Positions 1 through 64,000 are shown, numbered from the stretch's first letter. The stretch: DNA of 64,000 bases from Armatimonadota bacterium (GCA_041690135.1 JAWLHY010000016.1:32001-96000), one strand, 5' to 3'. Program-made: numbers and translations. The notes: generated by a model from the sequence alone, not told the origin.

Positions 1-1
1 T

Positions 2-1363
2 CCCATCGCGATTACGGAAGTCCATCACGGCTGCACCCGCGAGGAGCAGATGCGCTGGCTGCTGCAGGTGTGGCAGGCGGCCCGTTGGCTCCGAGGGCAG
101 GGCGTGGATGTGCGCGCGGTGACGGCCTGGGCGATGCTCGGGCTTTACGACTGGAATGTGCTGTGTGTGAGCTGCAACGGCCACTACGAACCGGGGGTGT
201 ACGACGTGCGCTCCGGCACGCCCCGCCCTACGGCGCTTGCCGGGATGCTGGCGGAACTAGGCGCCGGGCGAACCCCGCACCACCCCGTACTCGCTGCGCC
301 CGGCTGGTGGGAGCGGGCCGACCGGCTGCATTACCCGCCGGTCCGGGCGTCGGATGGCCTGGATGCCGTACCCGCGGAACCGGCCCGCAAGGCGGAACCG
401 CCCCGCGAGCGCGAGAGCGGCTCGTCTCGCAGAGCCCGGCCGCTGTTGATTACGGGCGCCACGGGTACCCTGGGACGGGCCTTCGCCCGCCTTTGTGAGG
501 TCCGGGGACTCCCTTACCGCCTCCTGCGGCGCCAGGAAATGGATATTGCCGTGCCGTTCGCCGTGGAAGAGGTGCTCGACGAACTGGAGCCGTGGGCGGT
601 GATCAATACAGCCGGCTACGTGCGCGTGGATGCAGCGGAGGCGGAGGCGGAGCGGTGCTACCGCGAAAACGTGGAAGGACCCGAGATCCTGGCTCGCGTA
701 TGCGCGAAGCGGGGAATACCCCTGGTGACCTATTCGTCGGACCTGGTATTCGACGGGACCAAGGCGGAGCCTTATTGCGAGAGCGATCCTACCCGGCCGC
801 TCTCCGTTTACGGCCGCAGCAAGATCGAGGCGGAGCAGCGGGTTCTCGATCGGCATCCGGCGGCGCTGGTCCTGCGTACCAGTGCTTTCTTCGGGCCGTG
901 GGATGAACATAACTTCGTCACCCTGGCGCTGCGGGAACTGCAGGCCGGGAAGCCCTTCGTGGCCATGCAAGACGCCGTCGTTTCACCCACCTACGTGCCG
1001 GACCTGGTCCATGCCACCCTGGACCTCCTGATCGACGGAGAAAGCGGCTTGTGGCACCTCGCCAACCGCGGCGCCGTCACCTGGCTGGATCTCGCGCGGC
1101 AGGCGGCAACGGCGGCCGGAGTCGATCCGGTTCGCCTGGAAGGGCGACCGGCTGCGGCATTTGATCTACCGGCCCGCCGGCCGGTGTGGAGCGTGCTGGG
1201 TAGCGAGCGGGGATTGCTGCTACCGCCGCTGGAAGACGCCCTGGGGCGCTATCTCCGGGAGCGGGTGCCCCTCCCGGCAGCAGAGGTCACCAGTAGTATC
1301 CCAACCCTGGCGGCAGCGGATCTCCAGGTGGAAGAGCGGGCGCTCGCAGGCGCGCAGGCGTAG
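2..1363 (+). CDS. Glycoside hydrolase family 1-like / dTDP-4-dehydrorhamnose reductase (RmlD-like) fusion, 5' truncated by window
   Basis: Frame is open from position 2 (PIAITEVHHGCTREEQMRW; the ITE motif is GH1 nucleophile-like). C-terminal SDR domain has GATGTLG, YSSDLVFDG and YGRSK. Confidence 0.8.
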   Translation, partial: PIAITEVHHGCTREEQMRWLLQVWQAARWLRGQGVDVRAVTAWAMLGLYDWNVLCVSCNGHYEPGVYDVRSGTPRPTALAGMLAELGAGRTPHHPVLAAPGWWERADRLHYPPVRASDGLDAVPAEPARKAEPPRERESGSSRRARPLLITGATGTLGRAFARLCEVRGLPYRLLRRQEMDIAVPFAVEEVLDELEPWAVINTAGYVRVDAAEAEAERCYRENVEGPEILARVCAKRGIPLVTYSSDLVFDGTKAEPYCESDPTRPLSVYGRSKIEAEQRVLDRHPAALVLRTSAFFGPWDEHNFVTLALRELQAGKPFVAMQDAVVSPTYVPDLVHATLDLLIDGESGLWHLANRGAVTWLDLARQAATAAGVDPVRLEGRPAAAFDLPARRPVWSVLGSERGLLLPPLEDALGRYLRERVPLPAAEVTSSIPTLAAADLQVEERALAGAQA

Positions 1364-1408
1364 GATGGCTCTCGGCGTCCGACTTGCGTTTTAGCACCCC
1401 AGCACGAC

Positions 1409-1434
1409 GGTAGCCGCCGGAGACGGCGGCTACC
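1409..1434. terminator. Hairpin between convergent genes
   Basis: Perfect 11-bp stem GGTAGCCGCCG-GAGA-CGGCGGCTACC followed by ATTAATT. Confidence 0.6.
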
Positions 1435-1485
1435 ATTAATTCCAGTTGTTCCCGGGGAGCCTGCTATCCCCGATGCGCGGTAACG

Positions 1486-2004
1486 CTATGCGGCCTGGAG
1501 ATAGGCCTCTTCGCCGGTTTCGAAGCTCGGGCGAGCGAGAGAGAGGACCTCGTAGCGGAGCAGGCCGACCGGGGCTTCGACTTCGATGGTCTCCCCTACC
1601 CGCTTGTTCAGTAGCGCGGCGCCGACGGGACATTCGCTGGAGATCCAGTCCCGCAGCGGGTCCGCTTCGGCGGAACTGACCACGCGCAACTCCCAGGTAT
1701 CGTCCGACTCCAGGTCCCGCAGCGTTACCTGCGAGCCGAGACCTACGTAATCGGTGGGAATCTCTTCGGCACTCAATGGCACGGCCGCGCCCACCACGTA
1801 CTGAAGCAGGGCAATCCGCTCATCGAGGAAAGAGGCCTCCGTGCTGTTGTCCTCGCCCTCATCCTCGTCGATCTTGCGTCCGTTTGCCTGGAGCTCGCGC
1901 ACCCGCTCTGCCACTTCCGAACGGCGCGCCGCGCGCAACTCCTGCAGCTCATTCTCCAATCTGCGGAGCCCGGCCTCGGTTACGAAGAGAGTTCTATCTT
2001 CCAT
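1486..2004 (-). CDS. greA: GreA/GreB family transcription elongation factor (divergent acidic tip)
   Basis: TEAGLRRLENELQEL...R..VAER coiled coil; C-terminal VGLGSQVTL, EAD...ISSECPVGAALL.KRVGE.IEVEAP. ATG at 2004 follows AAGGAA. Confidence 0.85.
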   Translation of the reverse strand: MEDRTLFVTEAGLRRLENELQELRAARRSEVAERVRELQANGRKIDEDEGEDNSTEASFLDERIALLQYVVGAAVPLSAEEIPTDYVGLGSQVTLRDLESDDTWELRVVSSAEADPLRDWISSECPVGAALLNKRVGETIEVEAPVGLLRYEVLSLARPSFETGEEAYLQAA

Positions 2005-2216
2005 TTCCTTTTTTCCATATACAGTAGAAGCAGGGCCGGTTCGACCCATGCCGAACCGGCCCCATTCAGATCCACCGAGCACGCAGACCCCCAAGGCCGT
2101 AGAACCGACGGAGGCAGGCAGACGACCCAGGGGAACTGCCTGGGAGTACTCTCGGGTGAACCGCCCATGATCTACCCACAATTCGCGCGGAAAAACCCGG
2201 GTGGCTGCGCGGATTA

Positions 2217-2319
2217 GGATGAGGATGAAGATTAGGATGAGGAGGGGCGGACTGGATGAGGATGAAGATTAGGATGAGGAGGGCGGATTGGATGAGGATG
2301 AAGATTAGGATGAGGAGGG
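2217..2319 (+). repeat. Three identical 30-bp purine-rich direct repeats
   Basis: GGATGAGGATGAAGATTAGGATGAGGAGGG at 2217, 2254 and 2290, with 7- and 6-nt linkers. Confidence 0.95.
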
Positions 2320-2612
2320 TGGTACGCGTACCCCAGGGGCGTGAGGCGTGATTAGTGATGCGTAACGCGTAAGGGGGCGAACGAGGGGGTGATGGGGTTA
2401 CTGGGGGGCGGTGCGCGCGCAGGAGCGTTAGGCTTGAGGGAACGAGTAGGGGGCAGGGGTGTTGGTTGGGGGGCGGGCGGGGGTTGGTTGGGGGGGCGGT
2501 CTGACGGGCGGAGGGGACGGGGCGGGTAAGAGCCAGGGAGAGATGAAAAGCGAGCCGGAGTCCAGGTCTACTGGAATGCGGCCTGGTTCTCCAGGAGAAC
2601 AGGGAGGAAGGA

Positions 2613-3011
2613 ATGGCGATTATCTCGACCCGGGTCCACGGGATCCTCGACTACGCCACGGCTGGACTGATCGTCGTCCTGGCGTGGTTCGCGGGCTGGG
2701 GCACGGTGCTCTCCGGAGTGCTGCTGGCGTTCGCGGTGGCGATCACCGCCGTCAGTCTCTGCACAAACTACGAGCTGGGGGTCTTCCGTATCCTGCCGAT
2801 GACCGCGCACCTGGGATTGGACTACCTGATGGGCGGCTTATTGCTGGTTGCGGCGTTCCTGGTAGGAGGGGGCGCCGGTTGGATCCAGGCGGCCCTGGTG
2901 ATCCTGGCGATTGCGGAGTTTGGCGTGGCGCTGATCACCAACCCGGTGCCGGCGGAGCAGTCGCCGGTAGAAGCAGGCACTGCCGGGCGGAACCGCGCGC
3001 AGACGTTCTGA
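2613..3011 (+). CDS. SPW-repeat-like small membrane protein
   Basis: ISTRVHGILDY, SLCTNYELG...LPMTAHLGLD; four hydrophobic helices; GGAGGAAGG RBS. Confidence 0.8.
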   Translation: MAIISTRVHGILDYATAGLIVVLAWFAGWGTVLSGVLLAFAVAITAVSLCTNYELGVFRILPMTAHLGLDYLMGGLLLVAAFLVGGGAGWIQAALVILAIAEFGVALITNPVPAEQSPVEAGTAGRNRAQTF

Positions 3012-3404
3012 TGCGTGGTACGTGTTGTGTAATGGTTCGTGCGGGGTGGCTGCGGTGGCAGAGGGGCTACCCCGGGCGAGTATGTAACGATGGGTGACGC
3101 GTGAAAGTCTAGGGCAGAAGTTGGATCGGCCCCCCTCGGAAGCTGAAGTTTGCCTGTAGGGGCTGTGACTGCGTGTCGCGAGAGGCGTGACGCCATGCGG
3201 CGTGGCTTTGCCTGCGGGGAAACCGGAGCGCCGGTAGGCTTGCAGTCGGATCCGGAACATCAGAGGCGGGGCGGGTGTGGAGCGGTGGGAAAACCGGAGT
3301 ACCCGTCCCGCTCTTTGATGTTGCTCCAGTGCTGAAAGCGCCGGTTGCCCGGAATGCGTCTACAACTGCTATGTGTTAGGGATTTGCGGGAGGCAAACGA
3401 ACCG

Positions 3405-3845
3405 ATGAGCGAGGTCAGTGCGGAGAGGCTGCTGGAGCGTCTGGAGACGCTCGAGGAGCGGGTTCAGGCTCAGGAGCGAGAGTTAGACCACCTGCGGCGC
3501 CAGTGCGGAGTGCACCGAACTCCTTTCCGGATAGTGGACGACCAGGGCCGGACAATCGTCGACATCCACTCGACGGAAAGTGGCACCCACCTCCGCTTGC
3601 TCGACGGTACCGGTCGGTTCCTGGTGTCCCTTGCCGGGGTCGGAAGCGGTGGAAGCCTTGTTATCCACAACAATACGGGTGCGGAAGTGGTGGGATTGGC
3701 GGCAGGCCATCACGGCGGCGGTATCGTCGTGTCATCCAACGAAGGCCAACTCGCAAGCTGGATGAATGTGACCGGGGCAGGAGGGCATGTGGTTACCCGG
3801 ACTGCGGAAGGCGTCATCTCCGGGTCAATTCCGCCAGTTGATTAG
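3405..3845 (+). CDS. Hypothetical protein (N-terminal coiled coil plus repeated beta-strand units)
   Basis: LERLETLEERV coiled coil, then ~22-aa repeats (FRIVDDQG / LRLLDGTG / LVIHNNTG / IVVSSNEG); GGGAGG upstream. Confidence 0.7.
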   Translation: MSEVSAERLLERLETLEERVQAQERELDHLRRQCGVHRTPFRIVDDQGRTIVDIHSTESGTHLRLLDGTGRFLVSLAGVGSGGSLVIHNNTGAEVVGLAAGHHGGGIVVSSNEGQLASWMNVTGAGGHVVTRTAEGVISGSIPPVD

Positions 3846-4188
3846 CCACCCGGCCTGGTCTCCGCTCGGTCTCCCGTGCCCCGGCCCACGGTGTCGCCAC
3901 CGTTCGAGAAGCGTGATGCGGACGTAGCACCAGGTGCCGCAAGATGCGGGCGCTCGAGGGCGGTCTGCAATCTCGATCCACGAATGAGATGACTGCAATG
4001 AAGGACGGGCCTTCTGGTGCCACACCGTTCATTAGGGGTTACTGTGAGTCGCGCGTCACAGCATGTGCAGATATTCAACATGATCGGGTATGATCGTTAG
4101 AGTAATCGATGAGCGGTAAAATGCCCGTAGTGCCACAGCACCATGCGAGCGACAACTGGCGGACTGCCGAACACCTTGGGTTGCAGTT

Positions 4189-5205
4189 GTGATGAGAGAA
4201 GCCCCCACCTTTCCGGCATCCCCCGAGTCCTCATCCGACGGGAATTCGGTCCCCTCTTCCTCTCCTCACACGGCACCAGGTCCGGTGGCGATTGTGGAGA
4301 TTCCAATCGAGCATCTCGCGCCCGACCCATTTCAGCCACGGTCGCGCTTTACCGAGGAAACAATCCGGCAATTGGCCGAGTCGATCCACCACCACGGGGT
4401 CCTGCAACCCCTACTGCTGCGTCCGATGCAGGGTCCGAACAGCCGCGAGCGTTATTGGATCGTGGCCGGAGAGCGGCGTTATCGCGCCGCACAACTCCTG
4501 GGGCTCAAGACTCTCCCCTGCCGGGTGATGCCCTATGAGAATCTGGCGGCGGCCGTAATCGCCCTGGCGGAAAACGTGCACCGGGAGGACCTCAGCGAGA
4601 TTGACAAGGCCGCGGCGTTGCTCCGCCTCAAGACGCTGACCGACCGCACCTGGGATGAGGTGGCGGAAATCGTGAAACTTTCTCGGGACTATGTGAAACG
4701 GCTAGCCGGGCTGTTGCGGCTGGAGCAAGCCGTACAGGAGCAGGTTCGCAATGGGCTGATCTCCGTGCGCACGGCGATCGCCTTACGTCCCCTGGAGGCA
4801 CGGCAGCAGGTGGAGATGGCCGAAAGGGTAATCAGGGAGGGTCTCACGGCCGAACAGGTCCGCGAGGAAGTGGCCCGGCGCCGCGCCGCGCGCTCCGGAA
4901 AGAAACGCGGGCAGAGCGAAGATCCCGCCGGAACTGCCGCGGCGACCGAGAAGGCAAACGCGCGTCCCACTAAGGTGACCGGTCGCCTTGAACAGTACAC
5001 CGAGATCATTCGCGAGATCGATACCTGGCTGGAAAGCCGGGAGTGGGCCCCCAGCCGGGTCAGCGAGCGCCAACGAGCACGGCTGGAAGACCTTTATGAG
5101 GGAGTCAGCCTGCTCCAGCAGCAACTGGCGGCCATCCGGCGCGGTCTCCGGGATGCGGAAGTTTCCGATGCGGAGAAGCTACGTCGCGTGGATCTTCCCT
5201 TCTAA
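4189..5205 (+). CDS. ParB/RepB/Spo0J family protein (orphan)
   Basis: PDPFQPR, LAESI..HGVLQPLL, IVAGERRYRAA (CTP-binding box II), ALAENVHREDL, HTH TWDEVAEIVKLSRDYV. Confidence 0.9.
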   Translation: MMREAPTFPASPESSSDGNSVPSSSPHTAPGPVAIVEIPIEHLAPDPFQPRSRFTEETIRQLAESIHHHGVLQPLLLRPMQGPNSRERYWIVAGERRYRAAQLLGLKTLPCRVMPYENLAAAVIALAENVHREDLSEIDKAAALLRLKTLTDRTWDEVAEIVKLSRDYVKRLAGLLRLEQAVQEQVRNGLISVRTAIALRPLEARQQVEMAERVIREGLTAEQVREEVARRRAARSGKKRGQSEDPAGTAAATEKANARPTKVTGRLEQYTEIIREIDTWLESREWAPSRVSERQRARLEDLYEGVSLLQQQLAAIRRGLRDAEVSDAEKLRRVDLPF

Positions 5206-5206
5206 G

Positions 5207-6034
5207 TCAGGTGAGGAGAGCGCGAAGACGAGAGAGCGCGCGGCGTTCGAGACGAGAAACGTGCATCTGGGAGATGCCCAGTTTCGCCGCGACTTCGCCC
5301 TGGGTGGCCTCGCCAAAGAAACGCTCCTGGATGATCCGGCGTTCCCGTTCATCCAGGCAGGAGAGGGCCTGCGCGATAGTTTCGCGGATCTCCAGCGACT
5401 CGAACGCCGGCTCTTCCGTCCCGATCGCATCCAGGTAGTGGCCGCTGCGGTCATCATCCTCCCAGGTCCGTGAGTCCAGGGAGACCGGATAGTAGAGGAG
5501 GTCGACCTCCATCGCCTCGATGACACGCTCTTCCGGCGCCTCTACCGCGCGGGCCAATTCGGCGGTGGTGGGGCTCCTTCCCAATTCCTGTTCGAGAGTC
5601 AGGCGCACCACCCGGATGCGGTTCGCCAGCTCTCGCAAGCGACGTGGCGCGTAAACGAACCAGGTATGATCGCGCAGGTAATGCTTGATCACCCCCACGA
5701 TCGTCGGCATCGCGAAGGAGGTGAAGCTGAGACCGAGATCCGGGTCGTACCGTTCGATGGCGGCGATCAGCCCAATATAGCCGACCTGAAGGAGATCTTC
5801 CGAGGTGACGGCCTCTCCGGGCGAAAAGCGACCCGCGAGAAAACGCACGAGACGAGTGTGGCGGAGTACGATCTCGTTCCGCAGCCGGAGGTCCCGGGTC
5901 CGATGATAGGTACGTAACAATCGCTCGCATTCCCGCCGCTCACGCGCGAGGGCGGTGTTTTCTGCCTCCGTGCGAGGCGTGCGCGCGACATCGCGTAGGG
6001 GTGGGCGCCCAGGAACCCGATTTGCTTGGTGCAT
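5207..6034 (-). CDS. SigB/SigF/SigG-family RNA polymerase sigma factor
   Basis: EDLLQVGYIGLIAAIERYDP, FTSFAMPTIVGVIKHYLRD, TQGEVAAKLGISQMHVSRLERRAL. Confidence 0.92.
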   Translation of the reverse strand: MHQANRVPGRPPLRDVARTPRTEAENTALARERRECERLLRTYHRTRDLRLRNEIVLRHTRLVRFLAGRFSPGEAVTSEDLLQVGYIGLIAAIERYDPDLGLSFTSFAMPTIVGVIKHYLRDHTWFVYAPRRLRELANRIRVVRLTLEQELGRSPTTAELARAVEAPEERVIEAMEVDLLYYPVSLDSRTWEDDDRSGHYLDAIGTEEPAFESLEIRETIAQALSCLDERERRIIQERFFGEATQGEVAAKLGISQMHVSRLERRALSRLRALLT

Positions 6035-6264
6035 GATGGTTCATTGGTTTAGAGGTCATCAGGAAAAACCCGGCCAGGCTAAGGCACCGGCGAATTTGCC
6101 GGATTCTCTCGCCCGACCGGGCGACGCAGAAGGACCTCGTACATGGCATTGAGAGGCTAACGGCCATCTATACCACCGCGTCACGCGCGTAAAACGGGAA
6201 TTGCGCGCGAAAACTCCAGGTCTTTCTGACGCATTTGGTACAGAGGTACGCGTACCACCGACGC

Positions 6265-6470
6265 ATGCCGGCGCCCGCGCTGGCTCGGGTTGCGGCGGAA
6301 ATCACGGGCCGTGGCCGCGGGGTCAAGGTGAACATCGACGAAGCGCCGGGCCTCGCTCACCCAATGCGGGTGCATGCGGTACCGGGCCTGACGATCTTCT
6401 GAAACGGAACGGTGGTGGGCGCGCTGAAGGGGTGGCAGTCCGTAAAAGTGCTGATCGGACAAATAAAAAC
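6265..6470 (+). pseudogene. Thioredoxin remnant
   Basis: Manual translation: MPAPALARVAAEITGRGRGVKVNIDEAPGLAHPMRVHAVPGLTIF*NGTVVGALKGWQSVKVLIGQI. This follows the Trx pattern after CxxC. In-frame TGA at 6400-6402; no WCxxC. Confidence 0.7.
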
Positions 6471-6494
6471 GCCGCATCCCAGAGGAATGCGGCG
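6461..6494 (-). terminator. Rho-independent terminator of the tRNA pair
   Basis: Minus strand CGCCGCATTCC-TCTG-GGATGCGGCG followed by TTTTTATTT. Confidence 0.8.
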
Positions 6495-6508
6495 GGCCTG
6501 GTTAACCA

Positions 6509-6580
6509 AGCCGACGGTCGGATTCGAACCGACGGCCTGCTGTTTACGAAACAGCTGCTCTACCACTGAGCTACGTCGGC
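6509..6580 (-). tRNA. tRNA-Thr(CGT)
   Basis: GCCGACGTAGCTCAGTGGTAGAGCA...GCTGT-TTCGTAA-ACAGC...GGTTCGAATCC; acceptor stem pairs; CCA not encoded. Confidence 0.95.
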
Positions 6581-6600
6581 GCAGCCGCCGGACGACGGCA

Positions 6601-6673
<73 letters not shown>

Positions 6674-6714
6674 GTATCGGGAGTGAACTGCGTTCACCGA
6701 ACCGAACGAGCGCA

Positions 6715-6743
6715 ATTATAGGAAAAGGCGAGCGGGCCGTCAA
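6715..6743 (-). promoter_or_regulatory. Sigma70 promoter for tRNA-Phe/Thr
   Basis: Minus strand TTGACG (6743-6738), 17-bp spacer, TATAAT (6720-6715). Confidence 0.85.
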
Positions 6744-6956
6744 GGGGTTTCGCGTGGCGATTTCTACCGGAAGAGCCGGAGCGCAGCGGCGAGTGGAACT
6801 GCCCCCTGAAATGACAACTGCCATGCTAACTCTGTGGTGGATCCGTTTCGTAGAAGGAAACGGGAACCACTAGAGGCGAACCAGTCCCCAAACGTATAAC
6901 GTATAGGTGGTTGGACCGCGAGTTTACCCCCAGCCCCAGAAGGAGTTCGATCCCCC

Positions 6957-8111
6957 ATGGCAGGTGTGACGCTGAAAAAGCTGACCAAGGCCTTCAAGGA
7001 AGTGGTCGCTGTGGACCAGGTGGACCTGGACATTAAAGACAAGGAGTTCATGGTTCTGGTCGGCCCCTCCGGTTGTGGCAAGTCCACCTGTCTCCGGATG
7101 ATCGCGGGCCTGGAGGAGTCGACTTCGGGCGAGATCTATATTGGGGACCGGCTGGTCAACGACGTGTCGCCGAAGGATCGCGACATCGCCATGGTGTTCC
7201 AGAACTACGCTCTCTACCCGCACATGACCGTCTACGAGAACATGGCGTTCGGCCTGAAACTGCGGATGTTGGGGGGGATGTTCTGGCAGTTGACCCACTG
7301 GGGAGAAGCGCAGAAGCGGAAGGCGGAGATTCGCCAGCGGGTGCTGGACGCGGCCCGGCGCCTCGATCTGGAGAAACTGCTGGAGCGCAAGCCGAAGCAG
7401 CTTTCCGGCGGACAGCGCCAGCGCGTAGCCCTGGGACGGGCCATCGTCCGCGAGCCGCAGGTCTTCCTGATGGACGAACCGCTCTCCAACCTGGACGCCA
7501 AACTGCGCGTCCAGACCCGGGCCGAGCTCATCAAACTCCACCGCAGCCTGGGGGTCACCACCGTCTACGTCACCCACGATCAGGTCGAGGCCATGACGAT
7601 GGGAGACCGGATCACGGTGATGAAGGATGGCCTGATCCAGCAGTGCGACACCCCGTTGAACCTGTATCACCACCCCGCGAATATGTTCGTCGCCGGGTTC
7701 ATCGGCAGCCCCAGCATGAATTTCATCGACGCGAAGGTCGAGAAGAACTCCGAGGGCTATGTTCTCGATGCCGGGAGCATCAATGTGCAGGCGCCTAAGC
7801 TGGCGACCGAGCGCCTGGGCGCCTATGCCGGGCAGACCGTGGTCTTCGGCTTCCGACCGTCCGACATCTACGGCACGGACCGCCTGCCCCCCAACCTCAC
7901 GGGCCACGGGGGTAACACCATCCGCGCCCTCTGCGAGGTGACGGAGCCGATGGGCGACCGCATGCACCTCTACCTCTCCAACGCTCCGCACACCTTCGTG
8001 GCGGACGTGGACTCGGAGACGAAGGTCGCCGAAGAGCGAGAGGTCGAGCTCGTCATCGACATGGAACGCACGCACGCCTTCGATAAGAAGACGGAGCAGG
8101 CGATCTACTGA
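6957..8111 (+). CDS. Sugar ABC transporter ATP-binding protein (MalK/UgpC/MsmX family)
   Basis: [37 protein letters not shown]-terminal TOBE region; AGAAGGAG RBS. Confidence 0.95.
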
Positions 8112-8118
8112 TCCGCCC

Positions 8119-9468
8119 GTGACGTACCAAGAAGCCGTCGACTACCTCGACTCGCTGGCGCAGTTCGGCTGGAAGCTGGACCTCGCCCGGATCGAGAGGC
8201 TGTGCGCCCTGGCGGACCACCCCGAACGCCGGTTTCCCGCAGTGCTCGTGGGCGGTAGCGCCGGCAAGGGATCTACCTGCGGGTTTCTTTCTGCCATACT
8301 CCAGGCGGCCGGCCTGCGGTCGGGCACGGCCCCAAAGCCGCACCTGCACACCCACCGCGAGCGGGTGCAGGTCGACGGTGAACTGATCTCCGCGGAGCAG
8401 TTCGCTGCCATAATGGAACGGATCGTGCCATTGTCCGCGCGTGTCACCGAGGAAGAGGGTTCCCCCACCGTCTTCGAGGTGATGACGCTGCTCTCTTTTC
8501 TGCACTTTGCCGAGAGCGGAGTGGACCGCGCTGTTATCGAGGTGGGACTCGGAGGGCGGTTCGACGCCACCAATGTGCTGCCCGCCGACCTCTCCATCAT
8601 CACGATGATCGGTTTGGACCACACGGACCGGCTCGGGGATACGGTCGAGCAGATCGCCTTCGAAAAGGCCGGCATCATCAAGCCCGGACGGCGGCTGGTA
8701 ACCGGCGCCTCCGGGGGGGCGCTAGAGGTGATCGAGGCCGTAGCGCGAGAACGGGCCGCCGAGATCTGGAGACTCCATCGCGAGATCCGGTATGGGAACG
8801 TACGGGCTGGTCGTTACGGGAGCACGTTCGATCTGGAAACGCCGCTGGGTTTCCTGGCCGACCTGCAGGTGGCAATGACCGGTGAGCACCAGGTCCACAA
8901 CGCCTCCCTGGCCGCCGCGGCCGCGCTCTGGCTGCGGGACGCACACATTGGGTTGGACGAAGCAAGCGTGCGGACCGGACTGGAACGGACGCGGGTTCCC
9001 GGACGCCTAGAGGTAGTCGGGGAAAGGCCGCTCGTGCTCGTTGATGCCGCTCACAGCCCCGACCGGGCGGAAGCCCTGGCCGCCAGCCTGCGCGATCTGT
9101 ATCTGCCGGAACAGCCCGGCGCACGGCTCATCCTGGTCATCGGCTGTTCCACCGGACATGCGCCCGAGGTGGTGGTCAGCCGTCTGGCGCCCCTGGCAGC
9201 AGAACTTATCGCCACTCGCAGCCGGCACCCGGCGGCCATTCCTACGAGCGAGATCGCCGCTTCCGCCCGGACCACCGGCGTTCCGGTGACGGAAATCGAA
9301 CCGGTCGCCGCCGCGCTCAACCACGCCCGGTCGCTAGCACGCCCCGAAGACATCGTGCTGGTGACCGGTTCCCTGTTCGTGGCGGGCGAGGCACTGGAAG
9401 CCTGGGGAACGGACGCTACGGTTGGGCGAGTGAACTCGCGCCTCCACACGGCGAGGCCTCACCCCTAG
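8119..9468 (+). CDS. folC: Folylpolyglutamate synthase / dihydrofolate synthase
   Basis: GSAGKGST, PHL...RER, EVGLGGRFDATN, LDHTDRLG, EKAGIIK, PGRLE, VTGSLF. Confidence 0.93.
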   Translation: MTYQEAVDYLDSLAQFGWKLDLARIERLCALADHPERRFPAVLVGGSAGKGSTCGFLSAILQAAGLRSGTAPKPHLHTHRERVQVDGELISAEQFAAIMERIVPLSARVTEEEGSPTVFEVMTLLSFLHFAESGVDRAVIEVGLGGRFDATNVLPADLSIITMIGLDHTDRLGDTVEQIAFEKAGIIKPGRRLVTGASGGALEVIEAVARERAAEIWRLHREIRYGNVRAGRYGSTFDLETPLGFLADLQVAMTGEHQVHNASLAAAAALWLRDAHIGLDEASVRTGLERTRVPGRLEVVGERPLVLVDAAHSPDRAEALAASLRDLYLPEQPGARLILVIGCSTGHAPEVVVSRLAPLAAELIATRSRHPAAIPTSEIAASARTTGVPVTEIEPVAAALNHARSLARPEDIVLVTGSLFVAGEALEAWGTDATVGRVNSRLHTARPHP

Positions 9469-9518
9469 GGTTCCCGCCGCAGGCTAACCCGAGAGAAGCG
9501 GTTCTTCCTTAGCAGCGC

Positions 9519-9977
9519 CTAACCGAGTGCTTCCGCCCCAAGACCCACCTTCCGACAGAGACGTCCCAGCTCTTCCTGCTCCTCGGGAGTGAGAACCGAT
9601 ATTTCGCGGACGATAGCGGCAGCGTGGTTGGGGAAAATGCCGGCGATCAGGTCGCGGCCCGCGTCGGTGAGATGCACAGTAATGTAACGGCGGTCCGCCG
9701 TGGAGCGCTCCCGCCGCACCAGGTTTCGCTTCTCCAGGTTATCCAGCACCAGCGTGATGTTGCCGCTGCTTTTGAGGAGCTTCTCCCCCAGTTCCTTCTG
9801 GCAGAGCGGCCCCAGGTGATAGAGGGCCTCCAGGGCGCCGAACTGGCTGAAGGTGAGATTCGCCTCGTTCAGGTGTCCCTGCAGCCGACTGGTGACGGAC
9901 TCCGCCGCCCGGACCAGCTTGGTATACGTGCCCAGGGCACGGCGTTCTTCTTCGGTTCCCCCGTGGTGACAGGGCAA
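9519..9977 (-). CDS. MarR family transcriptional regulator
   Basis: LTFSQFGALEAL, SSGNITLVLDNLEKRNLV.R...DRR...V.LT..G. TTG start at 9977 after GGAGA. Confidence 0.9.
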   Translation of the reverse strand: MPCHHGGTEEERRALGTYTKLVRAAESVTSRLQGHLNEANLTFSQFGALEALYHLGPLCQKELGEKLLKSSGNITLVLDNLEKRNLVRRERSTADRRYITVHLTDAGRDLIAGIFPNHAAAIVREISVLTPEEQEELGRLCRKVGLGAEALG

Positions 9978-9995
9978 AATGCGTTCTCCAGATCT

Positions 9996-10022
9996 TTCAG
10001 CATCAAATGGTTTGGTGTTGAA
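9996..10022. promoter_or_regulatory. Putative MarR operator
   Basis: Imperfect palindrome TTCAGCATCAAA-TGG-TTTGGTGTTGAA just upstream of the MarR start. Confidence 0.5.
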
Positions 10023-10253
10023 TGTACCAGAGGCACCGATACTCGTCAACCGATCGGAAACGGGACCCGGGGATGCGACAAGCGGCCCCAACCGGAACCA
10101 GGAGATCCGAAAGGGACTCCGGTTCAGCCGGACCAACTCAAAAGCATCGAGAAAATGTCCCGAACCGTGCACCGCCGGCCAACGTAGTACTCAAGACACC
10201 GGATTGGGGCGAGGAGAGTCGTTCACCGCCCCACTTCCGGTGTTGACCTGAGT

Positions 10254-11570
10254 ATGAATCGCCGTCGCTTCCTCACCCAGGCTTCCGCCCTCCTCGGCCT
10301 TCCCGTGCTGGGGTTCTGTTCGGGTGGCTGCGGTGGAGCCGCAACCAACCGCGATGGTCGGCTCACCCTGCGCTACATGGCCTGGGGCGGTCCGGAACAG
10401 ATCCGGGTCGAGCGACGGATCTGCGCCGCGTTCGAGGAACTCCACCCGGAGATCCACGTGCACCTCTTTATGGTGCCCGGCCAGGCCTATGCGGACAAGC
10501 TGCAACTGATGCTCGCCTCGCGCACCGCGCCGGACGTGATGCGCGTGGACCAGTACTTCTTCCCCGCGCTGGCGCGCAAGGAGTACTTCCTATCGCTGGA
10601 CCCGTTCATCGCCGCCGAACCGCTGGACTTCCTGGAAGACTTCCACCCCATCGCCCGCGAGGAGGGTCGCTGGCAGGGTCGGGTCTACGGTCTCAACGTC
10701 CTCTGGGGCGGGATCATGATCTACTACAACCAGGGGCTCTTCCGCGCCGCCGGTCTTCCCGATCCCTACCGGCTCTTCCTTCAAGACCGCTGGACATGGG
10801 AGCAGTTCGTCGAATGCGCAGTGGCCCTGACCCGGAAAGTGGGTGGGCGAGTCGTCCAGTTTGGGACGAATCATGTGCTGTTCCCTCTTTATGCCTCCGT
10901 GATCTGGAACCATGGGGGAGAAGTGATGGACCCGGACATGACGCGGCTGGTGATGGCTGAGGACCCCGGCGCGGTGCTGGGGTTCCAGCGATATGCCGAC
11001 CTGCGTTGGAAACACCAGTGTGCTCCTTCGCCCGCGGAGAACGCACTTTCCCCGTTCGCTTTCGAGTCGGGCAGAACAGGTATGGTCTGGGGTTGGGCCG
11101 GAGAGACCCCGCGGTATCGCAGAAGCATCCGGGACTTTCCCTGGGACATCTGCCCCACCCCGGCGGGCCCCACCGGGCATCATACCCTGGTCAAAGGCAA
11201 CCAGCTCGTCATCAACCGCGAGACGAGGTATCCGGAAGCCGCGTGGAAGTTCTTGAAGTACATGACCAGCCCCGACGCGGAAAGACTGCTCTGTACCCGG
11301 CTGCGGCGTTCCGTACCCACCCGGCTTTCGGTCCTCCGCGATCCGGCGTACCTCAAGACGGACCAACCGCCCTTCCAGACGGAGGTCTTCCTGGAGACGA
11401 GCGAACGCGGGCGAGTTTTCCCGATCGATTGGCGCTATCAGGAATGGGTGGAGCAGTTCAACACGGGGATGGAACCGCTGTTCGCTATGAACGAGCGCGA
11501 TGCGCGTTCCGCCCTGACGGATGCATGTGCCCGGGCCAACGCCGTGCTGGCGGGCGAGGACGGCTTCTGA
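10254..11570 (+). CDS. Sugar ABC transporter substrate-binding protein (twin-arginine signal, probable lipoprotein)
   Basis: MNRRRFL signal, GGC lipobox-like; APDVM, YYNQGLFRAAGLPDP, WTWEQF, EAAWKFLKYM. Confidence 0.9.
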   Translation: MNRRRFLTQASALLGLPVLGFCSGGCGGAATNRDGRLTLRYMAWGGPEQIRVERRICAAFEELHPEIHVHLFMVPGQAYADKLQLMLASRTAPDVMRVDQYFFPALARKEYFLSLDPFIAAEPLDFLEDFHPIAREEGRWQGRVYGLNVLWGGIMIYYNQGLFRAAGLPDPYRLFLQDRWTWEQFVECAVALTRKVGGRVVQFGTNHVLFPLYASVIWNHGGEVMDPDMTRLVMAEDPGAVLGFQRYADLRWKHQCAPSPAENALSPFAFESGRTGMVWGWAGETPRYRRSIRDFPWDICPTPAGPTGHHTLVKGNQLVINRETRYPEAAWKFLKYMTSPDAERLLCTRLRRSVPTRLSVLRDPAYLKTDQPPFQTEVFLETSERGRVFPIDWRYQEWVEQFNTGMEPLFAMNERDARSALTDACARANAVLAGEDGF

Positions 11571-12481
11571 TGGTGCCCCTAAAGGCCAGGCGAAAGCCTC
11601 TCTGGCGGCGGAGGGATGCGTGGGGATACGTCTTCATCGCTCCCTGGCTGGCAGGGTTCCTGCTCTTTACGGCGGGACCGCTGCTCGGTTCGTTGTACCT
11701 CTCGCTCTGCAAGTACGACCTGCACACGCTCGAGTGGGTGGGAACGAAGAATTACCAGGTACTGCTGACGCGCGACCCGCTGTTCTGGAAATCACTGGTC
11801 AACACGGCGATCTACGTCCTGGTGTCGGTGCCGCTCGGCCTGACCGGTTCCCTCGTGTTGGCGTTGCTCCTGAACCAGTCGGTACGGGGAATTGCCGTCT
11901 TCCGAACCCTGTTCTACCTGCCCTCATTGGTACCGGCGGTGGCATCGGCGCTATTGTGGGCCTGGATCTTCCATCCGGAAGCCGGCCTATTGAACTACGG
12001 CCTGTCCCTTGTGGGTATCCGGGGGCCCGAGTGGCTGCAGGACCCGAGTACGGCCCTGGCCTCACTCATTCTGATGAGTCTGTGGGGGATTGGGGGCAGC
12101 CGCATGATCATCTTCCTGGCGGGCCTCCAGGGGATCTCGGAGGAACTGTATGAGGCCGGCGCGCTCGACGGGGCGCGAGGCTGGACCGCCTTCCGGCACA
12201 TCACGCTGCCGATGCTTTCCCCCACGATCCTGTTCAACCTCGTATTGGGCGTCATCGGTTCTTTCCAGGTGTTCACCTCGGCCTACGTACTCACCAACGG
12301 AGGACCGAACAACGCCACGCTGATGTACGTGCTCTACCTCTATAACAACGCCTTCCGCTACTTCAAGCTGGGAAAGGCCTCGGCGATGGCGTGGGTCCTG
12401 TTTGTGATCTTGCTCTTGTTCACCACGATCCAGTTCCGGCACGCCGCGAAGTGGGTCCACTACGAAGGCGAGGCGGCGTAG
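11570..12481 (+). CDS. Sugar ABC transporter permease
   Basis: GYVFIAPWLAGFLLF, FLAGLQGISEELYEAGALDGA (EAA loop); ATG overlaps upstream TGA. Confidence 0.93.
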   Translation: MVPLKARRKPLWRRRDAWGYVFIAPWLAGFLLFTAGPLLGSLYLSLCKYDLHTLEWVGTKNYQVLLTRDPLFWKSLVNTAIYVLVSVPLGLTGSLVLALLLNQSVRGIAVFRTLFYLPSLVPAVASALLWAWIFHPEAGLLNYGLSLVGIRGPEWLQDPSTALASLILMSLWGIGGSRMIIFLAGLQGISEELYEAGALDGARGWTAFRHITLPMLSPTILFNLVLGVIGSFQVFTSAYVLTNGGPNNATLMYVLYLYNNAFRYFKLGKASAMAWVLFVILLLFTTIQFRHAAKWVHYEGEAA

Positions 12482-12484
12482 GCC

Positions 12485-13330
12485 ATGGTAGCGCGGGGCA
12501 AACGTGAACAACGCCTGCGGCAGGCCCTCCTCCTACTCATGCTTTGCCTCGGCGCAGCGCTGTTTTCGGTTCCGTTCCTCTGGACCGTCAGCACGGCGCT
12601 CAAGACGAACCAGCAGGTGTTTGAGGTTCCGCCGCAATGGATCCCCCATCCACCCCAGTGGGAGAACTTCCGCCGGGCCTGGACAGAGCTGCCGTTCCCC
12701 CGGTTCGTTCTCAACACGGTGTTGATCACCGGGGTGGCGGTGGTCGGCCAGGTGGTTTCCGCCTCCCTCGTCGCCTATGGGTTTGCCCGCTTCCGGTTTC
12801 CGGGGCGCAACTTTCTCTTCATGCTCATGCTCTCCACCATGATGCTGCCGGCGCAGGTGACTATGATCCCGGTTTTCCTGTTCTGGCGGGAACTGCGGGC
12901 CATCGACACCTTCGCCCCGCTTACGGTCCCGTCATTCTTCGGCGGTGGAGCCTTCACCATCTTCTTGCTCCGCCAGTTCTTCCTGACGATCCCGCGGGAA
13001 CTGGACGAAGCGGCCATGATTGACGGCGCTTCCCCATTCGCCATCTGGTGGCGCGTGCTGCTCCCGCTCTCTCGTCCCGCCCTGGTGACGGTGGTCCTCT
13101 TCTCCTTCCTCTCCCACTGGGACGACTTCATGGGCCCGCTGATCTACCTGAATTCAATGGAGAAGTACACCGTCTCCATCGGCCTGCGGATGTTCCAGGA
13201 CATGTTCGGGACGCAACTCGAGCTGTTGATGGCCGCCTCCCTGATCCACATCCTGCCGACGGTGGTGCTCTTCTTCCTCGGGCAGAAGTACTTCGTTAAG
13301 GGAGTCGCTCTCACAGGGCTCAAGGGTTAG
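12485..13330 (+). CDS. Carbohydrate ABC transporter permease
   Basis: AYGFARFRFPGR, RQFFLTIPRELDEAAMIDGAS. Confidence 0.93.
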   Translation: MVARGKREQRLRQALLLLMLCLGAALFSVPFLWTVSTALKTNQQVFEVPPQWIPHPPQWENFRRAWTELPFPRFVLNTVLITGVAVVGQVVSASLVAYGFARFRFPGRNFLFMLMLSTMMLPAQVTMIPVFLFWRELRAIDTFAPLTVPSFFGGGAFTIFLLRQFFLTIPRELDEAAMIDGASPFAIWWRVLLPLSRPALVTVVLFSFLSHWDDFMGPLIYLNSMEKYTVSIGLRMFQDMFGTQLELLMAASLIHILPTVVLFFLGQKYFVKGVALTGLKG

Positions 13331-13380
13331 CACGCATTAGTCACGGTAGCCACTTGTCACTAACCACAGAGACATATCCG

Positions 13381-13932
13381 ATGTCAAAACGTAGACCGCT
13401 CCCTTTCCCCTGGCCCACCGGATCTTTTGAAGAGGAAACCGACGACGGCTTCACCCTCGTGAGCCCTCCCGCGAGCGACGAGGATATGGCGCGGTACGAA
13501 GCGGCGTTGGAGACCGACCCGGACGCACGCGAAGTTCGAGAGTTCTACGCCCATGCACTCCACCGGCGTGGCCTTACAACGGAAGCGCTCGCAAACTGGC
13601 GCATCCTGGTAGAGGCGGACCCGGAAAACGAACATTAACAGTTCACACTCGGTGCCTGGGAGCGAGAAGCAGGAAACTTCGAGGCTGCACTGACGGCCTG
13701 CCGGAAGGCTCTGGATCTGCGGGCAGCACAGGGGGAAACGGACGAACAGGGCGAGGCGATCATCCGCTGGGGGCTCTTCGAAACGCTCCGCGCCCTGGGA
13801 GACCGGGACGGCGCGCTCCGCGAAATCCGCCGGGCGGTAGAGTTGATGGAGGCGGGGGTGAGTCGCGAGTGTGCCAGCCTCCAGCTTCTGGGGCAACTGC
13901 GGAGAACTCTTGCAAAATGGGAAAGCGGATGA
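13381..13932 (+). pseudogene. TPR protein interrupted by in-frame TAA
   Basis: ...EADPENEH*QFTLGAWEREAGNFEAALTACRKALDL... The TPR pattern continues across TAA 13636-13638 to TGA 13930-13932. Confidence 0.75.
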
Positions 13933-14113
13933 CGAGAGCCGAGATTGAGTACATGAGCTACCTGCAGCACACGTGTTAGGGTTCGTCTGGACCTCGCGCG
14001 GGCTATCCCCACCACTAATCATCTCCTGCGGATACGATAAACCGGTTCCGTGACGATCCGTGCCACCCCGTGCGGGCGTGTTTGTCACCGTCTGTATCCA
14101 GAGGCGACCCCTG

Positions 14114-15394
14114 ATGACTCCCGAAGAGATCGAGGCGCTGGTCGAGAAGACCGCGCAGCAGTACAGCGAACACCTGAACCCCAACCTGCCGAACCTGTTG
14201 AAGTTCATGGGCTTCGGCACCGTGAGCCAGTCAACGGACGGGATGTATCTCACCGACGTGGAGGGCCACCACTGGCTGGATTTCCTGGGCGGGCTGGGGG
14301 TGTTCAGCCTGGGGCACCGTCACCCCAAGGTGGTGGCGGCCGTCCAGGACCAGTTGCAGCGGATGCCGCTGACGATCCCGATCTTCTTCAACCAGCTCCA
14401 GGCCGAGTTGGCGGTTCGGCTGGCGGAGATCCTGCCGGGGCGCATTGAGTACTCCTTCTTCTGCTCCAGTGGGACGGAAGCGGTGGAAGGCGCGCTGAAG
14501 CTGGCGCGCGTGAGCACGGGGCGGACCGAGATCATCTCCGCGGAAGCGGCCTACCACGGGAAGACGATGGGCTCGCTCAGCGCCAGCGGCCGGGACCTGT
14601 ACAAGACGCCGTTCGAGCCGCTGGTGCCGGAATGCCGGCAGGTTCCGTTCGGGGATATCGCAGCCCTGGATGCGGCGGTGACCGACCAGACGGCGGCCGT
14701 AATCCTGGAGCCGGTACAGGGCGAAGGCGGCGTGAATGTCCCTCCGCCGGATTACCTGCCCGCCGTGCGCCGGATCTGCACGGAGCGAGGCGCGCTACTG
14801 ATCGCAGACGAAGTCCAGACCGGCTTCGGGCGCACCGGCAAGATGTTCGCCGTGGAGCATTGGGGAGTTGAGCCGGACATGGTCTGCCTGGCCAAGGCGC
14901 TCGGCGGCGGGGTGATGCCGCTTGGGGCGTTCTGCGGGACCGCCGAGGTCTGGGAGCCGTTCCGCAAGAAACCGTGGATTCACACCAGCACCTTCGGTAG
15001 CCCCGGCGGCAACCCGATGGCGTGCGCCGCCGGCTTGGCAACCCTCGACGTGCTGCGGGAAGAGCGGCTCGACCTGCGCGCGGCCGAGATGGGCGCCTAC
15101 TTCCTGGAGCAACTCCAGGCGTTGAAGGCGGAGTTCCCCAGCGTTATCAAGGAAGTCCGCGGCATGGGCCTGCTGCTGGGCCTGGAGTTCTTCAACGAGG
15201 ACGTCGCCGGCCTCACCATCGCCGGGGTCGCGCGCCGCCGCGTGGTGGTCGCCTACTACCTGAGCAACCCGCGGGTGTTCCGGTTCGAGCCGCCGCTCAT
15301 CGTTAACCGCGAGCAGATCGACTTCGCCATCCAGGTGTTCCGCGAGTCGCTCGCCGAAACGCTGGTCCTGGTGGAGGGTCTGGAGGAGGAGTAA
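14114..15394 (+). CDS. Class III aminotransferase, putrescine aminotransferase (PatA)-like
   Basis: [54 protein letters not shown] lysine in LAKALGGG. Confidence 0.85.
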
Positions 15395-15417
15395 TTCTCC
15401 TCAAGCGTCCGCTTCTT

Positions 15418-15689
15418 GACACGGATGGACACGGATCGAACGGATCTCCACGGGGAGCGACGAAGCACTGCTGCGAAAATGAGCATCGCTGTTCCCTGGT
15501 ATTGCAGTGGGGAGAATGCCGCTGCAAATCGCCTGGAACTGGATGCAAGCCGCCAAGGAACCGCCTCGGACGCGATACCATTGAAGGGGCGTAGAGGCTA
15601 TCCCTGGTGTGTCCGTGCTGACCATACAACGGTCCGCGAGTTCAGGTGTCCTCTGTGTTCCTCTGTTCCAATCTGTATCCGTCTGTGTC
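15418..15689. repeat. Intergenic element bounded by wobble-paired inverted repeats
   Basis: GACACGGATGGACACGGAT (15418-15436) pairs with ATCTGTATCCGTCTGTGTC (15671-15689) using G-U wobbles and one mismatch. Confidence 0.55.
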
Positions 15690-15722
15690 GGAAATCAGAA
15701 GATCGTCCGGGAGAGTGAGCCG

Positions 15723-16805
15723 ATGAGTGTGGTGGTCGAGCGGAAAGGTGACCTCAGCGATATCGCGGAGAAGGTGTGGGCGGGAGAGCGGCTCACCTTC
15801 GAGGACGGGCTGCGCCTGTTCGAGACGGAGGACCTCCTGCTGCTCGGATCGCTGGCCGACCTGGTGCGCCAGCGGAAGCACCCGAACCGGATGGTCACCT
15901 TCAACATCGGGCGGAACATCAACTACACCAACGTCTGCTGGGTGCGGTGCAAGTTCTGCGCGTTCTACCGGGTGCCGGGACACGAAGAGGGCTACGTCCT
16001 CACCGACGAAGACGTCCTGCAGAAGTGTAAAGAACTGGTGGACCTCGGCGGGCGGGAGATCCTGATCCAGGGCGGCCTGAACCCGAAGCTGAAGATCGAC
16101 TATTACGAAGGACTCTTCCGCACCATTAAAGAGGCCTTCCCCACCATCGACATCCACGGCCTCTCCAGCGCCGAGATCAACTACGTCGCACACATCAGCA
16201 AACTCCCCCTGGAAGAGGCGCTGGTCCGGCTCCGGAACGCTGGTATGAACACCATTCCCGGCGCCGGGGAGATGCTGGTGGATGAGGTCCGGGAGATGAT
16301 CGCGCCCCTCAAGGAGAAGACGGAGCGCTGGGTTCATCTGATGCGGACGGCGCACGGCCTGGGGATCCGCAGCTCCGCCACCATGGTGTACGGCTGGGGG
16401 GAGAGCTACGCGCAGCGCCTGGAGCACATGCTGCGGGTGCGCGAGCTGCAGGATGAGACCGGGGGCTTCACCGCCTGGATCAGCTGGAGCTTCCAGCCGG
16501 ACGGCACGGAACTGGGCGGCACCAAGGCAAGCGGGTGGGACTACCTGAAGAACACGGCGGTCTCACGCCTGATGCTGGACAACGTGCCGAACCTGCAAGC
16601 CTCCTGGGTGACCCAGGGTCCGAAGCTGGCGCAGATCGCGCTGAAGTACGGTCTGAACGACTTCGGCAGCACCATGATGGAAGAGAACGTCGTCTCCGCT
16701 ACCGGAACCAACTTCTTGATGCAGATCGACGAGATCCGGCGCCTGATCCGGGAAGCCGGTTACGAGCCGCGGGTGCGGGATACGCTTTACAACCTGCTGG
16801 ATTGA
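15723..16805 (+). CDS. mqnC: Cyclic dehypoxanthinyl futalosine synthase (radical SAM, CofH/MqnC family)
   Basis: NINYTNVCWVRCKFCAF (CxxxCxxC), ILIQGG, NLQASWVTQG, GLNDFGSTMMEENVVSA. Confidence 0.85.
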   Translation: MSVVVERKGDLSDIAEKVWAGERLTFEDGLRLFETEDLLLLGSLADLVRQRKHPNRMVTFNIGRNINYTNVCWVRCKFCAFYRVPGHEEGYVLTDEDVLQKCKELVDLGGREILIQGGLNPKLKIDYYEGLFRTIKEAFPTIDIHGLSSAEINYVAHISKLPLEEALVRLRNAGMNTIPGAGEMLVDEVREMIAPLKEKTERWVHLMRTAHGLGIRSSATMVYGWGESYAQRLEHMLRVRELQDETGGFTAWISWSFQPDGTELGGTKASGWDYLKNTAVSRLMLDNVPNLQASWVTQGPKLAQIALKYGLNDFGSTMMEENVVSATGTNFLMQIDEIRRLIREAGYEPRVRDTLYNLLD

Positions 16806-16822
16806 GGCAGCGCCCTTGGCTG

Positions 16823-17641
16823 CTAGGATTGACCTTCGGATTGCCCGACGGCCGCGAGTGCGCGGCACGAGTGCGCGGCCGGGTCGCTGAGGGCGAGGCC
16901 CTGCCCCCTGGCTTTCCTCAGGAGGAGCTTCCGCGACGACCCGGCTGCCATTGCAAACACCGCCGAAAGCGCATTGCCAGCAGCTAAAACCGGGAGCGCA
17001 AGGTAAATCTCCAGACAGGCGGTGTCTATTACTCTATGCCCAAACACTGCCTGGAATAACGCATAACCCAAGGGCCAGGTTGCCAGCGTTGCATAGCCGA
17101 TCAGGATGCAGATATTTCTGGCGTTGCGCTCATCCCTGTAGGCGGAGTGGATCAGACCCTGCAACAATTCCGGACTATAGGGAAGCCGTTCAGTCCGTAT
17201 CAGCTCTGCATGACTGATGAGCTGAACCATCTCCGGCAGCAGGGGAGTGTAAGGTCCGTTCGACACTGCTTCGGGAAGGCTGATGGCGCGGCATCGCGAA
17301 CAACGGATGAGCCACCGCCTCCAGATCCGGCCGGCTGTCACCAGAAGCGCCGCTGCGGGTGGCGTGATCAAATAGCAAAGCCAGAGCCAGTAGACGAGTA
17401 CTCCCCCGACCTCCTGACCATTCCACACAACCGGTGGCAGGAGGATGAAGAAGAGGATCGCCAACCCCGCCACGCAACCACTGATCACGCACGCAGTTCC
17501 ACCCAGGGCCTCCATGTGCGTTGCCCAGGCCAGCCGGTGGAGCATCGCTCTCCGGCGTTCATCCCTGGCGAGACGGTCCGCCGCCAGCCCGAGGGTGAGT
17601 TGACTGCCGCGTGTCTGATCCATAGGGGGAGTGTACTTCAC
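16823..17641 (-). CDS. Hypothetical membrane protein
   Basis: Four hydrophobic segments and a CxxC motif. GTG start overlaps the upstream stop; alternative ATG at 17623. Confidence 0.6.
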   Translation of the reverse strand: MKYTPPMDQTRGSQLTLGLAADRLARDERRRAMLHRLAWATHMEALGGTACVISGCVAGLAILFFILLPPVVWNGQEVGGVLVYWLWLCYLITPPAAALLVTAGRIWRRWLIRCSRCRAISLPEAVSNGPYTPLLPEMVQLISHAELIRTERLPYSPELLQGLIHSAYRDERNARNICILIGYATLATWPLGYALFQAVFGHRVIDTACLEIYLALPVLAAGNALSAVFAMAAGSSRKLLLRKARGQGLALSDPAAHSCRALAAVGQSEGQS

Positions 17642-18708
17642 GCGATCAGTTCGCGCCTGATTTTGATTCCTATCTCGGGATCTCGCATTGCGGCGGTGGC
17701 GAGGTGGATGGAGGCGGCGCCGGCGTCCAGGTAAGAGCGCACGTCGGCGGCGGTGGCGGCGCCTCCCACGCCGATGATTTCGAGAGGCACCTTGAGGTCC
17801 CGGATGACTTCGGCGAAGCGGGCGACCTGGGCCAGGGAAGCCTCGCGAATGGCCGTGCCGCCGATGCCGCGCGCTTCACCGTTGAATAGCGGCATCCCGT
17901 CCTCGCCCCGGACGGTGGCGGGGAGGCAGTTCACCATTGAAAGGGCCTGTACGTAAGGGGCCACAGCGGCTACCAGTGCGGCGGCCTCCGAACGCTGGGG
18001 CACGTGCCCGATCTTGAGGATGAGTGGCGTGCCATCGATGGCTTCCCGCACGGCCGCGGCCACACGCCGCGCGTCTTCCGGCACCTGGTAGAGTTGGCCG
18101 TCGCGGCTCTGGACGTTGGGGCAGGAGAGGTTCGCCTCCACGCAGTCGGCCCCGCTTTCCACCGCCCAGCGAGCGCAGAGGGCGTAGTCTTCGGCCAACT
18201 CCTCCAACGACCAGCCGGGTTGCATCGTTCCCACCACGGAGACCGAGAGGACCTTCTCCGCCGGCAGGTGCTTCCGGGTCCGCTCCACGTCCCGCCGCCA
18301 GACCTCGGGTTCCATGGAGGGCATCCCGAAAGACACGGCCCAACTACCGCCCCCCTCCCCCATTGTCTCGATGGCGGGCAGGTCGCGCTCCCCGCCCCAG
18401 AGGGTAGGGGCGAGGACAGGCTGGAGGTTGGGCAACTCGTAACACGCGCGGAAGCGACTGCGGACCGTTTTGTAAGTGACCACATCGAAGCCGAGGGCGG
18501 CGTAATAAAGGCACCACCGTCCGTTGAGCAGCGGACCGGCCGGCATGCCCAACGGAGACGGGACCGGCCGCCCACAAAACCGCCACTCCCCCGGGACGTC
18601 CGGGACGGATCGCCGGACGGCATCGCCCCCCTCCGGCCCCGGTGCATGTTCGTAATTCCAGGCATAGGATTGCCCGAAGTCGTAACGAGGGAGTATTGCA
18701 TCCGGCAC
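17638..18708 (-). CDS. Dihydroorotate dehydrogenase-like FMN oxidoreductase
   Basis: GMPAGPLLN, TYKTVRS, EANLSCPN, LKIG, IIGVGG. Confidence 0.8.
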   Translation of the reverse strand: MPDAILPRYDFGQSYAWNYEHAPGPEGGDAVRRSVPDVPGEWRFCGRPVPSPLGMPAGPLLNGRWCLYYAALGFDVVTYKTVRSRFRACYELPNLQPVLAPTLWGGERDLPAIETMGEGGGSWAVSFGMPSMEPEVWRRDVERTRKHLPAEKVLSVSVVGTMQPGWSLEELAEDYALCARWAVESGADCVEANLSCPNVQSRDGQLYQVPEDARRVAAAVREAIDGTPLILKIGHVPQRSEAAALVAAVAPYVQALSMVNCLPATVRGEDGMPLFNGEARGIGGTAIREASLAQVARFAEVIRDLKVPLEIIGVGGAATAADVRSYLDAGAASIHLATAAMRDPEIGIKIRRELIA

Positions 18709-18722
18709 GGTAGGCGTCTCCG

Positions 18723-19598
18723 CTAAAGCGATCTCACAACACCGCGCAGATAGCCGACCGTCTCGGCGAGGCCGGGGAGTGGATCGTCCGCGTCCTTTTC
18801 ATACTCGATGCCGACGTGGTGCGGGAACCGGATGGAAAGCAGCGCCTTCATGATGGCCGGCAGGTCGAGGACCCCGCGGCCGACCTCGACGTTCACCGCT
18901 TTCACCCCGGTGTTCGCCAGGTCCTTGAGGTGGACGTCGTAGAGGCGTTCCCGGCATTTGCGGATCGCCTCCGCGGGGTCCGTTTTCGCGCGGGCGGTGT
19001 GGCCCACGTCGATGCAGAGGCCGATGCGGCGGTCGTAACCTTCGATGGCCTTCATCACGTCATAGGGACCAGGAAGTTTCTTGTCCTCGGGGCCGTGGTT
19101 GTGGATGGCGAGGCGGATATCGAACTCTTTGACCATGCGATCGAGGAGCGGCATCGAGGCGGGGTCGGGGCTGCAGACGATGGTGGTGAACCCGGCTTCG
19201 CGCGCGTATTCGAATGCCTCGCGCACGTTCGCCTCATCGTTCTTCATGGTAATCACGCCGCAACTCAGGGGCGTGATGCCGGCATCCTTGAATCTCCGCA
19301 CCGCCGCCTTGCGTTCATCGGCCGTGCTCTTGAGCGGGAGATGAAAGTCTTTAACGGAGACGTACTGCAATCCCACGCGCTGAATCGCGGCAATGGCGGT
19401 GTCGAGCGGCAACTTGCGCAGCGTGTAGGAAGCGACGCCCACTTTGAGTCCCTTCCACGCGTCGCCAGCCTGTGCGGCCGCCGCCCGGTTCCCGCTCTCG
19501 GCCTGCACGATGCTACCAAGCAGTCCAGCGGTAGCCGTTCCCAGGCATAGTTTCCTGCGCGAGAGGACGTGCGTTTCACTCGCGATCCGATCAGACAT
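18723..19598 (-). CDS. Sugar phosphate isomerase/epimerase (xylose isomerase-like TIM barrel), Tat-like signal
   Basis: AIHNHGP, CIDVGH, VHLKD, IEYE; SRRKL N-terminus; GGAGG RBS. Confidence 0.88.
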
Positions 19599-20050
19599 CT
19601 GTGTTACCTCCACCGTGCCGGCAGTTGGCGCCCAATACCAGGCTCCATTCCGCCGGAGATGAAAGGAATCCTGCCTCCAATCGCGGAGATGACGCCCGGC
19701 TTGCAGGCGGAAAGGGAACCCTGTACGACGGTGTTACGGAGTACGAGGCAGACTGCCGTGATTTTCGCAGCATTCAACCGCGACATGGGGAGTGCGGACT
19801 GAAAGAATAGAAGGGGTCGCGCCCGGTGTAAAGCGGGCAAGGCGGGTACCAACCGCAAACGGGGAATGACCGGGTGTTCGAATGGGAAACATGGTCTGTC
19901 CGGCGGTTCTATGTGTGTCGAGGATATTAGCGGGTGGAACCGCGCCTGCGGTGAGGCGGTCCAAACAGGGGGCGCCGCGGGAGGTCCCGGCGGGTCTAAT
20001 CTATGGCGGGGCGGATATTGGCCCAAAGGTGTGGGAGATCGGGAACCGGA

Positions 20051-21967
20051 ATGTCAAGCAGAATCAAACGGCCAATGCGTAGAAGGGTCCATGGAGTGGG
20101 TCTGGGAATCTCCCTTACTGCTCTCGCCCTGGCAGGGTTGAGCGCCTCCGCGCAGGAGCAGTCGCCAAGAACAGCACCGCCTCCGGTGTTGAACCTGCCG
20201 GCCCCCGCCAACGGTGCGGTGGCCCCCGCCAACGGCGCAGCTCCGGTCCGGCCGGTGGATCCGCTGTCGCAGGAGCTCTCGCTCGAGGTACGCAGCGCGA
20301 TCCTGGGAGAACTGACGGAGAAGCTGGCAGATTCGCTGAAGGTGGGATTGGATGTCGATCCGGACCTGGCCGGTCACAGCATCACCCTGCTGGCGGACGA
20401 GACGCAGGTAAGTGACCTCCAGAATGCCCTGAGCGCGCTGTTCGGTACCGGCTGGCAGAAGCGGGGAGAAGGCGCTGCGGCGCGATACTACCTGCCCCAG
20501 AACGCCGACCTGCAGTTGCGCGCGCAGGAGTTAATGAAAGAGCGCCGAACGCTCTTCCTGAACAACCTGCTGCAGACGGGCCGCGCCGTGCAGCAGCAGG
20601 GGGCGCCCACGGTAGCCCGCGATCTCCGGGCCGGAGTGGCGCGGCGTCTCACCTATCTTCCACAAGAAGAGGTGAACGAGATCTCCGCCGACTACGTGCG
20701 GCAAACCCTTTTGCTGGCGCCCCTGCCCCGCGGGATGGGAGCCGTGCTTACCCGCAGCGGCAGCGCCTGGACGCCTTTCCGCACATTGCCCGCGGCCTAT
20801 CAGCAACTCTTTGCTTCCTTTTTCGTGGAACAGTACCAGGCGGGCGGATCCGCATCTCAGGTCGTCGACGGCCGCTCTAATCCGCTGATCTTGAACTACC
20901 CGCAGGCCCGCCTGGAGTACCGGCTGTTGCACGGCGACCGCTGGACGGGGCCGCTGCTGTTGACGCGAGTGGGTGCCTCGGACAACTGGGCGAATTCATA
21001 CCTGCCCGCATCGCTGTACAACCTGCCGGATTATTCCACCCTCTACCCGGAAGTGGCGGAAAGACCCACCGGCCCGGAGGTGCGCCGGCCGCTCGAGATC
21101 CTCATCGACACGGAAAAGATGAACTGGGATCAGGCGCTGTTGCACCTGGCGCGCACGGCGAAGATCAATGTCCTGAGTGACGCCTTCCCGCGCCCCATGG
21201 TCTTCCGCCCGGCGGGTCGAGGGCCGATCATCGGCGGGACCGACGTGGGCCACACGCTGGACAGGCTTTGCGACTACTACGGCTACTTCTGGTGGAAGGA
21301 AGGGAACTTCTACCTCTTCCGCAACCGCCTGTGGGCGGAAGAAGAGAAGGTGGCGGTACCGCAGCGGGTACGCCAGCAGATCGGTCAGCGCCTGTCTCGC
21401 AGCAGCCGGCTGGCGACGCAAGACCTGATCTCCCTGGCCGCCCTCTCGGACGAGCAGCTTCTTTCCATGCGTCTCTACGGTGCGGCGGCAGGTGAGCCTT
21501 ATGCTCCGCCGGATGCTTTCGATTTCAACGAGATCCAGGTGGTTCGGGCCGGTTTGAACCTGTTGGGACAGATGAACGATGCCCAGCGGGAGCAGGCGCG
21601 CGCGGAAGGGCTGCCGTTCCTCCTGATGTCGCCTGCGCAGCAGTACATCTTCGCCTCCACCGCTTACGACCGCGGCCTGGTGCTGAATCCCGAAGAGTCC
21701 GACCAGTGGCGTATCCGCTTCAGCGACCATTTCGAGCGGCAACGGCTGCCCAGCGGATGGTCGGAAGTGGGCGAGCTCCGAGTCGACTTCCAGTACGGAG
21801 CGAATACGGCGCGGCGCGCGATTCTGCCGATCCGGGTCCCGGCGGCGGTGGCGCCCCCCGGAGCGGCTGCGGCGGCGGCGGCTCCCGTAGCAGAGACAAA
21901 AACCAGGCCTGTCGTATCCCCAAAGACGGAGATTGAGATCCCAAAGAGGGCTCCCGGTTCCCGGTGA
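20051..21967 (+). CDS. Large secreted hypothetical protein with two STN/secretin-N-like segments
   Basis: Signal peptide ending ASAQ; LSLEVRSAILGELTEKLA...L.ALFG..W and LEILID...WDQALLHLARTAKINVLSD...LDRLCDYYGYFW; GC-typical codon usage. Confidence 0.7.
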   Translation: MSSRIKRPMRRRVHGVGLGISLTALALAGLSASAQEQSPRTAPPPVLNLPAPANGAVAPANGAAPVRPVDPLSQELSLEVRSAILGELTEKLADSLKVGLDVDPDLAGHSITLLADETQVSDLQNALSALFGTGWQKRGEGAAARYYLPQNADLQLRAQELMKERRTLFLNNLLQTGRAVQQQGAPTVARDLRAGVARRLTYLPQEEVNEISADYVRQTLLLAPLPRGMGAVLTRSGSAWTPFRTLPAAYQQLFASFFVEQYQAGGSASQVVDGRSNPLILNYPQARLEYRLLHGDRWTGPLLLTRVGASDNWANSYLPASLYNLPDYSTLYPEVAERPTGPEVRRPLEILIDTEKMNWDQALLHLARTAKINVLSDAFPRPMVFRPAGRGPIIGGTDVGHTLDRLCDYYGYFWWKEGNFYLFRNRLWAEEEKVAVPQRVRQQIGQRLSRSSRLATQDLISLAALSDEQLLSMRLYGAAAGEPYAPPDAFDFNEIQVVRAGLNLLGQMNDAQREQARAEGLPFLLMSPAQQYIFASTAYDRGLVLNPEESDQWRIRFSDHFERQRLPSGWSEVGELRVDFQYGANTARRAILPIRVPAAVAPPGAAAAAAAPVAETKTRPVVSPKTEIEIPKRAPGSR

Positions 21968-21984
21968 GCCCAGGAGGAGGGCCG

Positions 21985-22731
21985 ATGACACATAGATTAA
22001 ATGCTTCGCTCGCGCTAGCCGCACTGCTGATCATCCCGGCCGCGGCCCAACAGGGCGATACTGACCGCCGCCCGGTGCCGACGTTGACCGTCAATGGCAC
22101 CGGGGAGATTCGTGTAGCACCCGACGAGGCCACGGTCCGCCTGGGGGTCACGCGCCAGGCGCCCACCGCGCAGGCGGCCCAGGAGCAGGTGAATCAGGTC
22201 GCCCAGGCGATCCTGACGGCGATCACCCGCCTCGGCATCCGGCGCGAGGACATCCAGACGTCGCAGTTGACGCTGTACCCGGTTTACGCCCCCCAGAACC
22301 CGCGCCAGCAGCAAGAAGAAGAACCGCGGATCGTCGCCTACCGGGCCTCCAACATCGTGTCCGTGCGTGTCGAGCGGTTGGGGCAGGTCGGTCCAGTGAT
22401 TGATGCCGGCCTTAAGGCAGGCGCCAACCAGCTCGAGGGGGTCTTCTTCAGCCTGCGGGACGACCTGCCGGCGCGCGAACGGGCGCTCCGCCAGGCCGTG
22501 CAGGAAGCCCGCCGCAAGGCTACAACGCTGGCCGAAGCCGCGGACGTGCGCCTCGACGGCATCCTGCAATTGGAAGAGGGCGGCGTCTCTATCCGACCGC
22601 TCGTCGTGCAGGAGCGAGCGGCGTTCGCCATGGCGGGTCGGGGCGGCGCGGATACCCCCGTGTCTCCCGGTGAGATCACCGTGAACGCCAGCGTAACGAT
22701 CCGGTACCGGATCACCGAAGGCCGGCGTTAA
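21985..22731 (+). CDS. SIMPL domain (DUF541) protein
   Basis: LTVNGTGEIRVAPDEATVRLGV, IQTSQLTLYP, ALRQAVQEARRKA..LA, PVSPGEITVNASVT. Confidence 0.92.
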   Translation: MTHRLNASLALAALLIIPAAAQQGDTDRRPVPTLTVNGTGEIRVAPDEATVRLGVTRQAPTAQAAQEQVNQVAQAILTAITRLGIRREDIQTSQLTLYPVYAPQNPRQQQEEEPRIVAYRASNIVSVRVERLGQVGPVIDAGLKAGANQLEGVFFSLRDDLPARERALRQAVQEARRKATTLAEAADVRLDGILQLEEGGVSIRPLVVQERAAFAMAGRGGADTPVSPGEITVNASVTIRYRITEGRR

Positions 22732-23725
22732 CGTCCGCTGTTAGAGATTGAACAGCTTCGACGGCCGTTTGGAAACGGGCGTCCCACGTGCCGCTGATGC
22801 GGACGTAGGGACGCCCCCTTGACTTCAGCTCGTGCTCGCAGCGGTCGAAGAAGGAACGGCGCTCTTCCGGAAGGTAGCGGATGACGTCCTCCACCCAGGG
22901 CACGTCCACGTCGGTCAGGAGATAGAGGTCGTACGTGCGGCGCTCGGCCTCCTCGCGGATCCATTCCTCGCAGGAGCCGAAGAGCACGTCGCTCCAGATG
23001 GTGGTGGTAAGCGGGTCCGTGTCGCAGAAGAGGAGGCGGTGGGCGCTGCGGGCGAGGGCGTCCTCCGAGGCGACCTGGCCGCGGACGATGCGTCCCATGT
23101 CCTCCAGGCGCACTTCGCCGTTCCGGGCTTCCAGGACCGTGCGGGCATACTCCGGAACGGCCACGGTGCCGAAGTGTTCCGCCAGTTGGCGCGTGAGGGT
23201 GCTCTTCCCCGTCGACTCCGGGCCGAAGACGCATACCCGCTTGACGAAGTAAGGGCGTACGCAGCGGGGCAGGTACTCCCAATTCGTCCAGGGGTCCTCG
23301 CGGATCGCCGTGCCGCTGACGGGGATAATAGATCGATCGATGTCCACGGGAACGAACTCCGCCCCCAGGATCTCGGCGAGCTTGTGCCCGTAATCTTCCG
23401 AGGCGAAGACGTAGTCCGGCTTCCAGGGGAGCACGCGCGTGAGGCTGTCGTACCAGATCTGCCAGAAGTCGGCGTGCTCGTGGGGGTACTGGGGGTTCTC
23501 ATCGGTCAGGTGGAGGACGCGGCAGTCCGGGAAAAGCTCCCGCATCCAGCCGTAGCGCAGGGCCCCAGGGATCGGTTCGGCCTGCAGGGTGCCGACCACG
23601 ATTGCCAGGTCCTCCACGTAGTTGCGCGCGAACTCCGCCAGGTACAGGTGCCCCAGATGCGGGGGCATGAACTTGCCGAGGAGCATTCCCCGGCCGGATT
23701 TGGGCAGCGTGTTGGGCGAGTTCAT
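22712..23725 (-). CDS. NadR-like cytidylyltransferase-family / P-loop kinase bifunctional protein (no HTH)
   Basis: GKFMPPHLGH (HxGH), FASEDYG, VSGTAIR, FGPESTGKST, VPEYAR, CDTD. ATG at 23725 overlaps the NRPS stop (ATGA). Confidence 0.88.
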   Translation of the reverse strand: MNSPNTLPKSGRGMLLGKFMPPHLGHLYLAEFARNYVEDLAIVVGTLQAEPIPGALRYGWMRELFPDCRVLHLTDENPQYPHEHADFWQIWYDSLTRVLPWKPDYVFASEDYGHKLAEILGAEFVPVDIDRSIIPVSGTAIREDPWTNWEYLPRCVRPYFVKRVCVFGPESTGKSTLTRQLAEHFGTVAVPEYARTVLEARNGEVRLEDMGRIVRGQVASEDALARSAHRLLFCDTDPLTTTIWSDVLFGSCEEWIREEAERRTYDLYLLTDVDVPWVEDVIRYLPEERRSFFDRCEHELKSRGRPYVRISGTWDARFQTAVEAVQSLTADVNAGLR

Positions 23726-26700
23726 CTTGTGGTCCGATGCTTGAGGCTTTGGCGCGCATAGAGTTGGAGCAGTTCCGGGGTGACCGGGGGGCACCGGATC
23801 CCGGATCCTGCCAGGGCGGCCTGGGTGTTGTCCACGGCAAACTCGGCGCCGGTGGACTGGAACAGGTCGAGTGTCCGCTGCCGCTGGAAGGCTGCGTCCC
23901 CCTCGGCAGAGCGGCAGAGGCTCAGGAAAGCGGTCGAGATCGCCTCGGCGCCGGCGGTGCTCCCGTGCCGCGCCACCCGCGCTCGCCACTCTGCCTCCCC
24001 TACCCGCTCCAGAGGAACCCCGGAGTCCCGCGCGGCGCAGATCAAGTCTTCGGCGGTGGCGCCGGTAGGATGGGCGATATGGAAGGTGGTGAGCCCCGGC
24101 CGTGGGTCGGCTCCAAGCGAGAGGTGAGCCATGGCCGCGGCGGCATAGTCCACGGGGGTGATATCGACCCGAAGATCGCTCCGAACCGCCTCGGGCACGC
24201 AGCCGAGGCGGGCCAGGCCGCGGAGGAACAGCCCCAACTGGTCGCGTTCCGGAGCGTATCCGGTGCGGGTATCGCCCGTGATAAGACCGAGGCGGTAAAC
24301 GGTCACACTGCGGAGCGCGGGTCGAGCCAGGCGGACGAGATGCTCTGCGGCCCACTTGCTCTGGCCGTAGCCGCCGTAGACCCATCCCGTTTCGGAAAGG
24401 TCGTCTCCCTCTTCCATGCGGCCGGTGTTCCGATCGGTGGAGACGAAGACGGAGAGGGTGGAGGCATAGTGCAGGTGCTTCGGCCTGCCTGCCGCCATCA
24501 ACCGCAGGATCTCGCCGGTGCCCCCCAGGTTGACTGGGCGCAACTGCTCGTAGGAATGGACCATGTTCACCCACGCGCCGCAGTGGTGGACCGTGTCCAC
24601 CTCCGCGCAAAGGCTTTCCCATGCGGCCGGGGGCAATCCCAGATACGGTTGGGTCAGGTCTCCACACAGGGGAGCGACGCGCGCCCATGCCGCCGGCGGG
24701 AGGTGCACCCCGTGCCGCTCCACGGCCTCCCGGATACGGGCCAGCCCAGCTCCTTCCTCTTCCGCGCGCACCAGGCACCGGACCTGGGCGTCCGTCCGGT
24801 GGAGTAGCTCATACAGGAGGCGCGAGCCCAGGAAGCCCGTGGCGCCCGTCAAGAGACGGACGGGCAACCCGGAGCGGCTAATGGGTGGGTGCAAGTAACT
24901 GGGCAGGTGCTGTTTCCCAGAGGGGGGCCGACACCCGCTCCCGCGGGTACCCGGCGCCGTCACTCCGGCAAGGCTCGCCGATCTGGGTGAAGAGACAGGA
25001 TCGTGCCCAGCGGTCAAGAACTGTTCAGATACTTCCCCCCACCCCACAGTAGCAGTCAACTCCAGTTTGCGGAGGTACTCCTCTACCTCCTCTCGTAACC
25101 GGGCGGCGGTCATTCCGCCCCAGGTTTCCGGCGTGGTCTCCTCGGTGGTCCCCGTGATGGCCGCGATGGTCCGGTCCCGGATCACCTGGGCGGGCGAGAG
25201 GGGCAGGCCGCGCGCCTCGGCCAGGGCCGCGATCCGCAGCACGGCCAGAGAGTCGCCGCCCAGATCGAAGAAGTCGTCGTCGATCCCGATAACAGGCCGC
25301 TCGAGTACCTCCCGCCAGATCTCCGCGAGTTGCTGCTGCCGCGGCGTGGTCACGGTGGTGCGGAGTGATATCGCTGCAACTGCTGCCAGATCGAGGTGAG
25401 ATAGTGCCTCCAGGTCGGTCTTTCCCGTGCGGGTGACCGGAAGCCGGTCGAGAAACCGGAAGAGTTGCGGCACCATCCAGGGCGGGAGCAATGCCTGAAG
25501 GTGGGCGCGCAGATCCCTCTCACTCGGGACGGCGGCGGTAGGAACCACAAACGCGACCAGCCCCTCGCGGTCTGCTCCGATGGGTCGTTTCAGGACAGCG
25601 GCCTGGCGTACGTCCGGGTGTTTGAGGAGGCAGGCTTCGACTTCCTCGGGCGCCACCAGTTGGCCACGGACCTTCACCTGACGGTCGGTCCGCCCGAGGT
25701 ACTCCAGGTCCCCGTCCGGATGCCGGACCACGCGGTCCCCAGTCCGGTAGAGGCGCTCCCCTTCCACCGTGAGGAAGCGAGACGCCGTCAGTTCCGGACG
25801 GTTCACGTACCCCCGTGCCAGGCCGATCCCGCCGATGAAGAGCTCCCCCGCTACGCCGGGTGGGACCGGCTGGAGGGCTTCGTCCAGCACCTGGAAGGTG
25901 ACGTTGGGCAATGGCTCGCCAAGGAGCGGGCGGTGCCAACGGTCCGCGTCACAAAGGCAGAGGCTGGCGCAGACGGTCGCCTCGGTAGGCCCGTAGACGT
26001 TGACCACCCGGCATCGTTGCGCCCACCGCCGGACCACTTCCGGAGGGCACGGTTCGCCGCCGATGACCAGGGTCTCCAGGCAAGCGGGTGCTACGTCGGG
26101 GTCCAACAGTGGCAACAGCGAGGGCGGGAGGTCCAGGTGTGTGATCCGGCGACGGCCCAGAATGCGGATCAGGTCGGCGGCAATCTCCGCAGGGGGACCG
26201 GGCTCGATGCAGAGCGTGGCGCCGGAGAGCAGCGCTGTGCCGATGTCGGAGACCGAGGCGTCGAAACTGGGCGACAGCAGCCAGAGGGCGCGAGCCCCCG
26301 GACGCAGCCCGAATGCGGGGATCTGGCCGTCGAGGAGGTTCACGATGCCTCGATGCGGCACCATCACGCCCTTGGGCGTTCCGGTCGAACCGGAGGTGTA
26401 GATGATATAGGCCAGGTCCTCGGCAGCGGGCGAGGCAAGTGCCGGGGTGGAACCATCGTCCTCCGGATCTGCCGCGCTCCCGACGAGAACCTGCGGGACA
26501 CCAAGGCGGCCCAGCGGACAGGCGACGCCCTCACTGGTGAGAAGCAGACGCACGTCTCCGTCGCGCACCATGAATGCCCGGCGCTCCGGCGGCAGCGCCG
26601 GGTCCAGCGGCAGGAAGGCACCGCCGGCATACCATACGGCGAGCATGCCGACCAGGTAGTCCGCGGACTTTGGCAGGGCGAGCGCGACTACCGTTTCCCG

Positions 26701-26850
26701 GCCGACACCGGTGGCTCGAAGGCGGCGCGCCAGGAGGGAAGCACGTTGATCTAACTCGCGGTATGTCAGGATGGTCGTCCCATCTTCCACCGCAGGTAGG
26801 CCCCGCAGCCGGGATACGACTTGCCGGAAGCGCTGCGTGAAGTGGCTCAT
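23722..26850 (-). CDS. NRPS-like adenylation-thiolation-reductase (A-T-R) protein
   Basis: A cores LTYRELD, YTSGSTGTPKG, FDAS, NVYGPTE, YRTGD, TGK; T domain FFDLGGDSL; R domain TGATGFLGS and YGQSK. Confidence 0.93.
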   Translation of the reverse strand: MSHFTQRFRQVVSRLRGLPAVEDGTTILTYRELDQRASLLARRLRATGVGRETVVALALPKSADYLVGMLAVWYAGGAFLPLDPALPPERRAFMVRDGDVRLLLTSEGVACPLGRLGVPQVLVGSAADPEDDGSTPALASPAAEDLAYIIYTSGSTGTPKGVMVPHRGIVNLLDGQIPAFGLRPGARALWLLSPSFDASVSDIGTALLSGATLCIEPGPPAEIAADLIRILGRRRITHLDLPPSLLPLLDPDVAPACLETLVIGGEPCPPEVVRRWAQRCRVVNVYGPTEATVCASLCLCDADRWHRPLLGEPLPNVTFQVLDEALQPVPPGVAGELFIGGIGLARGYVNRPELTASRFLTVEGERLYRTGDRVVRHPDGDLEYLGRTDRQVKVRGQLVAPEEVEACLLKHPDVRQAAVLKRPIGADREGLVAFVVPTAAVPSERDLRAHLQALLPPWMVPQLFRFLDRLPVTRTGKTDLEALSHLDLAAVAAISLRTTVTTPRQQQLAEIWREVLERPVIGIDDDFFDLGGDSLAVLRIAALAEARGLPLSPAQVIRDRTIAAITGTTEETTPETWGGMTAARLREEVEEYLRKLELTATVGWGEVSEQFLTAGHDPVSSPRSASLAGVTAPGTRGSGCRPPSGKQHLPSYLHPPISRSGLPVRLLTGATGFLGSRLLYELLHRTDAQVRCLVRAEEEGAGLARIREAVERHGVHLPPAAWARVAPLCGDLTQPYLGLPPAAWESLCAEVDTVHHCGAWVNMVHSYEQLRPVNLGGTGEILRLMAAGRPKHLHYASTLSVFVSTDRNTGRMEEGDDLSETGWVYGGYGQSKWAAEHLVRLARPALRSVTVYRLGLITGDTRTGYAPERDQLGLFLRGLARLGCVPEAVRSDLRVDITPVDYAAAAMAHLSLGADPRPGLTTFHIAHPTGATAEDLICAARDSGVPLERVGEAEWRARVARHGSTAGAEAISTAFLSLCRSAEGDAAFQRQRTLDLFQSTGAEFAVDNTQAALAGSGIRCPPVTPELLQLYARQSLKHRTTR
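24882..25046. mobile_element. ~165-bp MITE/REPIN-like element inserted in frame in the NRPS T-R linker
   Basis: Imperfect terminal inverted repeats GGGTGCAAGTAACTGGGCAG / CTGTTCAGATACTTCCCCCC; 52-bp core 24924-24975 identical to 44281-44332. Confidence 0.8.
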
Positions 26851-27612
26851 TTACGGCTTCCGGGCCACCAGGATGCACCGCGAACAATCGAGTGTGAACG
26901 GACGACCGTCGACGGCCCCATACAGCTCCACCTCCACGAAACCGCAGCTCTCCAGCAGCCTGCGGAGCTCGTGCGGCAGATACATCTTGGTGCGGCTGGT
27001 CTTCCGGTGCTCCCGACCGTCCGGTGCCGTGTAACTCCAGACCTGCTCGATCATGCCGGTGAGGAAATCCGGAGTGGCGGCGCGGGTCACTTCCGTCTCG
27101 CCGTAACGGGTGCCGTAGCGGAGACGGACCGCCGGCTGGAACTCGCGGAGCAGGCGGGGCGTGCTGTAGTAGTCCAGGGCGAACCGTCCCCCGGGGCGCA
27201 GCGCTTCGAAGGCACGCCGGAGCATCTCCCGGTTGCGGGCGTCCTCGGAAGCGTAGCCGAAGCTGGACCACCAGTTAAAGGCGCCGTCACACGGGCGCTC
27301 CGGTAGGAACCGGAAAGAGTCGCCCACATAGAACTCGCAGGAGAGCTCCGCCGCCCGTGCCTGTTCCTCCGCGCGCCGGATGTAGTTGGCTGCCAGGTCC
27401 ACACCGATCGTGCGCATCCCCAGCCTGGCCAGCGGCAGGCTCATCCGGCCGAGGCCGCAGCCCTGATCGAACACAGTGTCACCGGCTCGCAGCTCCAACT
27501 TCCGGACGAGAAACTCCGCTGCTTCCGTCGCGCCTGCATCGTCCTCGGCGATAGCCATTACCACGTCCGCGAAGGTATCGTCGTAGAACCCTTCCCACCA
27601 ATCGGCACTCAC
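26851..27612 (-). CDS. Class I SAM-dependent methyltransferase
   Basis: VFDQGCGLGR, GVDL, WWSSFGY, ALRPGGRF. Confidence 0.92.
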   Translation of the reverse strand: MSADWWEGFYDDTFADVVMAIAEDDAGATEAAEFLVRKLELRAGDTVFDQGCGLGRMSLPLARLGMRTIGVDLAANYIRRAEEQARAAELSCEFYVGDSFRFLPERPCDGAFNWWSSFGYASEDARNREMLRRAFEALRPGGRFALDYYSTPRLLREFQPAVRLRYGTRYGETEVTRAATPDFLTGMIEQVWSYTAPDGREHRKTSRTKMYLPHELRRLLESCGFVEVELYGAVDGRPFTLDCSRCILVARKP

Positions 27613-27624
27613 ATCCCGCTCCTT

Positions 27625-28515
27625 TCAGGCAGTCGCGGCCAGGGCGGCGGCCGTGGGTATAGGCAGAACGACACCCTCGGGAAGGCGGTAGTCGATCAGC
27701 GCAGTGCCGGTGGACCGGTTATCGGCATTGGGAGCCCCGATGCCGGCGGCGTAATCCCCCAGGTGCACCGTGCGAAAATCGATGCTGAACCGGGTGCGCC
27801 CCGTCTCGTTGGCCAGGGTGCGGTGCAACTGTGCCCCCGCGAAGACCAGTAGATCTCCCGCCCGGCACGAGAAGCCGAAGGAACGCGCGCCTGCGAGGTC
27901 ACCACGGAAGCCCGGGTAGAGAGCTTCCGTGCCGGCGTTCCGATCCTGCCAGCCGATCCGCAGACTGCGACGGTCGCGGATCCAGGTGTCGTAATCGAAC
28001 GCTTCCGAGTCGTTCTCCACGGGACGGTCGAGGTAGTCCGGATAAAAGACGAAGGTCTCCGCTTCGTCGACGTCGTGCAAGGGGATCCACCAACTGATCT
28101 GACTCTGGGGATGCGAATACCAGGTGTCCCGGTGTGTGTAGTAGATGGGCGCCGCCTGGGGAATGCGATGAGCCCCATCCGCTATGACCCGCATCCGCAG
28201 CGGGTCCAGCGCATTCTCTTCCGGCCGGAACCCAAAGCTGGAAATGATCTCCCCGATGGCGGTGAAGAAGCGGTCTTCCTGGTAGAGCCGCTTGCGCAGC
28301 CGGCCGATCGCCTGGAAGAACTCGTCACCGGACAGGCGGAACTGCGCCTCCCGAGCCGGGCCGTCCTGGCCCAACTCCGCTTCGACGAGACCGCCGACCT
28401 CACCCACCAGGCGCTCCGTGACCGGCGTGCGGTCGAGCAGAAGAACCGTTCCGTTGTAGATCGCATTCCGAAAGCTATGCTCGTCTTCCGGTGCGTGGCG
28501 TTGGATCTGGACCAT
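27625..28515 (-). CDS. Putative 2OG-Fe(II) dioxygenase (PhyH-like jelly-roll)
   Basis: HRD...WWIPL...GDLLVF...LHRT...TRFSIDFR: HxD...H triad plus RxS motif. Confidence 0.65.
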   Translation of the reverse strand: MVQIQRHAPEDEHSFRNAIYNGTVLLLDRTPVTERLVGEVGGLVEAELGQDGPAREAQFRLSGDEFFQAIGRLRKRLYQEDRFFTAIGEIISSFGFRPEENALDPLRMRVIADGAHRIPQAAPIYYTHRDTWYSHPQSQISWWIPLHDVDEAETFVFYPDYLDRPVENDSEAFDYDTWIRDRRSLRIGWQDRNAGTEALYPGFRGDLAGARSFGFSCRAGDLLVFAGAQLHRTLANETGRTRFSIDFRTVHLGDYAAGIGAPNADNRSTGTALIDYRLPEGVVLPIPTAAALAATA

Positions 28516-28527
28516 CGTTCTCTCCTC

Positions 28528-30441
28528 TCAGTACAGCCCTAACCGTTGCTGAAGAATGCCTGTACAGAGCACCGTCATCAGCACCGGGTCGGCGGCGGCG
28601 CGTTCCTGGGGCGATAAGGTGGGAAGGCGGTCGAGCCACTGTCGGAGTTTTCGCCCATCGAAGAACGGGACCGCGGGTGCGAGGGTCCGAAGCTGCTCCT
28701 CCAGGCGTGCCCCGACTTGCGGATTGCTGAAGCGACACAGGGGTGGCGCCAGGAACGGATGTTTCTCCCGGCGGTACACCGTATCCGTCAGCACCGGCCG
28801 GGCTGCTTCGCGCAGGACGTACTTTTCCACACCGCCGCGAACTTTCATACTCATTGGCATCTCGCGTATGAGTCCGGCGAGGGGGTGATCGAGGAACGGC
28901 ACCCGGCCCTCGACCGAATGCGCCATTTCCGTGCCGTCCCCCAGGGTGCGCAGGATGTAGTTCGCCAGAGCCGTCTTATTCCACAGGTAGAGGGACTGGT
29001 CTACGCGGCTACGGCCCGACAGTTGGCCCTCGACATCCGTCGCGGCGAGCAAGTCCGCGAAGGCATCGCGACCGCCGTGCTCCGCAAGGAAGTCCTCGGA
29101 GAGGACCTGGCGCATCCGGTGGCCGAAGGTCGCCTTGGCTTCCAGGAAGGTCGGTACGAAGCCGAGCCGGGAGCGGACCGACTCCAGCGGGAGTCCATCG
29201 CCGTGCGGCAGCATGATCCCCGCCGAGACCGTGTTGGTGGCAGCGAGGCGCTTCAGCACGCCCCCCTCGTCTGGCGTGTCGCTCTCTCCTACCATCAGGT
29301 CGCGTCGCAGGTGGGCGTAACCGGCCAGGATCTCGTCGGAGCCCTCTCCCGTCAGCACGACCTTGTAGCCGGCCCGCCGGATGGCGCGGGAGAGCAGAAA
29401 TTTCGCGGGAAGGTGACCGTTGATGGCCAGGCCCTCGCAGAAGGAGACCGCCTCGGGAAGGCACTCCACCAGGTCTTCCTGGGATACCCGCACCTCTTGG
29501 AGGACCGCACCCGCGCGCCGGGCGGTTTCCGCGGCGATAGCCAGTTCATCGTACGGGGCGGTATCGAAGCTCACGGTGAAGCAGTGCACCGGCGCGGAGC
29601 TGAGGCGGGCGGCAAACCCCAGGACCGCGCTGGAGTCCAGGCCCCCACTGAGGTGACATGCCACGGGCACGTCGGCCCGGAGCCGCAGCCGGACGGCCTC
29701 CTCCAGGCCCGCCCGGAACCGGTCAATCTGCTCCGCCTCCGAGGCCGGGCCGTCCGCTTTCTCACGCGGATAGTCGAGGTCCCAGTAGCGAGCGGTGCGC
29801 AGAGTATCCTCTTCCTGCAAGAGGTAGTGCCCCGGTGGAAGCTGCCGGACGTTCCGGAAGAGCGTGCGCTGGGGCAGCACATACTGCAGGGTGGCCGCAT
29901 GGAAGAAGGATTCCGGGTCCCACGCCGCCTCGGTTCCGGAGGCGAACAGCGCCTTCGCCTCGGAGGCTACTCGCAGCGTGCTCCGCTGCACGGAGTAGTA
30001 GAGTGGCTTGATCCCGAACCGGTCCCGAGCCGCGAAGAGGCGTTTCCGCCGCTCGTCCCAGAGCACGAACGCGAACTCCCCCCGCAAATACTCGAGGCAG
30101 TCCAGGCCATGCTCTTCGTAGAGGTGTACCAGGATCTCGCTGTCGCTTCCGGTCCGAAACCGGTGGCCCCGTTCCTGGAGCCGGCGGCGAATGCGCTCGA
30201 AGTCGTAGAACTCTCCATTGACGACCGCCTGGACCTGCCCGTCTTCGCTGGCAAGCGGCTGGGCGCCGCCCTGCAGGTCGATGATGCTCAGCCGGGCATG
30301 GGCCAGGCCGACGCTCCCATCCGGCGACAACCAAACCCCCTGCCCGTCCGGCCCCCGGTGGCGCATCATCCCCAGTGCCTTCTGCAGGGATTCAGGTTCG
30401 ACTGCGCTGTTCTGTGATTGGATGGCGATAATACCGCACAT
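28528..30441 (-). CDS. asnB: Asparagine synthase (glutamine-hydrolysing)-type amidotransferase
   Basis: MCGI N-terminal nucleophile, HRGPDG, RDRFGIKPLY, LSGGLDSS, VLTGEGSDE, EGRVPFLD. Confidence 0.9.
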   Translation of the reverse strand: MCGIIAIQSQNSAVEPESLQKALGMMRHRGPDGQGVWLSPDGSVGLAHARLSIIDLQGGAQPLASEDGQVQAVVNGEFYDFERIRRRLQERGHRFRTGSDSEILVHLYEEHGLDCLEYLRGEFAFVLWDERRKRLFAARDRFGIKPLYYSVQRSTLRVASEAKALFASGTEAAWDPESFFHAATLQYVLPQRTLFRNVRQLPPGHYLLQEEDTLRTARYWDLDYPREKADGPASEAEQIDRFRAGLEEAVRLRLRADVPVACHLSGGLDSSAVLGFAARLSSAPVHCFTVSFDTAPYDELAIAAETARRAGAVLQEVRVSQEDLVECLPEAVSFCEGLAINGHLPAKFLLSRAIRRAGYKVVLTGEGSDEILAGYAHLRRDLMVGESDTPDEGGVLKRLAATNTVSAGIMLPHGDGLPLESVRSRLGFVPTFLEAKATFGHRMRQVLSEDFLAEHGGRDAFADLLAATDVEGQLSGRSRVDQSLYLWNKTALANYILRTLGDGTEMAHSVEGRVPFLDHPLAGLIREMPMSMKVRGGVEKYVLREAARPVLTDTVYRREKHPFLAPPLCRFSNPQVGARLEEQLRTLAPAVPFFDGRKLRQWLDRLPTLSPQERAAADPVLMTVLCTGILQQRLGLY

Positions 30442-30454
30442 AGTTCGGGTATGA

Positions 30455-31405
30455 CTAGGAGGCGTTGCTGTGGGAGAGGGTCAGGAATACCTTCTTCGCT
30501 TCTCGACCGGAGGCGGCGGCAAAGGCTTCCTGGTAGGCCGCGAGGGGGTAGACCGGCCCCAACAGGTCTTCCAGTTCGAGCCCTCCGCCCGCCGCCAGAT
30601 CCAGGGCCGAGGAGAAGGGGGCGTAGTTCACCGCGTGAAAGGTGACTTCTTTCAGGACGGCGGCACGGAGGTCGAGGGCCACCGGTTGACAGGGACGACT
30701 TTTGAGCACCACTTTCCCGCCGGGACGCACCGCCCGTAACACGAAGTCCAGCGCGCTCTCCGTGGCCACAGTTTCCACCACAAAATCAAAGGAAGAATCT
30801 TCGACTTCATACGCGGATATACAAGGGTCATACGCGACCACGTCCGGGAAGCCCTGCGACTTGAGCAGAGTGAGGGTGAGTTGCGCGATGCGATTGTCGC
30901 CGTAGATGAGCCCGCGCGCGTTCGGTTGGAAACCGGCCTTCAGGACCGCCAGCGACGCCGCAATCGGTTCTGCATAAGCGGCCAGGGTGGCGGGTAGCTT
31001 TGGCGGGACAACGTACGCGTTCCGCTCCGGCACAACGACGTACTCCGCGAAGGCGCCGTCCAGGTCCACACCCAGCATGCGTGGATGGAGGCAGCGGAGC
31101 GCCGTGCCGAAGTCCGAGCAGCAGCCCCGGCACGTCCCGCACTCGATCCACGGCATTACCGCGACCCGATCGCCCACGGTCACCTTTCGGACCTGCTCCC
31201 CTACCCTCTCGACCACGCCGGAAAACTCGTGGCCGAGGATGAGCGGCTCCGGACCGGGCAGGCGTCCTTCCGCGGCATAAAGGTCCGTCCGGCAGATTCC
31301 GGCGACCTCCACGCGGATTAACACGTCATCCACGGCCCGAACCTCCGGTGGAGGCACCTCATTAAGGGTCGTCTTTCCACCGCTGCGAATTACTGCCTGC
31401 ATCAT
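30455..31405 (-). CDS. Zinc-binding alcohol dehydrogenase (MDR family)
   Basis: GICRTD, GHEFSG, structural Zn site CGTCRGC...C, GAFAEY. Nucleotide-binding loop is atypical (IYGDNRIA). Confidence 0.88.
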   Translation of the reverse strand: MMQAVIRSGGKTTLNEVPPPEVRAVDDVLIRVEVAGICRTDLYAAEGRLPGPEPLILGHEFSGVVERVGEQVRKVTVGDRVAVMPWIECGTCRGCCSDFGTALRCLHPRMLGVDLDGAFAEYVVVPERNAYVVPPKLPATLAAYAEPIAASLAVLKAGFQPNARGLIYGDNRIAQLTLTLLKSQGFPDVVAYDPCISAYEVEDSSFDFVVETVATESALDFVLRAVRPGGKVVLKSRPCQPVALDLRAAVLKEVTFHAVNYAPFSSALDLAAGGGLELEDLLGPVYPLAAYQEAFAAASGREAKKVFLTLSHSNAS

Positions 31406-31445
31406 CCCCACCTTCGGCGCTCCTGCTCCTGGTCGTTTATCGGCC

Positions 31446-31553
31446 AATCGCGGTGAGCACACGATACCCCAATCGCGGGAGCCGTGTCCGCGATTTCGGC
31501 GTGCTGCTCCTCTGCTTTAGGATGCGGCAGGCGGCGTGACGGCAGCGTGACGG
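31446..31553. promoter_or_regulatory. Repeat motifs upstream of the biosynthetic operon
   Basis: AATCGCGG at 31446 and 31471 plus inverted copy CCGCGATT at 31488; GCGTGACGG direct repeat at 31534 and 31545 (11-bp period). Confidence 0.45.
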
Positions 31554-31580
31554 GCAGGAGGTGGGGAGCGTAACCGGGGG

Positions 31581-33014
31581 TCAGGATGCGGCTAATTCAC
31601 CCAGGCGGGCGAGGGCGGCTTCTACTTCGGGGGTCCAGCAGGAGGCGTTCAGGCGGAGGAAGTTGCGGTAGGCGCCCTTGGGGGAGAAGATGGGGCCGGG
31701 AGCGAAGGTGATGCCTTCTTTCAGGGCTCGCTGGTAGAGGTGCAGGGCATCGATCTGGGGCGGCAGCTCAACCCACACGATAAACCCGCCCTCGGGCCGG
31801 GTGGCGCGGGTGCCGGCGGGGAAGTAGCGTCGCACCGCCTGTGCCACTAGGCCCACCTGCCGGGCGTAGATGGCCGTCACCCGGCGGAGATACCGCTCGT
31901 AACCGCCGGCACCCAGGTACTCGGCGATGGCGAGCTGGGGCAGCGTGGCCGTGGAGAGGCTGTGGCAGAACTTGAGGTGCTCCACCTGCCGGAAGAAGCG
32001 GCCGGGCGCCACCCACCCCACCCGGTAGCCGGGGGTGAGCGTCTTGCTGAAGGAGGAGCAGAGCATCACCAGGCCTTTCCGGTCCCAGGCGCGAGCGACT
32101 TTCGGCCGTGGGGTGCGATGGGAGAGGTCCCCGTAAATATCGTCTTCGATAAGAGGGATTTCACGCCTCGCCAGCATCTCGACCAGCTCGGCCCGCGCTT
32201 CGTCCGGCATGCATGCCCCCGTGGGGTTGTTGAAGTTGGCGATCAGGCAGGCGCGGATCGGGTGGTGATCCAGGGCGTAACGGAGGGTGTCGAGGTTGAT
32301 CCCGGTGCGCGGATGCGTGGGTAGTTCCAGGGCCTTCAGTCCGAGGGCCTCGATCGCCTGGAGGATCCCGTAGAAGGTGGGAGATTCGATCGCCACCGTG
32401 TCCCCCGGACGACAAACGGCCTGGAGGCAGATTACCATGGCTTCCTGGCAGCCAAAGGTGGTGACGATCTCCTCCGGGCGGAGCTCGCAACCTGACGCAA
32501 GTGCCCGGCGCGCGATCTGGACCCGCAGTTGTTTGCATCCGGGCGGAACGTCGTAAGACATGCCGCCGCCCTCCACATCGCGCGAGAGGTTGTGCAGCAG
32601 GCGGTTCAGCTTCTCGCTCGGCAACAGGCTCATATTGGGCACCGTGGCCGCCAACTGCACGAGGCCGGCACAGGCGGTGTCCTTGAGCACCCGCAGGCAG
32701 AGCTCTCCCATCGTGACCTGAGTCGGATCGAGATCCGGCTTCGAGCAAGCGGGCTCCGCGGGTCGCTCCGTTACCCGCGGTGCGACAAAGTAGCCGGACT
32801 GCGGGCGAGCCTCAATCCAGCCGTCACTCTCCAGTAGGCGGTATGCCTCGAGCACAGTCGTGATGCTCACGGCCCGCTGCCGGCTCTGGTCCCGCACGGA
32901 CGGGAGGCGGTCGCCGGGACGGAGCGTCCCCTCCTGGATCAATCGCAGGATCTGGTCGGCGATCTGCTGGTAGAGGGTTTCCGCGGAAGAGAGAGTAGTG
33001 AGTGGGCTCGCCAT
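31581..33014 (-). CDS. MocR/GntR-family regulator with PLP-dependent aminotransferase domain
   Basis: LYQQIADQI...LRPGDRLPSVR...VSITTVLEAY..LE..GWIEARPQSGYFV; IEDDIY; SSFSKTLTPGYRVGW. Confidence 0.93.
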   Translation of the reverse strand: MASPLTTLSSAETLYQQIADQILRLIQEGTLRPGDRLPSVRDQSRQRAVSITTVLEAYRLLESDGWIEARPQSGYFVAPRVTERPAEPACSKPDLDPTQVTMGELCLRVLKDTACAGLVQLAATVPNMSLLPSEKLNRLLHNLSRDVEGGGMSYDVPPGCKQLRVQIARRALASGCELRPEEIVTTFGCQEAMVICLQAVCRPGDTVAIESPTFYGILQAIEALGLKALELPTHPRTGINLDTLRYALDHHPIRACLIANFNNPTGACMPDEARAELVEMLARREIPLIEDDIYGDLSHRTPRPKVARAWDRKGLVMLCSSFSKTLTPGYRVGWVAPGRFFRQVEHLKFCHSLSTATLPQLAIAEYLGAGGYERYLRRVTAIYARQVGLVAQAVRRYFPAGTRATRPEGGFIVWVELPPQIDALHLYQRALKEGITFAPGPIFSPKGAYRNFLRLNASCWTPEVEAALARLGELAAS

Positions 33015-33074
33015 TTCAGGAAAGTGTACCCTGCGAACTGTCCGGCGGAAAGGTACAGATCTCCGTTCCGCCTA

Positions 33075-33109
33075 CCAGTACAGTGGTATGAAATGGGTTA
33101 CTGTGCTGG
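33075..33109. promoter_or_regulatory. Putative MocR operator
   Basis: CCAGTACAGT-N15-ACTGTGCTGG inverted repeat; TGTACC/GGTACA pair at 33025 and 33052. Confidence 0.55.
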
Positions 33110-33158
33110 CAGAAATTGCCTGGGAGTGTGTCTACCCGGTTTTTCCAGCTTCCGTAAA

Positions 33159-33467
33159 ATGGCAGCCATGGAAACCTATCGCCAAACTCTACCGGCTCGA
33201 TCCACTCTCCGCCTACCGGCGGCGACGGTCGCTGTTTCTCTGAAATTGGCGCGCGGAGCCGTGCGTGCCGTTGCCGCCGCCCCGGGAAGCGTCATCCACT
33301 GCCTCCAGGGGGAGTGCTGGCTTACCCGGGACGGCGATCCGCGGGACTACCTGCTGCGGGCCGGAGACTCGCAGGTCGTCTCCGAGCGTGGCCGCTGGGT
33401 GATCCAGGCACTTACAGACTGTCTTGTGGAAGTGCGTGAGGAACCAGTATCCCGCCGCCGGGGATAA
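33159..33467 (+). CDS. DUF2917 domain protein
   Basis: IHCLQGECWLTRDGDPRDYLLRAGDS...VIQAL; divergent from the MocR gene; start 33159 or 33168. Confidence 0.8.
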   Translation: MAAMETYRQTLPARSTLRLPAATVAVSLKLARGAVRAVAAAPGSVIHCLQGECWLTRDGDPRDYLLRAGDSQVVSERGRWVIQALTDCLVEVREEPVSRRRG

Positions 33468-33588
33468 GGTGAGTGTGAACCGGGGCAGGTCCTCCCCGTC
33501 CCAAGTGGGATAACACTGCCGAGTGCGGTGGCCGGGGCGACTGCATGTCCAGGTGCGTTAGCTCTGGCAGGTGCGGTAATCAGGGAAA

Positions 33589-33646
33589 CCTCACCCCCGC
33601 CACCCGCTCCGCGGGTACCCGGCCTCTCCGGCGCAGAGAGGGGGAG
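33589..33646 (+). repeat. REP-like hairpin carrying a nested micro-insertion
   Basis: CCTCACCCCCG[CCACCCGCTCCGCGGGTACCCG]GCCTCTCCGGCGCAGAGAGGGGGAG. Confidence 0.6.
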
Positions 33647-33936
33647 CCCGCGCTTGGATCGGAACTGGGATTGCAGTTCCGAATTGACGCAGGGACGCAC
33701 AAGGCTGACGCACGTTGGAGCAAATGCCCCCAAAGGTACGGGACAACTATTGGCGGCACGCGTGAAGGTAGGGAGTGTCGGTCCATTGCCGGCGTTGCTC
33801 TGGGTCCGCATACTTCGTGGCGTGTGGGTCTACACGAACGCGGAGGAAGTTTGCCGCGAGGAGGTGGAAGTACGCGAGGGCCACACTGGCGCGGCCCGCT
33901 CCGGCTTATCCGGGCATTCCTATCCGAGGACCGGCG

Positions 33937-36126
33937 ATGAAGGTTTCCCTGCTGATGTTGGCTGCGGCCACTGTGGTCGCAGTCGCGCCCAACTCACGAC
34001 CGGCTCCGACCGGCCTGATGTGCGAACTGCTGGCAGAGCCGGACCGGGCGGCGATTACGGACTCTTCTCCCGAGTTCACCTGGATCGTGCCGGGAGAGCG
34101 GAAGGACGAGGTGCAGACCGCCTATGAAATCCGGGTCGCTTCTTCGCCCGAGTTGCTGGAGTCGGCGAAGCGGAGCCTCTGGAGCAGCGGGAAAGTCCGA
34201 TCGGATCGGAGCACGGCCGTCACGTATGCCGGGCGCCCGCTGGAGTCGAACCAGACCTACTGGTGGCAAGTCCGCACCTGGAACCGCGGCGACAAAGCGA
34301 GTCCCTGGTCCGTGCCACAGCGGTTCCGCACCGGCGTGCTGCGGTCGGCGGGAGCGGCAGCGGGTACGCGCAAGCCGCAAGAGCGCATCACGGTGACCCG
34401 CTATCCACTGGTGCGTTCCGAAGTCGCCCCCACGGCCGTGACGCAGATGGGAGACGGGCACTACTTCCTGGACTTCGGCCGCGCGGCGTTCGCGGGTCTG
34501 CGCCTGACGCTCGATAATCCCCAGCCGGGCCGGCGGGTCGTGGTCCATCTGGGCGAAGCGCTGGACGGGCCGCGCCGGGTCCATCGCAAACCGGGCGGCT
34601 CCATCCGCTATCACCGGGCGGAAGTGGAACTGCAGCCGGGCCGTCACACCTACCTGGTGCCGCTGGGACCAAAGGACGGGCGCGAGATGCCAGCCCACAT
34701 TGGACCCGTGATGCCCTATCGGTATGCGGAGATCGAGAACGCCCCCGCGCGCCTGGATCGGGAGAGCGCGCGCCAGTTGGTGGCCCACTACCCCTTCAGC
34801 GACACCGCCGCGCGCTTTACTTCTTCGGACCGCAAGTTGAACGATATCTGGGAGTTGTGCCGCTACAGCATGAAAGCGACCAGCTTCTGCGGGGTGTACG
34901 TGGATGGGGACCGCGAGCGGCTACCCTACGAGGCTGACGCTTACATCAACCAACTCGGCCACTACGCCAGCGACCGGGAGTTCACGCTGGCGCGCTACAG
35001 CCACGAGTACTTGATGCAGCACCCCACCTGGCCCACGGAGTGGATCCTGCATTCTCCGCTGATGGCCTGGGCGGACTACATGCACACCGGCGACGCCGAC
35101 AGCCTGGCGGAGTTCTATCCGGACCTGAAGGCGAAGACCCTCCTCGCCCTGGCGCGTCCGGACGGCCTTGTCAGCACTGTGGAACGGGGCGTCTCCAAAG
35201 AGGTTCTCGCCTCGGTGTACTCGACACGGATGCGCGACATCGTGGACTGGCCGATGGCGGAGCGGGACGGCTACGAGATGCGGCCCGTGAACACGGTGGT
35301 CAACGCCTTCCACTACCGGTCGCTGGTCCTGATGGCCCGGATCGCGGAAGCGCTGGAGAAGCCGCAGGAAGCGAGGGAGTTCCGCCAGGCGGCGGAGCGC
35401 GTGGCGAAGGCGATCAACACGCGCCTATTCGACACGAAGGCGGGCCTCTATGTGGACGGAGAGGGCAGCGCGCACAGCTCTTTGCACGCCAACCTGTTCC
35501 CCCTCGCGTTTGACCTGGTGCCGGCGGACCGGCGGGCGAAGGTGGCGGAGTTCGTGCGGTCCAAGGGGATGGCGTGCAGTGTCTACGCGGCGCAGTACCT
35601 GATGGAGGCCCTCTACACTGCGGGGCTGGACGACCACGCCCTGGCGCTGATGACCGCGCCCGGCGATCGAAGCTGGGCGCATATGGTTTACGACGTGGGC
35701 ACCACCATCACCCTGGAGGCATGGGACAACAAGTACAAGCCGAACCAGGACTGGAACCATGCCTGGGGAGCGGCGCCGGCCAACATTATTCCCCGGTTCG
35801 TAATGGGCGTCGAGCCGCTCGAGCCCGCTTTCCGCACGGTCCGGATCCGGCCGCAGCCCGGCAACCTGGAACACGCCACGCTGGACCTGCCCACCGTACG
35901 CGGCCCGATCCATGTCGCCTTCCAGGCCGGGTCCCAACAGTTCGAGCTCACCGTCCGCCTTCCGGCGAACACCCGGGCGGAGGTCCACCTCCCCCGCCGC
36001 GGCACCACGGCCGGCGAGGTGCTGGTCGACGGCAAGAAGCGCAAGGCGCGGGTTGAGGGGAGCTTCCTGGTGGTGGAGGGCATCGGGTCGGGCGAGCACC
36101 GGTTTGCGCTCCCCGCCTCCAGATGA
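33937..36126 (+). CDS. Alpha-L-rhamnosidase (GH78), secreted
   Basis: Signal peptide; QTAYEIRVAS...LW.SGKV; YVDGDRERLPYEADAY; EAWD...WNHAWGAAPA. Confidence 0.88.
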   Translation: MKVSLLMLAAATVVAVAPNSRPAPTGLMCELLAEPDRAAITDSSPEFTWIVPGERKDEVQTAYEIRVASSPELLESAKRSLWSSGKVRSDRSTAVTYAGRPLESNQTYWWQVRTWNRGDKASPWSVPQRFRTGVLRSAGAAAGTRKPQERITVTRYPLVRSEVAPTAVTQMGDGHYFLDFGRAAFAGLRLTLDNPQPGRRVVVHLGEALDGPRRVHRKPGGSIRYHRAEVELQPGRHTYLVPLGPKDGREMPAHIGPVMPYRYAEIENAPARLDRESARQLVAHYPFSDTAARFTSSDRKLNDIWELCRYSMKATSFCGVYVDGDRERLPYEADAYINQLGHYASDREFTLARYSHEYLMQHPTWPTEWILHSPLMAWADYMHTGDADSLAEFYPDLKAKTLLALARPDGLVSTVERGVSKEVLASVYSTRMRDIVDWPMAERDGYEMRPVNTVVNAFHYRSLVLMARIAEALEKPQEAREFRQAAERVAKAINTRLFDTKAGLYVDGEGSAHSSLHANLFPLAFDLVPADRRAKVAEFVRSKGMACSVYAAQYLMEALYTAGLDDHALALMTAPGDRSWAHMVYDVGTTITLEAWDNKYKPNQDWNHAWGAAPANIIPRFVMGVEPLEPAFRTVRIRPQPGNLEHATLDLPTVRGPIHVAFQAGSQQFELTVRLPANTRAEVHLPRRGTTAGEVLVDGKKRKARVEGSFLVVEGIGSGEHRFALPASR

Positions 36127-36481
36127 ACGCAGCTCACCCGAGGTCGGGCGCAACTGAACCCGACGGAAGGTAATCAGGGAAACTGTTTCTGCCCGCGGAA
36201 AACGCGGAAGGACGCGGAAGAATTGGGAAAGCGGAACAAACTGACTCGCTCCAAGAGTTCGTGGATGCACGGTTGGAGTCGCGCACGGCTGGACGGGTGC
36301 GAACTTCCGCTCTTTCGGCCCCCTAACCCCCAATCCTGGGGGGATGGCGCATCTTCCGCCAGCTACCGGGTTTCATCCATTGCATAACCCAGGGATGCCC
36401 GTCTCCGACGAACCGTGCTTGAGGGGATCACCTCAGGTAGGACCTGCGCTAGCCATCGGAACAAGCGTAGCAAGCGCCGTA

Positions 36482-37444
36482 TCAACTGGAGGAAGCCACC
36501 TTGCTTGCCGGGTCCAGCATTGCAGTGAGCTCATCCAGTTGCCTTTGCAGTATGCGCAGCCAGCGAGCTTCTCCGCTGGCTGCGGCGATCTCGACGGCCT
36601 GCTTGAGAAGCGGCAGTTTGCGCTTCGGCCGCTTGAGGACCTCCGCGGCCGCTATTGCCGAAAGGGCCTCGTGCAGGTCCATGCCCGACCGGGGCTTGAG
36701 CAGTGCCACGAGTTTCTCCCGCTCACCGAGGCGGAGCCGGCATTGCTGCATCTCTACGAAGGCGGTCTGATGCGCCGGCCCAAAGCGACTGCAGCAGTCG
36801 AACGCCAGCACTGCCTGCGCGAGCGTCTCCTCACGTGTCGCCAAGACAACTCCCAGCCAATAGAAGGCTCTTGGTAGATCCGGGTATTGGCCCGCGCTCT
36901 CGGCATAGACGAGAGCCTCCTTGAGGAACGACGCGGCGGCATCCAGCAGGTAGGTGGCGTCCCGATCAACCCATGTGCCGTGGAGGTGCAATAAGCCGAG
37001 GTCAATCAAGATTCGGCCCACGGACCGGCGATGCCGCGCCTGCCGGGCTTGTGTGAGTGCAGTGTGGAGGAGGTCCTCCGCCTCGGAGAAGTGGGTAGCC
37101 TTAACCTGTAGACGCGAAAGCTCCACGCAGGCTGCTGATCGCGCGATTCGGATCTGCGTCAGGTCCGCTCCGGTCTCGCGCGCAGCCGCCTCCTGTTCGT
37201 CCAGGCTCTGGAGAAAGGTCCGGCAGTAGACCTCTTCCGGACCCGGCTTTCGCGAGCGGCGCAGGCGATTTCGCTGCTCCTCCGGCATCCGCGCAACCGC
37301 CTGGCTGACTTTCGAGTGGCCCTCCTGGAACTCGAGTGCCAGCGCCTCGTCGTCGTCAACAGGCACACCCAGCCGGCGAAGGTTCTCGACGATTTCCTTC
37401 CCCGAGCGGGGAGTGGCTTGCCCCGAAGGCGTTTTCGGTTCCAC
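36482..37444 (-). CDS. Hypothetical TPR-like helical protein
   Basis: FSEAEDLLHTAL...ILIDLGLLHL, AFYWLGVVL. GTG start at 37444 is estimated. Confidence 0.55.
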   Translation of the reverse strand: MEPKTPSGQATPRSGKEIVENLRRLGVPVDDDEALALEFQEGHSKVSQAVARMPEEQRNRLRRSRKPGPEEVYCRTFLQSLDEQEAAARETGADLTQIRIARSAACVELSRLQVKATHFSEAEDLLHTALTQARQARHRRSVGRILIDLGLLHLHGTWVDRDATYLLDAAASFLKEALVYAESAGQYPDLPRAFYWLGVVLATREETLAQAVLAFDCCSRFGPAHQTAFVEMQQCRLRLGEREKLVALLKPRSGMDLHEALSAIAAAEVLKRPKRKLPLLKQAVEIAAASGEARWLRILQRQLDELTAMLDPASKVASSS

Positions 37445-37459
37445 CGTAGCAGTCCTCTG

Positions 37460-37541
37460 CCGCCACTTCGGGGCTTTTCTTGTACGCCGTGGGTCCGGGG
37501 GTTCACACCCCCGGCTATGGTCCCACCGCCCCTCCGGGGCT
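37460..37541. repeat. REP-like composite element
   Basis: CCGCCACTTCGGGGCT and CCGCCCCTCCGGGGCT flank the hairpin CCGGGGGT-TCAC-ACCCCCGG. Confidence 0.6.
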
Positions 37542-37659
37542 CTATCGCTTCGTGTACGGAACCGTTCTGACCGGCTATCTGGAGTGCCGGGTGAGCCCGG
37601 CACTCCATAAGAACGTCGTAAACGAGACTGTAAACGACCGGGTGATGCCGGCCCAGAGG

Positions 37660-38892
37660 CTACTTTTTGCCGATGGCGTAGAGGTGGTTGACACCGCGAA
37701 GGAAGAGCTGGCCCTGGCTGACGACGGGGGAAGCGTAGGTTTCTTCTCCCAGAGGATTCTCCGCCAGCTTTTCGAAGGTTTTTCCCGGCCGAACGACGGT
37801 GGTGACCCCCTTGTCCGACTGTACATACAACAGGCCGTCTGCGAGGATCGGGGAGGCGCTGGTGTGGCCCGCGGTGCGCTCGTTCCAGAGCTGCTCGCCG
37901 GTGTCGGCCAGCCAGCAGCCCAGGAAACCGCCGTCCGACACGTTCAGGAAGTAGGGCCCCGTCACAATCGGAGAGGGCACGTAGCCGGCGCCGCGGCGAG
38001 TGCGCCAGGCGATGTGCTCGTCCGCGATCTTCCCTTTCCCGTCCGGGCGGATCGCCACGATGTGGAGCTCCGGATAGCCGGCGGTGATGAACAGGAGCTT
38101 GCCGTTGTAGACTGGCGCGGCGACGAACTGTTCCGTGGGGCCGTCCATGATCCACTGGAGCGCGCCGTTTTCGGGGTTGTAGCTTGCCACGCACATGCTG
38201 CCGGTGAGCATCATGTGCGGCTCGCCGTTGATCTCGCGGATGATGGGAGTGCAGTAACTGCGGGTGTTGTTGGGGCGCTGGATCTTCCAGAGGGTCTTGC
38301 CGGTCTTGCGGTCGAGCGCGACGATGAACCCCGCGCCGTCGTGATCGCCGTTCACGATGATCCGGTCCTTGTAGAGGATCGGATTGCTGGAATAGCCGTG
38401 CTTGCTGGAGAACGGTCCGGGGCGCACTTCCCAGACTCGGTTTCCGGTGAAGTCGTAGGCCGCCACGTACATCCGGTCGCGGTCGAGGAAGGTCACGTAG
38501 ACCCGCTCGCCGTCGGTCAGAGGCGTGCTCGAGGCGTAGCTGTTGAGGCGGTGGATCTGCTCCAACGGCGACTTGAGGACCGTCCGCTGCCACAACGTCT
38601 TGCCGGTGCGGCGGTCCAGGCAAAGCAGGAGCCGCTCTTCCTTCTCTTCCAGCGCCGAGACGAGGAAGATGCGATCGCCCCACACCACGGGCGAGGCGTG
38701 ACCGCGACCCGGAATCGGCACCTTCCAGGCTACGTTTTCCGTGCCGCTCCACCGGATGGGCAGGCCCTTCTCCAGGCTCGTGCCATCCCCGCGGGGACCC
38801 CGGAAACCGGGCCAGTTTTCCGCCTGGGCAGCGGACACGCCCAGTGTCGTCATGGACAGCAGGGCCAGCAAGCCTCTCCGGGTGCAGTTCAC
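37660..38892 (-). CDS. PQQ-binding-like beta-propeller protein, secreted
   Basis: AENWPGFRGP, WSGTENVAWK.PIPG.GHASPVVWG, repeated LDxxTGKxxW. Confidence 0.9.
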   Translation of the reverse strand: MNCTRRGLLALLSMTTLGVSAAQAENWPGFRGPRGDGTSLEKGLPIRWSGTENVAWKVPIPGRGHASPVVWGDRIFLVSALEEKEERLLLCLDRRTGKTLWQRTVLKSPLEQIHRLNSYASSTPLTDGERVYVTFLDRDRMYVAAYDFTGNRVWEVRPGPFSSKHGYSSNPILYKDRIIVNGDHDGAGFIVALDRKTGKTLWKIQRPNNTRSYCTPIIREINGEPHMMLTGSMCVASYNPENGALQWIMDGPTEQFVAAPVYNGKLLFITAGYPELHIVAIRPDGKGKIADEHIAWRTRRGAGYVPSPIVTGPYFLNVSDGGFLGCWLADTGEQLWNERTAGHTSASPILADGLLYVQSDKGVTTVVRPGKTFEKLAENPLGEETYASPVVSQGQLFLRGVNHLYAIGKK

Positions 38893-38956
38893 AGGGGTTC
38901 TCCTCTCCGCGCTCGTCTACCGGCATGGCGTTACGGCATACCCGGCGAGCTTCCCT

Positions 38957-40012
38957 TCATGAAGATTGGGAGCGAGATCCCATCAGTTGTTCGATATCTG
39001 AAACTAATTGGTGGACATCTTCCGGCTGGGTGTCCCAGCAGCACATGAGCCGGCAGCCGCCCTGGCCGATGAAGGTGTAGAACTTCCAGCCGGCTTCCGC
39101 CAGCGCCTGGGCGACCCGGGGAGGGAGTTGTACGAAGACGGAGTTGGCCTCCCGGGGGAAGAGCAGGCGAACCTCCGGCAAGCACCGCAGGCCCTGCTCC
39201 AGGAGCGCGGCCATGGCGTTAGCGTGCTCCGCATATTTCAGCCAGGCGCCGCTCTCCAACATGCCGACCCAGGGGGCGGAGAGGAAGCGCATCTTCGAGG
39301 CGAGCTGTCCCGCCTGCTTGCAGCGGTACTCGAACTCGTAAGCGAGATCCCGGTTGAAGAAGACGACGGCCTCGCCCAGTCCCGCCCCATTCTTGGTGCC
39401 GCCGAAAGAGAGCACTTCCACCCCCGCCTCCCAGGTGATCTCGCGCGGGGCGACCCCCAGCGATGCCATGGCATTTGCCAGGCGGGCGCCGTCCATGTGC
39501 AGGCGCAGGCCCAGGCTCCGCACCCGGTCGGAGATCTCGCGGATCTCCTCCGGACGATAGACGGTGCCCAGTTCCGTCGCCTGTGTGAGGCTGACGACCT
39601 TCGGCTTGGGGTAGTGGATATCGGTTCGGCGCTTCACCTGCCGCTCGATCGCTTCCGGGTCGATCTTGCCGTCGTCACCGGAGAGGAGCAGGATCTTGGT
39701 GCCGTTGGAGAAGAACTCCGGCGCGCCGCACTCATCCGTTTCCACGTGCGCGGTCTCGTGGCAAAGGATGCTGTGGTAGCTCTGGCACATCGCGGAGAGG
39801 GCCAGGGAGTTGGCGGCCGTGCCGTTGAAGACGAAGAAGACTTCGCACGGGGTCTCGAACAGGTCACGGATCAGCTCGGAAGCGCGCGCGGTCCAGGGGT
39901 CGTCGCCGTAGGAGGGAACGTGCCGCTGGTTGGCCTCTTCCATGGCCCGCCACGCTTCGGGGCAAATCCCGGCGTAGTTGTCGCTGGCAAACTGTCGGAT
40001 ACGTTCGAGCAT
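38957..40012 (-). CDS. Low-specificity L-threonine aldolase
   Basis: FASDNYAG, YGDD, FNGTAANSL, DECGAPEFF, HMDGAR, SFGGTKNG. Confidence 0.9.
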   Translation of the reverse strand: MLERIRQFASDNYAGICPEAWRAMEEANQRHVPSYGDDPWTARASELIRDLFETPCEVFFVFNGTAANSLALSAMCQSYHSILCHETAHVETDECGAPEFFSNGTKILLLSGDDGKIDPEAIERQVKRRTDIHYPKPKVVSLTQATELGTVYRPEEIREISDRVRSLGLRLHMDGARLANAMASLGVAPREITWEAGVEVLSFGGTKNGAGLGEAVVFFNRDLAYEFEYRCKQAGQLASKMRFLSAPWVGMLESGAWLKYAEHANAMAALLEQGLRCLPEVRLLFPREANSVFVQLPPRVAQALAEAGWKFYTFIGQGGCRLMCCWDTQPEDVHQLVSDIEQLMGSRSQSS

Positions 40013-40202
40013 TCGGAGCCTCCCCCATCCGGCGAGGGTTTCCCGGACGGCCTTTCCAGTATAGCCTATACTCGGCACCAAGCCCGAGCCGGGGCACGAC
40101 CCCGGGAAGGATTTGCGGGACCGCCAGCGTCAAAGTCTTTCGGTGATCACGCCGGAGTGATGAGCTTTCCGGCATTCTTTGCTTCCGAGGAACAACCGTC
40201 TT

Positions 40203-41240
40203 ATGAGCCAGAGTCCATCCGGCGGGCCAGTGGGGGGTGATGCCCCGTCGCCGCTCCTGTTTATGAACACCCTCAACGCGTTCCATGGCACGGCCGCGCT
40301 GAAAGCGGCCGTGGAGCTGGATCTGTTTACGGCGCTTGGTGAAGGCTGTGCCTCGCCCGCCGAGATCGGCACGCGCTGTAACGCCGCGGAGCGCGGGGTG
40401 CGCATCCTTTGCGACTATCTCACGATCCTCGGCTTTCTCACCAAGACCGACGGCCGGTATCAGTTGACGCGGGATTCGGGCGTCTTCCTGGACCGCCGCT
40501 CCCCGGCGTACATGGGCGGCGTGGTCCAGTTTTTGCTCTCACCCACCATTGTGGAGAGCTTCGCCAACCTGACCGAGGCGGTGCGGCGGGGCGGGACGGC
40601 GACTTCCGCGGAAGGGACCATGGAAGCGGAGCATCCGGTGTGGGTGGACTTCGCCCGCGCGATGATGCCGATGATGGCCCGGCCGGCCCAGGAGATCCCG
40701 AGTCTTCTCGGTCTCGATCCGGAGCGGAAAATCCGGGTCCTGGATCTGGCCGCGGGACACGGCTTGTTCGGCCTGGCCTTCGCCCAGCAGTTCCCGAATG
40801 CGGAAGTGACGGCGGTGGATTGGGCGCCGGTACTGGCGGTGGCGGAAGAGAATGCCCGAGTCGCCGGGGTGGCCGACCGTTTCCGCTCGCTGCCCGGAAG
40901 TGCATTCGACGTCGAGTACGGTGAGGGGTATGACGTGGTACTCCTTACCAATTTCCTGCACCACTTCGATCCGGCGACCTGCGAGAGCCTGTTGCGGAAG
41001 GTGCATGCCGCCCTGGCGGAAGGCGGACGGGCGGTCACGCTGGAGTTCGTGCCAAACGAAGATCGGGTGAGCCCGCCCGGACCGGCGACCTTCAGCCTGG
41101 TGATGCTGGCCTCCACGGCGCGCGGCGACGCCTACACCTTCGGCGAATACGACGCGATGTTCCGCAACGCCGGCTTCAGCCGGAACGAGAGTCGTCCCCT
41201 GCAGTCCAGCATCGAACAGGTCGTGATCTCCCATAGGTAG
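40203..41240 (+). CDS. O-methyltransferase-type class I SAM methyltransferase with dimerisation domain
   Basis: [25 protein letters not shown]. Confidence 0.9.
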
Positions 41241-41244
41241 CCCC

Positions 41245-42015
41245 ATGCCCTACCCACACCGGTTCGCTCAACTGTACAACTGGCTGGTCCACGGGCAATC
41301 CCAACCCGGAGCGGATGACGAACTGGCATTCCTGGCGCGCGTGTTCGCAGAGGACGCACGCCGCCCGGTGCGGGAAGTGCTCGACGTGGGGTGTGGACAG
41401 GGCCGCATCCTCGTACCCCTGCTCCGGCAGGGGTACGAGGTGACCGGTCTCGACCAGAGCCCGGGCATGCTCGCAGCCTGCCGCCGACACCTCGAACGGG
41501 AGGGCCTCCAGGGGGAGGTCTGCGAAGGAAGCATGGAGACCCTGGAAGCGGAGGAAGCCTACGACGCCATCCTCGGAATCGACTCGGTCATCTGCTACCT
41601 GCGGGAGAGTGCCGCCATCGTGGAGGTGCTCCGCCGGTTCCACCGGGCGCTCCGTCCTGGCGGCGTGCTGGTCCTGGATAACTGGAACGCGTTGGGCAAC
41701 TGGCGTCTCCTCGGCGTTCCCCAGCGCTACCAGTTTGAGGAGGCCGCGTTCTCCATGGAGCTGGAAGAGCGCTGCCGGTTCGATAGCGTCGCTTCCCTGT
41801 GGGAGATCGAGTTCCGGGCGACGGTGCGGGAAGGGGCGGCGCCGGAGGAGTTCCACCACGTCGAAACCCTGCACGTGATGACGGTTTCGGAGCTGGTCCA
41901 TTATCTCCAGCAGGCAGGGTTCGCGGCAGTTCGCACGTATACGGATTACATAGATGAACCCAGCGAGGGAGATCCGGAGCAAATCCAGTTCGTGGCACAG
42001 CGCGAAACGGAGTAG
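41245..42015 (+). CDS. Class I SAM-dependent methyltransferase
   Basis: VLDVGCGQGR, GLDQSPGML, ALRPGGVLVLD. Confidence 0.9.
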   Translation: MPYPHRFAQLYNWLVHGQSQPGADDELAFLARVFAEDARRPVREVLDVGCGQGRILVPLLRQGYEVTGLDQSPGMLAACRRHLEREGLQGEVCEGSMETLEAEEAYDAILGIDSVICYLRESAAIVEVLRRFHRALRPGGVLVLDNWNALGNWRLLGVPQRYQFEEAAFSMELEERCRFDSVASLWEIEFRATVREGAAPEEFHHVETLHVMTVSELVHYLQQAGFAAVRTYTDYIDEPSEGDPEQIQFVAQRETE

Positions 42016-42041
42016 CGGCCGCCAAGGCTCCGACGATGCCC

Positions 42042-42530
42042 TTATGCCGCCTCGCAGGGGCTGGGCGGCATCTCACGGCAGGCGCGATGCGTAGCCGTGG
42101 AGCGGTTAGGGTGGCAGCAGTCCGCAATGACTTCCATGAGGAGCCGCAGATGCAGCGGCTTCGGGAAAAAGGCCACAGCTTTGAGGACCGGACGCGGATG
42201 CTCGTCCCAGGGAACCGCGGATATCACCAGCACCGGAATGGACGCCCAGTCCGGATTCTCCAACTGATGTGTCTGGAATGTCCAGCCGTCCATTACCGGC
42301 ATCACGAGATCCAACAGGATCAGGTCCGGCCGGGGACCACTCCGCAGGTAGTCGAGCGCGGACTCGCCATGACGCACCGGAACGACCTCGTATCCCTTGT
42401 GGACCAGCAGTTCCGCCAGGGCCTCGCGGATGCCGTCATCATCTTCCACCAGTAATATGCGAGCCCCAGCGTGGGGCGCCGGACGCAACCGCTCGTCTTG
42501 CACAGTCACCCGACCTACTCCCCATTGCAT
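42042..42530 (-). CDS. Single-domain response regulator (receiver)
   Basis: ILLVEDD, PDLILLDLVMPVMDG, IPVLVISA, FPKP; start uncertain. Confidence 0.85.
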   Translation of the reverse strand: MQWGVGRVTVQDERLRPAPHAGARILLVEDDDGIREALAELLVHKGYEVVPVRHGESALDYLRSGPRPDLILLDLVMPVMDGWTFQTHQLENPDWASIPVLVISAVPWDEHPRPVLKAVAFFPKPLHLRLLMEVIADCCHPNRSTATHRACREMPPSPCEAA

Positions 42531-42684
42531 CCAAGCCTGCGGGGCCACAATGGGCCCGCAGGCTTGGACAAAGCGAGCAATCCAGGGAGTCGTTGGGCGC
42601 GGTGCGGGCGTCCTTCCTGCCGGTTGAAGGGGAGATTCGTCCCGATAAGGACATTTAGAGCGGGACAAATCTCCCTTGCACGCG

Positions 42685-44157
42685 TTACGCCACGATCTTC
42701 TCGATCACCTTCCCACCGAAATCGGTGAGACGCTCGTTCCGTCCGTTGTGGAGGACGGTCAGGCGAAGATGGTCGAGGCCCAGCAGGTGAAGCATGGTGG
42801 CATGGATATCGCGAGGATGAACCGGGTCTTCCACCGCGCGATAGCCGATCTCGTCGGTGGCGCCGAACACCGTTCCCCCTTTGATCCCGCCGCCGGCCAT
42901 CCACATGGTGAAGCCGTAGGGGTTATGGTCGCGACCCTTGCCATTTTGTGTAACGGGGGTTCGGCCGAACTCCCCGCCCCAAACCACGAGCGTGCTATCC
43001 AGCAGCCCCCGCCGCTTCAAATCCTTCAGCAAAGCGGCAATGGGCTTGTCGGTCCAGCGACACATCCTCTCGTGGTTCTCCACCATGTTGTCGTGCGCGT
43101 CCCACTGCGCGCTCAGCGGGCCACCGCCGGAGTATAGCTGCACGAACCGCACCCCCCGCTCGACCAGCCGCCGTGCAAGGAGACAGCGCGTGCCGAACTC
43201 CGCAGTGGAAGCGTGGTCGAGCCCGTAGTGAGAGCGGGTCTCCGGGGTTTCTTTGGTGATGTCTACTGCTTCCGGGGCGTGCTGCTGCATCCGGTACGCC
43301 AGCTCGTACGCCGCGATGCGGGCCGAAAGCTCGGTCCCCCCATCGTCGGCCGCCATCCCGTTGACCTCGCGAAGGTAATCGAAGATACGACGCTGCTGCC
43401 TCTCGGTGATGTCGGCGGGAGGCTTGAGATGGAGAATGGGTGCGCTGCCGTTGCGGAGCACCGTTCCCTGGTACACAGCCGGGAGATAAGCCGACTCCCA
43501 CATCGGCGCACCTCCTTCGGGAAGTCCCTGCGGCTGGGTGAGCACGCAATAGGCCGGCAGGTTCTGGCTCACGGTACCGAGCCCATACGTTACCCAGCTT
43601 CCCAGAGAGGGGTGCCCGGCCAGGGTGCGTCCGGACATCATCTGGTACATCGCCGGGGCGTGGACGAAGCTCTCGCTGTGCACCGACCGGATGATGGCCA
43701 TATCGTCGACGCATTCGGAGAGATTGGGATAGAGATCGGACACCTCGATGCCGGACTTGCCATACTTGCGGAACTTCCACTGGCTCCGCATGAGGGGGGT
43801 CCCGGCCTTGATGAACTGGCTCTTGATCTCTCCGAAGCTGGAAGGGAGCTGCTGGCCGTCCAGGCGGTCCAACTCCGGCTTGGGGTCGAACGTCTCGATG
43901 TGGCTCGGCCCCCCCACCATAAACAGGAAGATCACCGCCTTCGCCCTGGGCTTGAAGTGGGGATCCCGCGGCGCCAGCGCGTTGAGGGTGGGAGCGGCTC
44001 CCCCACCTGCTCCAGCTGCCTCCTCCGCCAGCAATGCCGAGAGAGCGAGCGCGCCGAAGCCGCCACCGGCCCGAAAGAGCAGGTCGCGGCGCGTGCCGAC
44101 CGTCGGGAGGTGCGGGGTCTTGCTCACCATATGTGCTCTATCTTCCATCTCATTCAA
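42685..44157 (-). CDS. DUF1501 domain protein
   Basis: [65 protein letters not shown]. Confidence 0.92.
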
Positions 44158-44238
44158 TTCTTCCGCCCCAGAGTGGGCGTAACCTCAACCAGTTGGCCGC
44201 AATCAATAACTCCTGCCCGCAGGGAGGCTTCAAGCTCT

Positions 44239-44404
44239 GAGGGGCGCGTGCAAGTGACTGGACAGGTACGGATCCCCACAGGGGCCGACACCCGCTCCCG
44301 CGGGTACCCGGCGCCGTCACTCCGGCAAGGCTTGCAGACCTGAGTGGAGAATCAGGCTCGTGCCCAGTGGTCGAAATCTGTTCAGTTACTTCCCCCATCC
44401 CCTC
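44239..44404. mobile_element. Intergenic copy of the ~165-bp MITE/REPIN-like element
   Basis: Terminal inverted repeats GAGGGGCGCGTGCAAGTGACTGGACAG / CTGTTCAGTTACTTCCCCCATCCCCTC; 52-bp core identical to 24924-24975. Confidence 0.8.
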
Positions 44405-44407
44405 GGC

Positions 44408-44442
44408 CTTCAACTTTGAACTTTCAACTTTGAACCTTCAAC
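44408..44442 (+). repeat. Heptamer simple repeat
   Basis: CTTCAAC TTTGAAC TTTCAAC TTTGAAC CTTCAAC abutting the PSD1 stop codon. Confidence 0.75.
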
Positions 44443-47250
44443 TCACCTCACGTACACGAACTCGTTGAGGTTGAGGACCGCCAGCGACAGGTCGGCCCAG
44501 GCCGCGGCTTCCACAGGGTCTATCTCCGTGGGTATTCCGTCCAGCCGGGCAATGGCAGCGCCGCGCTTCCGTCGCTCGCGCAAGATCTGCGCCTGGTCCG
44601 CAAGGAAACGCTCCGTGGCCGCTAATTCGCGAGGCTGGGGAGGGCGCGCCAGGGTGAGGGTGTAGAGGCGTTCAATCCGCCCACGGACATCGCCAGGTTC
44701 TTCTGTCAACACCCGGCGGGCCAGCGCCCGACTCTGGGCAGTCATGAACTCGCCGTTCATCAGGGTCAACGCCTGCAGCGCGTGGACGCTCTGGCCGCGC
44801 GCGCCGCACGAGCTCATCATGTCCGGAGCGTCGAACACCGCCAGCATCGGCAGCCGGACGTTCCGTTTCCGCAGCAGATAGAGGCTGCGACGCCGGTGCT
44901 GGTCTTCATCCGGCGTGACGGGCCACAGGTTGTCCGGCTCCCCCTCCGTGAAGATCTGGGCGTAGACCTCCGGCTCCAGCGGCACCCGGACCGCCGGGCC
45001 GCCCATGTCCGGGTTGAGCGTGCCCGCGGTGTGCAGGACCGCGTCGCGGATCGCCTCTCCGTCCAGCCGCCGCCGGTTCATACGCCAGAGCCACCGGTTA
45101 TCCGGATCGATCTCCGCCTTCTGCGGGTGGGAAGCGCTTGCCTGTTTGTAGGTGTTGCTGGTGACTAGCAGGTAGTGTAGCTTCTTGAGGGACCAACCCA
45201 TGCCTTCGGCGGGGCTGGGGGTTGGGGGCTTGGGGCTGGCCTGGATGAAGGATGAAGGATGAAGGATGAAGGATGAACCCGTGTACCCGGCGGTGGCAGC
45301 GGCAAACGGGGCCTTCACTCCCTTGTCCCCTTCCCCCTCGCCCCCTTGCGTTAAGTTGACCGTACCCGCGTTGGTGAACACGGATGCCAGATAGTCTAGC
45401 AACTCCGGATGGGTGGGCTTTTCGCCGTGGCGGCCGAAATCGTTGGGGGTGCCGACGAGACCGCGGCCGAAGTGATGCTGCCAGACGCGGTTGACGAGGA
45501 CGCGGGCCGTGAGGGGGTGGTCGGGACGAGTCAGCCAGGCAGCCAGTTGGGTACGGCGGCCTTCCTGTGCCGCACCGGCAGCCGTGGGGACGATTACGGC
45601 CGGGGTTCCCATGCCCGCGACCAGGGCCGTGGGAAAGCCCGGGTCCACTTTGGGGCCGGGAGTATGGAGATCCCCGCGGAGCAGCACGTGCGTGGGCGGC
45701 ACGGGGGAAAGCGTCTCCCCCACGCCCGGCGCCATTGGCAGCGGGGCCGGCGCATGGAGGTTCAGCGTGTGCATCTGCTTGCGAAGGTCCGCACGTCGCC
45801 GGCGGTCCTCCGGGGTAAGCGCGGCGACCAACTCATCCCAGGCGATGCCGAGCATCTTCTGGGCGTCGGTCGCCAGCCGCTTCTGATCGGCGGTGCGCAT
45901 TTTCTCCGGCGTATCGAGGGCAACTCGGTAAGCCGGCTCCAGTGCCTCGTACTTCAGTTTCCGCAGGCGTTCACGGTAAGGCTTTTCCAGGGCCCCTATC
46001 TCGGCCTGGATGGGACGGAGCCTGGCCTGGTGCGCGCGGACCGCCGCCGCATGCGCCTCCTTCTCCTCCGCCTGGTGCCGTTCGAAGTTCTGGTTGGCGG
46101 TGCCGGCGAAGAAGGCCTGGAGGCGGTAGAAGTCCTTCTGGGGGATCGGATCAAACTTGTGGTCGTGGCAGCGGGCGCAGTTGATTGTCAGTCCGAGGAC
46201 CCCCGCTCCCACGCCGGCCACCGCTTCCGTGAGCCATTCCTGGCGCTGTTCCGCCGGGTTGACGTTGCCGCCAAAGACATGCGCCGGGCCGGCACGGAGG
46301 AAGCCCGTCGCCACCCGGAGATCGAAATTTTCCGGATCGATCTCGTCTCCCGCGATCTGCTCCGTAATGAACCGGTTGTAAGGTTTGTCCTCATTCAGGC
46401 TGCGGACCACGTAGTCCCGATAGCGCCACGCCTGGGGACGGTCCGCATCCCCCTCGAATCCGTTGGTCTCCGCGAACCGGACCACGTCCAGCCAGTGCTG
46501 GGCCCAACGCTCGCCGTATCGAGGCGAATCGAGCAACCGGCGCACCACCCGGTCGTAGGCATCGGGGGCGCGGTCGTCCAGGAAGGCCCGCACCTCTTCC
46601 GGTGTGGGCGGGAGACCCGTCAGATCAAGGGTCAACCGTCGCAACAGCGTGGCGCGGTCGGCCGCCGGGGAGGGGCTGAGACCCTTCTTCTCCATCTCGG
46701 CAAGAACGAAGGCGTCGACCGGGTTCAGGACCCAGTTCCGGTATTTCACCTGCGGCACGGGAGGCTTCCGCGGCGGCACAAAGGACCAGTGTACGGTGCT
46801 CCCGCCTCCCTCCGCCCCCTTGATCCCGGAAGCGGGCCAGGGGGCGCCGGCATCGATCCAGGCGCGCAGGAGGGTGACTTCTGCCGGTGTGAGCGGCGGA
46901 GCACCGAGCGGCATGATCTTGCTGGGATCGCGAGAGGTGACCCGACGGATCAACTCGCTATCGTCACTCTTGCCGGGATGGAGGGCCGGCCCGGATGCGC
47001 CACCTTTGAGGATCGCCGCGCGCGAGTCGAGCCGGAGTTTCCCCTGGGCGCTCCCTTCCGTGTGGCAGGAGAAGCAGCGCGCCTTAAGGAGAGGCAGAAC
47101 CTGCTTCACGACGTCGACCCGCGCGGGGCTCGAAGCCTCGCCGGTCCGCCTCTCGCCATCCTGCGCCGGGGTACCCAGGCTTGCGGCGGAAACCGAGCCG
47201 GTGACCGCTGCCCCGAGTAGAACTATGGTCCAGTTTTTTACCCTACCCAT
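44443..47250 (-). CDS. PSD1 (DUF1553)/DUF1549 and planctomycete cytochrome c domain protein
   Basis: CFSCH and CARCHDHKFDP heme motifs, LLRRLTLDLTGLPP, YGERWAQHWLD, PTHPELLD. Confidence 0.92.
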   Translation of the reverse strand: MGRVKNWTIVLLGAAVTGSVSAASLGTPAQDGERRTGEASSPARVDVVKQVLPLLKARCFSCHTEGSAQGKLRLDSRAAILKGGASGPALHPGKSDDSELIRRVTSRDPSKIMPLGAPPLTPAEVTLLRAWIDAGAPWPASGIKGAEGGGSTVHWSFVPPRKPPVPQVKYRNWVLNPVDAFVLAEMEKKGLSPSPAADRATLLRRLTLDLTGLPPTPEEVRAFLDDRAPDAYDRVVRRLLDSPRYGERWAQHWLDVVRFAETNGFEGDADRPQAWRYRDYVVRSLNEDKPYNRFITEQIAGDEIDPENFDLRVATGFLRAGPAHVFGGNVNPAEQRQEWLTEAVAGVGAGVLGLTINCARCHDHKFDPIPQKDFYRLQAFFAGTANQNFERHQAEEKEAHAAAVRAHQARLRPIQAEIGALEKPYRERLRKLKYEALEPAYRVALDTPEKMRTADQKRLATDAQKMLGIAWDELVAALTPEDRRRRADLRKQMHTLNLHAPAPLPMAPGVGETLSPVPPTHVLLRGDLHTPGPKVDPGFPTALVAGMGTPAVIVPTAAGAAQEGRRTQLAAWLTRPDHPLTARVLVNRVWQHHFGRGLVGTPNDFGRHGEKPTHPELLDYLASVFTNAGTVNLTQGGEGEGDKGVKAPFAAATAGYTGSSFILHPSSFIQASPKPPTPSPAEGMGWSLKKLHYLLVTSNTYKQASASHPQKAEIDPDNRWLWRMNRRRLDGEAIRDAVLHTAGTLNPDMGGPAVRVPLEPEVYAQIFTEGEPDNLWPVTPDEDQHRRRSLYLLRKRNVRLPMLAVFDAPDMMSSCGARGQSVHALQALTLMNGEFMTAQSRALARRVLTEEPGDVRGRIERLYTLTLARPPQPRELAATERFLADQAQILRERRKRGAAIARLDGIPTEIDPVEAAAWADLSLAVLNLNEFVYVR
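45243..45277 (+). repeat. (GGATGAA)5 perfect heptamer repeat inside the PSD1 CDS
   Basis: Five exact units at 45243, 45250, 45257, 45264 and 45271. Confidence 0.95.
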
Positions 47251-47675
47251 CCGGACTCATTTCTCCACACCAATATGGCAATTGTTCGATCCGAAGGCCT
47301 GATGGAACCGCCGGGTGCACGCCCGGCTCTACTCCTGACTGACTACCGATATGCATGCCAGGTGCTACCGCATAATCCGGGTCGGGGACTGCGACCGCGA
47401 CCCTGCCTACCGTCTCCCGTGATGCAATCCGGCTGCGTGGGTCCGATGGGACGCCCACCAAATACCTACCTTTGGACACGGCGCCCTATTGCGGGTTGCC
47501 GCCGGTTCCATTGTTATTCTGCGACGGGTGCCGAAACCGCCTCCCTGCGGGTGCCAATTGCACCTATTGCTGCAACCCGCAGCTTCCGCCATTCGTAACA
47601 AATCACGTATAGCACCGATAAAGATCAGCTATAGGAGAAATCATCTCCCCGGCTGTTACGACGGAACACAAGCTC

Positions 47676-48677
47676 ATGAAGCAGTTTACCGCAATAGTTA
47701 CCGCCTCCCTCGTGGGAGGCATCGGCATCGGCGTGGGCCAGGGCCTCGTCAACTTCCGAGACGTCCCCGTTGCGTGGGCACAGGCGGTCCCGATCCCCAG
47801 CGGCAACCAGGAGCAGACGGTTATCGAGGTGGTCAAGCAGGTACGGCCGGCCGTGGTTAGCGTGAAGCGCCAGGGCGGGTCCGGATCGGGCGTGATCATC
47901 CGCCACGACGGCCTGGTCATCACCAACGCGCACGTGGTAGGCCAGTCGAAAGAGGCGACGGTCAAGCTCGCCAACGGCAAAGAGTACCCGGCGCAGGTGC
48001 TGGGCGTGGACCCGGCCGTGGACGTCGCCGTGCTGAAGGTGTCGGCCACCGGTCTTCCCGTGGCGCCGTTCGCCGATTCGGACCGGCTGGACGTAGGCCA
48101 GACGGCCATCGCCATCGGTAACCCGCTCGGCCTGGAAGGCACCGTCACGACCGGAGTTGTCTCCGCCACAAACCGGCAGCGCAGCCCTGACGATTTCGTG
48201 GAGTTCATCCAGACGGATGCGGCCATCAACCCCGGCAATTCCGGCGGTCCGCTCCTCGACTCGCGCGGCCGGGTGATGGGGATCAACACCTGGATTATCG
48301 GCCGGGCCTCCGGTCTCGGGTTCGCGGTGCCGATCAACGTGGCGCGCGACGTGGCCAAGCAGGTGATGGAAACGGGTACCGTCCGCCGCGCGGTGCTCGG
48401 CATCCTGCCCAGCAGCGTCACTCCCGAGACGGCTGCGCGCCTGAACCAGCCGGTGAAGCGCGGCGCCGCCGTATCCGAAGTCACCAAGGACTCCCCCGCC
48501 GAGCGGGCCGGCCTGAAGACGGAAGACATCATCACCGCCGTGGACGGCGAAGCGGTAACGAGCGCCGGCGACCTCCGCCGTCTGCTCCGCCCGCACAAGC
48601 CGGGCGACGTAGTGACCCTGACGGTCCGCCGCGGCAGCGAGACGCTTTCCCTCAAGGTGAAGCTGGGCGAGGGCTAG
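47676..48677 (+). CDS. HtrA/DegS-like trypsin serine protease with PDZ domain
   Basis: TNAHVV, DVAVLKV, IQTDAAINPGNSGGPL, DSPAERAGL. Confidence 0.93.
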   Translation: MKQFTAIVTASLVGGIGIGVGQGLVNFRDVPVAWAQAVPIPSGNQEQTVIEVVKQVRPAVVSVKRQGGSGSGVIIRHDGLVITNAHVVGQSKEATVKLANGKEYPAQVLGVDPAVDVAVLKVSATGLPVAPFADSDRLDVGQTAIAIGNPLGLEGTVTTGVVSATNRQRSPDDFVEFIQTDAAINPGNSGGPLLDSRGRVMGINTWIIGRASGLGFAVPINVARDVAKQVMETGTVRRAVLGILPSSVTPETAARLNQPVKRGAAVSEVTKDSPAERAGLKTEDIITAVDGEAVTSAGDLRRLLRPHKPGDVVTLTVRRGSETLSLKVKLGEG

Positions 48678-48689
48678 GGCTAGGGATCA

Positions 48690-48800
48690 ACCACGAAGGC
48701 GGGAAGGACACAAAGAAGGCGTTAAGAAGCCCGAGGGGCATTGTTGAACCCTTGCTCTGAATCGATGCCTTGGCGGTCGGCGAATGTTCGTCTTCGTGGT
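48690..48800. repeat. Intergenic element with terminal inverted repeats
   Basis: ACCACGAAGGCGGG ... TTCGTCTTCGTGGT: 9 bp perfect, extended by wobble pairs. Confidence 0.5.
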
Positions 48801-49061
48801 ATCAACCTTTCCCCAGGAGGTCCGGCAGCATTGCTGCCGGACCTCTGTCCTGTGTGGTCGTTCGAGCCGTCAGCGATCCCCATGACCCGCCAGGCGATGG
48901 GCGGGGTGCGAGGGCTTGGATTGTTGCCGTGAGCCCGGCACTGGTGTGAAAGCCGGTACCTCCACGCTCCCCACTTTCAGATGCCTCCGAAGGAGGCAAG
49001 GGGACGGCTCTTTGAGAACATCTGCGTATCCGGAGCTCTCGCCCCCTCGTTATCGATTCCT

Positions 49062-50273
49062 ATGACCGAAACCGCCCGTTCCGAAGAAGAGGATCGTCCC
49101 CGGCCGGAGAAGCACGCTCCCGTGGTCGTCTCCTCCGGGTTGACCTACCGGGATCTCCAGCGCGCGATCTTTCTGGCGTTCAGCCTGTTCGTCGTCTGGC
49201 ACCTGGCCGAACCACTTACCACGCTGCTGCTGTTCTTCCTGCTCGTCTTCATCCTGGCGGCGGTGATGAACCCGATCGTCGTAGCACTACAGCGCCGGGG
49301 CGTGCCGCGCATTGCCAGCGCGGTGGGTGTGGCACTCCTGGTAGTGGTCGGCATGGTCCTGCTCAGTTGGATGATGTGGCAGCCGCTGTTGAGCGAATTG
49401 ACCCGGTTCGTGGGCACCTGGGACCAGAAGCAGCAGCAGTTGGAGGGCTATTATTACCAGTTCCGAAACCAATACCCGGAGTTGGCCGACCAACTGCCGC
49501 CCGCGAACGCCATCTTCCAGAACCTCTCACCGAGCATCGGACGGCTGGCCGGCATGTTGGGGCGCTACACCGTCAACGCGATGGTGGGCATCGGCTCGCT
49601 GTTTCTGCTCCTCATCCTGGTGATCTACGCGGTGGCTCAGCCCGCGCCGATGCTCGCGGGGCTCCTCACGGCTACCCCGGAGCGGTACCGCGAGCGGATG
49701 GACCGCGCCCTGCGCCGGATTCTGGAGCAATTGAAGAACTGGGCGTTCGGGTCGCTGGTCCTCGGGATCATCGTGGGGGTCGTCTCCGGAGTGGGCCTGC
49801 ACCTACTCGGGGTGCCTAACGCCCTGCTGTTCGGGATCATCGCGGGGATCGGCGAACTGATCCCGAACATCGGCCCCATCCTGTCCGCGGTTCCTCCCCT
49901 GCTGGTGGCGCTGGGTGTGGATCCCAAGCTGGCCATCGGGGTGGCGATCCTATTCATCGCGATCCAGCAGGTGGAGAACGCCGTGCTGGTACCGCGCGTG
50001 ATGGGCCAGATGCTTAACCTCCATCCGCTCTCCGTCATCTTCACGGTGATGGTGATGGGCGTGCTTTTTGGGCTCCTGGGGGCCGTAATGGCGGTACCCG
50101 TCTGCGCGATCGTTAAGGTCTGCTACGAGGAGTTCGTCATCGCACCGCAGGGCATCAACCCCGACAAGATGCTGGCGAGTGCCGATGACATCGTGGCCAA
50201 TGCGGCGACCCCCGGACCGGCCGTACCGAAACCCGTGGAAGAAGTGGAGCAAACAACCGACCGCCAACTGTAG
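49062..50273 (+). CDS. AI-2E family transporter
   Basis: LIPNIGPILS, IQQVENAVLVPRVMG..LNLHPL, GLLGAVMAVP. Confidence 0.92.
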   Translation: MTETARSEEEDRPRPEKHAPVVVSSGLTYRDLQRAIFLAFSLFVVWHLAEPLTTLLLFFLLVFILAAVMNPIVVALQRRGVPRIASAVGVALLVVVGMVLLSWMMWQPLLSELTRFVGTWDQKQQQLEGYYYQFRNQYPELADQLPPANAIFQNLSPSIGRLAGMLGRYTVNAMVGIGSLFLLLILVIYAVAQPAPMLAGLLTATPERYRERMDRALRRILEQLKNWAFGSLVLGIIVGVVSGVGLHLLGVPNALLFGIIAGIGELIPNIGPILSAVPPLLVALGVDPKLAIGVAILFIAIQQVENAVLVPRVMGQMLNLHPLSVIFTVMVMGVLFGLLGAVMAVPVCAIVKVCYEEFVIAPQGINPDKMLASADDIVANAATPGPAVPKPVEEVEQTTDRQL

Positions 50274-50352
50274 TATTTCATGAACTCGTGGGAACCCTGC
50301 CGGTGAGCAGAGGGTCCTCTCCCGTAAAGCCACCGCATCCAACGGGAGTGAG

Positions 50353-52620
50353 TTGTATATGGTAGGTCGGACGATCGATCGCTACACCCTGGTGGAGAAA
50401 CTGGGCGCCGGGGGGATGGGCGATGTCTATAAAGGACACCACACCTCACTCGACCAGTACCGGGCCATCAAGGTTTTGCCGGCACACCTGTCGCGCAACC
50501 CGGAACTGGTCGAGCGTTTCATGCGCGAGGCCCGGCGCTACGCCGGTTTGAGTCACCCCAACATCGTACGCGTGGAGCACGTGGGTGATCAGGACGGGAC
50601 CCTGTTCATGGTCCTGGACTACGTTCCCGGTGAGAGCCTGCGCGGGATCATCGACGACCGCGGCGCCGTCCCCCTCGATCGCGGAATCTCTATCGCTGTC
50701 CAGGTCTGCGAAGCCCTCGCACACGCGCACGAGCGGGGTATAATCCACCGTGATGTCAAACCCTCCAACGTGCTCATCGCGGCGGAGCGAGGCAGCGACC
50801 GGGTCGTGCTGACCGATTTCGGTATTGCGCGCGGCCTGGGACCGGAAGAGCCGGGTCTCACTGGCGCCGGAATCACCGTCGGGACGCCGGAGTACATGTC
50901 TCCGGAGCAGATTCGCGGCGAGCCGCTGGATGGCCGCAGCGACCTCTACTCGCTAGGGGTTGTGCTCTACGAGATGTTCACCGGAGAACTCCCCTTTGCG
51001 GCCCGCTCCAAGACCAACGTGAAGCGGATGCATCTGGAGAAGGCGCCGGACCCTCCGCATTTCCTGGTGCCCGACCTTCCGCACGCGCTCGAAGCGTTGA
51101 TACTGCGCGCTCTGGAGAAAGACCCGAACCGGCGGTACGCTTCCGCACAGGCGATGGTGGAAGCATTCTCCGCACTGCGGGCCGCGTCGCTGGACGAGAG
51201 TGCTCCTTCAGCACACTCCGGATCCGGCAGCTATGGATGGCCGCCGGTAGGGATCTCACCCGAACCTCCCGAAGACCCGGCCCCGTCGCGTGCGACCCTC
51301 TTCGCGCACACCCGGCGCCGCAGCGAGCGGGACACGTACGACGAACGGCCCACACCGGTGGAACAGGATACCCTGGGAGCGGCGGCCACCGTCGCCGGGG
51401 GCCAGTGGGGCCTCCCGCCGCGCGCCGACGCAGGAAACGCCCCAGCCTTCCGCCTACCGCGGATGCCGGCCTGGACCCACCGCCTTCCGCCGCTGCCGGC
51501 ATACGCACCCATTGCCGCAGGGGCTCTGCTGATCGGGCTAAGTGCCGGGCTGTTGCAGGCCCTCGGAACTGGGGCGGCCGCCGACCGCTTCGGCGCGGAG
51601 AAGCGAGTAGATCCGCGCACCGGCAAGGAGTTCGGCGTGGTGCTGGCACATGGCATTCCGTTATTCGTGCTCACCCGCCCCGAGGGCGACTTGTCGCCCG
51701 CACAGCGCGCCGAACGCACGGCCCACAAACTCACGGAGATGCTCCGGGGCAGGAACGGTAAAGCTCTGGGGCCGGAGATGGTGAGCGCCGTAGTCAATGG
51801 CCGCGGCGAGACCGTTCTCGCCCGGAAGGGCACCGCCGGGAAGGAACCCGATCCCGACGACGTGATTGTGACCGTGGAATCGGACACCGCCGATGCCTAT
51901 ACCGGTACGGACCGGGCCTCACTAGCTACCTGGTGGCGCGACATACTCCGAGATCACCTCCGGTTGGCCCAGGGAAAGCCGCCGGTGTCCACCTTCGAGA
52001 GCCAGCATGGCCGGATCCTGGACCGAGTCCACCAGGAGGTGGAGGATGAGCGGACCGGCGACTGGATTCCCGCGGGAGAGATCCGAAAGGCATTCGATGA
52101 CCTCTCCGAACCGCACCGGGAGGCGCTGCAGACCGCCTGGCGGACGGTGCCCAAGGCATGGACCCATGGAAACGTCGGGTTGCCCGTTCAGGCCGGCCTG
52201 GTCGCGGTGCCCCGCCAGAACGTTTCCGTTTCCGACGCAGACCCCGGGTATTCTGGGCGCAACGCCATCGACAACAACGGCTCCTCCGCATGGCAGGCGA
52301 AGCACGGCACTCGCTACCGGGGCTGTGGTCATTGGATCAAGGTCCACGTGCCGACCGGTTATCGGGTGGCGGAGGTGCACCTGCAAGAAGGCTCCCGCGC
52401 CCGCCCGCAGTTCCAGCTCCGTCTGAAGCAGGCCAAAGTGACTCTTTCGGACGGCTCGACGCATCGGATCTGGCGCGAGAGCCCTTCCGATCCCCTGCGG
52501 CTGACTATGCCCGGGCGAGCGACCCGTTGGGTCAAGATCGAAGCGGAACGGTACTTCCGGCATCCCAACCCTCACGACTCCCATCTCTATCTTTCGGAAG
52601 TGAAGCTGTGGGGGAGGTGA
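50353..52620 (+). CDS. Membrane Hanks-type Ser/Thr kinase with C-terminal discoidin-like domain
   Basis: LGAGGMG, AIK, HRDVKPSN, DFGIA, GTPEYMSPE; one TM segment; C-terminal GRNAIDNNGSSAWQA...LSEVKLWG. Confidence 0.9.
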   Translation: MYMVGRTIDRYTLVEKLGAGGMGDVYKGHHTSLDQYRAIKVLPAHLSRNPELVERFMREARRYAGLSHPNIVRVEHVGDQDGTLFMVLDYVPGESLRGIIDDRGAVPLDRGISIAVQVCEALAHAHERGIIHRDVKPSNVLIAAERGSDRVVLTDFGIARGLGPEEPGLTGAGITVGTPEYMSPEQIRGEPLDGRSDLYSLGVVLYEMFTGELPFAARSKTNVKRMHLEKAPDPPHFLVPDLPHALEALILRALEKDPNRRYASAQAMVEAFSALRAASLDESAPSAHSGSGSYGWPPVGISPEPPEDPAPSRATLFAHTRRRSERDTYDERPTPVEQDTLGAAATVAGGQWGLPPRADAGNAPAFRLPRMPAWTHRLPPLPAYAPIAAGALLIGLSAGLLQALGTGAAADRFGAEKRVDPRTGKEFGVVLAHGIPLFVLTRPEGDLSPAQRAERTAHKLTEMLRGRNGKALGPEMVSAVVNGRGETVLARKGTAGKEPDPDDVIVTVESDTADAYTGTDRASLATWWRDILRDHLRLAQGKPPVSTFESQHGRILDRVHQEVEDERTGDWIPAGEIRKAFDDLSEPHREALQTAWRTVPKAWTHGNVGLPVQAGLVAVPRQNVSVSDADPGYSGRNAIDNNGSSAWQAKHGTRYRGCGHWIKVHVPTGYRVAEVHLQEGSRARPQFQLRLKQAKVTLSDGSTHRIWRESPSDPLRLTMPGRATRWVKIEAERYFRHPNPHDSHLYLSEVKLWGR

Positions 52621-52627
52621 TCGTCAG

Positions 52628-52667
52628 GTGTTCGGGTCTTCGGGTGTTCAGGCGTTGGGGCATTCAG
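52628..52667 (+). repeat. Octamer-period simple repeat
   Basis: GTGTTCGG GTCTTCGG GTGTTCAG GCGTTGGG GCATTCAG; echoed near 52789-52803. Confidence 0.6.
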
Positions 52668-52820
52668 GCCCCCCTGTGGGGCGTAACCGTTGGGTGGTCA
52701 GGCCCCCTGCGGGGGATCTCACCCAAGTCCCAGAACAACCCGATCGCGGGCAGTCCAACTGCCCGCGATCGAATTTCCTAACAGCATCGTTCGGGCGTTC
52801 AGGTCGCCGGGTTTGAGGAG

Positions 52821-54902
52821 TTGGGACGTCTTAATCCTATGCAGGTCATCAATTCCGCTAACGTAGGAATGGAGCCGGAACTGGGGCTGGAGGGCGGGCA
52901 GGAGGTTGGGGCCTCCGCCCGGCTGATCGTCGGGCGAGAAGCGGGCGTTGATCTGCGGTTCCCCCATCCGGAGGTTTCGCGCCGGCACGCCGTGCTTCTC
53001 CGCACTGAAACAGGAGACTACCTCCAGGATCTCGGCTCGGCCAACGGCACCCGGGTAGGTGGACTGTTGCTCCGCCCGGACGAACGGCATCTGCTCTTTG
53101 ATGGTGACTCTGTGCACCTGGGCGGTCTCGCTCTCACCTACCGGGCAGGAGCTCTGGTCGAGGCGCCGGCATCGCAGCCGGAGGAGATCCGGAGCGTGCG
53201 CGTGGACGTGCGGAACCTCCGGCAGGTGGTGCGGCGTCGCGGCCGGGAGTTGGTGCTGCTGGATAATGTCTCGTTCTCGGTCTATCCCCGTGAGGTGGTG
53301 GGCATTGTCGGGGCGAGTGGGGCGGGAAAGTCGACCCTCGTCAACGCCCTGAACGGAATGCGTCCGGCGGTGGAGGGATCGGTCCTTTACAACCACCTCT
53401 CCTTCTACGCGGACCCGGAAGCGTTCCGCGGGGTGATCGGCTACGTGCCGCAAGAGGACATCGTCCACCGGCAGCTCTCCGTCGCGAGCGTGCTGCGATA
53501 CGCTGCCGAACTCCGCCTGCCGCCCACTACCCCTCCCGCCGAGATCGAGGCGCGCCTGGAGGCGGTCCTGGAAGAGTTGGAGCTGACCCACCGGCGCGAG
53601 GCCATCGTCGCCACGTTGAGCGGTGGGGAGCGCAAGCGGGTGAACATCGGGGTGGAGCTCTTGACCCGGCCCAGCCTGCTCCTGCTGGATGAGCCGACCT
53701 CCGGCCTCGACCCCGGTCTGGAGCGCCGCGTGGTGGGCCTGATCCGGCGACTGGCGGAAGAGGGACGCACCGTCCTCTTCGTAACACACGCCACCGAAAG
53801 TATCTCGCAGTGCGATCTTGTATTGTTCCTGGCGCCTGGGGGACGTGTGGCTTTCTACGGTCCACCGGCCGCAGCGCTGGAGTTCTTCGGAGTCGACGAG
53901 TTTGCCGAGGCCTACCTGAAACTGAACGTCGACCGTGATACGGAAGGCGGCAACCCGTGGCCCGAACGGTTCCGTGCCTCTGCGTATTACGAGACATACG
54001 TGGTGGAGCGGGGGCATACCGCCGGACGCTCGCCGGAGGAGCCGTCCTATGCCGCGCGCCTGGAACGACGCCCCACCCTTTCCCCCACCCGGCAATTGAC
54101 GTTGTTAGGCCGGCGCTACCTGGAGGTGATGAAAGGGGACCGCCGCAACCTGGCGGTGTTGCTGCTTCAGGCTCCGCTCATCGCCGGGATCGTGGGGGCG
54201 ATCTACCCGCACAACGTGTTCACCGACGATCTGCCCAGGTCCGCCGGCGCCGCCCCGCCCGTGAGGGACGCCGGGGAACTGCTGTTCCTGCTGGTCATCG
54301 CCGCGTTGTGGTTCGGCACCGTCAACTCCGCGCGTGAAATCAGCAAGGAGCGGACGATCTTCCTGCGCGAGCGACTCGCGGGGCTGCGGGTGTGGCCTTA
54401 TCTTCTCTCGAAAACGGGGGTGCTGGGCCTTCTGTGCCTGCTTCAGGCCTTCTTCCTGCTGGCCGGGGTGGGCGCGCGGATCGACTTCCACGTGGAAGGC
54501 GCCGCGTGGTGGCAACTCTACGGCGTACTCACCCTGGCGTCGCTCGCGGCCACGATGCAGGGCCTGGTGCTCTCTTCCTTCTCGAATTCCACAGACCAGG
54601 CGGCCAGTCTCGTGCCGCTGGTGCTCCTGCCGCAGGTCATCTTCTCCGGCATGCTGCTCGGCCTGGACGATCTCGGACCGTTCCGCGCGGTGGCGAACGT
54701 GATGCCGGGCCGGTGGGTGTACGGCGGACTGGCCGCGCTGACCCGGCTCCCCGACCTTTATGCGGATACCGGCATCTCCCGCGCCGTGAAGGATGTTTTC
54801 TATACCGATCCCCTGGCGGCCATGGCTGCGCTGACGGTGATCTCTCTGGCGTGTCTGGTCGCTGCCGCCATGGCCCTCACTGCTCGCCAGTCTGCTCGCT
54901 AG
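52821..54902 (+). CDS. FHA-domain ABC transporter ATP-binding/permease fusion (Rv1747-like)
   Basis: FHA GR...VSRRHA...DLGSANGT; GASGAGKST; LSGGERKR; ABC-2 TM region REISKERTIFLRER. Start 52821 (TTG) or 52839 (ATG). Confidence 0.92.
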   Translation: MGRLNPMQVINSANVGMEPELGLEGGQEVGASARLIVGREAGVDLRFPHPEVSRRHAVLLRTETGDYLQDLGSANGTRVGGLLLRPDERHLLFDGDSVHLGGLALTYRAGALVEAPASQPEEIRSVRVDVRNLRQVVRRRGRELVLLDNVSFSVYPREVVGIVGASGAGKSTLVNALNGMRPAVEGSVLYNHLSFYADPEAFRGVIGYVPQEDIVHRQLSVASVLRYAAELRLPPTTPPAEIEARLEAVLEELELTHRREAIVATLSGGERKRVNIGVELLTRPSLLLLDEPTSGLDPGLERRVVGLIRRLAEEGRTVLFVTHATESISQCDLVLFLAPGGRVAFYGPPAAALEFFGVDEFAEAYLKLNVDRDTEGGNPWPERFRASAYYETYVVERGHTAGRSPEEPSYAARLERRPTLSPTRQLTLLGRRYLEVMKGDRRNLAVLLLQAPLIAGIVGAIYPHNVFTDDLPRSAGAAPPVRDAGELLFLLVIAALWFGTVNSAREISKERTIFLRERLAGLRVWPYLLSKTGVLGLLCLLQAFFLLAGVGARIDFHVEGAAWWQLYGVLTLASLAATMQGLVLSSFSNSTDQAASLVPLVLLPQVIFSGMLLGLDDLGPFRAVANVMPGRWVYGGLAALTRLPDLYADTGISRAVKDVFYTDPLAAMAALTVISLACLVAAAMALTARQSAR

Positions 54903-55000
54903 CCGGATAGAGGATGTCGTCTTCCGTGGAGGCACCTTCGCGGGCCTCGGCCGCGTCGGAAATCGGAAACAGGCCGCGCTGGGCGGCCCTGGAGTGGCGG

Positions 55001-55435
55001 TTAGCGATCGAAGGCGTGACGGATCGCTTCAATCCCCAGCGGCACGAGCACTCCCGCTACGGCGCCACCGCAGATCCCGAACTGCACCAGGAACGCCTGC
55101 ACCGGCGGATGGCCGGCGAACAGGGGGCAGAGGGCCCAACTGTAGATCCAGCCCACCAGCGCTCCGATGAGCATGGACAGCGAAATGCGGGATCCGAGAG
55201 TCGGCAGCGGTGCGGCGAGGCATCCCATCAGGAATCCACCTGCAAGACCCGGTGGGATGCCGAAGCCGGCAAACAGCCCGAAGACCAGCACATAGCCCAG
55301 CAGCGGGCTGGGCTCCGGTACGCCGGCCAGAGAGGGGCCCCGCAGGGTGATGAGCCCAAAAGCACTGATCAGGGCGCCGGTGACGATCCCCACGAGAGTC
55401 CAGGCCACGATCTGGGCGGTGCGCTGGGTGTCCAT
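55001..55435 (-). CDS. Hypothetical membrane protein
   Basis: Four Gly-rich hydrophobic helices; GGAGG RBS. Confidence 0.65.
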   Translation of the reverse strand: MDTQRTAQIVAWTLVGIVTGALISAFGLITLRGPSLAGVPEPSPLLGYVLVFGLFAGFGIPPGLAGGFLMGCLAAPLPTLGSRISLSMLIGALVGWIYSWALCPLFAGHPPVQAFLVQFGICGGAVAGVLVPLGIEAIRHAFDR

Positions 55436-55530
55436 ACGACCTCCGGAACCGGGCAAGGAGAAGCTGCCCTACTGGATTGTAGCGTAGGTTGACGATTGCC
55501 GCCAGAATCGGGCTCGCACTTCAGATAGGG

Positions 55531-55568
55531 ATTGCAAACTCAAAAGCTTGAAATTTCAAGTTTGCAAT
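55531..55568. terminator. AT-rich hairpin after the secreted hypothetical gene
   Basis: ATTGCAAACT...AGTTTGCAAT perfect 10-bp inverted repeat, overlapped by the palindrome CTTGAAATTTCAAG. Confidence 0.45.
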
Positions 55569-55570
55569 TT

Positions 55571-56032
55571 TCAATTTGGTACTTTCAGCGACGGGAGGTC
55601 TGGACCCTTTGCCGGCGGGATGACCAGCTTCTCCAGCTCCATGCGGGGTGAAGCGAGGTTGAACTCTACCTGGAACCGGTTGGCGTGGGCATCGTGACCC
55701 ACGCGCCAGTCACACGTGGCATCCAGCTTCTTGAAGCTGACGGACACCGTGGCGCCGGGACATTCGGCGAGTTCTTCCAGGAACATGCTGGCGGCTCGGG
55801 TCTCGCCCTGGTAACAGAGGGACGTCCAGGAGTTGATGAAATGACCGCTGACGAATTTGGTGTCTTTGCGGTTCAGGACGGCCATCACTTTCTTCTGGGC
55901 CTCCGCCGGATAGCCGGCGGAGAATGCCACCCCCGGCCGGTCGAGCTTGCCCGCCAGTGCCCAGGCCGGCATTGCCAAACCCAGCGCAACAGCCGTAACC
56001 GCCCCGACCAGCCACCTCTTCGCACCGCCCAT
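55571..56032 (-). CDS. Hypothetical secreted protein
   Basis: Signal peptide ending AWA; GGGAAGG RBS; GC-typical codons. Confidence 0.7.
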   Translation of the reverse strand: MGGAKRWLVGAVTAVALGLAMPAWALAGKLDRPGVAFSAGYPAEAQKKVMAVLNRKDTKFVSGHFINSWTSLCYQGETRAASMFLEELAECPGATVSVSFKKLDATCDWRVGHDAHANRFQVEFNLASPRMELEKLVIPPAKGPDLPSLKVPN

Positions 56033-56168
56033 TTTACACCTCCCTCTCGAAGCGCGAGCTCATGAATGCCGTGTGCAGGATCCCGACCCCGGCACGTTAT
56101 TCGCAGTTTGGATGCACGAGAGGGGTCGGGGGTTACACCTGGGAGATGCCCGGCAGGCGAATTGGGCC

Positions 56169-56197
56169 TTCGCAGCCGGGAAAGCCCATGCTATAAT
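56169..56197 (+). promoter_or_regulatory. Sigma70 promoter for tRNA-Lys
   Basis: TTCGCA-N17-TATAAT with extended -10 TG. Confidence 0.7.
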
Positions 56198-56236
56198 GGC
56201 CGGGCGCCGCGGGAGGGATACCGTCCGTAGCGCAAT

Positions 56237-56309
56237 GAGCCGGTAGCTCAGTCGGTAGAGCAGTGCCCTTTTAAGGCATTGGTCCTGGGTTCGAGTCCCA
56301 GCCGGCTCA
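56237..56309 (+). tRNA. tRNA-Lys(TTT)
   Basis: GAGCCGGTAGCTCAGTCGGTAGAGCA-GTGCC-CTTTTAA-GGCAT...GGTTCGAGTCC-CAGCCGGCTCA. Confidence 0.95.
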
Positions 56310-56346
56310 TTTCTGCATTGTGCCATTCCGAATCAGGAGTGAAGTG

Positions 56347-56664
56347 ATGACTCTGGTCCTTCACTTGCCGCCCGTCACGGAGCGGAAGCTCCAGGAACTG
56401 GCGTCCCAATCGGGTCAGGATGTGTCCGAGTACGCACTCGGTGTCATCCAAACTCACCTTCACGCGTGCTCGGATAGTGAGAGCAGCGAAGCCGATGACT
56501 TCTTCCAGCAGGCAGTCACTCGACTGACGGAGCGAACCCCGGAACAGTTGGCAGGTGCTCGCGAAGCGTCGAAGCGCTTCATCCGTCCCGGAAAGCCGCT
56601 ACCGCAGGGCGCATCGGTTCTGGATGTTGTTTTCGGTAACTGGCCGGCTTCTCCTGACGTCTGA
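56347..56664 (+). CDS. Putative antitoxin-like protein (RHH-like N-terminus), C-terminus possibly truncated
   Basis: MTLVLHLPPVTERKLQELASQSGQDVSEYA; AGGAG RBS. Confidence 0.55.
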   Translation: MTLVLHLPPVTERKLQELASQSGQDVSEYALGVIQTHLHACSDSESSEADDFFQQAVTRLTERTPEQLAGAREASKRFIRPGKPLPQGASVLDVVFGNWPASPDV

Positions 56665-56740
56665 TCAAGACTTCGACCACCTGTCTCCCCTCTTTCTTGA
56701 GCGGGAGTACATCCCGGAGAAGCGTGACCTTTCTGGTTAG
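56636..56740 (+). pseudogene. C-terminal remnant of a PIN/VapC toxin
   Basis: VTGRLLLTSDQDFDHL resembles the PIN C-terminal L.T.D.DF motif; no start codon or N-terminal part. Confidence 0.55.
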
Positions 56741-56760
56741 GTTCCAGTTCACGCGACCAG

Positions 56761-57019
56761 GCCGGTAGTCATACAGCTCGAATTCGGCGGTTTCGGGGGA
56801 GGCGCCGGGGACCTTCCACTCCACCAGGCGATAGCGGCCCGTGCGGGTAGCGCTTTCCACGCAGTCCCCGCGGGGGAAGCGGTGGTAGGCTTGGTCTCGG
56901 ACCGTCGACTTGGGTCTCGCAAGACCGGCGCCATGCTCAATCCGTCGATCGACTGCGGCCCCTTCAGTGCGAGAAGGCCGGCGAGGCTCCGCCAGTGTCG
57001 GGAACACATCTATGGTTTC
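56761..57019 (-). pseudogene. Decayed duplicate of the 3' part of the sulfatase at 60241-60500
   Basis: ETIDVFPTLAE / KGPQSIDGLSMAPVLRDP / AYHRFPRGD...RYRLVEWKVPGASPETAEFELYDY, broken by frameshifts. Confidence 0.85.
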
Positions 57020-57140
57020 CCCATCCTGGCGCTGTTTTCGGGTGTCCTGACTCGCCGCTTCTCCTGGGGAGGAGGCGAGGCCAATGCTGTGCAAGTCAAC
57101 CTTGCCGGTTACCCACTCGCCGCCCTGGGAGGTTGCGCCT

Positions 57141-60101
57141 GTGTCTACGCTTGCTGAAAGCTCGGAGGCGCCTGCCAAGGGCCTGGAACACTCCCATCAC
57201 CTTCCTTATGGCCCGCCCGAATGTTGCGTGGGCCGCGACTTGTTGCTGGCTGATCTACATGGCCGGCACCCGCTGGAGCGGGTCGTGGTGGTTGCGGGGC
57301 CAGAGGGGATCGGCAAGACCACGGTTGCACTTGCTTACGCACATCGGTTCGGTCATCACTATCGCGAGCTGCTGTACGTGAATGCCGCCGACGGCGCCCC
57401 ATCGCTCATCGGTGAGTTCGCCCGTCTGTCTCTCGAACTTGGGGTGCGGCGGGCTTTCACCAGCGACGCAGCCGGGGATGCAGAGACGGCGAAGAAGGAG
57501 ATAGAGACCGCCGTCTCTCGCCTGTTGATCATCGATAACGCGCTCGACGAGCAGGCCGTTCGGCCGTGGATTCCCCAAGGCGGCGAGTGTCACACGGTCA
57601 TCATCTCCCCCACTCCGGGCTGGTCCACCGCGGCAACCCTGGTGGTTCCGGCACTCGCACCCAACGCGGCTAGCGAGCTGCTCCTGCGCCGAAGCGAGCG
57701 AGCGAGTAGCACGGCTTGCCGGGAAGCGGCGGATCGCCTGGCCCGGGAGCTCAATCACCACCCACTGGCGCTGGAGCTCGCGGCTCGCTACTGCCGGCGG
57801 GAGCAGTTGGATTTCGATCACTACCTCGAACTTTGTGCCGGCGCCCGGGAGGAACTGCCGGCCGCGTGGGGGCCAGAGGGAGCGGGAAGTCCAGACCCGG
57901 TCCGGATCACCGCGTGGCTCACCCTGAAATGCCTTACCGGTCCGGCTCTGGCAATATTCCGCTTGTCATCCTACCTCGGTGCCGGCGACGTTCCGTTGAG
58001 CCTGTTTGATGCCGCCGGTCCGCTGCTCGTCGTTACTGACCTCGATCCGGATCTGGACACCGCGAGTGAGAGTGAATACGCCGCCAATGTGTCGTTGCCG
58101 GTGGCGGAGGCACTCGCAGAGCTGGCCGATTTCTCCCTCATCCGCTACCGTCCCGGAGATCGCACCTACGGCGTGCACGGCATGCTCCAGGCGGTAACAC
58201 GGGAGGCGGCGTACTCCGGCCCAACAAGCCATTATTCGGAGCGGGCGATGGAGGCGGTAAGCGGAGCCTTTCCGGAACCGGAAGAGGCAAACTGGGCAGT
58301 CTGCGAGCAACTCCTACCGCACGCTCACGCCTGCGCGGCGCGGATCGTCCAGGAAGGCATGCAGACCGAAGCGGCGGCTCGCCTGCTAACCCGCCTCGGT
58401 ATGTACCTCCTGGCAAGGGGGCAAGACACAGCAGCGGAGAAGTTGCTGCGCCACGCGTTGGCGATCGACCGGCGCATCTTTGGTGAGGAACACACCCAGA
58501 CGACAACGGACCTCGAGATCCTGGCCGGGCTGCTCTTCACACAGCAGAAGTTGGATGAAGCCGAGTCACTCTACCGGCAGTCCCACTCCCTCCGCGAGCG
58601 ACTGTTCGGGGCACAACATGTAGAGACCGCTCTTTCGCTGAACAATCTCGGCGCGGTTCTCCGCGATCTGGGCCGCAACGGCGAAGCGGAGCCGCTGCTT
58701 CGGCGATCGGTGGCGATCCTCGAAGCGGCCGCAGAAGAACCTCTACACAGGGCTACCGCGCTTCATAACCTGGCCGAACTTCTCTGGCATCAGGAGAACA
58801 CGAGGGAGGCCGAGGTCTTGCTCCGGCGCTCGGTTACGGATTACGAGGCTGCATTGGGGGAAGAGCATCCAATTGTAGCCGGGGCGTTGAGCGAACTGGC
58901 ATGGACGGTGTATTCCCGAGAAGACCGCGATGGGGCATTGGCCCTCCTCGAGCGCCCCCTGTCGATTCTAGAGGAATGGAAGAACGGCGATCCGCACGCA
59001 GAGCGGGTGCTTGTCCGGTGCGCGGAACTCCTGCGCGACATGGAGCGTGATTCCGCCGTTGAGCCGGCCATTCGGCGGTGCCTGGCAGTCTGCGAGACGG
59101 TCCTGGGAACCGACCATGTCGAGACGGCTGCCGTGATGCTCGACCTCGGCGAGTTATTGCGCAAACAGGAGAGATTCGAAGAGGCGGAACCCTTTCTCCG
59201 GCGATGTCTCGCGATTCTGGAGGCCAAGGCGGACCGTCAGGAGGACGCGGCCACCGCCATGACCAGCCTGGCGTTGACCCTGCACTCACTCGACAAATTA
59301 AAGGCAGCGGAGCCTCTCTTTCACCAGGCGCTGGCAGCGTGGGTGGCTGCCGTGGGTGAACAGGACCCGCAGGTGGGCATCGTCATGCTTTGTCTCGCGA
59401 TCTTATTGAAAGACCGGGGCAAGCTCGCCGAGGCCGAGTGCTTGTTTCTTCAGGCGCTCAAGCATATTGAAGACACGCTGGGAAGGGATAGTGAAGAAGT
59501 AGCCAATCTCCTCAGGCACCTGGGCCACCTGAAACAAGAGCAGATCCGGCTGCAGGATGCCGAGCGGTATTTTCGCTGGGCCGTTTCGGTCAGCGAAGAA
59601 GCCCTAGGTGTAGACCATCCAGGCACCGCCGATGCGCTGCATGACCTGGCGCAACTCCTTCAAGAACGCGGAAAGTATGCAGAGGCGGAGGTGTTTTTTC
59701 GCATGTGCCTGGCCAAACACGAGGCGTGCTTTGGCCCGGAGCATCCCGACACGGCAACATCGCTCTTTTACCTGGCGGAGCTTTATCGCGGGCAAGGCAA
59801 GACCGTGGAAGCCGAGCGAAACCTTTGGCGGGTCCTGGCGATCTACGAAGCCGCCCTGGGACCCGAGCATCCTTATGTTGCAGCGGCTTTGAACAGCCTG
59901 GCGTCACTGCTCCGGGATGAGGGGCGGCTGGCCGAGGCCGTAACCCTCTTCGAGCGCTCCCTGGCTATCCGGGAAGCGACGCTCGGCGCCGAACATCCTG
60001 AAACCCAGACAACTCGGGAAGACCTGTCCACCGTCCGGCAGTTGTTGGCCCCTGGGGTTGACGGCTGGGTGGCACGCCTGCGGCGAACCACAGGGATCTG
60101 A
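57141..60101 (+). CDS. STAND (NB-ARC-like) NTPase with long TPR array
   Basis: VGRD, GPEGIGKT (Walker A), LLIIDN (Walker B), HHPLALELA, then many ~42-aa TPRs (LGxEHPxTAxSLNNL). GTG start after GGAGG; ORF opens at 57084. Confidence 0.88.
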   Translation: MSTLAESSEAPAKGLEHSHHLPYGPPECCVGRDLLLADLHGRHPLERVVVVAGPEGIGKTTVALAYAHRFGHHYRELLYVNAADGAPSLIGEFARLSLELGVRRAFTSDAAGDAETAKKEIETAVSRLLIIDNALDEQAVRPWIPQGGECHTVIISPTPGWSTAATLVVPALAPNAASELLLRRSERASSTACREAADRLARELNHHPLALELAARYCRREQLDFDHYLELCAGAREELPAAWGPEGAGSPDPVRITAWLTLKCLTGPALAIFRLSSYLGAGDVPLSLFDAAGPLLVVTDLDPDLDTASESEYAANVSLPVAEALAELADFSLIRYRPGDRTYGVHGMLQAVTREAAYSGPTSHYSERAMEAVSGAFPEPEEANWAVCEQLLPHAHACAARIVQEGMQTEAAARLLTRLGMYLLARGQDTAAEKLLRHALAIDRRIFGEEHTQTTTDLEILAGLLFTQQKLDEAESLYRQSHSLRERLFGAQHVETALSLNNLGAVLRDLGRNGEAEPLLRRSVAILEAAAEEPLHRATALHNLAELLWHQENTREAEVLLRRSVTDYEAALGEEHPIVAGALSELAWTVYSREDRDGALALLERPLSILEEWKNGDPHAERVLVRCAELLRDMERDSAVEPAIRRCLAVCETVLGTDHVETAAVMLDLGELLRKQERFEEAEPFLRRCLAILEAKADRQEDAATAMTSLALTLHSLDKLKAAEPLFHQALAAWVAAVGEQDPQVGIVMLCLAILLKDRGKLAEAECLFLQALKHIEDTLGRDSEEVANLLRHLGHLKQEQIRLQDAERYFRWAVSVSEEALGVDHPGTADALHDLAQLLQERGKYAEAEVFFRMCLAKHEACFGPEHPDTATSLFYLAELYRGQGKTVEAERNLWRVLAIYEAALGPEHPYVAAALNSLASLLRDEGRLAEAVTLFERSLAIREATLGAEHPETQTTREDLSTVRQLLAPGVDGWVARLRRTTGI

Positions 60102-60143
60102 CGCCGGCCCCCAGCTATCGCTCTCACCGGCGAGGGGTGCCGG

Positions 60144-61640
60144 TTAACGGACGGCTTCGGGGTGACGGGCGAGGATGGCCCGCATCCGCGCCAACTGTTC
60201 CGGCTCCGAAGCAGCGACATTCCGCGTTTCGCCCGGGTCGGCCTGGTAGTCGTACAGCTCGAGCTCGGCGGTATCGGGGGAAGCGCCGGGGACCTTCCAC
60301 TCCACCAGGCGATAGCGGTCCGTGCGGATAGCGCGCCCCATGCGGTCCCCGCGGGGGAAGCAGTGATAGGCGTGGTCTCGGAGCGGCGCCTTTGGGTCCC
60401 GCAAGACCGGCGCCAGGCTTAATCCGTCGATTGGCTGCGGTCCCTTGGGTGCGGGAAGCCCTGCCAGTTCCGCCAGTGTCGGAAACACGTCTACTGTTTC
60501 GGTCAACTGCCGGGAGGCGCTGCCGGGCTTCGTCACGCCGGGCGCGACCACCAGCAGCGGGATCCGGTTGGCCTGCTCGTAGTTGGTGTGCTTGGTCCAG
60601 TAGCCGTGATCGCCGAGGTGCCAGCCGTGGTCGCCCCAGAGCACCACGACGGTGTTCCGGCGGAGCTTGAGCCGATCCAGCGCATCCAGCACCCGGCCGA
60701 CCTGCGCATCCATAAAGCTGGTGCAGGCGTAGTAGCCGTGGATCAACTTGCGCTGGTTGGCCTCTTCGCGCAGGTTCTCCACGGAGAGCGGCGCATAGTT
60801 GACGATCTCCCCACCCCGCTTGCCGGCCACTCGGGGAGCGCCCGTGGGCGGCTGCTGGTCCGGCGCCAGGGGGAAGGCTTTGGGATCGTGCATGTCCCAG
60901 TACTTCTTCGGCGCGGTGAGCGGGAGGTGGGGCTTGACGAAGCCAAGGGCGAGAAAGAAGGGAGAGTCACTCCGCGCGGCGGCCTCCAGGCGGCGGATGC
61001 CTTCGTCCGCGATCCGGCCATCCGCGTAGGCGTTATCCGGAACATCCGCGACTTCCCATGCGGAGCCGCGCGGCAGCTTTCCGATCTCGCCCAACCGCTG
61101 GTTGGTGAAGTAGGCCTCTTCGCGCGTGAGCTGCCCGTTGGCGGAGTTCTCCGGTTGGAGGTACTCGACTACTTTCTCGGGATGAGACTTCACGCTCCAG
61201 GAGGCTGCGTCGTCGTGGTTGCCGTGGCCGGTGTGCAGCACCTTGCCGACCGCTTCCGCACGGTAGCCGTGGCGCATGAAGAACTGGGGCATGGTCACGC
61301 CGTTGGGAGCCGCCGTGCGGAAGTTCTGATGGAGGCTGTAGATGCCGAGCGAGGTGGAGCGAGAACCCAGGAGCAGGTTGTTCCGGGAAGGCGCGCAAAC
61401 GGCCTGGTTGCAGTAGGCCAGATCGAACCGCACACCGCGCCGCGCCAGCCGATCGATGTTGGGAGTCCGTGCCAGGCGATCCCCATAGCAGCCGAGCGCC
61501 GGTTTGAGATCGTCCACGCAGATGAGCAACACATTCCGCCGTGGAGAGGCCCCCTCGGAATGCCCGCGACCCGCCGCTGTGACCATCACCAGCCCGGCTA
61601 ACATCCAACCCATCGCCTGATAACGCCCGCTCCTCGCCAT
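60144..61640 (-). CDS. Sulfatase (iduronate-2-sulfatase-like)
   Basis: NVLLICVDDL, CAPSR, GKVLH, GFVKPHLP, WGDHG. Confidence 0.92.
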   Translation of the reverse strand: MARSGRYQAMGWMLAGLVMVTAAGRGHSEGASPRRNVLLICVDDLKPALGCYGDRLARTPNIDRLARRGVRFDLAYCNQAVCAPSRNNLLLGSRSTSLGIYSLHQNFRTAAPNGVTMPQFFMRHGYRAEAVGKVLHTGHGNHDDAASWSVKSHPEKVVEYLQPENSANGQLTREEAYFTNQRLGEIGKLPRGSAWEVADVPDNAYADGRIADEGIRRLEAAARSDSPFFLALGFVKPHLPLTAPKKYWDMHDPKAFPLAPDQQPPTGAPRVAGKRGGEIVNYAPLSVENLREEANQRKLIHGYYACTSFMDAQVGRVLDALDRLKLRRNTVVVLWGDHGWHLGDHGYWTKHTNYEQANRIPLLVVAPGVTKPGSASRQLTETVDVFPTLAELAGLPAPKGPQPIDGLSLAPVLRDPKAPLRDHAYHCFPRGDRMGRAIRTDRYRLVEWKVPGASPDTAELELYDYQADPGETRNVAASEPEQLARMRAILARHPEAVR

Positions 61641-61702
61641 CTCCCCTCCTCTGTTCTCCGTGTGCCCTCAGTGCCTTGGTGTCTCTGTGGTGAGGGGACC
61701 CT

Positions 61703-63130
61703 TTACCGCGCTGCAGGCATGTAGGTCGCGCCGTTGTCGGGAGGCATGGAACGGTGCCAGGCCAGGACCGCCTCCGTCAGTCGCTTCACCACGTCGGGAT
61801 GTTCGGAGGCCAGGTTGCGGGCTTCACTGCGGTCGGCTTCCAGATCGTAGAGCTGCGGGTCCGCGCCGTCGTACTCGCAGAGGAGTTTCCATTTGCCGTC
61901 CCGCACGGCGAGATCCGGCAGGTCGTTCATGCCGAAGATTCCGTCCCGGTCCGGCGGGCGCCGGAAAAAGAGCGGGCGCTCGCGCGAGGCCTCGGACTTG
62001 CCCAGCAGAACTTCCGGAAGCGGAACGCCGTCATACTCCACGCCGGCGGGTTTGGGTGTGCGGGTGATCTGGAGCAGGGACGGAACGAGGTCTACCGCGG
62101 AGAAGATGGAGCGAGCGTTCCGGGTACCGGCTTTCTCCGCATTCAGGAGGCCTGGCCCCCAGGCGATCAGCGGCGACCGGACTCCCCCTTCGTAGAGCAT
62201 CGCCTTGAAGCCGCGGAGACCACCGGCACGGCCGGCGCCCCGCTCGGGGCCGTTGTCCGAGCAGACCAGAACCAGCGTGTTGTTCCGCAGCTTCTCGCTG
62301 CCCCGGATGTAGTCGAACAACACTCCCAGTTGCTCGTCCATCGTTTCGAGCACGCCGAGATAAAGGGCGCGCTTGCTTCCGTCGCCGCGTCGCTCTTTCG
62401 GCGGGTAGAAGGGCGAGTGTACGTCGTCGGGCCAGAGGTTCACGTAGAACGGCTTGTCCTCCGCCTCGGCCTTCCGGATGAATTTCAGCGCCCCGGAAAC
62501 GAAAGCGGAGGTCACCCTGGACCGGTCTTCCCAGGTGATTTCGCCTCGCCCCAGGAGATCCGAGCCGAGGGCGTGCTTGCGGACCGGCTTACCGTCGTGC
62601 GCGTCGCAGAGGGGAAGCACCCGCGGTCCCAGCCCTTCAAAGTTGGTGAGCGACGCGTCGAAGCCGTACTCCGTGATGAGCGGCGCTTCCCCCACGTCGC
62701 GCTGGCCACCCATGTGCCACTTACCGAAGTGCCCGGTGGCGTAGCCCGACTGCTGGAGCGAACGCGCCAGCATGGGGGCTTTCGGGTCGAGCCACTGCGC
62801 AACGCCCCGGTCGTCGTTGTTCTTCCGGTTGTTGAGGAAGGAAGTGATGCGCCACCGCTGCGGGTATTGTCCGGTAGCAACGGCCGTGCGCGAGGGAGAG
62901 CAGATCGGTGAGTTGACGTAGAACTGCTCGAACCGGATCCCTTCCGCGGCCAGACGGTCGATGTTTTCGGTCTTCGCCTGACGGTTTCCGAAGCAGGAGA
63001 AATCGCCCCAGCCCATGTCGTCGATGTAGACGAGGACCACGTTCGGCCGGTCGGGTCGTTCGCCCGCGGCGAGGGCGCCGCCCCCCACGAAGCAGGCGAG
63101 GAGAAGAAACAGGATACGCAGCGCAGGCAT
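61703..63130 (-). CDS. Arylsulfatase-like sulfatase
   Basis: PNVVLVYIDDMG, CSPSR, GKWH, SDNG. Confidence 0.92.
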   Translation of the reverse strand: MPALRILFLLLACFVGGGALAAGERPDRPNVVLVYIDDMGWGDFSCFGNRQAKTENIDRLAAEGIRFEQFYVNSPICSPSRTAVATGQYPQRWRITSFLNNRKNNDDRGVAQWLDPKAPMLARSLQQSGYATGHFGKWHMGGQRDVGEAPLITEYGFDASLTNFEGLGPRVLPLCDAHDGKPVRKHALGSDLLGRGEITWEDRSRVTSAFVSGALKFIRKAEAEDKPFYVNLWPDDVHSPFYPPKERRGDGSKRALYLGVLETMDEQLGVLFDYIRGSEKLRNNTLVLVCSDNGPERGAGRAGGLRGFKAMLYEGGVRSPLIAWGPGLLNAEKAGTRNARSIFSAVDLVPSLLQITRTPKPAGVEYDGVPLPEVLLGKSEASRERPLFFRRPPDRDGIFGMNDLPDLAVRDGKWKLLCEYDGADPQLYDLEADRSEARNLASEHPDVVKRLTEAVLAWHRSMPPDNGATYMPAAR

Positions 63131-63213
63131 GGTGGAGCTTTCGTGAGTGGCTTACGGCCATGGGATCGCGGTCCGGGCCGAGGGAGTCGTGAAAGTTATA
63201 ACCTACTTCAGTT

Positions 63214-63999
63214 TCAGGCGTTGAGCGCCATCACCTCCGCGACCGCCTCTTCCACCGCCTGGGCTCGCCGGTTCGCCTGCGTCACGGACTCCTGGAACTC
63301 CGCTACTTCCGTCGCCATGGGTGGGGACGATACGGCACTGGTCCGGGTCAGGCTCGCCTGGACGGAGGCGAGGGTTTGCAAGATCAGTTCCTGTTGCGCC
63401 TCCGCCTGCTCCCGGGCCGGATTCAGGGACCTGGCATGTTCCAGGCGTCGACGACAAAGAGAGATGCTCTGCTCCATCATCTCCCTCGCCTCGGCATCGG
63501 AAAGCCCCTCCCGGCGCCGGCGTAGTTCGGTCATCTCGGTTTCCAGCGCCGAAAGTGACACACTCGCAGAAGCGGCGTGATAGCGACGGATGGAGACGTC
63601 CAGTTTGCGATGGCTGTCCAGAAGGCCGTTGAGCTGCTGAAGAATCTCGTCTTGCGCAGCCGCGCCGAGCAGCGATCCTGCTTCGCTCAGCGTTGCTACC
63701 GCTTCACAATAGAGTTGCTCCGCACGACTGACGGAAGCCAAGCGCGGAAGCACCCGCAACACTTCGGGGCATACCAAGCGAGTTGCATCCTTCTGTGCCA
63801 GGATAAAGGCACGGACGATCAACACCCATCCCAGCGAGTTCAGGAGGATGAACAAGGGTGCGATCAGACCCTCGTTTGCGGCTTCCAGAAACGGCAGGCT
63901 GAATACGCTGACCGCAAGGCTCAACCCACCGCCCCACACATATCCCTGGTACCTGCGGAAGGATTCTCGCCACCGCTGGCTCCCTGCCCTGCGAATGCG
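63214..63999 (-). CDS. Hypothetical protein (two TM helices plus coiled coil), 5' truncated by window
   Basis: Frame is open to the window edge (RIRRAGSQRWRESFRRYQGYVWGG...); C-terminal heptad-rich region. Confidence 0.65.
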   Translation of the reverse strand, partial: RIRRAGSQRWRESFRRYQGYVWGGGLSLAVSVFSLPFLEAANEGLIAPLFILLNSLGWVLIVRAFILAQKDATRLVCPEVLRVLPRLASVSRAEQLYCEAVATLSEAGSLLGAAAQDEILQQLNGLLDSHRKLDVSIRRYHAASASVSLSALETEMTELRRRREGLSDAEAREMMEQSISLCRRRLEHARSLNPAREQAEAQQELILQTLASVQASLTRTSAVSSPPMATEVAEFQESVTQANRRAQAVEEAVAEVMALNA

Positions 64000-64000
64000 G

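Follow-up and report, generated by a model that had tools for sequence, protein, structure and literature searches.

The window analyzed here, a 64,000-nucleotide stretch of DNA from an Armatimonadota bacterium, contains a cassette of six genes at positions 22712-31405 on the minus strand, all of which were intact in the open reading frame listing. From the upstream end, the genes encode a Zn-dependent medium-chain dehydrogenase that is threonine-dehydrogenase-like and has an altered nucleotide-binding motif (ADH, 30455-31405), a glutamine-hydrolyzing AsnB-type amidotransferase (AsnB, 28528-30441), a PhyH-type Fe(II)/2-oxoglutarate oxygenase of an unnamed family (OXY, 27625-28515), a class I SAM-dependent methyltransferase (MT, 26851-27612), a stand-alone NRPS-like A-T-R enzyme (ATR, 23722-26850), and a bifunctional enzyme of the NadR family without a helix-turn-helix domain (NadR-like, 22712-23725). 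An earlier note on this DNA had described six same-strand genes separated, from ADH to NadR-like, by 13, 12, 12, 0, and -4 bp; our coordinates reproduced all of these gaps, and the domain labels given there for the six genes agreed with the Pfam and NCBIfam results. The longest ADH frame starts from a GTG at 31462, and the ortholog alignments begin at the ATG at 31405. The NadR-like frame is open up to 24778; its start was placed at the ATG at 23725, where start codon and ATR stop share the tetranucleotide ATGA, and this placement was supported by the orthologs, which align from residue 9-13. We infer that the six genes form one operon from their spacing and synteny, since consensus promoter and terminator scans of the locus gave no more matches than shuffled sequence.

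A MocR-type regulator with a GntR helix-turn-helix and an aminotransferase-like domain (Pfam GntR and Aminotran_1_2) is encoded upstream of the cassette on the same strand (31581-33014). We considered it as a cassette member and rejected it because this neighbor is not conserved beside related cassettes: tblastn found no MocR homolog beside the cassette, either in related loci at E 1e-5 or in 86 loci at E 1e-10. The regulator thus probably lies outside the cassette. PADLOC models gave no match for five of the six cassette proteins and only a generic methyltransferase-domain match (mad2) for MT, so that PADLOC lent no support to a known anti-phage defense system.

ADH matched Pfam ADH_N with an E-value of 1.9e-28, and its cofactor domain (ADH_zinc_N) matched weakly, with 24.9 bits against a cut-off of 31.8. 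The closest solved structure was L-threonine 3-dehydrogenase (2dq4, E 3.4e-37). Across 48 aligned sequences, the Zn ligands Cys/His-Glu/Glu were kept, and the position of the GxGxxG motif was occupied by G-x-x-R-I-A. AsnB matched Asn_synthase (E 5.6e-74) and GATase_7 (E 2.3e-44) in Pfam and reached 446 bits against TIGR01536 in NCBIfam (cut-off 267). Its translation contained the N-terminal Met-Cys and the SGGxDS loop. Either amides or lactams had been given in the earlier note as the products of AsnB homologs in biosynthetic clusters; because the N-terminal Cys is retained, amide formation is the more likely activity, and a lactam-forming AsnB is unlikely.

OXY matched Pfam PhyH only weakly (19.6 bits, cut-off 22), and a sequence search of solved structures returned nothing below E 0.69. 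Nevertheless, a PhyH-type fold was confirmed at the level of a structure model with a pLDDT of 90; the fold search revealed PtlH with a Z-score of 15.6 and an rmsd of 4.0 over 232 residues, and human PhyH with a Z-score of 13.0. Residues H128, D130, H231, and R242, which correspond to the HxD...H iron triad and the Arg for 2-oxoglutarate, were invariant in 26 sequences, in keeping with the double-stranded beta-helix fold of PhyH-type oxygenases. We also considered OXY as a halogenase and ruled this out because the metal motif of the family is HxD instead of HxG/A. The 374 OXY homologs were mostly named "hypothetical protein" or unnamed, some were named PhyH/ectoine-hydroxylase-related dioxygenase, and the Protein Atlas labels gave "PhyH family" only. 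MT matched Pfam Methyltransf_25 with an E-value of 1.1e-13, and its nearest solved chains were 9ri2 (E 2e-20) and phosphoethanolamine N-methyltransferases. The former is the bacillithiol N-methyltransferase NmbA (PMC12719100). Primary amines, phospho-ethanolamine among them, are the substrates of these N-methyltransferases, the nearest solved relatives of MT.

ATR comprises an adenylation domain (about 25420-26826; AMP-binding, E 3.2e-80), a carrier domain with a phosphopantetheine serine (about 25153-25335; PP-binding, E 8.7e-13), and an SDR-type thioester reductase domain (about 23746-24855; NAD_binding_4, E 2.6e-58), all on the minus strand. As evident from its translation, the GGDS, TGxTGFLG, and YxxxK motifs are present. 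The protein exceeded the NCBIfam cut-offs of TIGR01733 and TIGR01746, and its top NCBIfam match was MxcG, far under the cut-off of MxcG itself. The window had been reported to lack a phosphopantetheinyl transferase, which was borne out; elsewhere in the genome that carries the window (G000), one ACPS-family match was found on contig C3 (84 bits, 249-aa frame).

Ten residues of the A-domain pocket were almost invariant in all 55 of the ATR orthologs compared, namely Asp235, Ala236, Ser239, Asp278, Val/Ile/Leu299, Gly301, mostly Val322, Val/Ile330, Cys331, and Lys517; the exception at position 239 was an Ala in one of the 55. In the four-gene form of the cassette described below, the split A proteins share about 33% identity overall and have nearly the same pocket. 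We take the pocket to be nearest to the Gln/Glu codes, with agreement at 8 of 10 positions, and the Lys and Tyr codes to agree at 7 of 10; Asp235 presumably indicates an α-amino acid rather than a pyridine acid. A literature search for the pocket code as an exact string gave no match. These residues point to activation of one specific polar α-amino acid, the identity of which is suggested by this comparison of codes.

The NadR-like enzyme consists of an NMN-adenylyltransferase-like half (about 23276-23692) and an AAA_28 ribosylnicotinamide-kinase-like half (about 22775-23239; E 1.5e-38), both encoded on the minus strand. It scored 298.5 bits against TIGR01526, which is under the equivalog cut-off of 341.15. 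The protein matched the solved NadR chains 8x7f (E 1.5e-40), 1lw7, 9x6f, and 6gye with E-values of 1e-20 to 1e-40, and the alignments to 8x7f, 1lw7, and 9x6f spanned residues 12-334. The catalytic motifs of both halves are intact, and most of the residues singled out in Bas30_86, a NadR-like enzyme from a phage, have equivalents. Because it retains the motifs of genuine NR-kinase/NMN-adenylyltransferases along with most of their contact residues, the enzyme may do no more than make NAD. Its loop near the NAD-stacking Tyr is different, and a Tyr at the equivalent of Bas30_86 Y86 was present in only 4 of 54 sequences; this loop also varies among NadR homologs outside the cassette, which makes it too weak a sign of a new substrate.

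To place the cassette in other genomes, contigs from one genome per species were searched with OXY. Every locus was found through OXY alone, so that the counts given here are conditional on OXY, and related genomes among the carriers are not independent. An OXY relative was encoded in 204 of 237 candidate stretches, and 80 loci were kept. The earlier note had made its reading depend on co-occurrence of the six genes in other genomes, and such co-occurrence was found: all six genes were present in 43 of the 80 loci. Where the contig extended at least 8 kb to either side (36 loci), 29 loci had all six and another 4 had a four-gene form. All six genes lay on one strand in 37 of the 43 six-gene loci, spanning 7.6-10.6 kb, and OXY and MT were nearly always adjacent. 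According to the record titles, the carriers span at least six phyla, the six-gene loci belonging to Myxococcota (15), Planctomycetota (12), Verrucomicrobiota (6), Acidobacteriota (3), Pseudomonadota (3), Cyanobacteriota/Melainabacteria (2), and others (2). Cultured carriers include Stieleria magnilauensis, Sulfidibacter corallicola, and Acanthopleuribacter pedis. Within the family to which the window belongs, OXY together with NadR-like was found only in G000 and G002 and in none of the five other genomes (69-98% complete).

Gene fusions were surveyed among 56 longer proteins matching NadR at E <= 1e-20. In these protein clusters, AMP-binding, NAD_binding_4, and AAA_28 occurred together in 31 of the 56; 9 of these fusions cover the whole of NadR and 22 mainly its kinase half. 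We also found one R+NadR protein and one NadR+MT protein, the MT half of which is 42% identical to the window MT. Two fusions were read from DNA and confirmed with Pfam, at loci L040 (1225 aa) and L013 (1117 aa). By the logic of gene fusion, these proteins show that ATR and the NadR-like enzyme are functionally coupled, and because the kinase is fused directly behind the R domain, it can be argued that the ATR product itself is phosphorylated. Judged by conserved synteny and gene fusions, the six-gene grouping is beyond chance.

The flanking regions were surveyed in 58 loci with at least MT, OXY, ATR, and NadR. The sole recurrent flanking families were NAD-related, namely NrtR, NadV, and NadM-Nudix; no transferase or membrane protein recurred in the flanks of the 58 loci. 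NrtR adjoins the cassette in 7 loci and lies 3.4 kb away in an eighth, NadV and NadM-Nudix accompany 5 four-gene loci, and NadV is near 2 six-gene loci. The window contains no NrtR gene, and the region upstream of ADH (31380-31620) has no palindrome of the GT-N7-AC type; the single NrtR of G000 is on contig C7. Candidate NrtR operators (21-bp palindromes with a GT-N7-AC core) were found only in loci L038, L064, and L103, and the search is a weak one because its background is a window-wide count of one site. The intergenic region of L064 contains two candidate palindromes. Taken together with the distribution above, we infer that the six genes are a single biosynthetic cassette, complete in itself, that has spread horizontally and is linked to NAD metabolism.

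G000 itself has matches for NadA, NadC, NadD, and NadE (NAD synthase), and NadA and NadC are also found in four members of the window's family. PnuC (PF04973) was found in none of the five carrier genomes searched (G000, G002, G041, G042, and G043), while the control matched in 4 of 14 reference genomes. Judging from this gene content, the cassette plays an accessory part beside ordinary NAD synthesis, because G000 has NadA, NadC, NadD, and NadE but no PnuC. Replacement of de novo NAD synthesis was rejected on account of NadA/NadC in G000 and the four family members and NadD/NadE in G000, and salvage of exogenous nicotinamide riboside (NR) is unlikely as no PnuC was found.

We propose a pathway, to which we would give an even chance of being right, in which hydroxyl, methyl, and amide groups are introduced into one polar amino acid, which is reduced to an alcohol and then phosphorylated and adenylylated to yield a NAD- or ADP-ribose-like dinucleotide. 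The A domain would activate one specific polar α-amino acid and load it onto the T domain, from which the R domain would release it reductively, most likely to the amino alcohol, a stop at the aldehyde being indistinguishable by sequence. The kinase half of the NadR-family enzyme would then phosphorylate the resulting primary alcohol, and the NMNAT-like half would move AMP from ATP to give an ADP-linked amino-alcohol, a dinucleotide-like analog of NAD or ADP-ribose. Tailoring by OXY and MT would introduce a hydroxyl and a methyl group, with nitrogen as the probable site of methylation; the Gln-dependent AsnB would convert a carboxylate to a carboxamide; and the Zn-dehydrogenase would oxidize or reduce a hydroxyl or carbonyl. 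The product might serve as an antimetabolite, an inhibitor of NAD- or ADP-ribose-using enzymes, an alternative cofactor, or a signal. Reductive release followed by phosphorylation and nucleotidylation, as envisaged in the earlier note, gained support from the fusions of A-T-R enzymes to the NadR-like kinase, and the cofactor mimic suggested there gained support from the NAD genes that adjoin the cassette in other loci; the tailoring order, the substrate, and the identity of the product are still conjectural.

A more specific version, which we put forward tentatively and regard as unlikely, is that NRPS logic builds an NAD+/ADP-ribose analog in which the "ribosyl-nicotinamide" part is derived from an amino acid. 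For example, five carbons of Glu/Gln type could replace the ribose carbons, with the reduced C1 as the 5'-hydroxyl and the α-nitrogen in the place of the ring heteroatom, while the charge would reside on a carboxamide or amidine formed by AsnB. If so, the analog would lack the normal N-glycosidic bond and could be an NADase-resistant cofactor or a transition-state-like inhibitor of NAD- or ADP-ribose-processing enzymes, and certain lineages would have placed its production under the control of NrtR, which senses ADP-ribose.

It is also conceivable, if unlikely, that the NadR-like enzyme is canonical (NR to NMN to NAD) and that the remaining five enzymes produce a pyridine precursor or convert one, with AsnB amidating, for example, a nicotinate-type carboxylate, which would be a new salvage route or side branch of NAD synthesis. 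The conserved NadR motifs and contact residues agree with this, as do NrtR, NadV, and NadM-Nudix beside the cassette in other loci and the PP-loop amidotransferase logic that AsnB is known to share with NAD synthetase; moreover, because PnuC was not found, NR would need an intracellular origin. However, none of the six genes encodes a ribosyl- or phosphoribosyl-transferase, Asp235 is presumed to indicate an α-amino acid and not a pyridine acid, we see no convincing route from an α-amino aldehyde to 3-carboxamido-pyridine or nicotinamide, the kinase fused behind the R domain suggests that the ATR product is phosphorylated, and NadA, NadC, NadD, and NadE are already present in G000.

Single-module A-T-R enzymes often yield amino aldehydes that cyclize, and the ATR aldehyde could cyclize or dimerize to a heterocycle (a cyclic imine, pyrazine, or pyridone), giving a nicotinamide-like base or antimetabolite, while the NadR-like enzyme would serve self-resistance, activation, or NAD upkeep. 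AsnB could add a carboxamide as in nicotinamide, and the four-gene form sits with NadV, which handles a free base. We nonetheless consider this quite unlikely, as the six-gene form has no base-ribosylating enzyme and the ATR-kinase, R-NadR, and MT-NadR fusions suit consecutive steps better than resistance. Alternatively, the ADP-linked amino alcohol could be an activated head group, following CDP-choline logic, that an enzyme with its gene outside the cassette would transfer to a lipid or glycan. The resemblance of MT to phosphoethanolamine N-methyltransferases, the NadR+MT fusion, and the order of kinase and nucleotidyltransferase, which mirrors the Kennedy and Lic pathways, would fit this, but the flanks of the 58 loci offer no recurrent transferase or membrane protein and their recurrent neighbors are NAD genes, not envelope genes, which makes it very unlikely. 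Finally, the uninformative promoter and terminator scan would allow six unrelated neighbors packed by accident, but co-occurrence and order conserved across phyla, flanks that are not conserved, and multiple independent fusions leave this reading a negligible chance and refute it as far as comparative evidence reaches.

Taken singly, both NRPS-like reductases and enzymes of the NadR family are familiar. A full-text literature search found no description of this gene set, and the conserved, often fused partnership of the two is new as far as literature searches reach. Stand-alone or terminal A-T-R enzymes with reductive release include myxochelin MxcG, Lys2, carboxylic acid reductases, and chloramphenicol CmlP. 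ATR shares their architecture and has a reductase above the TIGR01746 cut-off, whereas its specificity pocket is of a type that exact-string searches did not turn up in print; we know of no enzyme of these types that is coupled to a kinase/adenylyltransferase. Phospho-bases are activated by choline/ethanolamine kinase, phosphoethanolamine N-methyltransferase, and cytidylyltransferase, and the fungal glycine-betaine reductase ATRR feeds choline. The proposed pathway would follow the same logic, from alcohol to phosphate ester, N-methylation, and nucleotide diester, and the solved relatives of MT include phosphoethanolamine N-methyltransferases. In contrast, the cassette kinase/nucleotidyltransferase is of the NadR family and not a choline kinase or CCT, and the cassette adds an oxygenase, an amidotransferase, and a dehydrogenase and has no transferase partner in its flanks.

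NadR/PnuC salvage of nicotinamide riboside is represented by E. coli, H. influenzae, L. lactis, and phage NARP3 Bas30_86/87 (PMC13464706). The cassette NadR-like enzyme belongs to the same two-domain family; unlike those systems, it lacks the helix-turn-helix and falls below the TIGR01526 cut-off, its carriers lack PnuC (5 of 5 searched), it is coupled or fused to an NRPS-like reductase and not to a transporter, and it differs in the loop at the NAD-stacking Tyr. NadV-NadM/Nudix salvage of nicotinamide under NrtR control is outlined in PMC2330246, in which the terms methyltransferase, dioxygenase, and Myxococc do not occur. NadV and NadM-Nudix lie beside the cassette in 5 loci and NrtR in 7-8, but as neighbors rather than members, and they are absent beside the window copy. 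NRPS-like enzymes are also combined with cofactor biosynthesis in hybrid clusters, or cofactors are used there as building blocks; examples are an NRPS-like/pteridine cluster (PMC5384830) and a review (PMC9516700). Such clusters likewise appear to place an NRPS-like enzyme among cofactor-type genes, but with another cofactor family and other enzymes, and we claim no homology.

The cassette would point to a family of metabolites, built from amino acids and adenylylated, that occurs in about 200 species-level genomes; the bacteria concerned are predatory or host-associated or come from soil and water. A product resembling NAD or ADP-ribose would be relevant to current questions about how NAD is depleted during bacterial conflict, as well as to naturally occurring inhibitors of ADP-ribosyl enzymes and to redox cofactors of a non-canonical type. 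The cassette is directly testable because of its invariant A-domain pocket, its small size (about 8.4 kb), and its cultured carriers.

The NAD-regulon link, the fusions, the four-gene variant, the invariant A-domain pocket, and a repeat in the ATR gene are observations that go beyond the earlier note. The repeat, at 24877-25051, is a dispersed MITE-like element of about 170 bp with terminal inverted repeats that forms an in-frame insert in the T-R linker of ATR. This linker has 138 aa in the window ATR and 74-115 aa in the 32 orthologs measured, and residues ~601-650 are found in the window protein only. Among the matches listed for G000, there were 40 copies, comprising that of the locus itself and 39 others, with 71-90% identity, and inverted ends were seen when five copies were aligned.

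The cassette consists of six intact open reading frames on the minus strand: a Zn-dehydrogenase (ADH, 30455-31405), AsnB (28528-30441), an oxygenase-like protein (OXY, 27625-28515), a methyltransferase (MT, 26851-27612), a stand-alone adenylation-carrier-thioester reductase (A-T-R) enzyme (ATR, 23722-26850) and a NadR-like protein (22712-23725). The ORF list gave spacings of 13, 12, 12, 0 and -4 bp between them, as the earlier note had stated, and Pfam and NCBIfam concurred with the six gene labels it had assigned. The NadR-like gene starts at an ATG within ATGA, sharing bases with the ATR stop codon; its frame is open to 24778 in the ORF list, yet orthologue alignments begin only at residue 9-13. 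AsnB scored 446 bits against an asparagine-synthase equivalog cut-off of 267 in NCBIfam, and the A and R domains of ATR were both above their domain cut-offs. The NadR-like protein (298.5 bits) was below the NadR equivalog cut-off of 341, the match of OXY to PhyH was weak (19.6 bits, cut-off 22), and the ADH cofactor domain scored under its cut-off. We also observed a MocR-type regulator (GntR HTH and aminotransferase-like domain; 31581-33014) on the same strand, 175 bp upstream of the ADH start at 31405; no homologue of it adjoined the cassette in other genomes. At the opposite end, a 654-aa ORF without any Pfam match (20003-21967, plus strand) is followed by a SIMPL/DUF541 gene (21964-22731, plus strand), whose 3' end overlaps that of the convergent NadR-like gene by 20 bp.

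A search with OXY alone revealed the six genes together in G002, a second genome from the same family, and in an alphaproteobacterial MAG. Using an OXY profile on a collection with one genome per species, we obtained 204 loci from 237 candidates, and the six window proteins were run by tblastn against the best 80. Co-occurrence of the six genes elsewhere had been set beforehand as a test, and it was found in 43 of these best 80 of 204 loci, and in 29 of the 36 with at least 8 kb on either side of OXY (the others being four loci of a four-gene form and three with fewer genes), counts that are conditional on OXY, through which every locus was reached, and that include related, non-independent genomes. 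All six genes lay on a single strand in 37 of the 43 six-gene loci, with a median span of 8.4 kb. The most frequent order was ADH-AsnB-MT-OXY-ATR-NadR (29 loci); the window order, with OXY ahead of MT, occurred once among the 43 and in G002, which is outside the 80. Despite these changes, the pairs ADH-AsnB, MT-OXY and ATR-NadR remained adjacent. By record label, the 43 loci belonged to Myxococcota (15), Planctomycetota (12), Verrucomicrobiota (6), Acidobacteriota (3), Pseudomonadota (3), Cyanobacteriota/Melainabacteria (2) and two other labels. The NadR-like protein was the most conserved relative to the window (median identity 60%), and ATR showed 39%. Neighbouring genes were not generally conserved in the flanks, so the six genes travel as a unit. 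Within the family of the window's own genome (G000), G000 and G002 were the only genomes in which OXY and the NadR-like gene were found; five others, 69-98% complete, gave neither.

The ATR and NadR-like parts were also found fused. Locus L040 encodes one 1225-aa A-T-R-NMNAT-kinase protein; in L013, a complete, separate NadR follows a 1117-aa A-T-R-kinase protein. Among 56 longer proteins matched by the NadR-like query at E <= 1e-20, 31 combined AMP-binding, NAD_binding_4 and AAA_28 domains, covering the whole NadR in nine and mainly its kinase half in 22. There was one R+NadR fusion, one NadR+MT fusion (its MT half 42% identical to the window MT), one PnuC-NadR fusion and one longer NadR. Across the A, T and R regions, the window ATR shared 36-39% identity with a fused protein from a Legionella sp. 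MAG. The strongest evidence that ATR and the NadR-like kinase belong to one pathway comes from these fusions, and the steps of the two enzymes are probably consecutive. The remaining 21 of the 56 were DUF4301-kinase proteins of a different kind: these clusters (P0156-P0176, ~700 aa) carry DUF4301 and a NadR-type AAA_28 kinase domain in one protein, those with names come from Flavobacteriia-type genera, and they are unrelated to the cassette, representing another unexplained partner of the NadR-type kinase.

The alignment of the NadR-like protein with solved NadR enzymes extended along its entire length. The protein retained the equivalents of K10, F11, H18, P84, F110, S112, D115, E230 and D275 of the phage NadR-like enzyme Bas30_86, as these are named in the available text of PMC13464706. 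The NAD+-packing Tyr described in the same text corresponded to Tyr in only 4 of 54 cassette sequences, and the surrounding loop had a conserved motif of its own in the cassette proteins. We give this difference little weight because NadR homologues from outside the cassette differ in their loops as well.

Only two flanking families recurred among the 58 loci with at least MT, OXY, ATR and NadR, and both were NAD-related. NrtR-type regulators (Nudix and NrtR winged helix) directly adjoined the cassette in seven loci, with an eighth at 3.4 kb, in records labelled Myxococcota, Acidobacteriota and Verrucomicrobiota. According to the available text of PMC2330246, in which the terms 'methyltransferase', 'dioxygenase' and 'Myxococc' do not occur, NrtR is a repressor of NAD genes that is released by ADP-ribose. 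In locus L064, the divergent region between NrtR and the first cassette gene contains 21-bp palindromes at 3550-3570 and 3657-3677 with a GT-N7-AC core, which are candidate NrtR operators; the background was checked roughly. In the window, neither an NrtR gene nor, upstream of ADH, an NrtR-type palindrome was found. NadV and a NadM-Nudix protein were present in five loci of the four-gene form, and NadV was also near two six-gene loci. In the four-gene form (L011, L042, L054, L066, L098 and L102; Acetobacteraceae and Burkholderiaceae by record label), MT-OXY faces an opposite-strand NadM/Nudix-NadV-A-(T)R-NadR array, A and R are encoded as separate proteins, and there is neither AsnB nor ADH. 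A DUF2330 protein was located upstream of MT in three of the six (L054, L098 and L102).

G000 contained NadA, NadC, NadD and NAD-synthase matches and one NrtR elsewhere in the genome, and its single NadR-family gene was that of the cassette. None of the five carrier genomes searched gave a match for PnuC, with which NadR is usually partnered. From these biosynthetic matches and the missing PnuC, the cassette is accessory to standard NAD synthesis and not an uptake-salvage system. Formation of canonical NAD from a new precursor has to be set beside both the NAD-related flanks and the G000 matches, and we consider it unlikely. Elsewhere in G000 (contig C4, 346629-349023), a NAD-synthase-family match has an AMP-binding enzyme immediately upstream; the 561-aa frame of this enzyme shares 32% identity with the ATR A domain.

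The A-domain pocket positions were set from conserved core motifs, using the numbering convention for such pockets. All 55 orthologues had the pocket Asp235, Ala236, Ser239 (Ala in one of the 55), Asp278, Val/Ile/Leu299, Gly301, mostly Val322, Val/Ile330, Cys331 and Lys517. The stand-alone A proteins of the four-gene form were only ~33% identical overall, with the pocket almost unchanged; this points to one substrate common to all carriers, available even without AsnB and ADH. We take the pocket to be nearest to Gln and Glu types (8 of 10 positions), followed by Lys and one Tyr type (7 of 10), a comparison of specificity codes that offers a lead and not a prediction. No occurrence of the code as an exact string was found in print. 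G000 also contained a multi-gene NRPS region (contig C1, 984000-998000) with a run of five or more adenylation-domain ORFs.

OXY His128, Asp130, His231 and Arg242 were invariant in 26 homologues. A profile search of solved-structure sequences gave no match; the OXY model (pLDDT 90) aligned best with PtlH (Z 15.6) and also with other PhyH-type enzymes. The invariant residues and the predicted fold confirmed OXY as a PhyH-type Fe/2-oxoglutarate oxygenase. AsnB retained the N-terminal Cys and the PP-loop, and on this basis should use glutamine to convert a carboxylate into a carboxamide. Among solved structures, the nearest relatives of MT were 9ri2, which the available text of PMC12719100 identifies as the bacillithiol N-methyltransferase NmbA, and phosphoethanolamine N-methyltransferases. 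ADH was closest to threonine 3-dehydrogenases; its family kept the Zn ligands, and GxGxxG was replaced throughout by G-x-x-R-I-A.

Direct support covers the conserved module and the fusions, the NAD-related neighbours, the invariant pocket and the intactness of the catalytic motifs; from here on we infer the substrate, the choice of alcohol or aldehyde, the sequence of reactions, and the identity and role of the product. We give about even chances to a pathway from a polar amino acid through an amino alcohol and its phosphate to an adenylylated, ADP-linked amino alcohol. The A domain would activate and tether one polar amino acid, the R domain would reduce it to the amino alcohol, the kinase half of the NadR-like enzyme would phosphorylate this alcohol, and the NMNAT-like half would adenylylate the phosphate. 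OXY would add a hydroxyl and MT a methyl, probably on nitrogen and, as the NadR+MT fusion and the relatives of MT suggest, possibly at the phosphate-ester stage. Between them, AsnB and ADH would introduce a carboxamide and alter an oxidation state. Speculatively, OXY might oxidize the methyl set by MT, with ADH and AsnB carrying on to the carboxamide, which would account economically for the fixed gene pairs. An aldehyde-derived heterocycle, in which case NadR would confer resistance or activate the compound, is to be weighed against the fusions, and we regard it as quite improbable. Seen beside flanks in which only NAD-related families recur, an activated head group for an unknown transferase has a slim chance. 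The conservation of the module makes the probability of six unrelated chance neighbours negligible.

Each cassette enzyme is a member of a known family. In full-text literature searches, we found no description of a conserved, repeatedly fused NRPS-like reductase and NadR-type kinase/adenylyltransferase, and no paper combining NadR with an adenylation domain and a reductase domain. We rate the cassette as a reductive-release NRPS-like cluster with nucleotide activation; if the product of the proposed pathway were an amino-acid-built NAD or ADP-ribose analogue, it would represent a new class.

The T-R linker of the window ATR contains an in-frame dispersed repeat of ~170 bp with terminal inverted repeats (MITE-like; 24877-25051). 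It adds ~50 residues to ATR, and the orthologues are without them. The predicted folding of the repeat was no better than that of shuffles (z -1.0). At least 40 matches were listed in G000, namely the locus itself plus 39 further ones with identities of 71-90%, and a second copy in the window lies at ~44242-44402.
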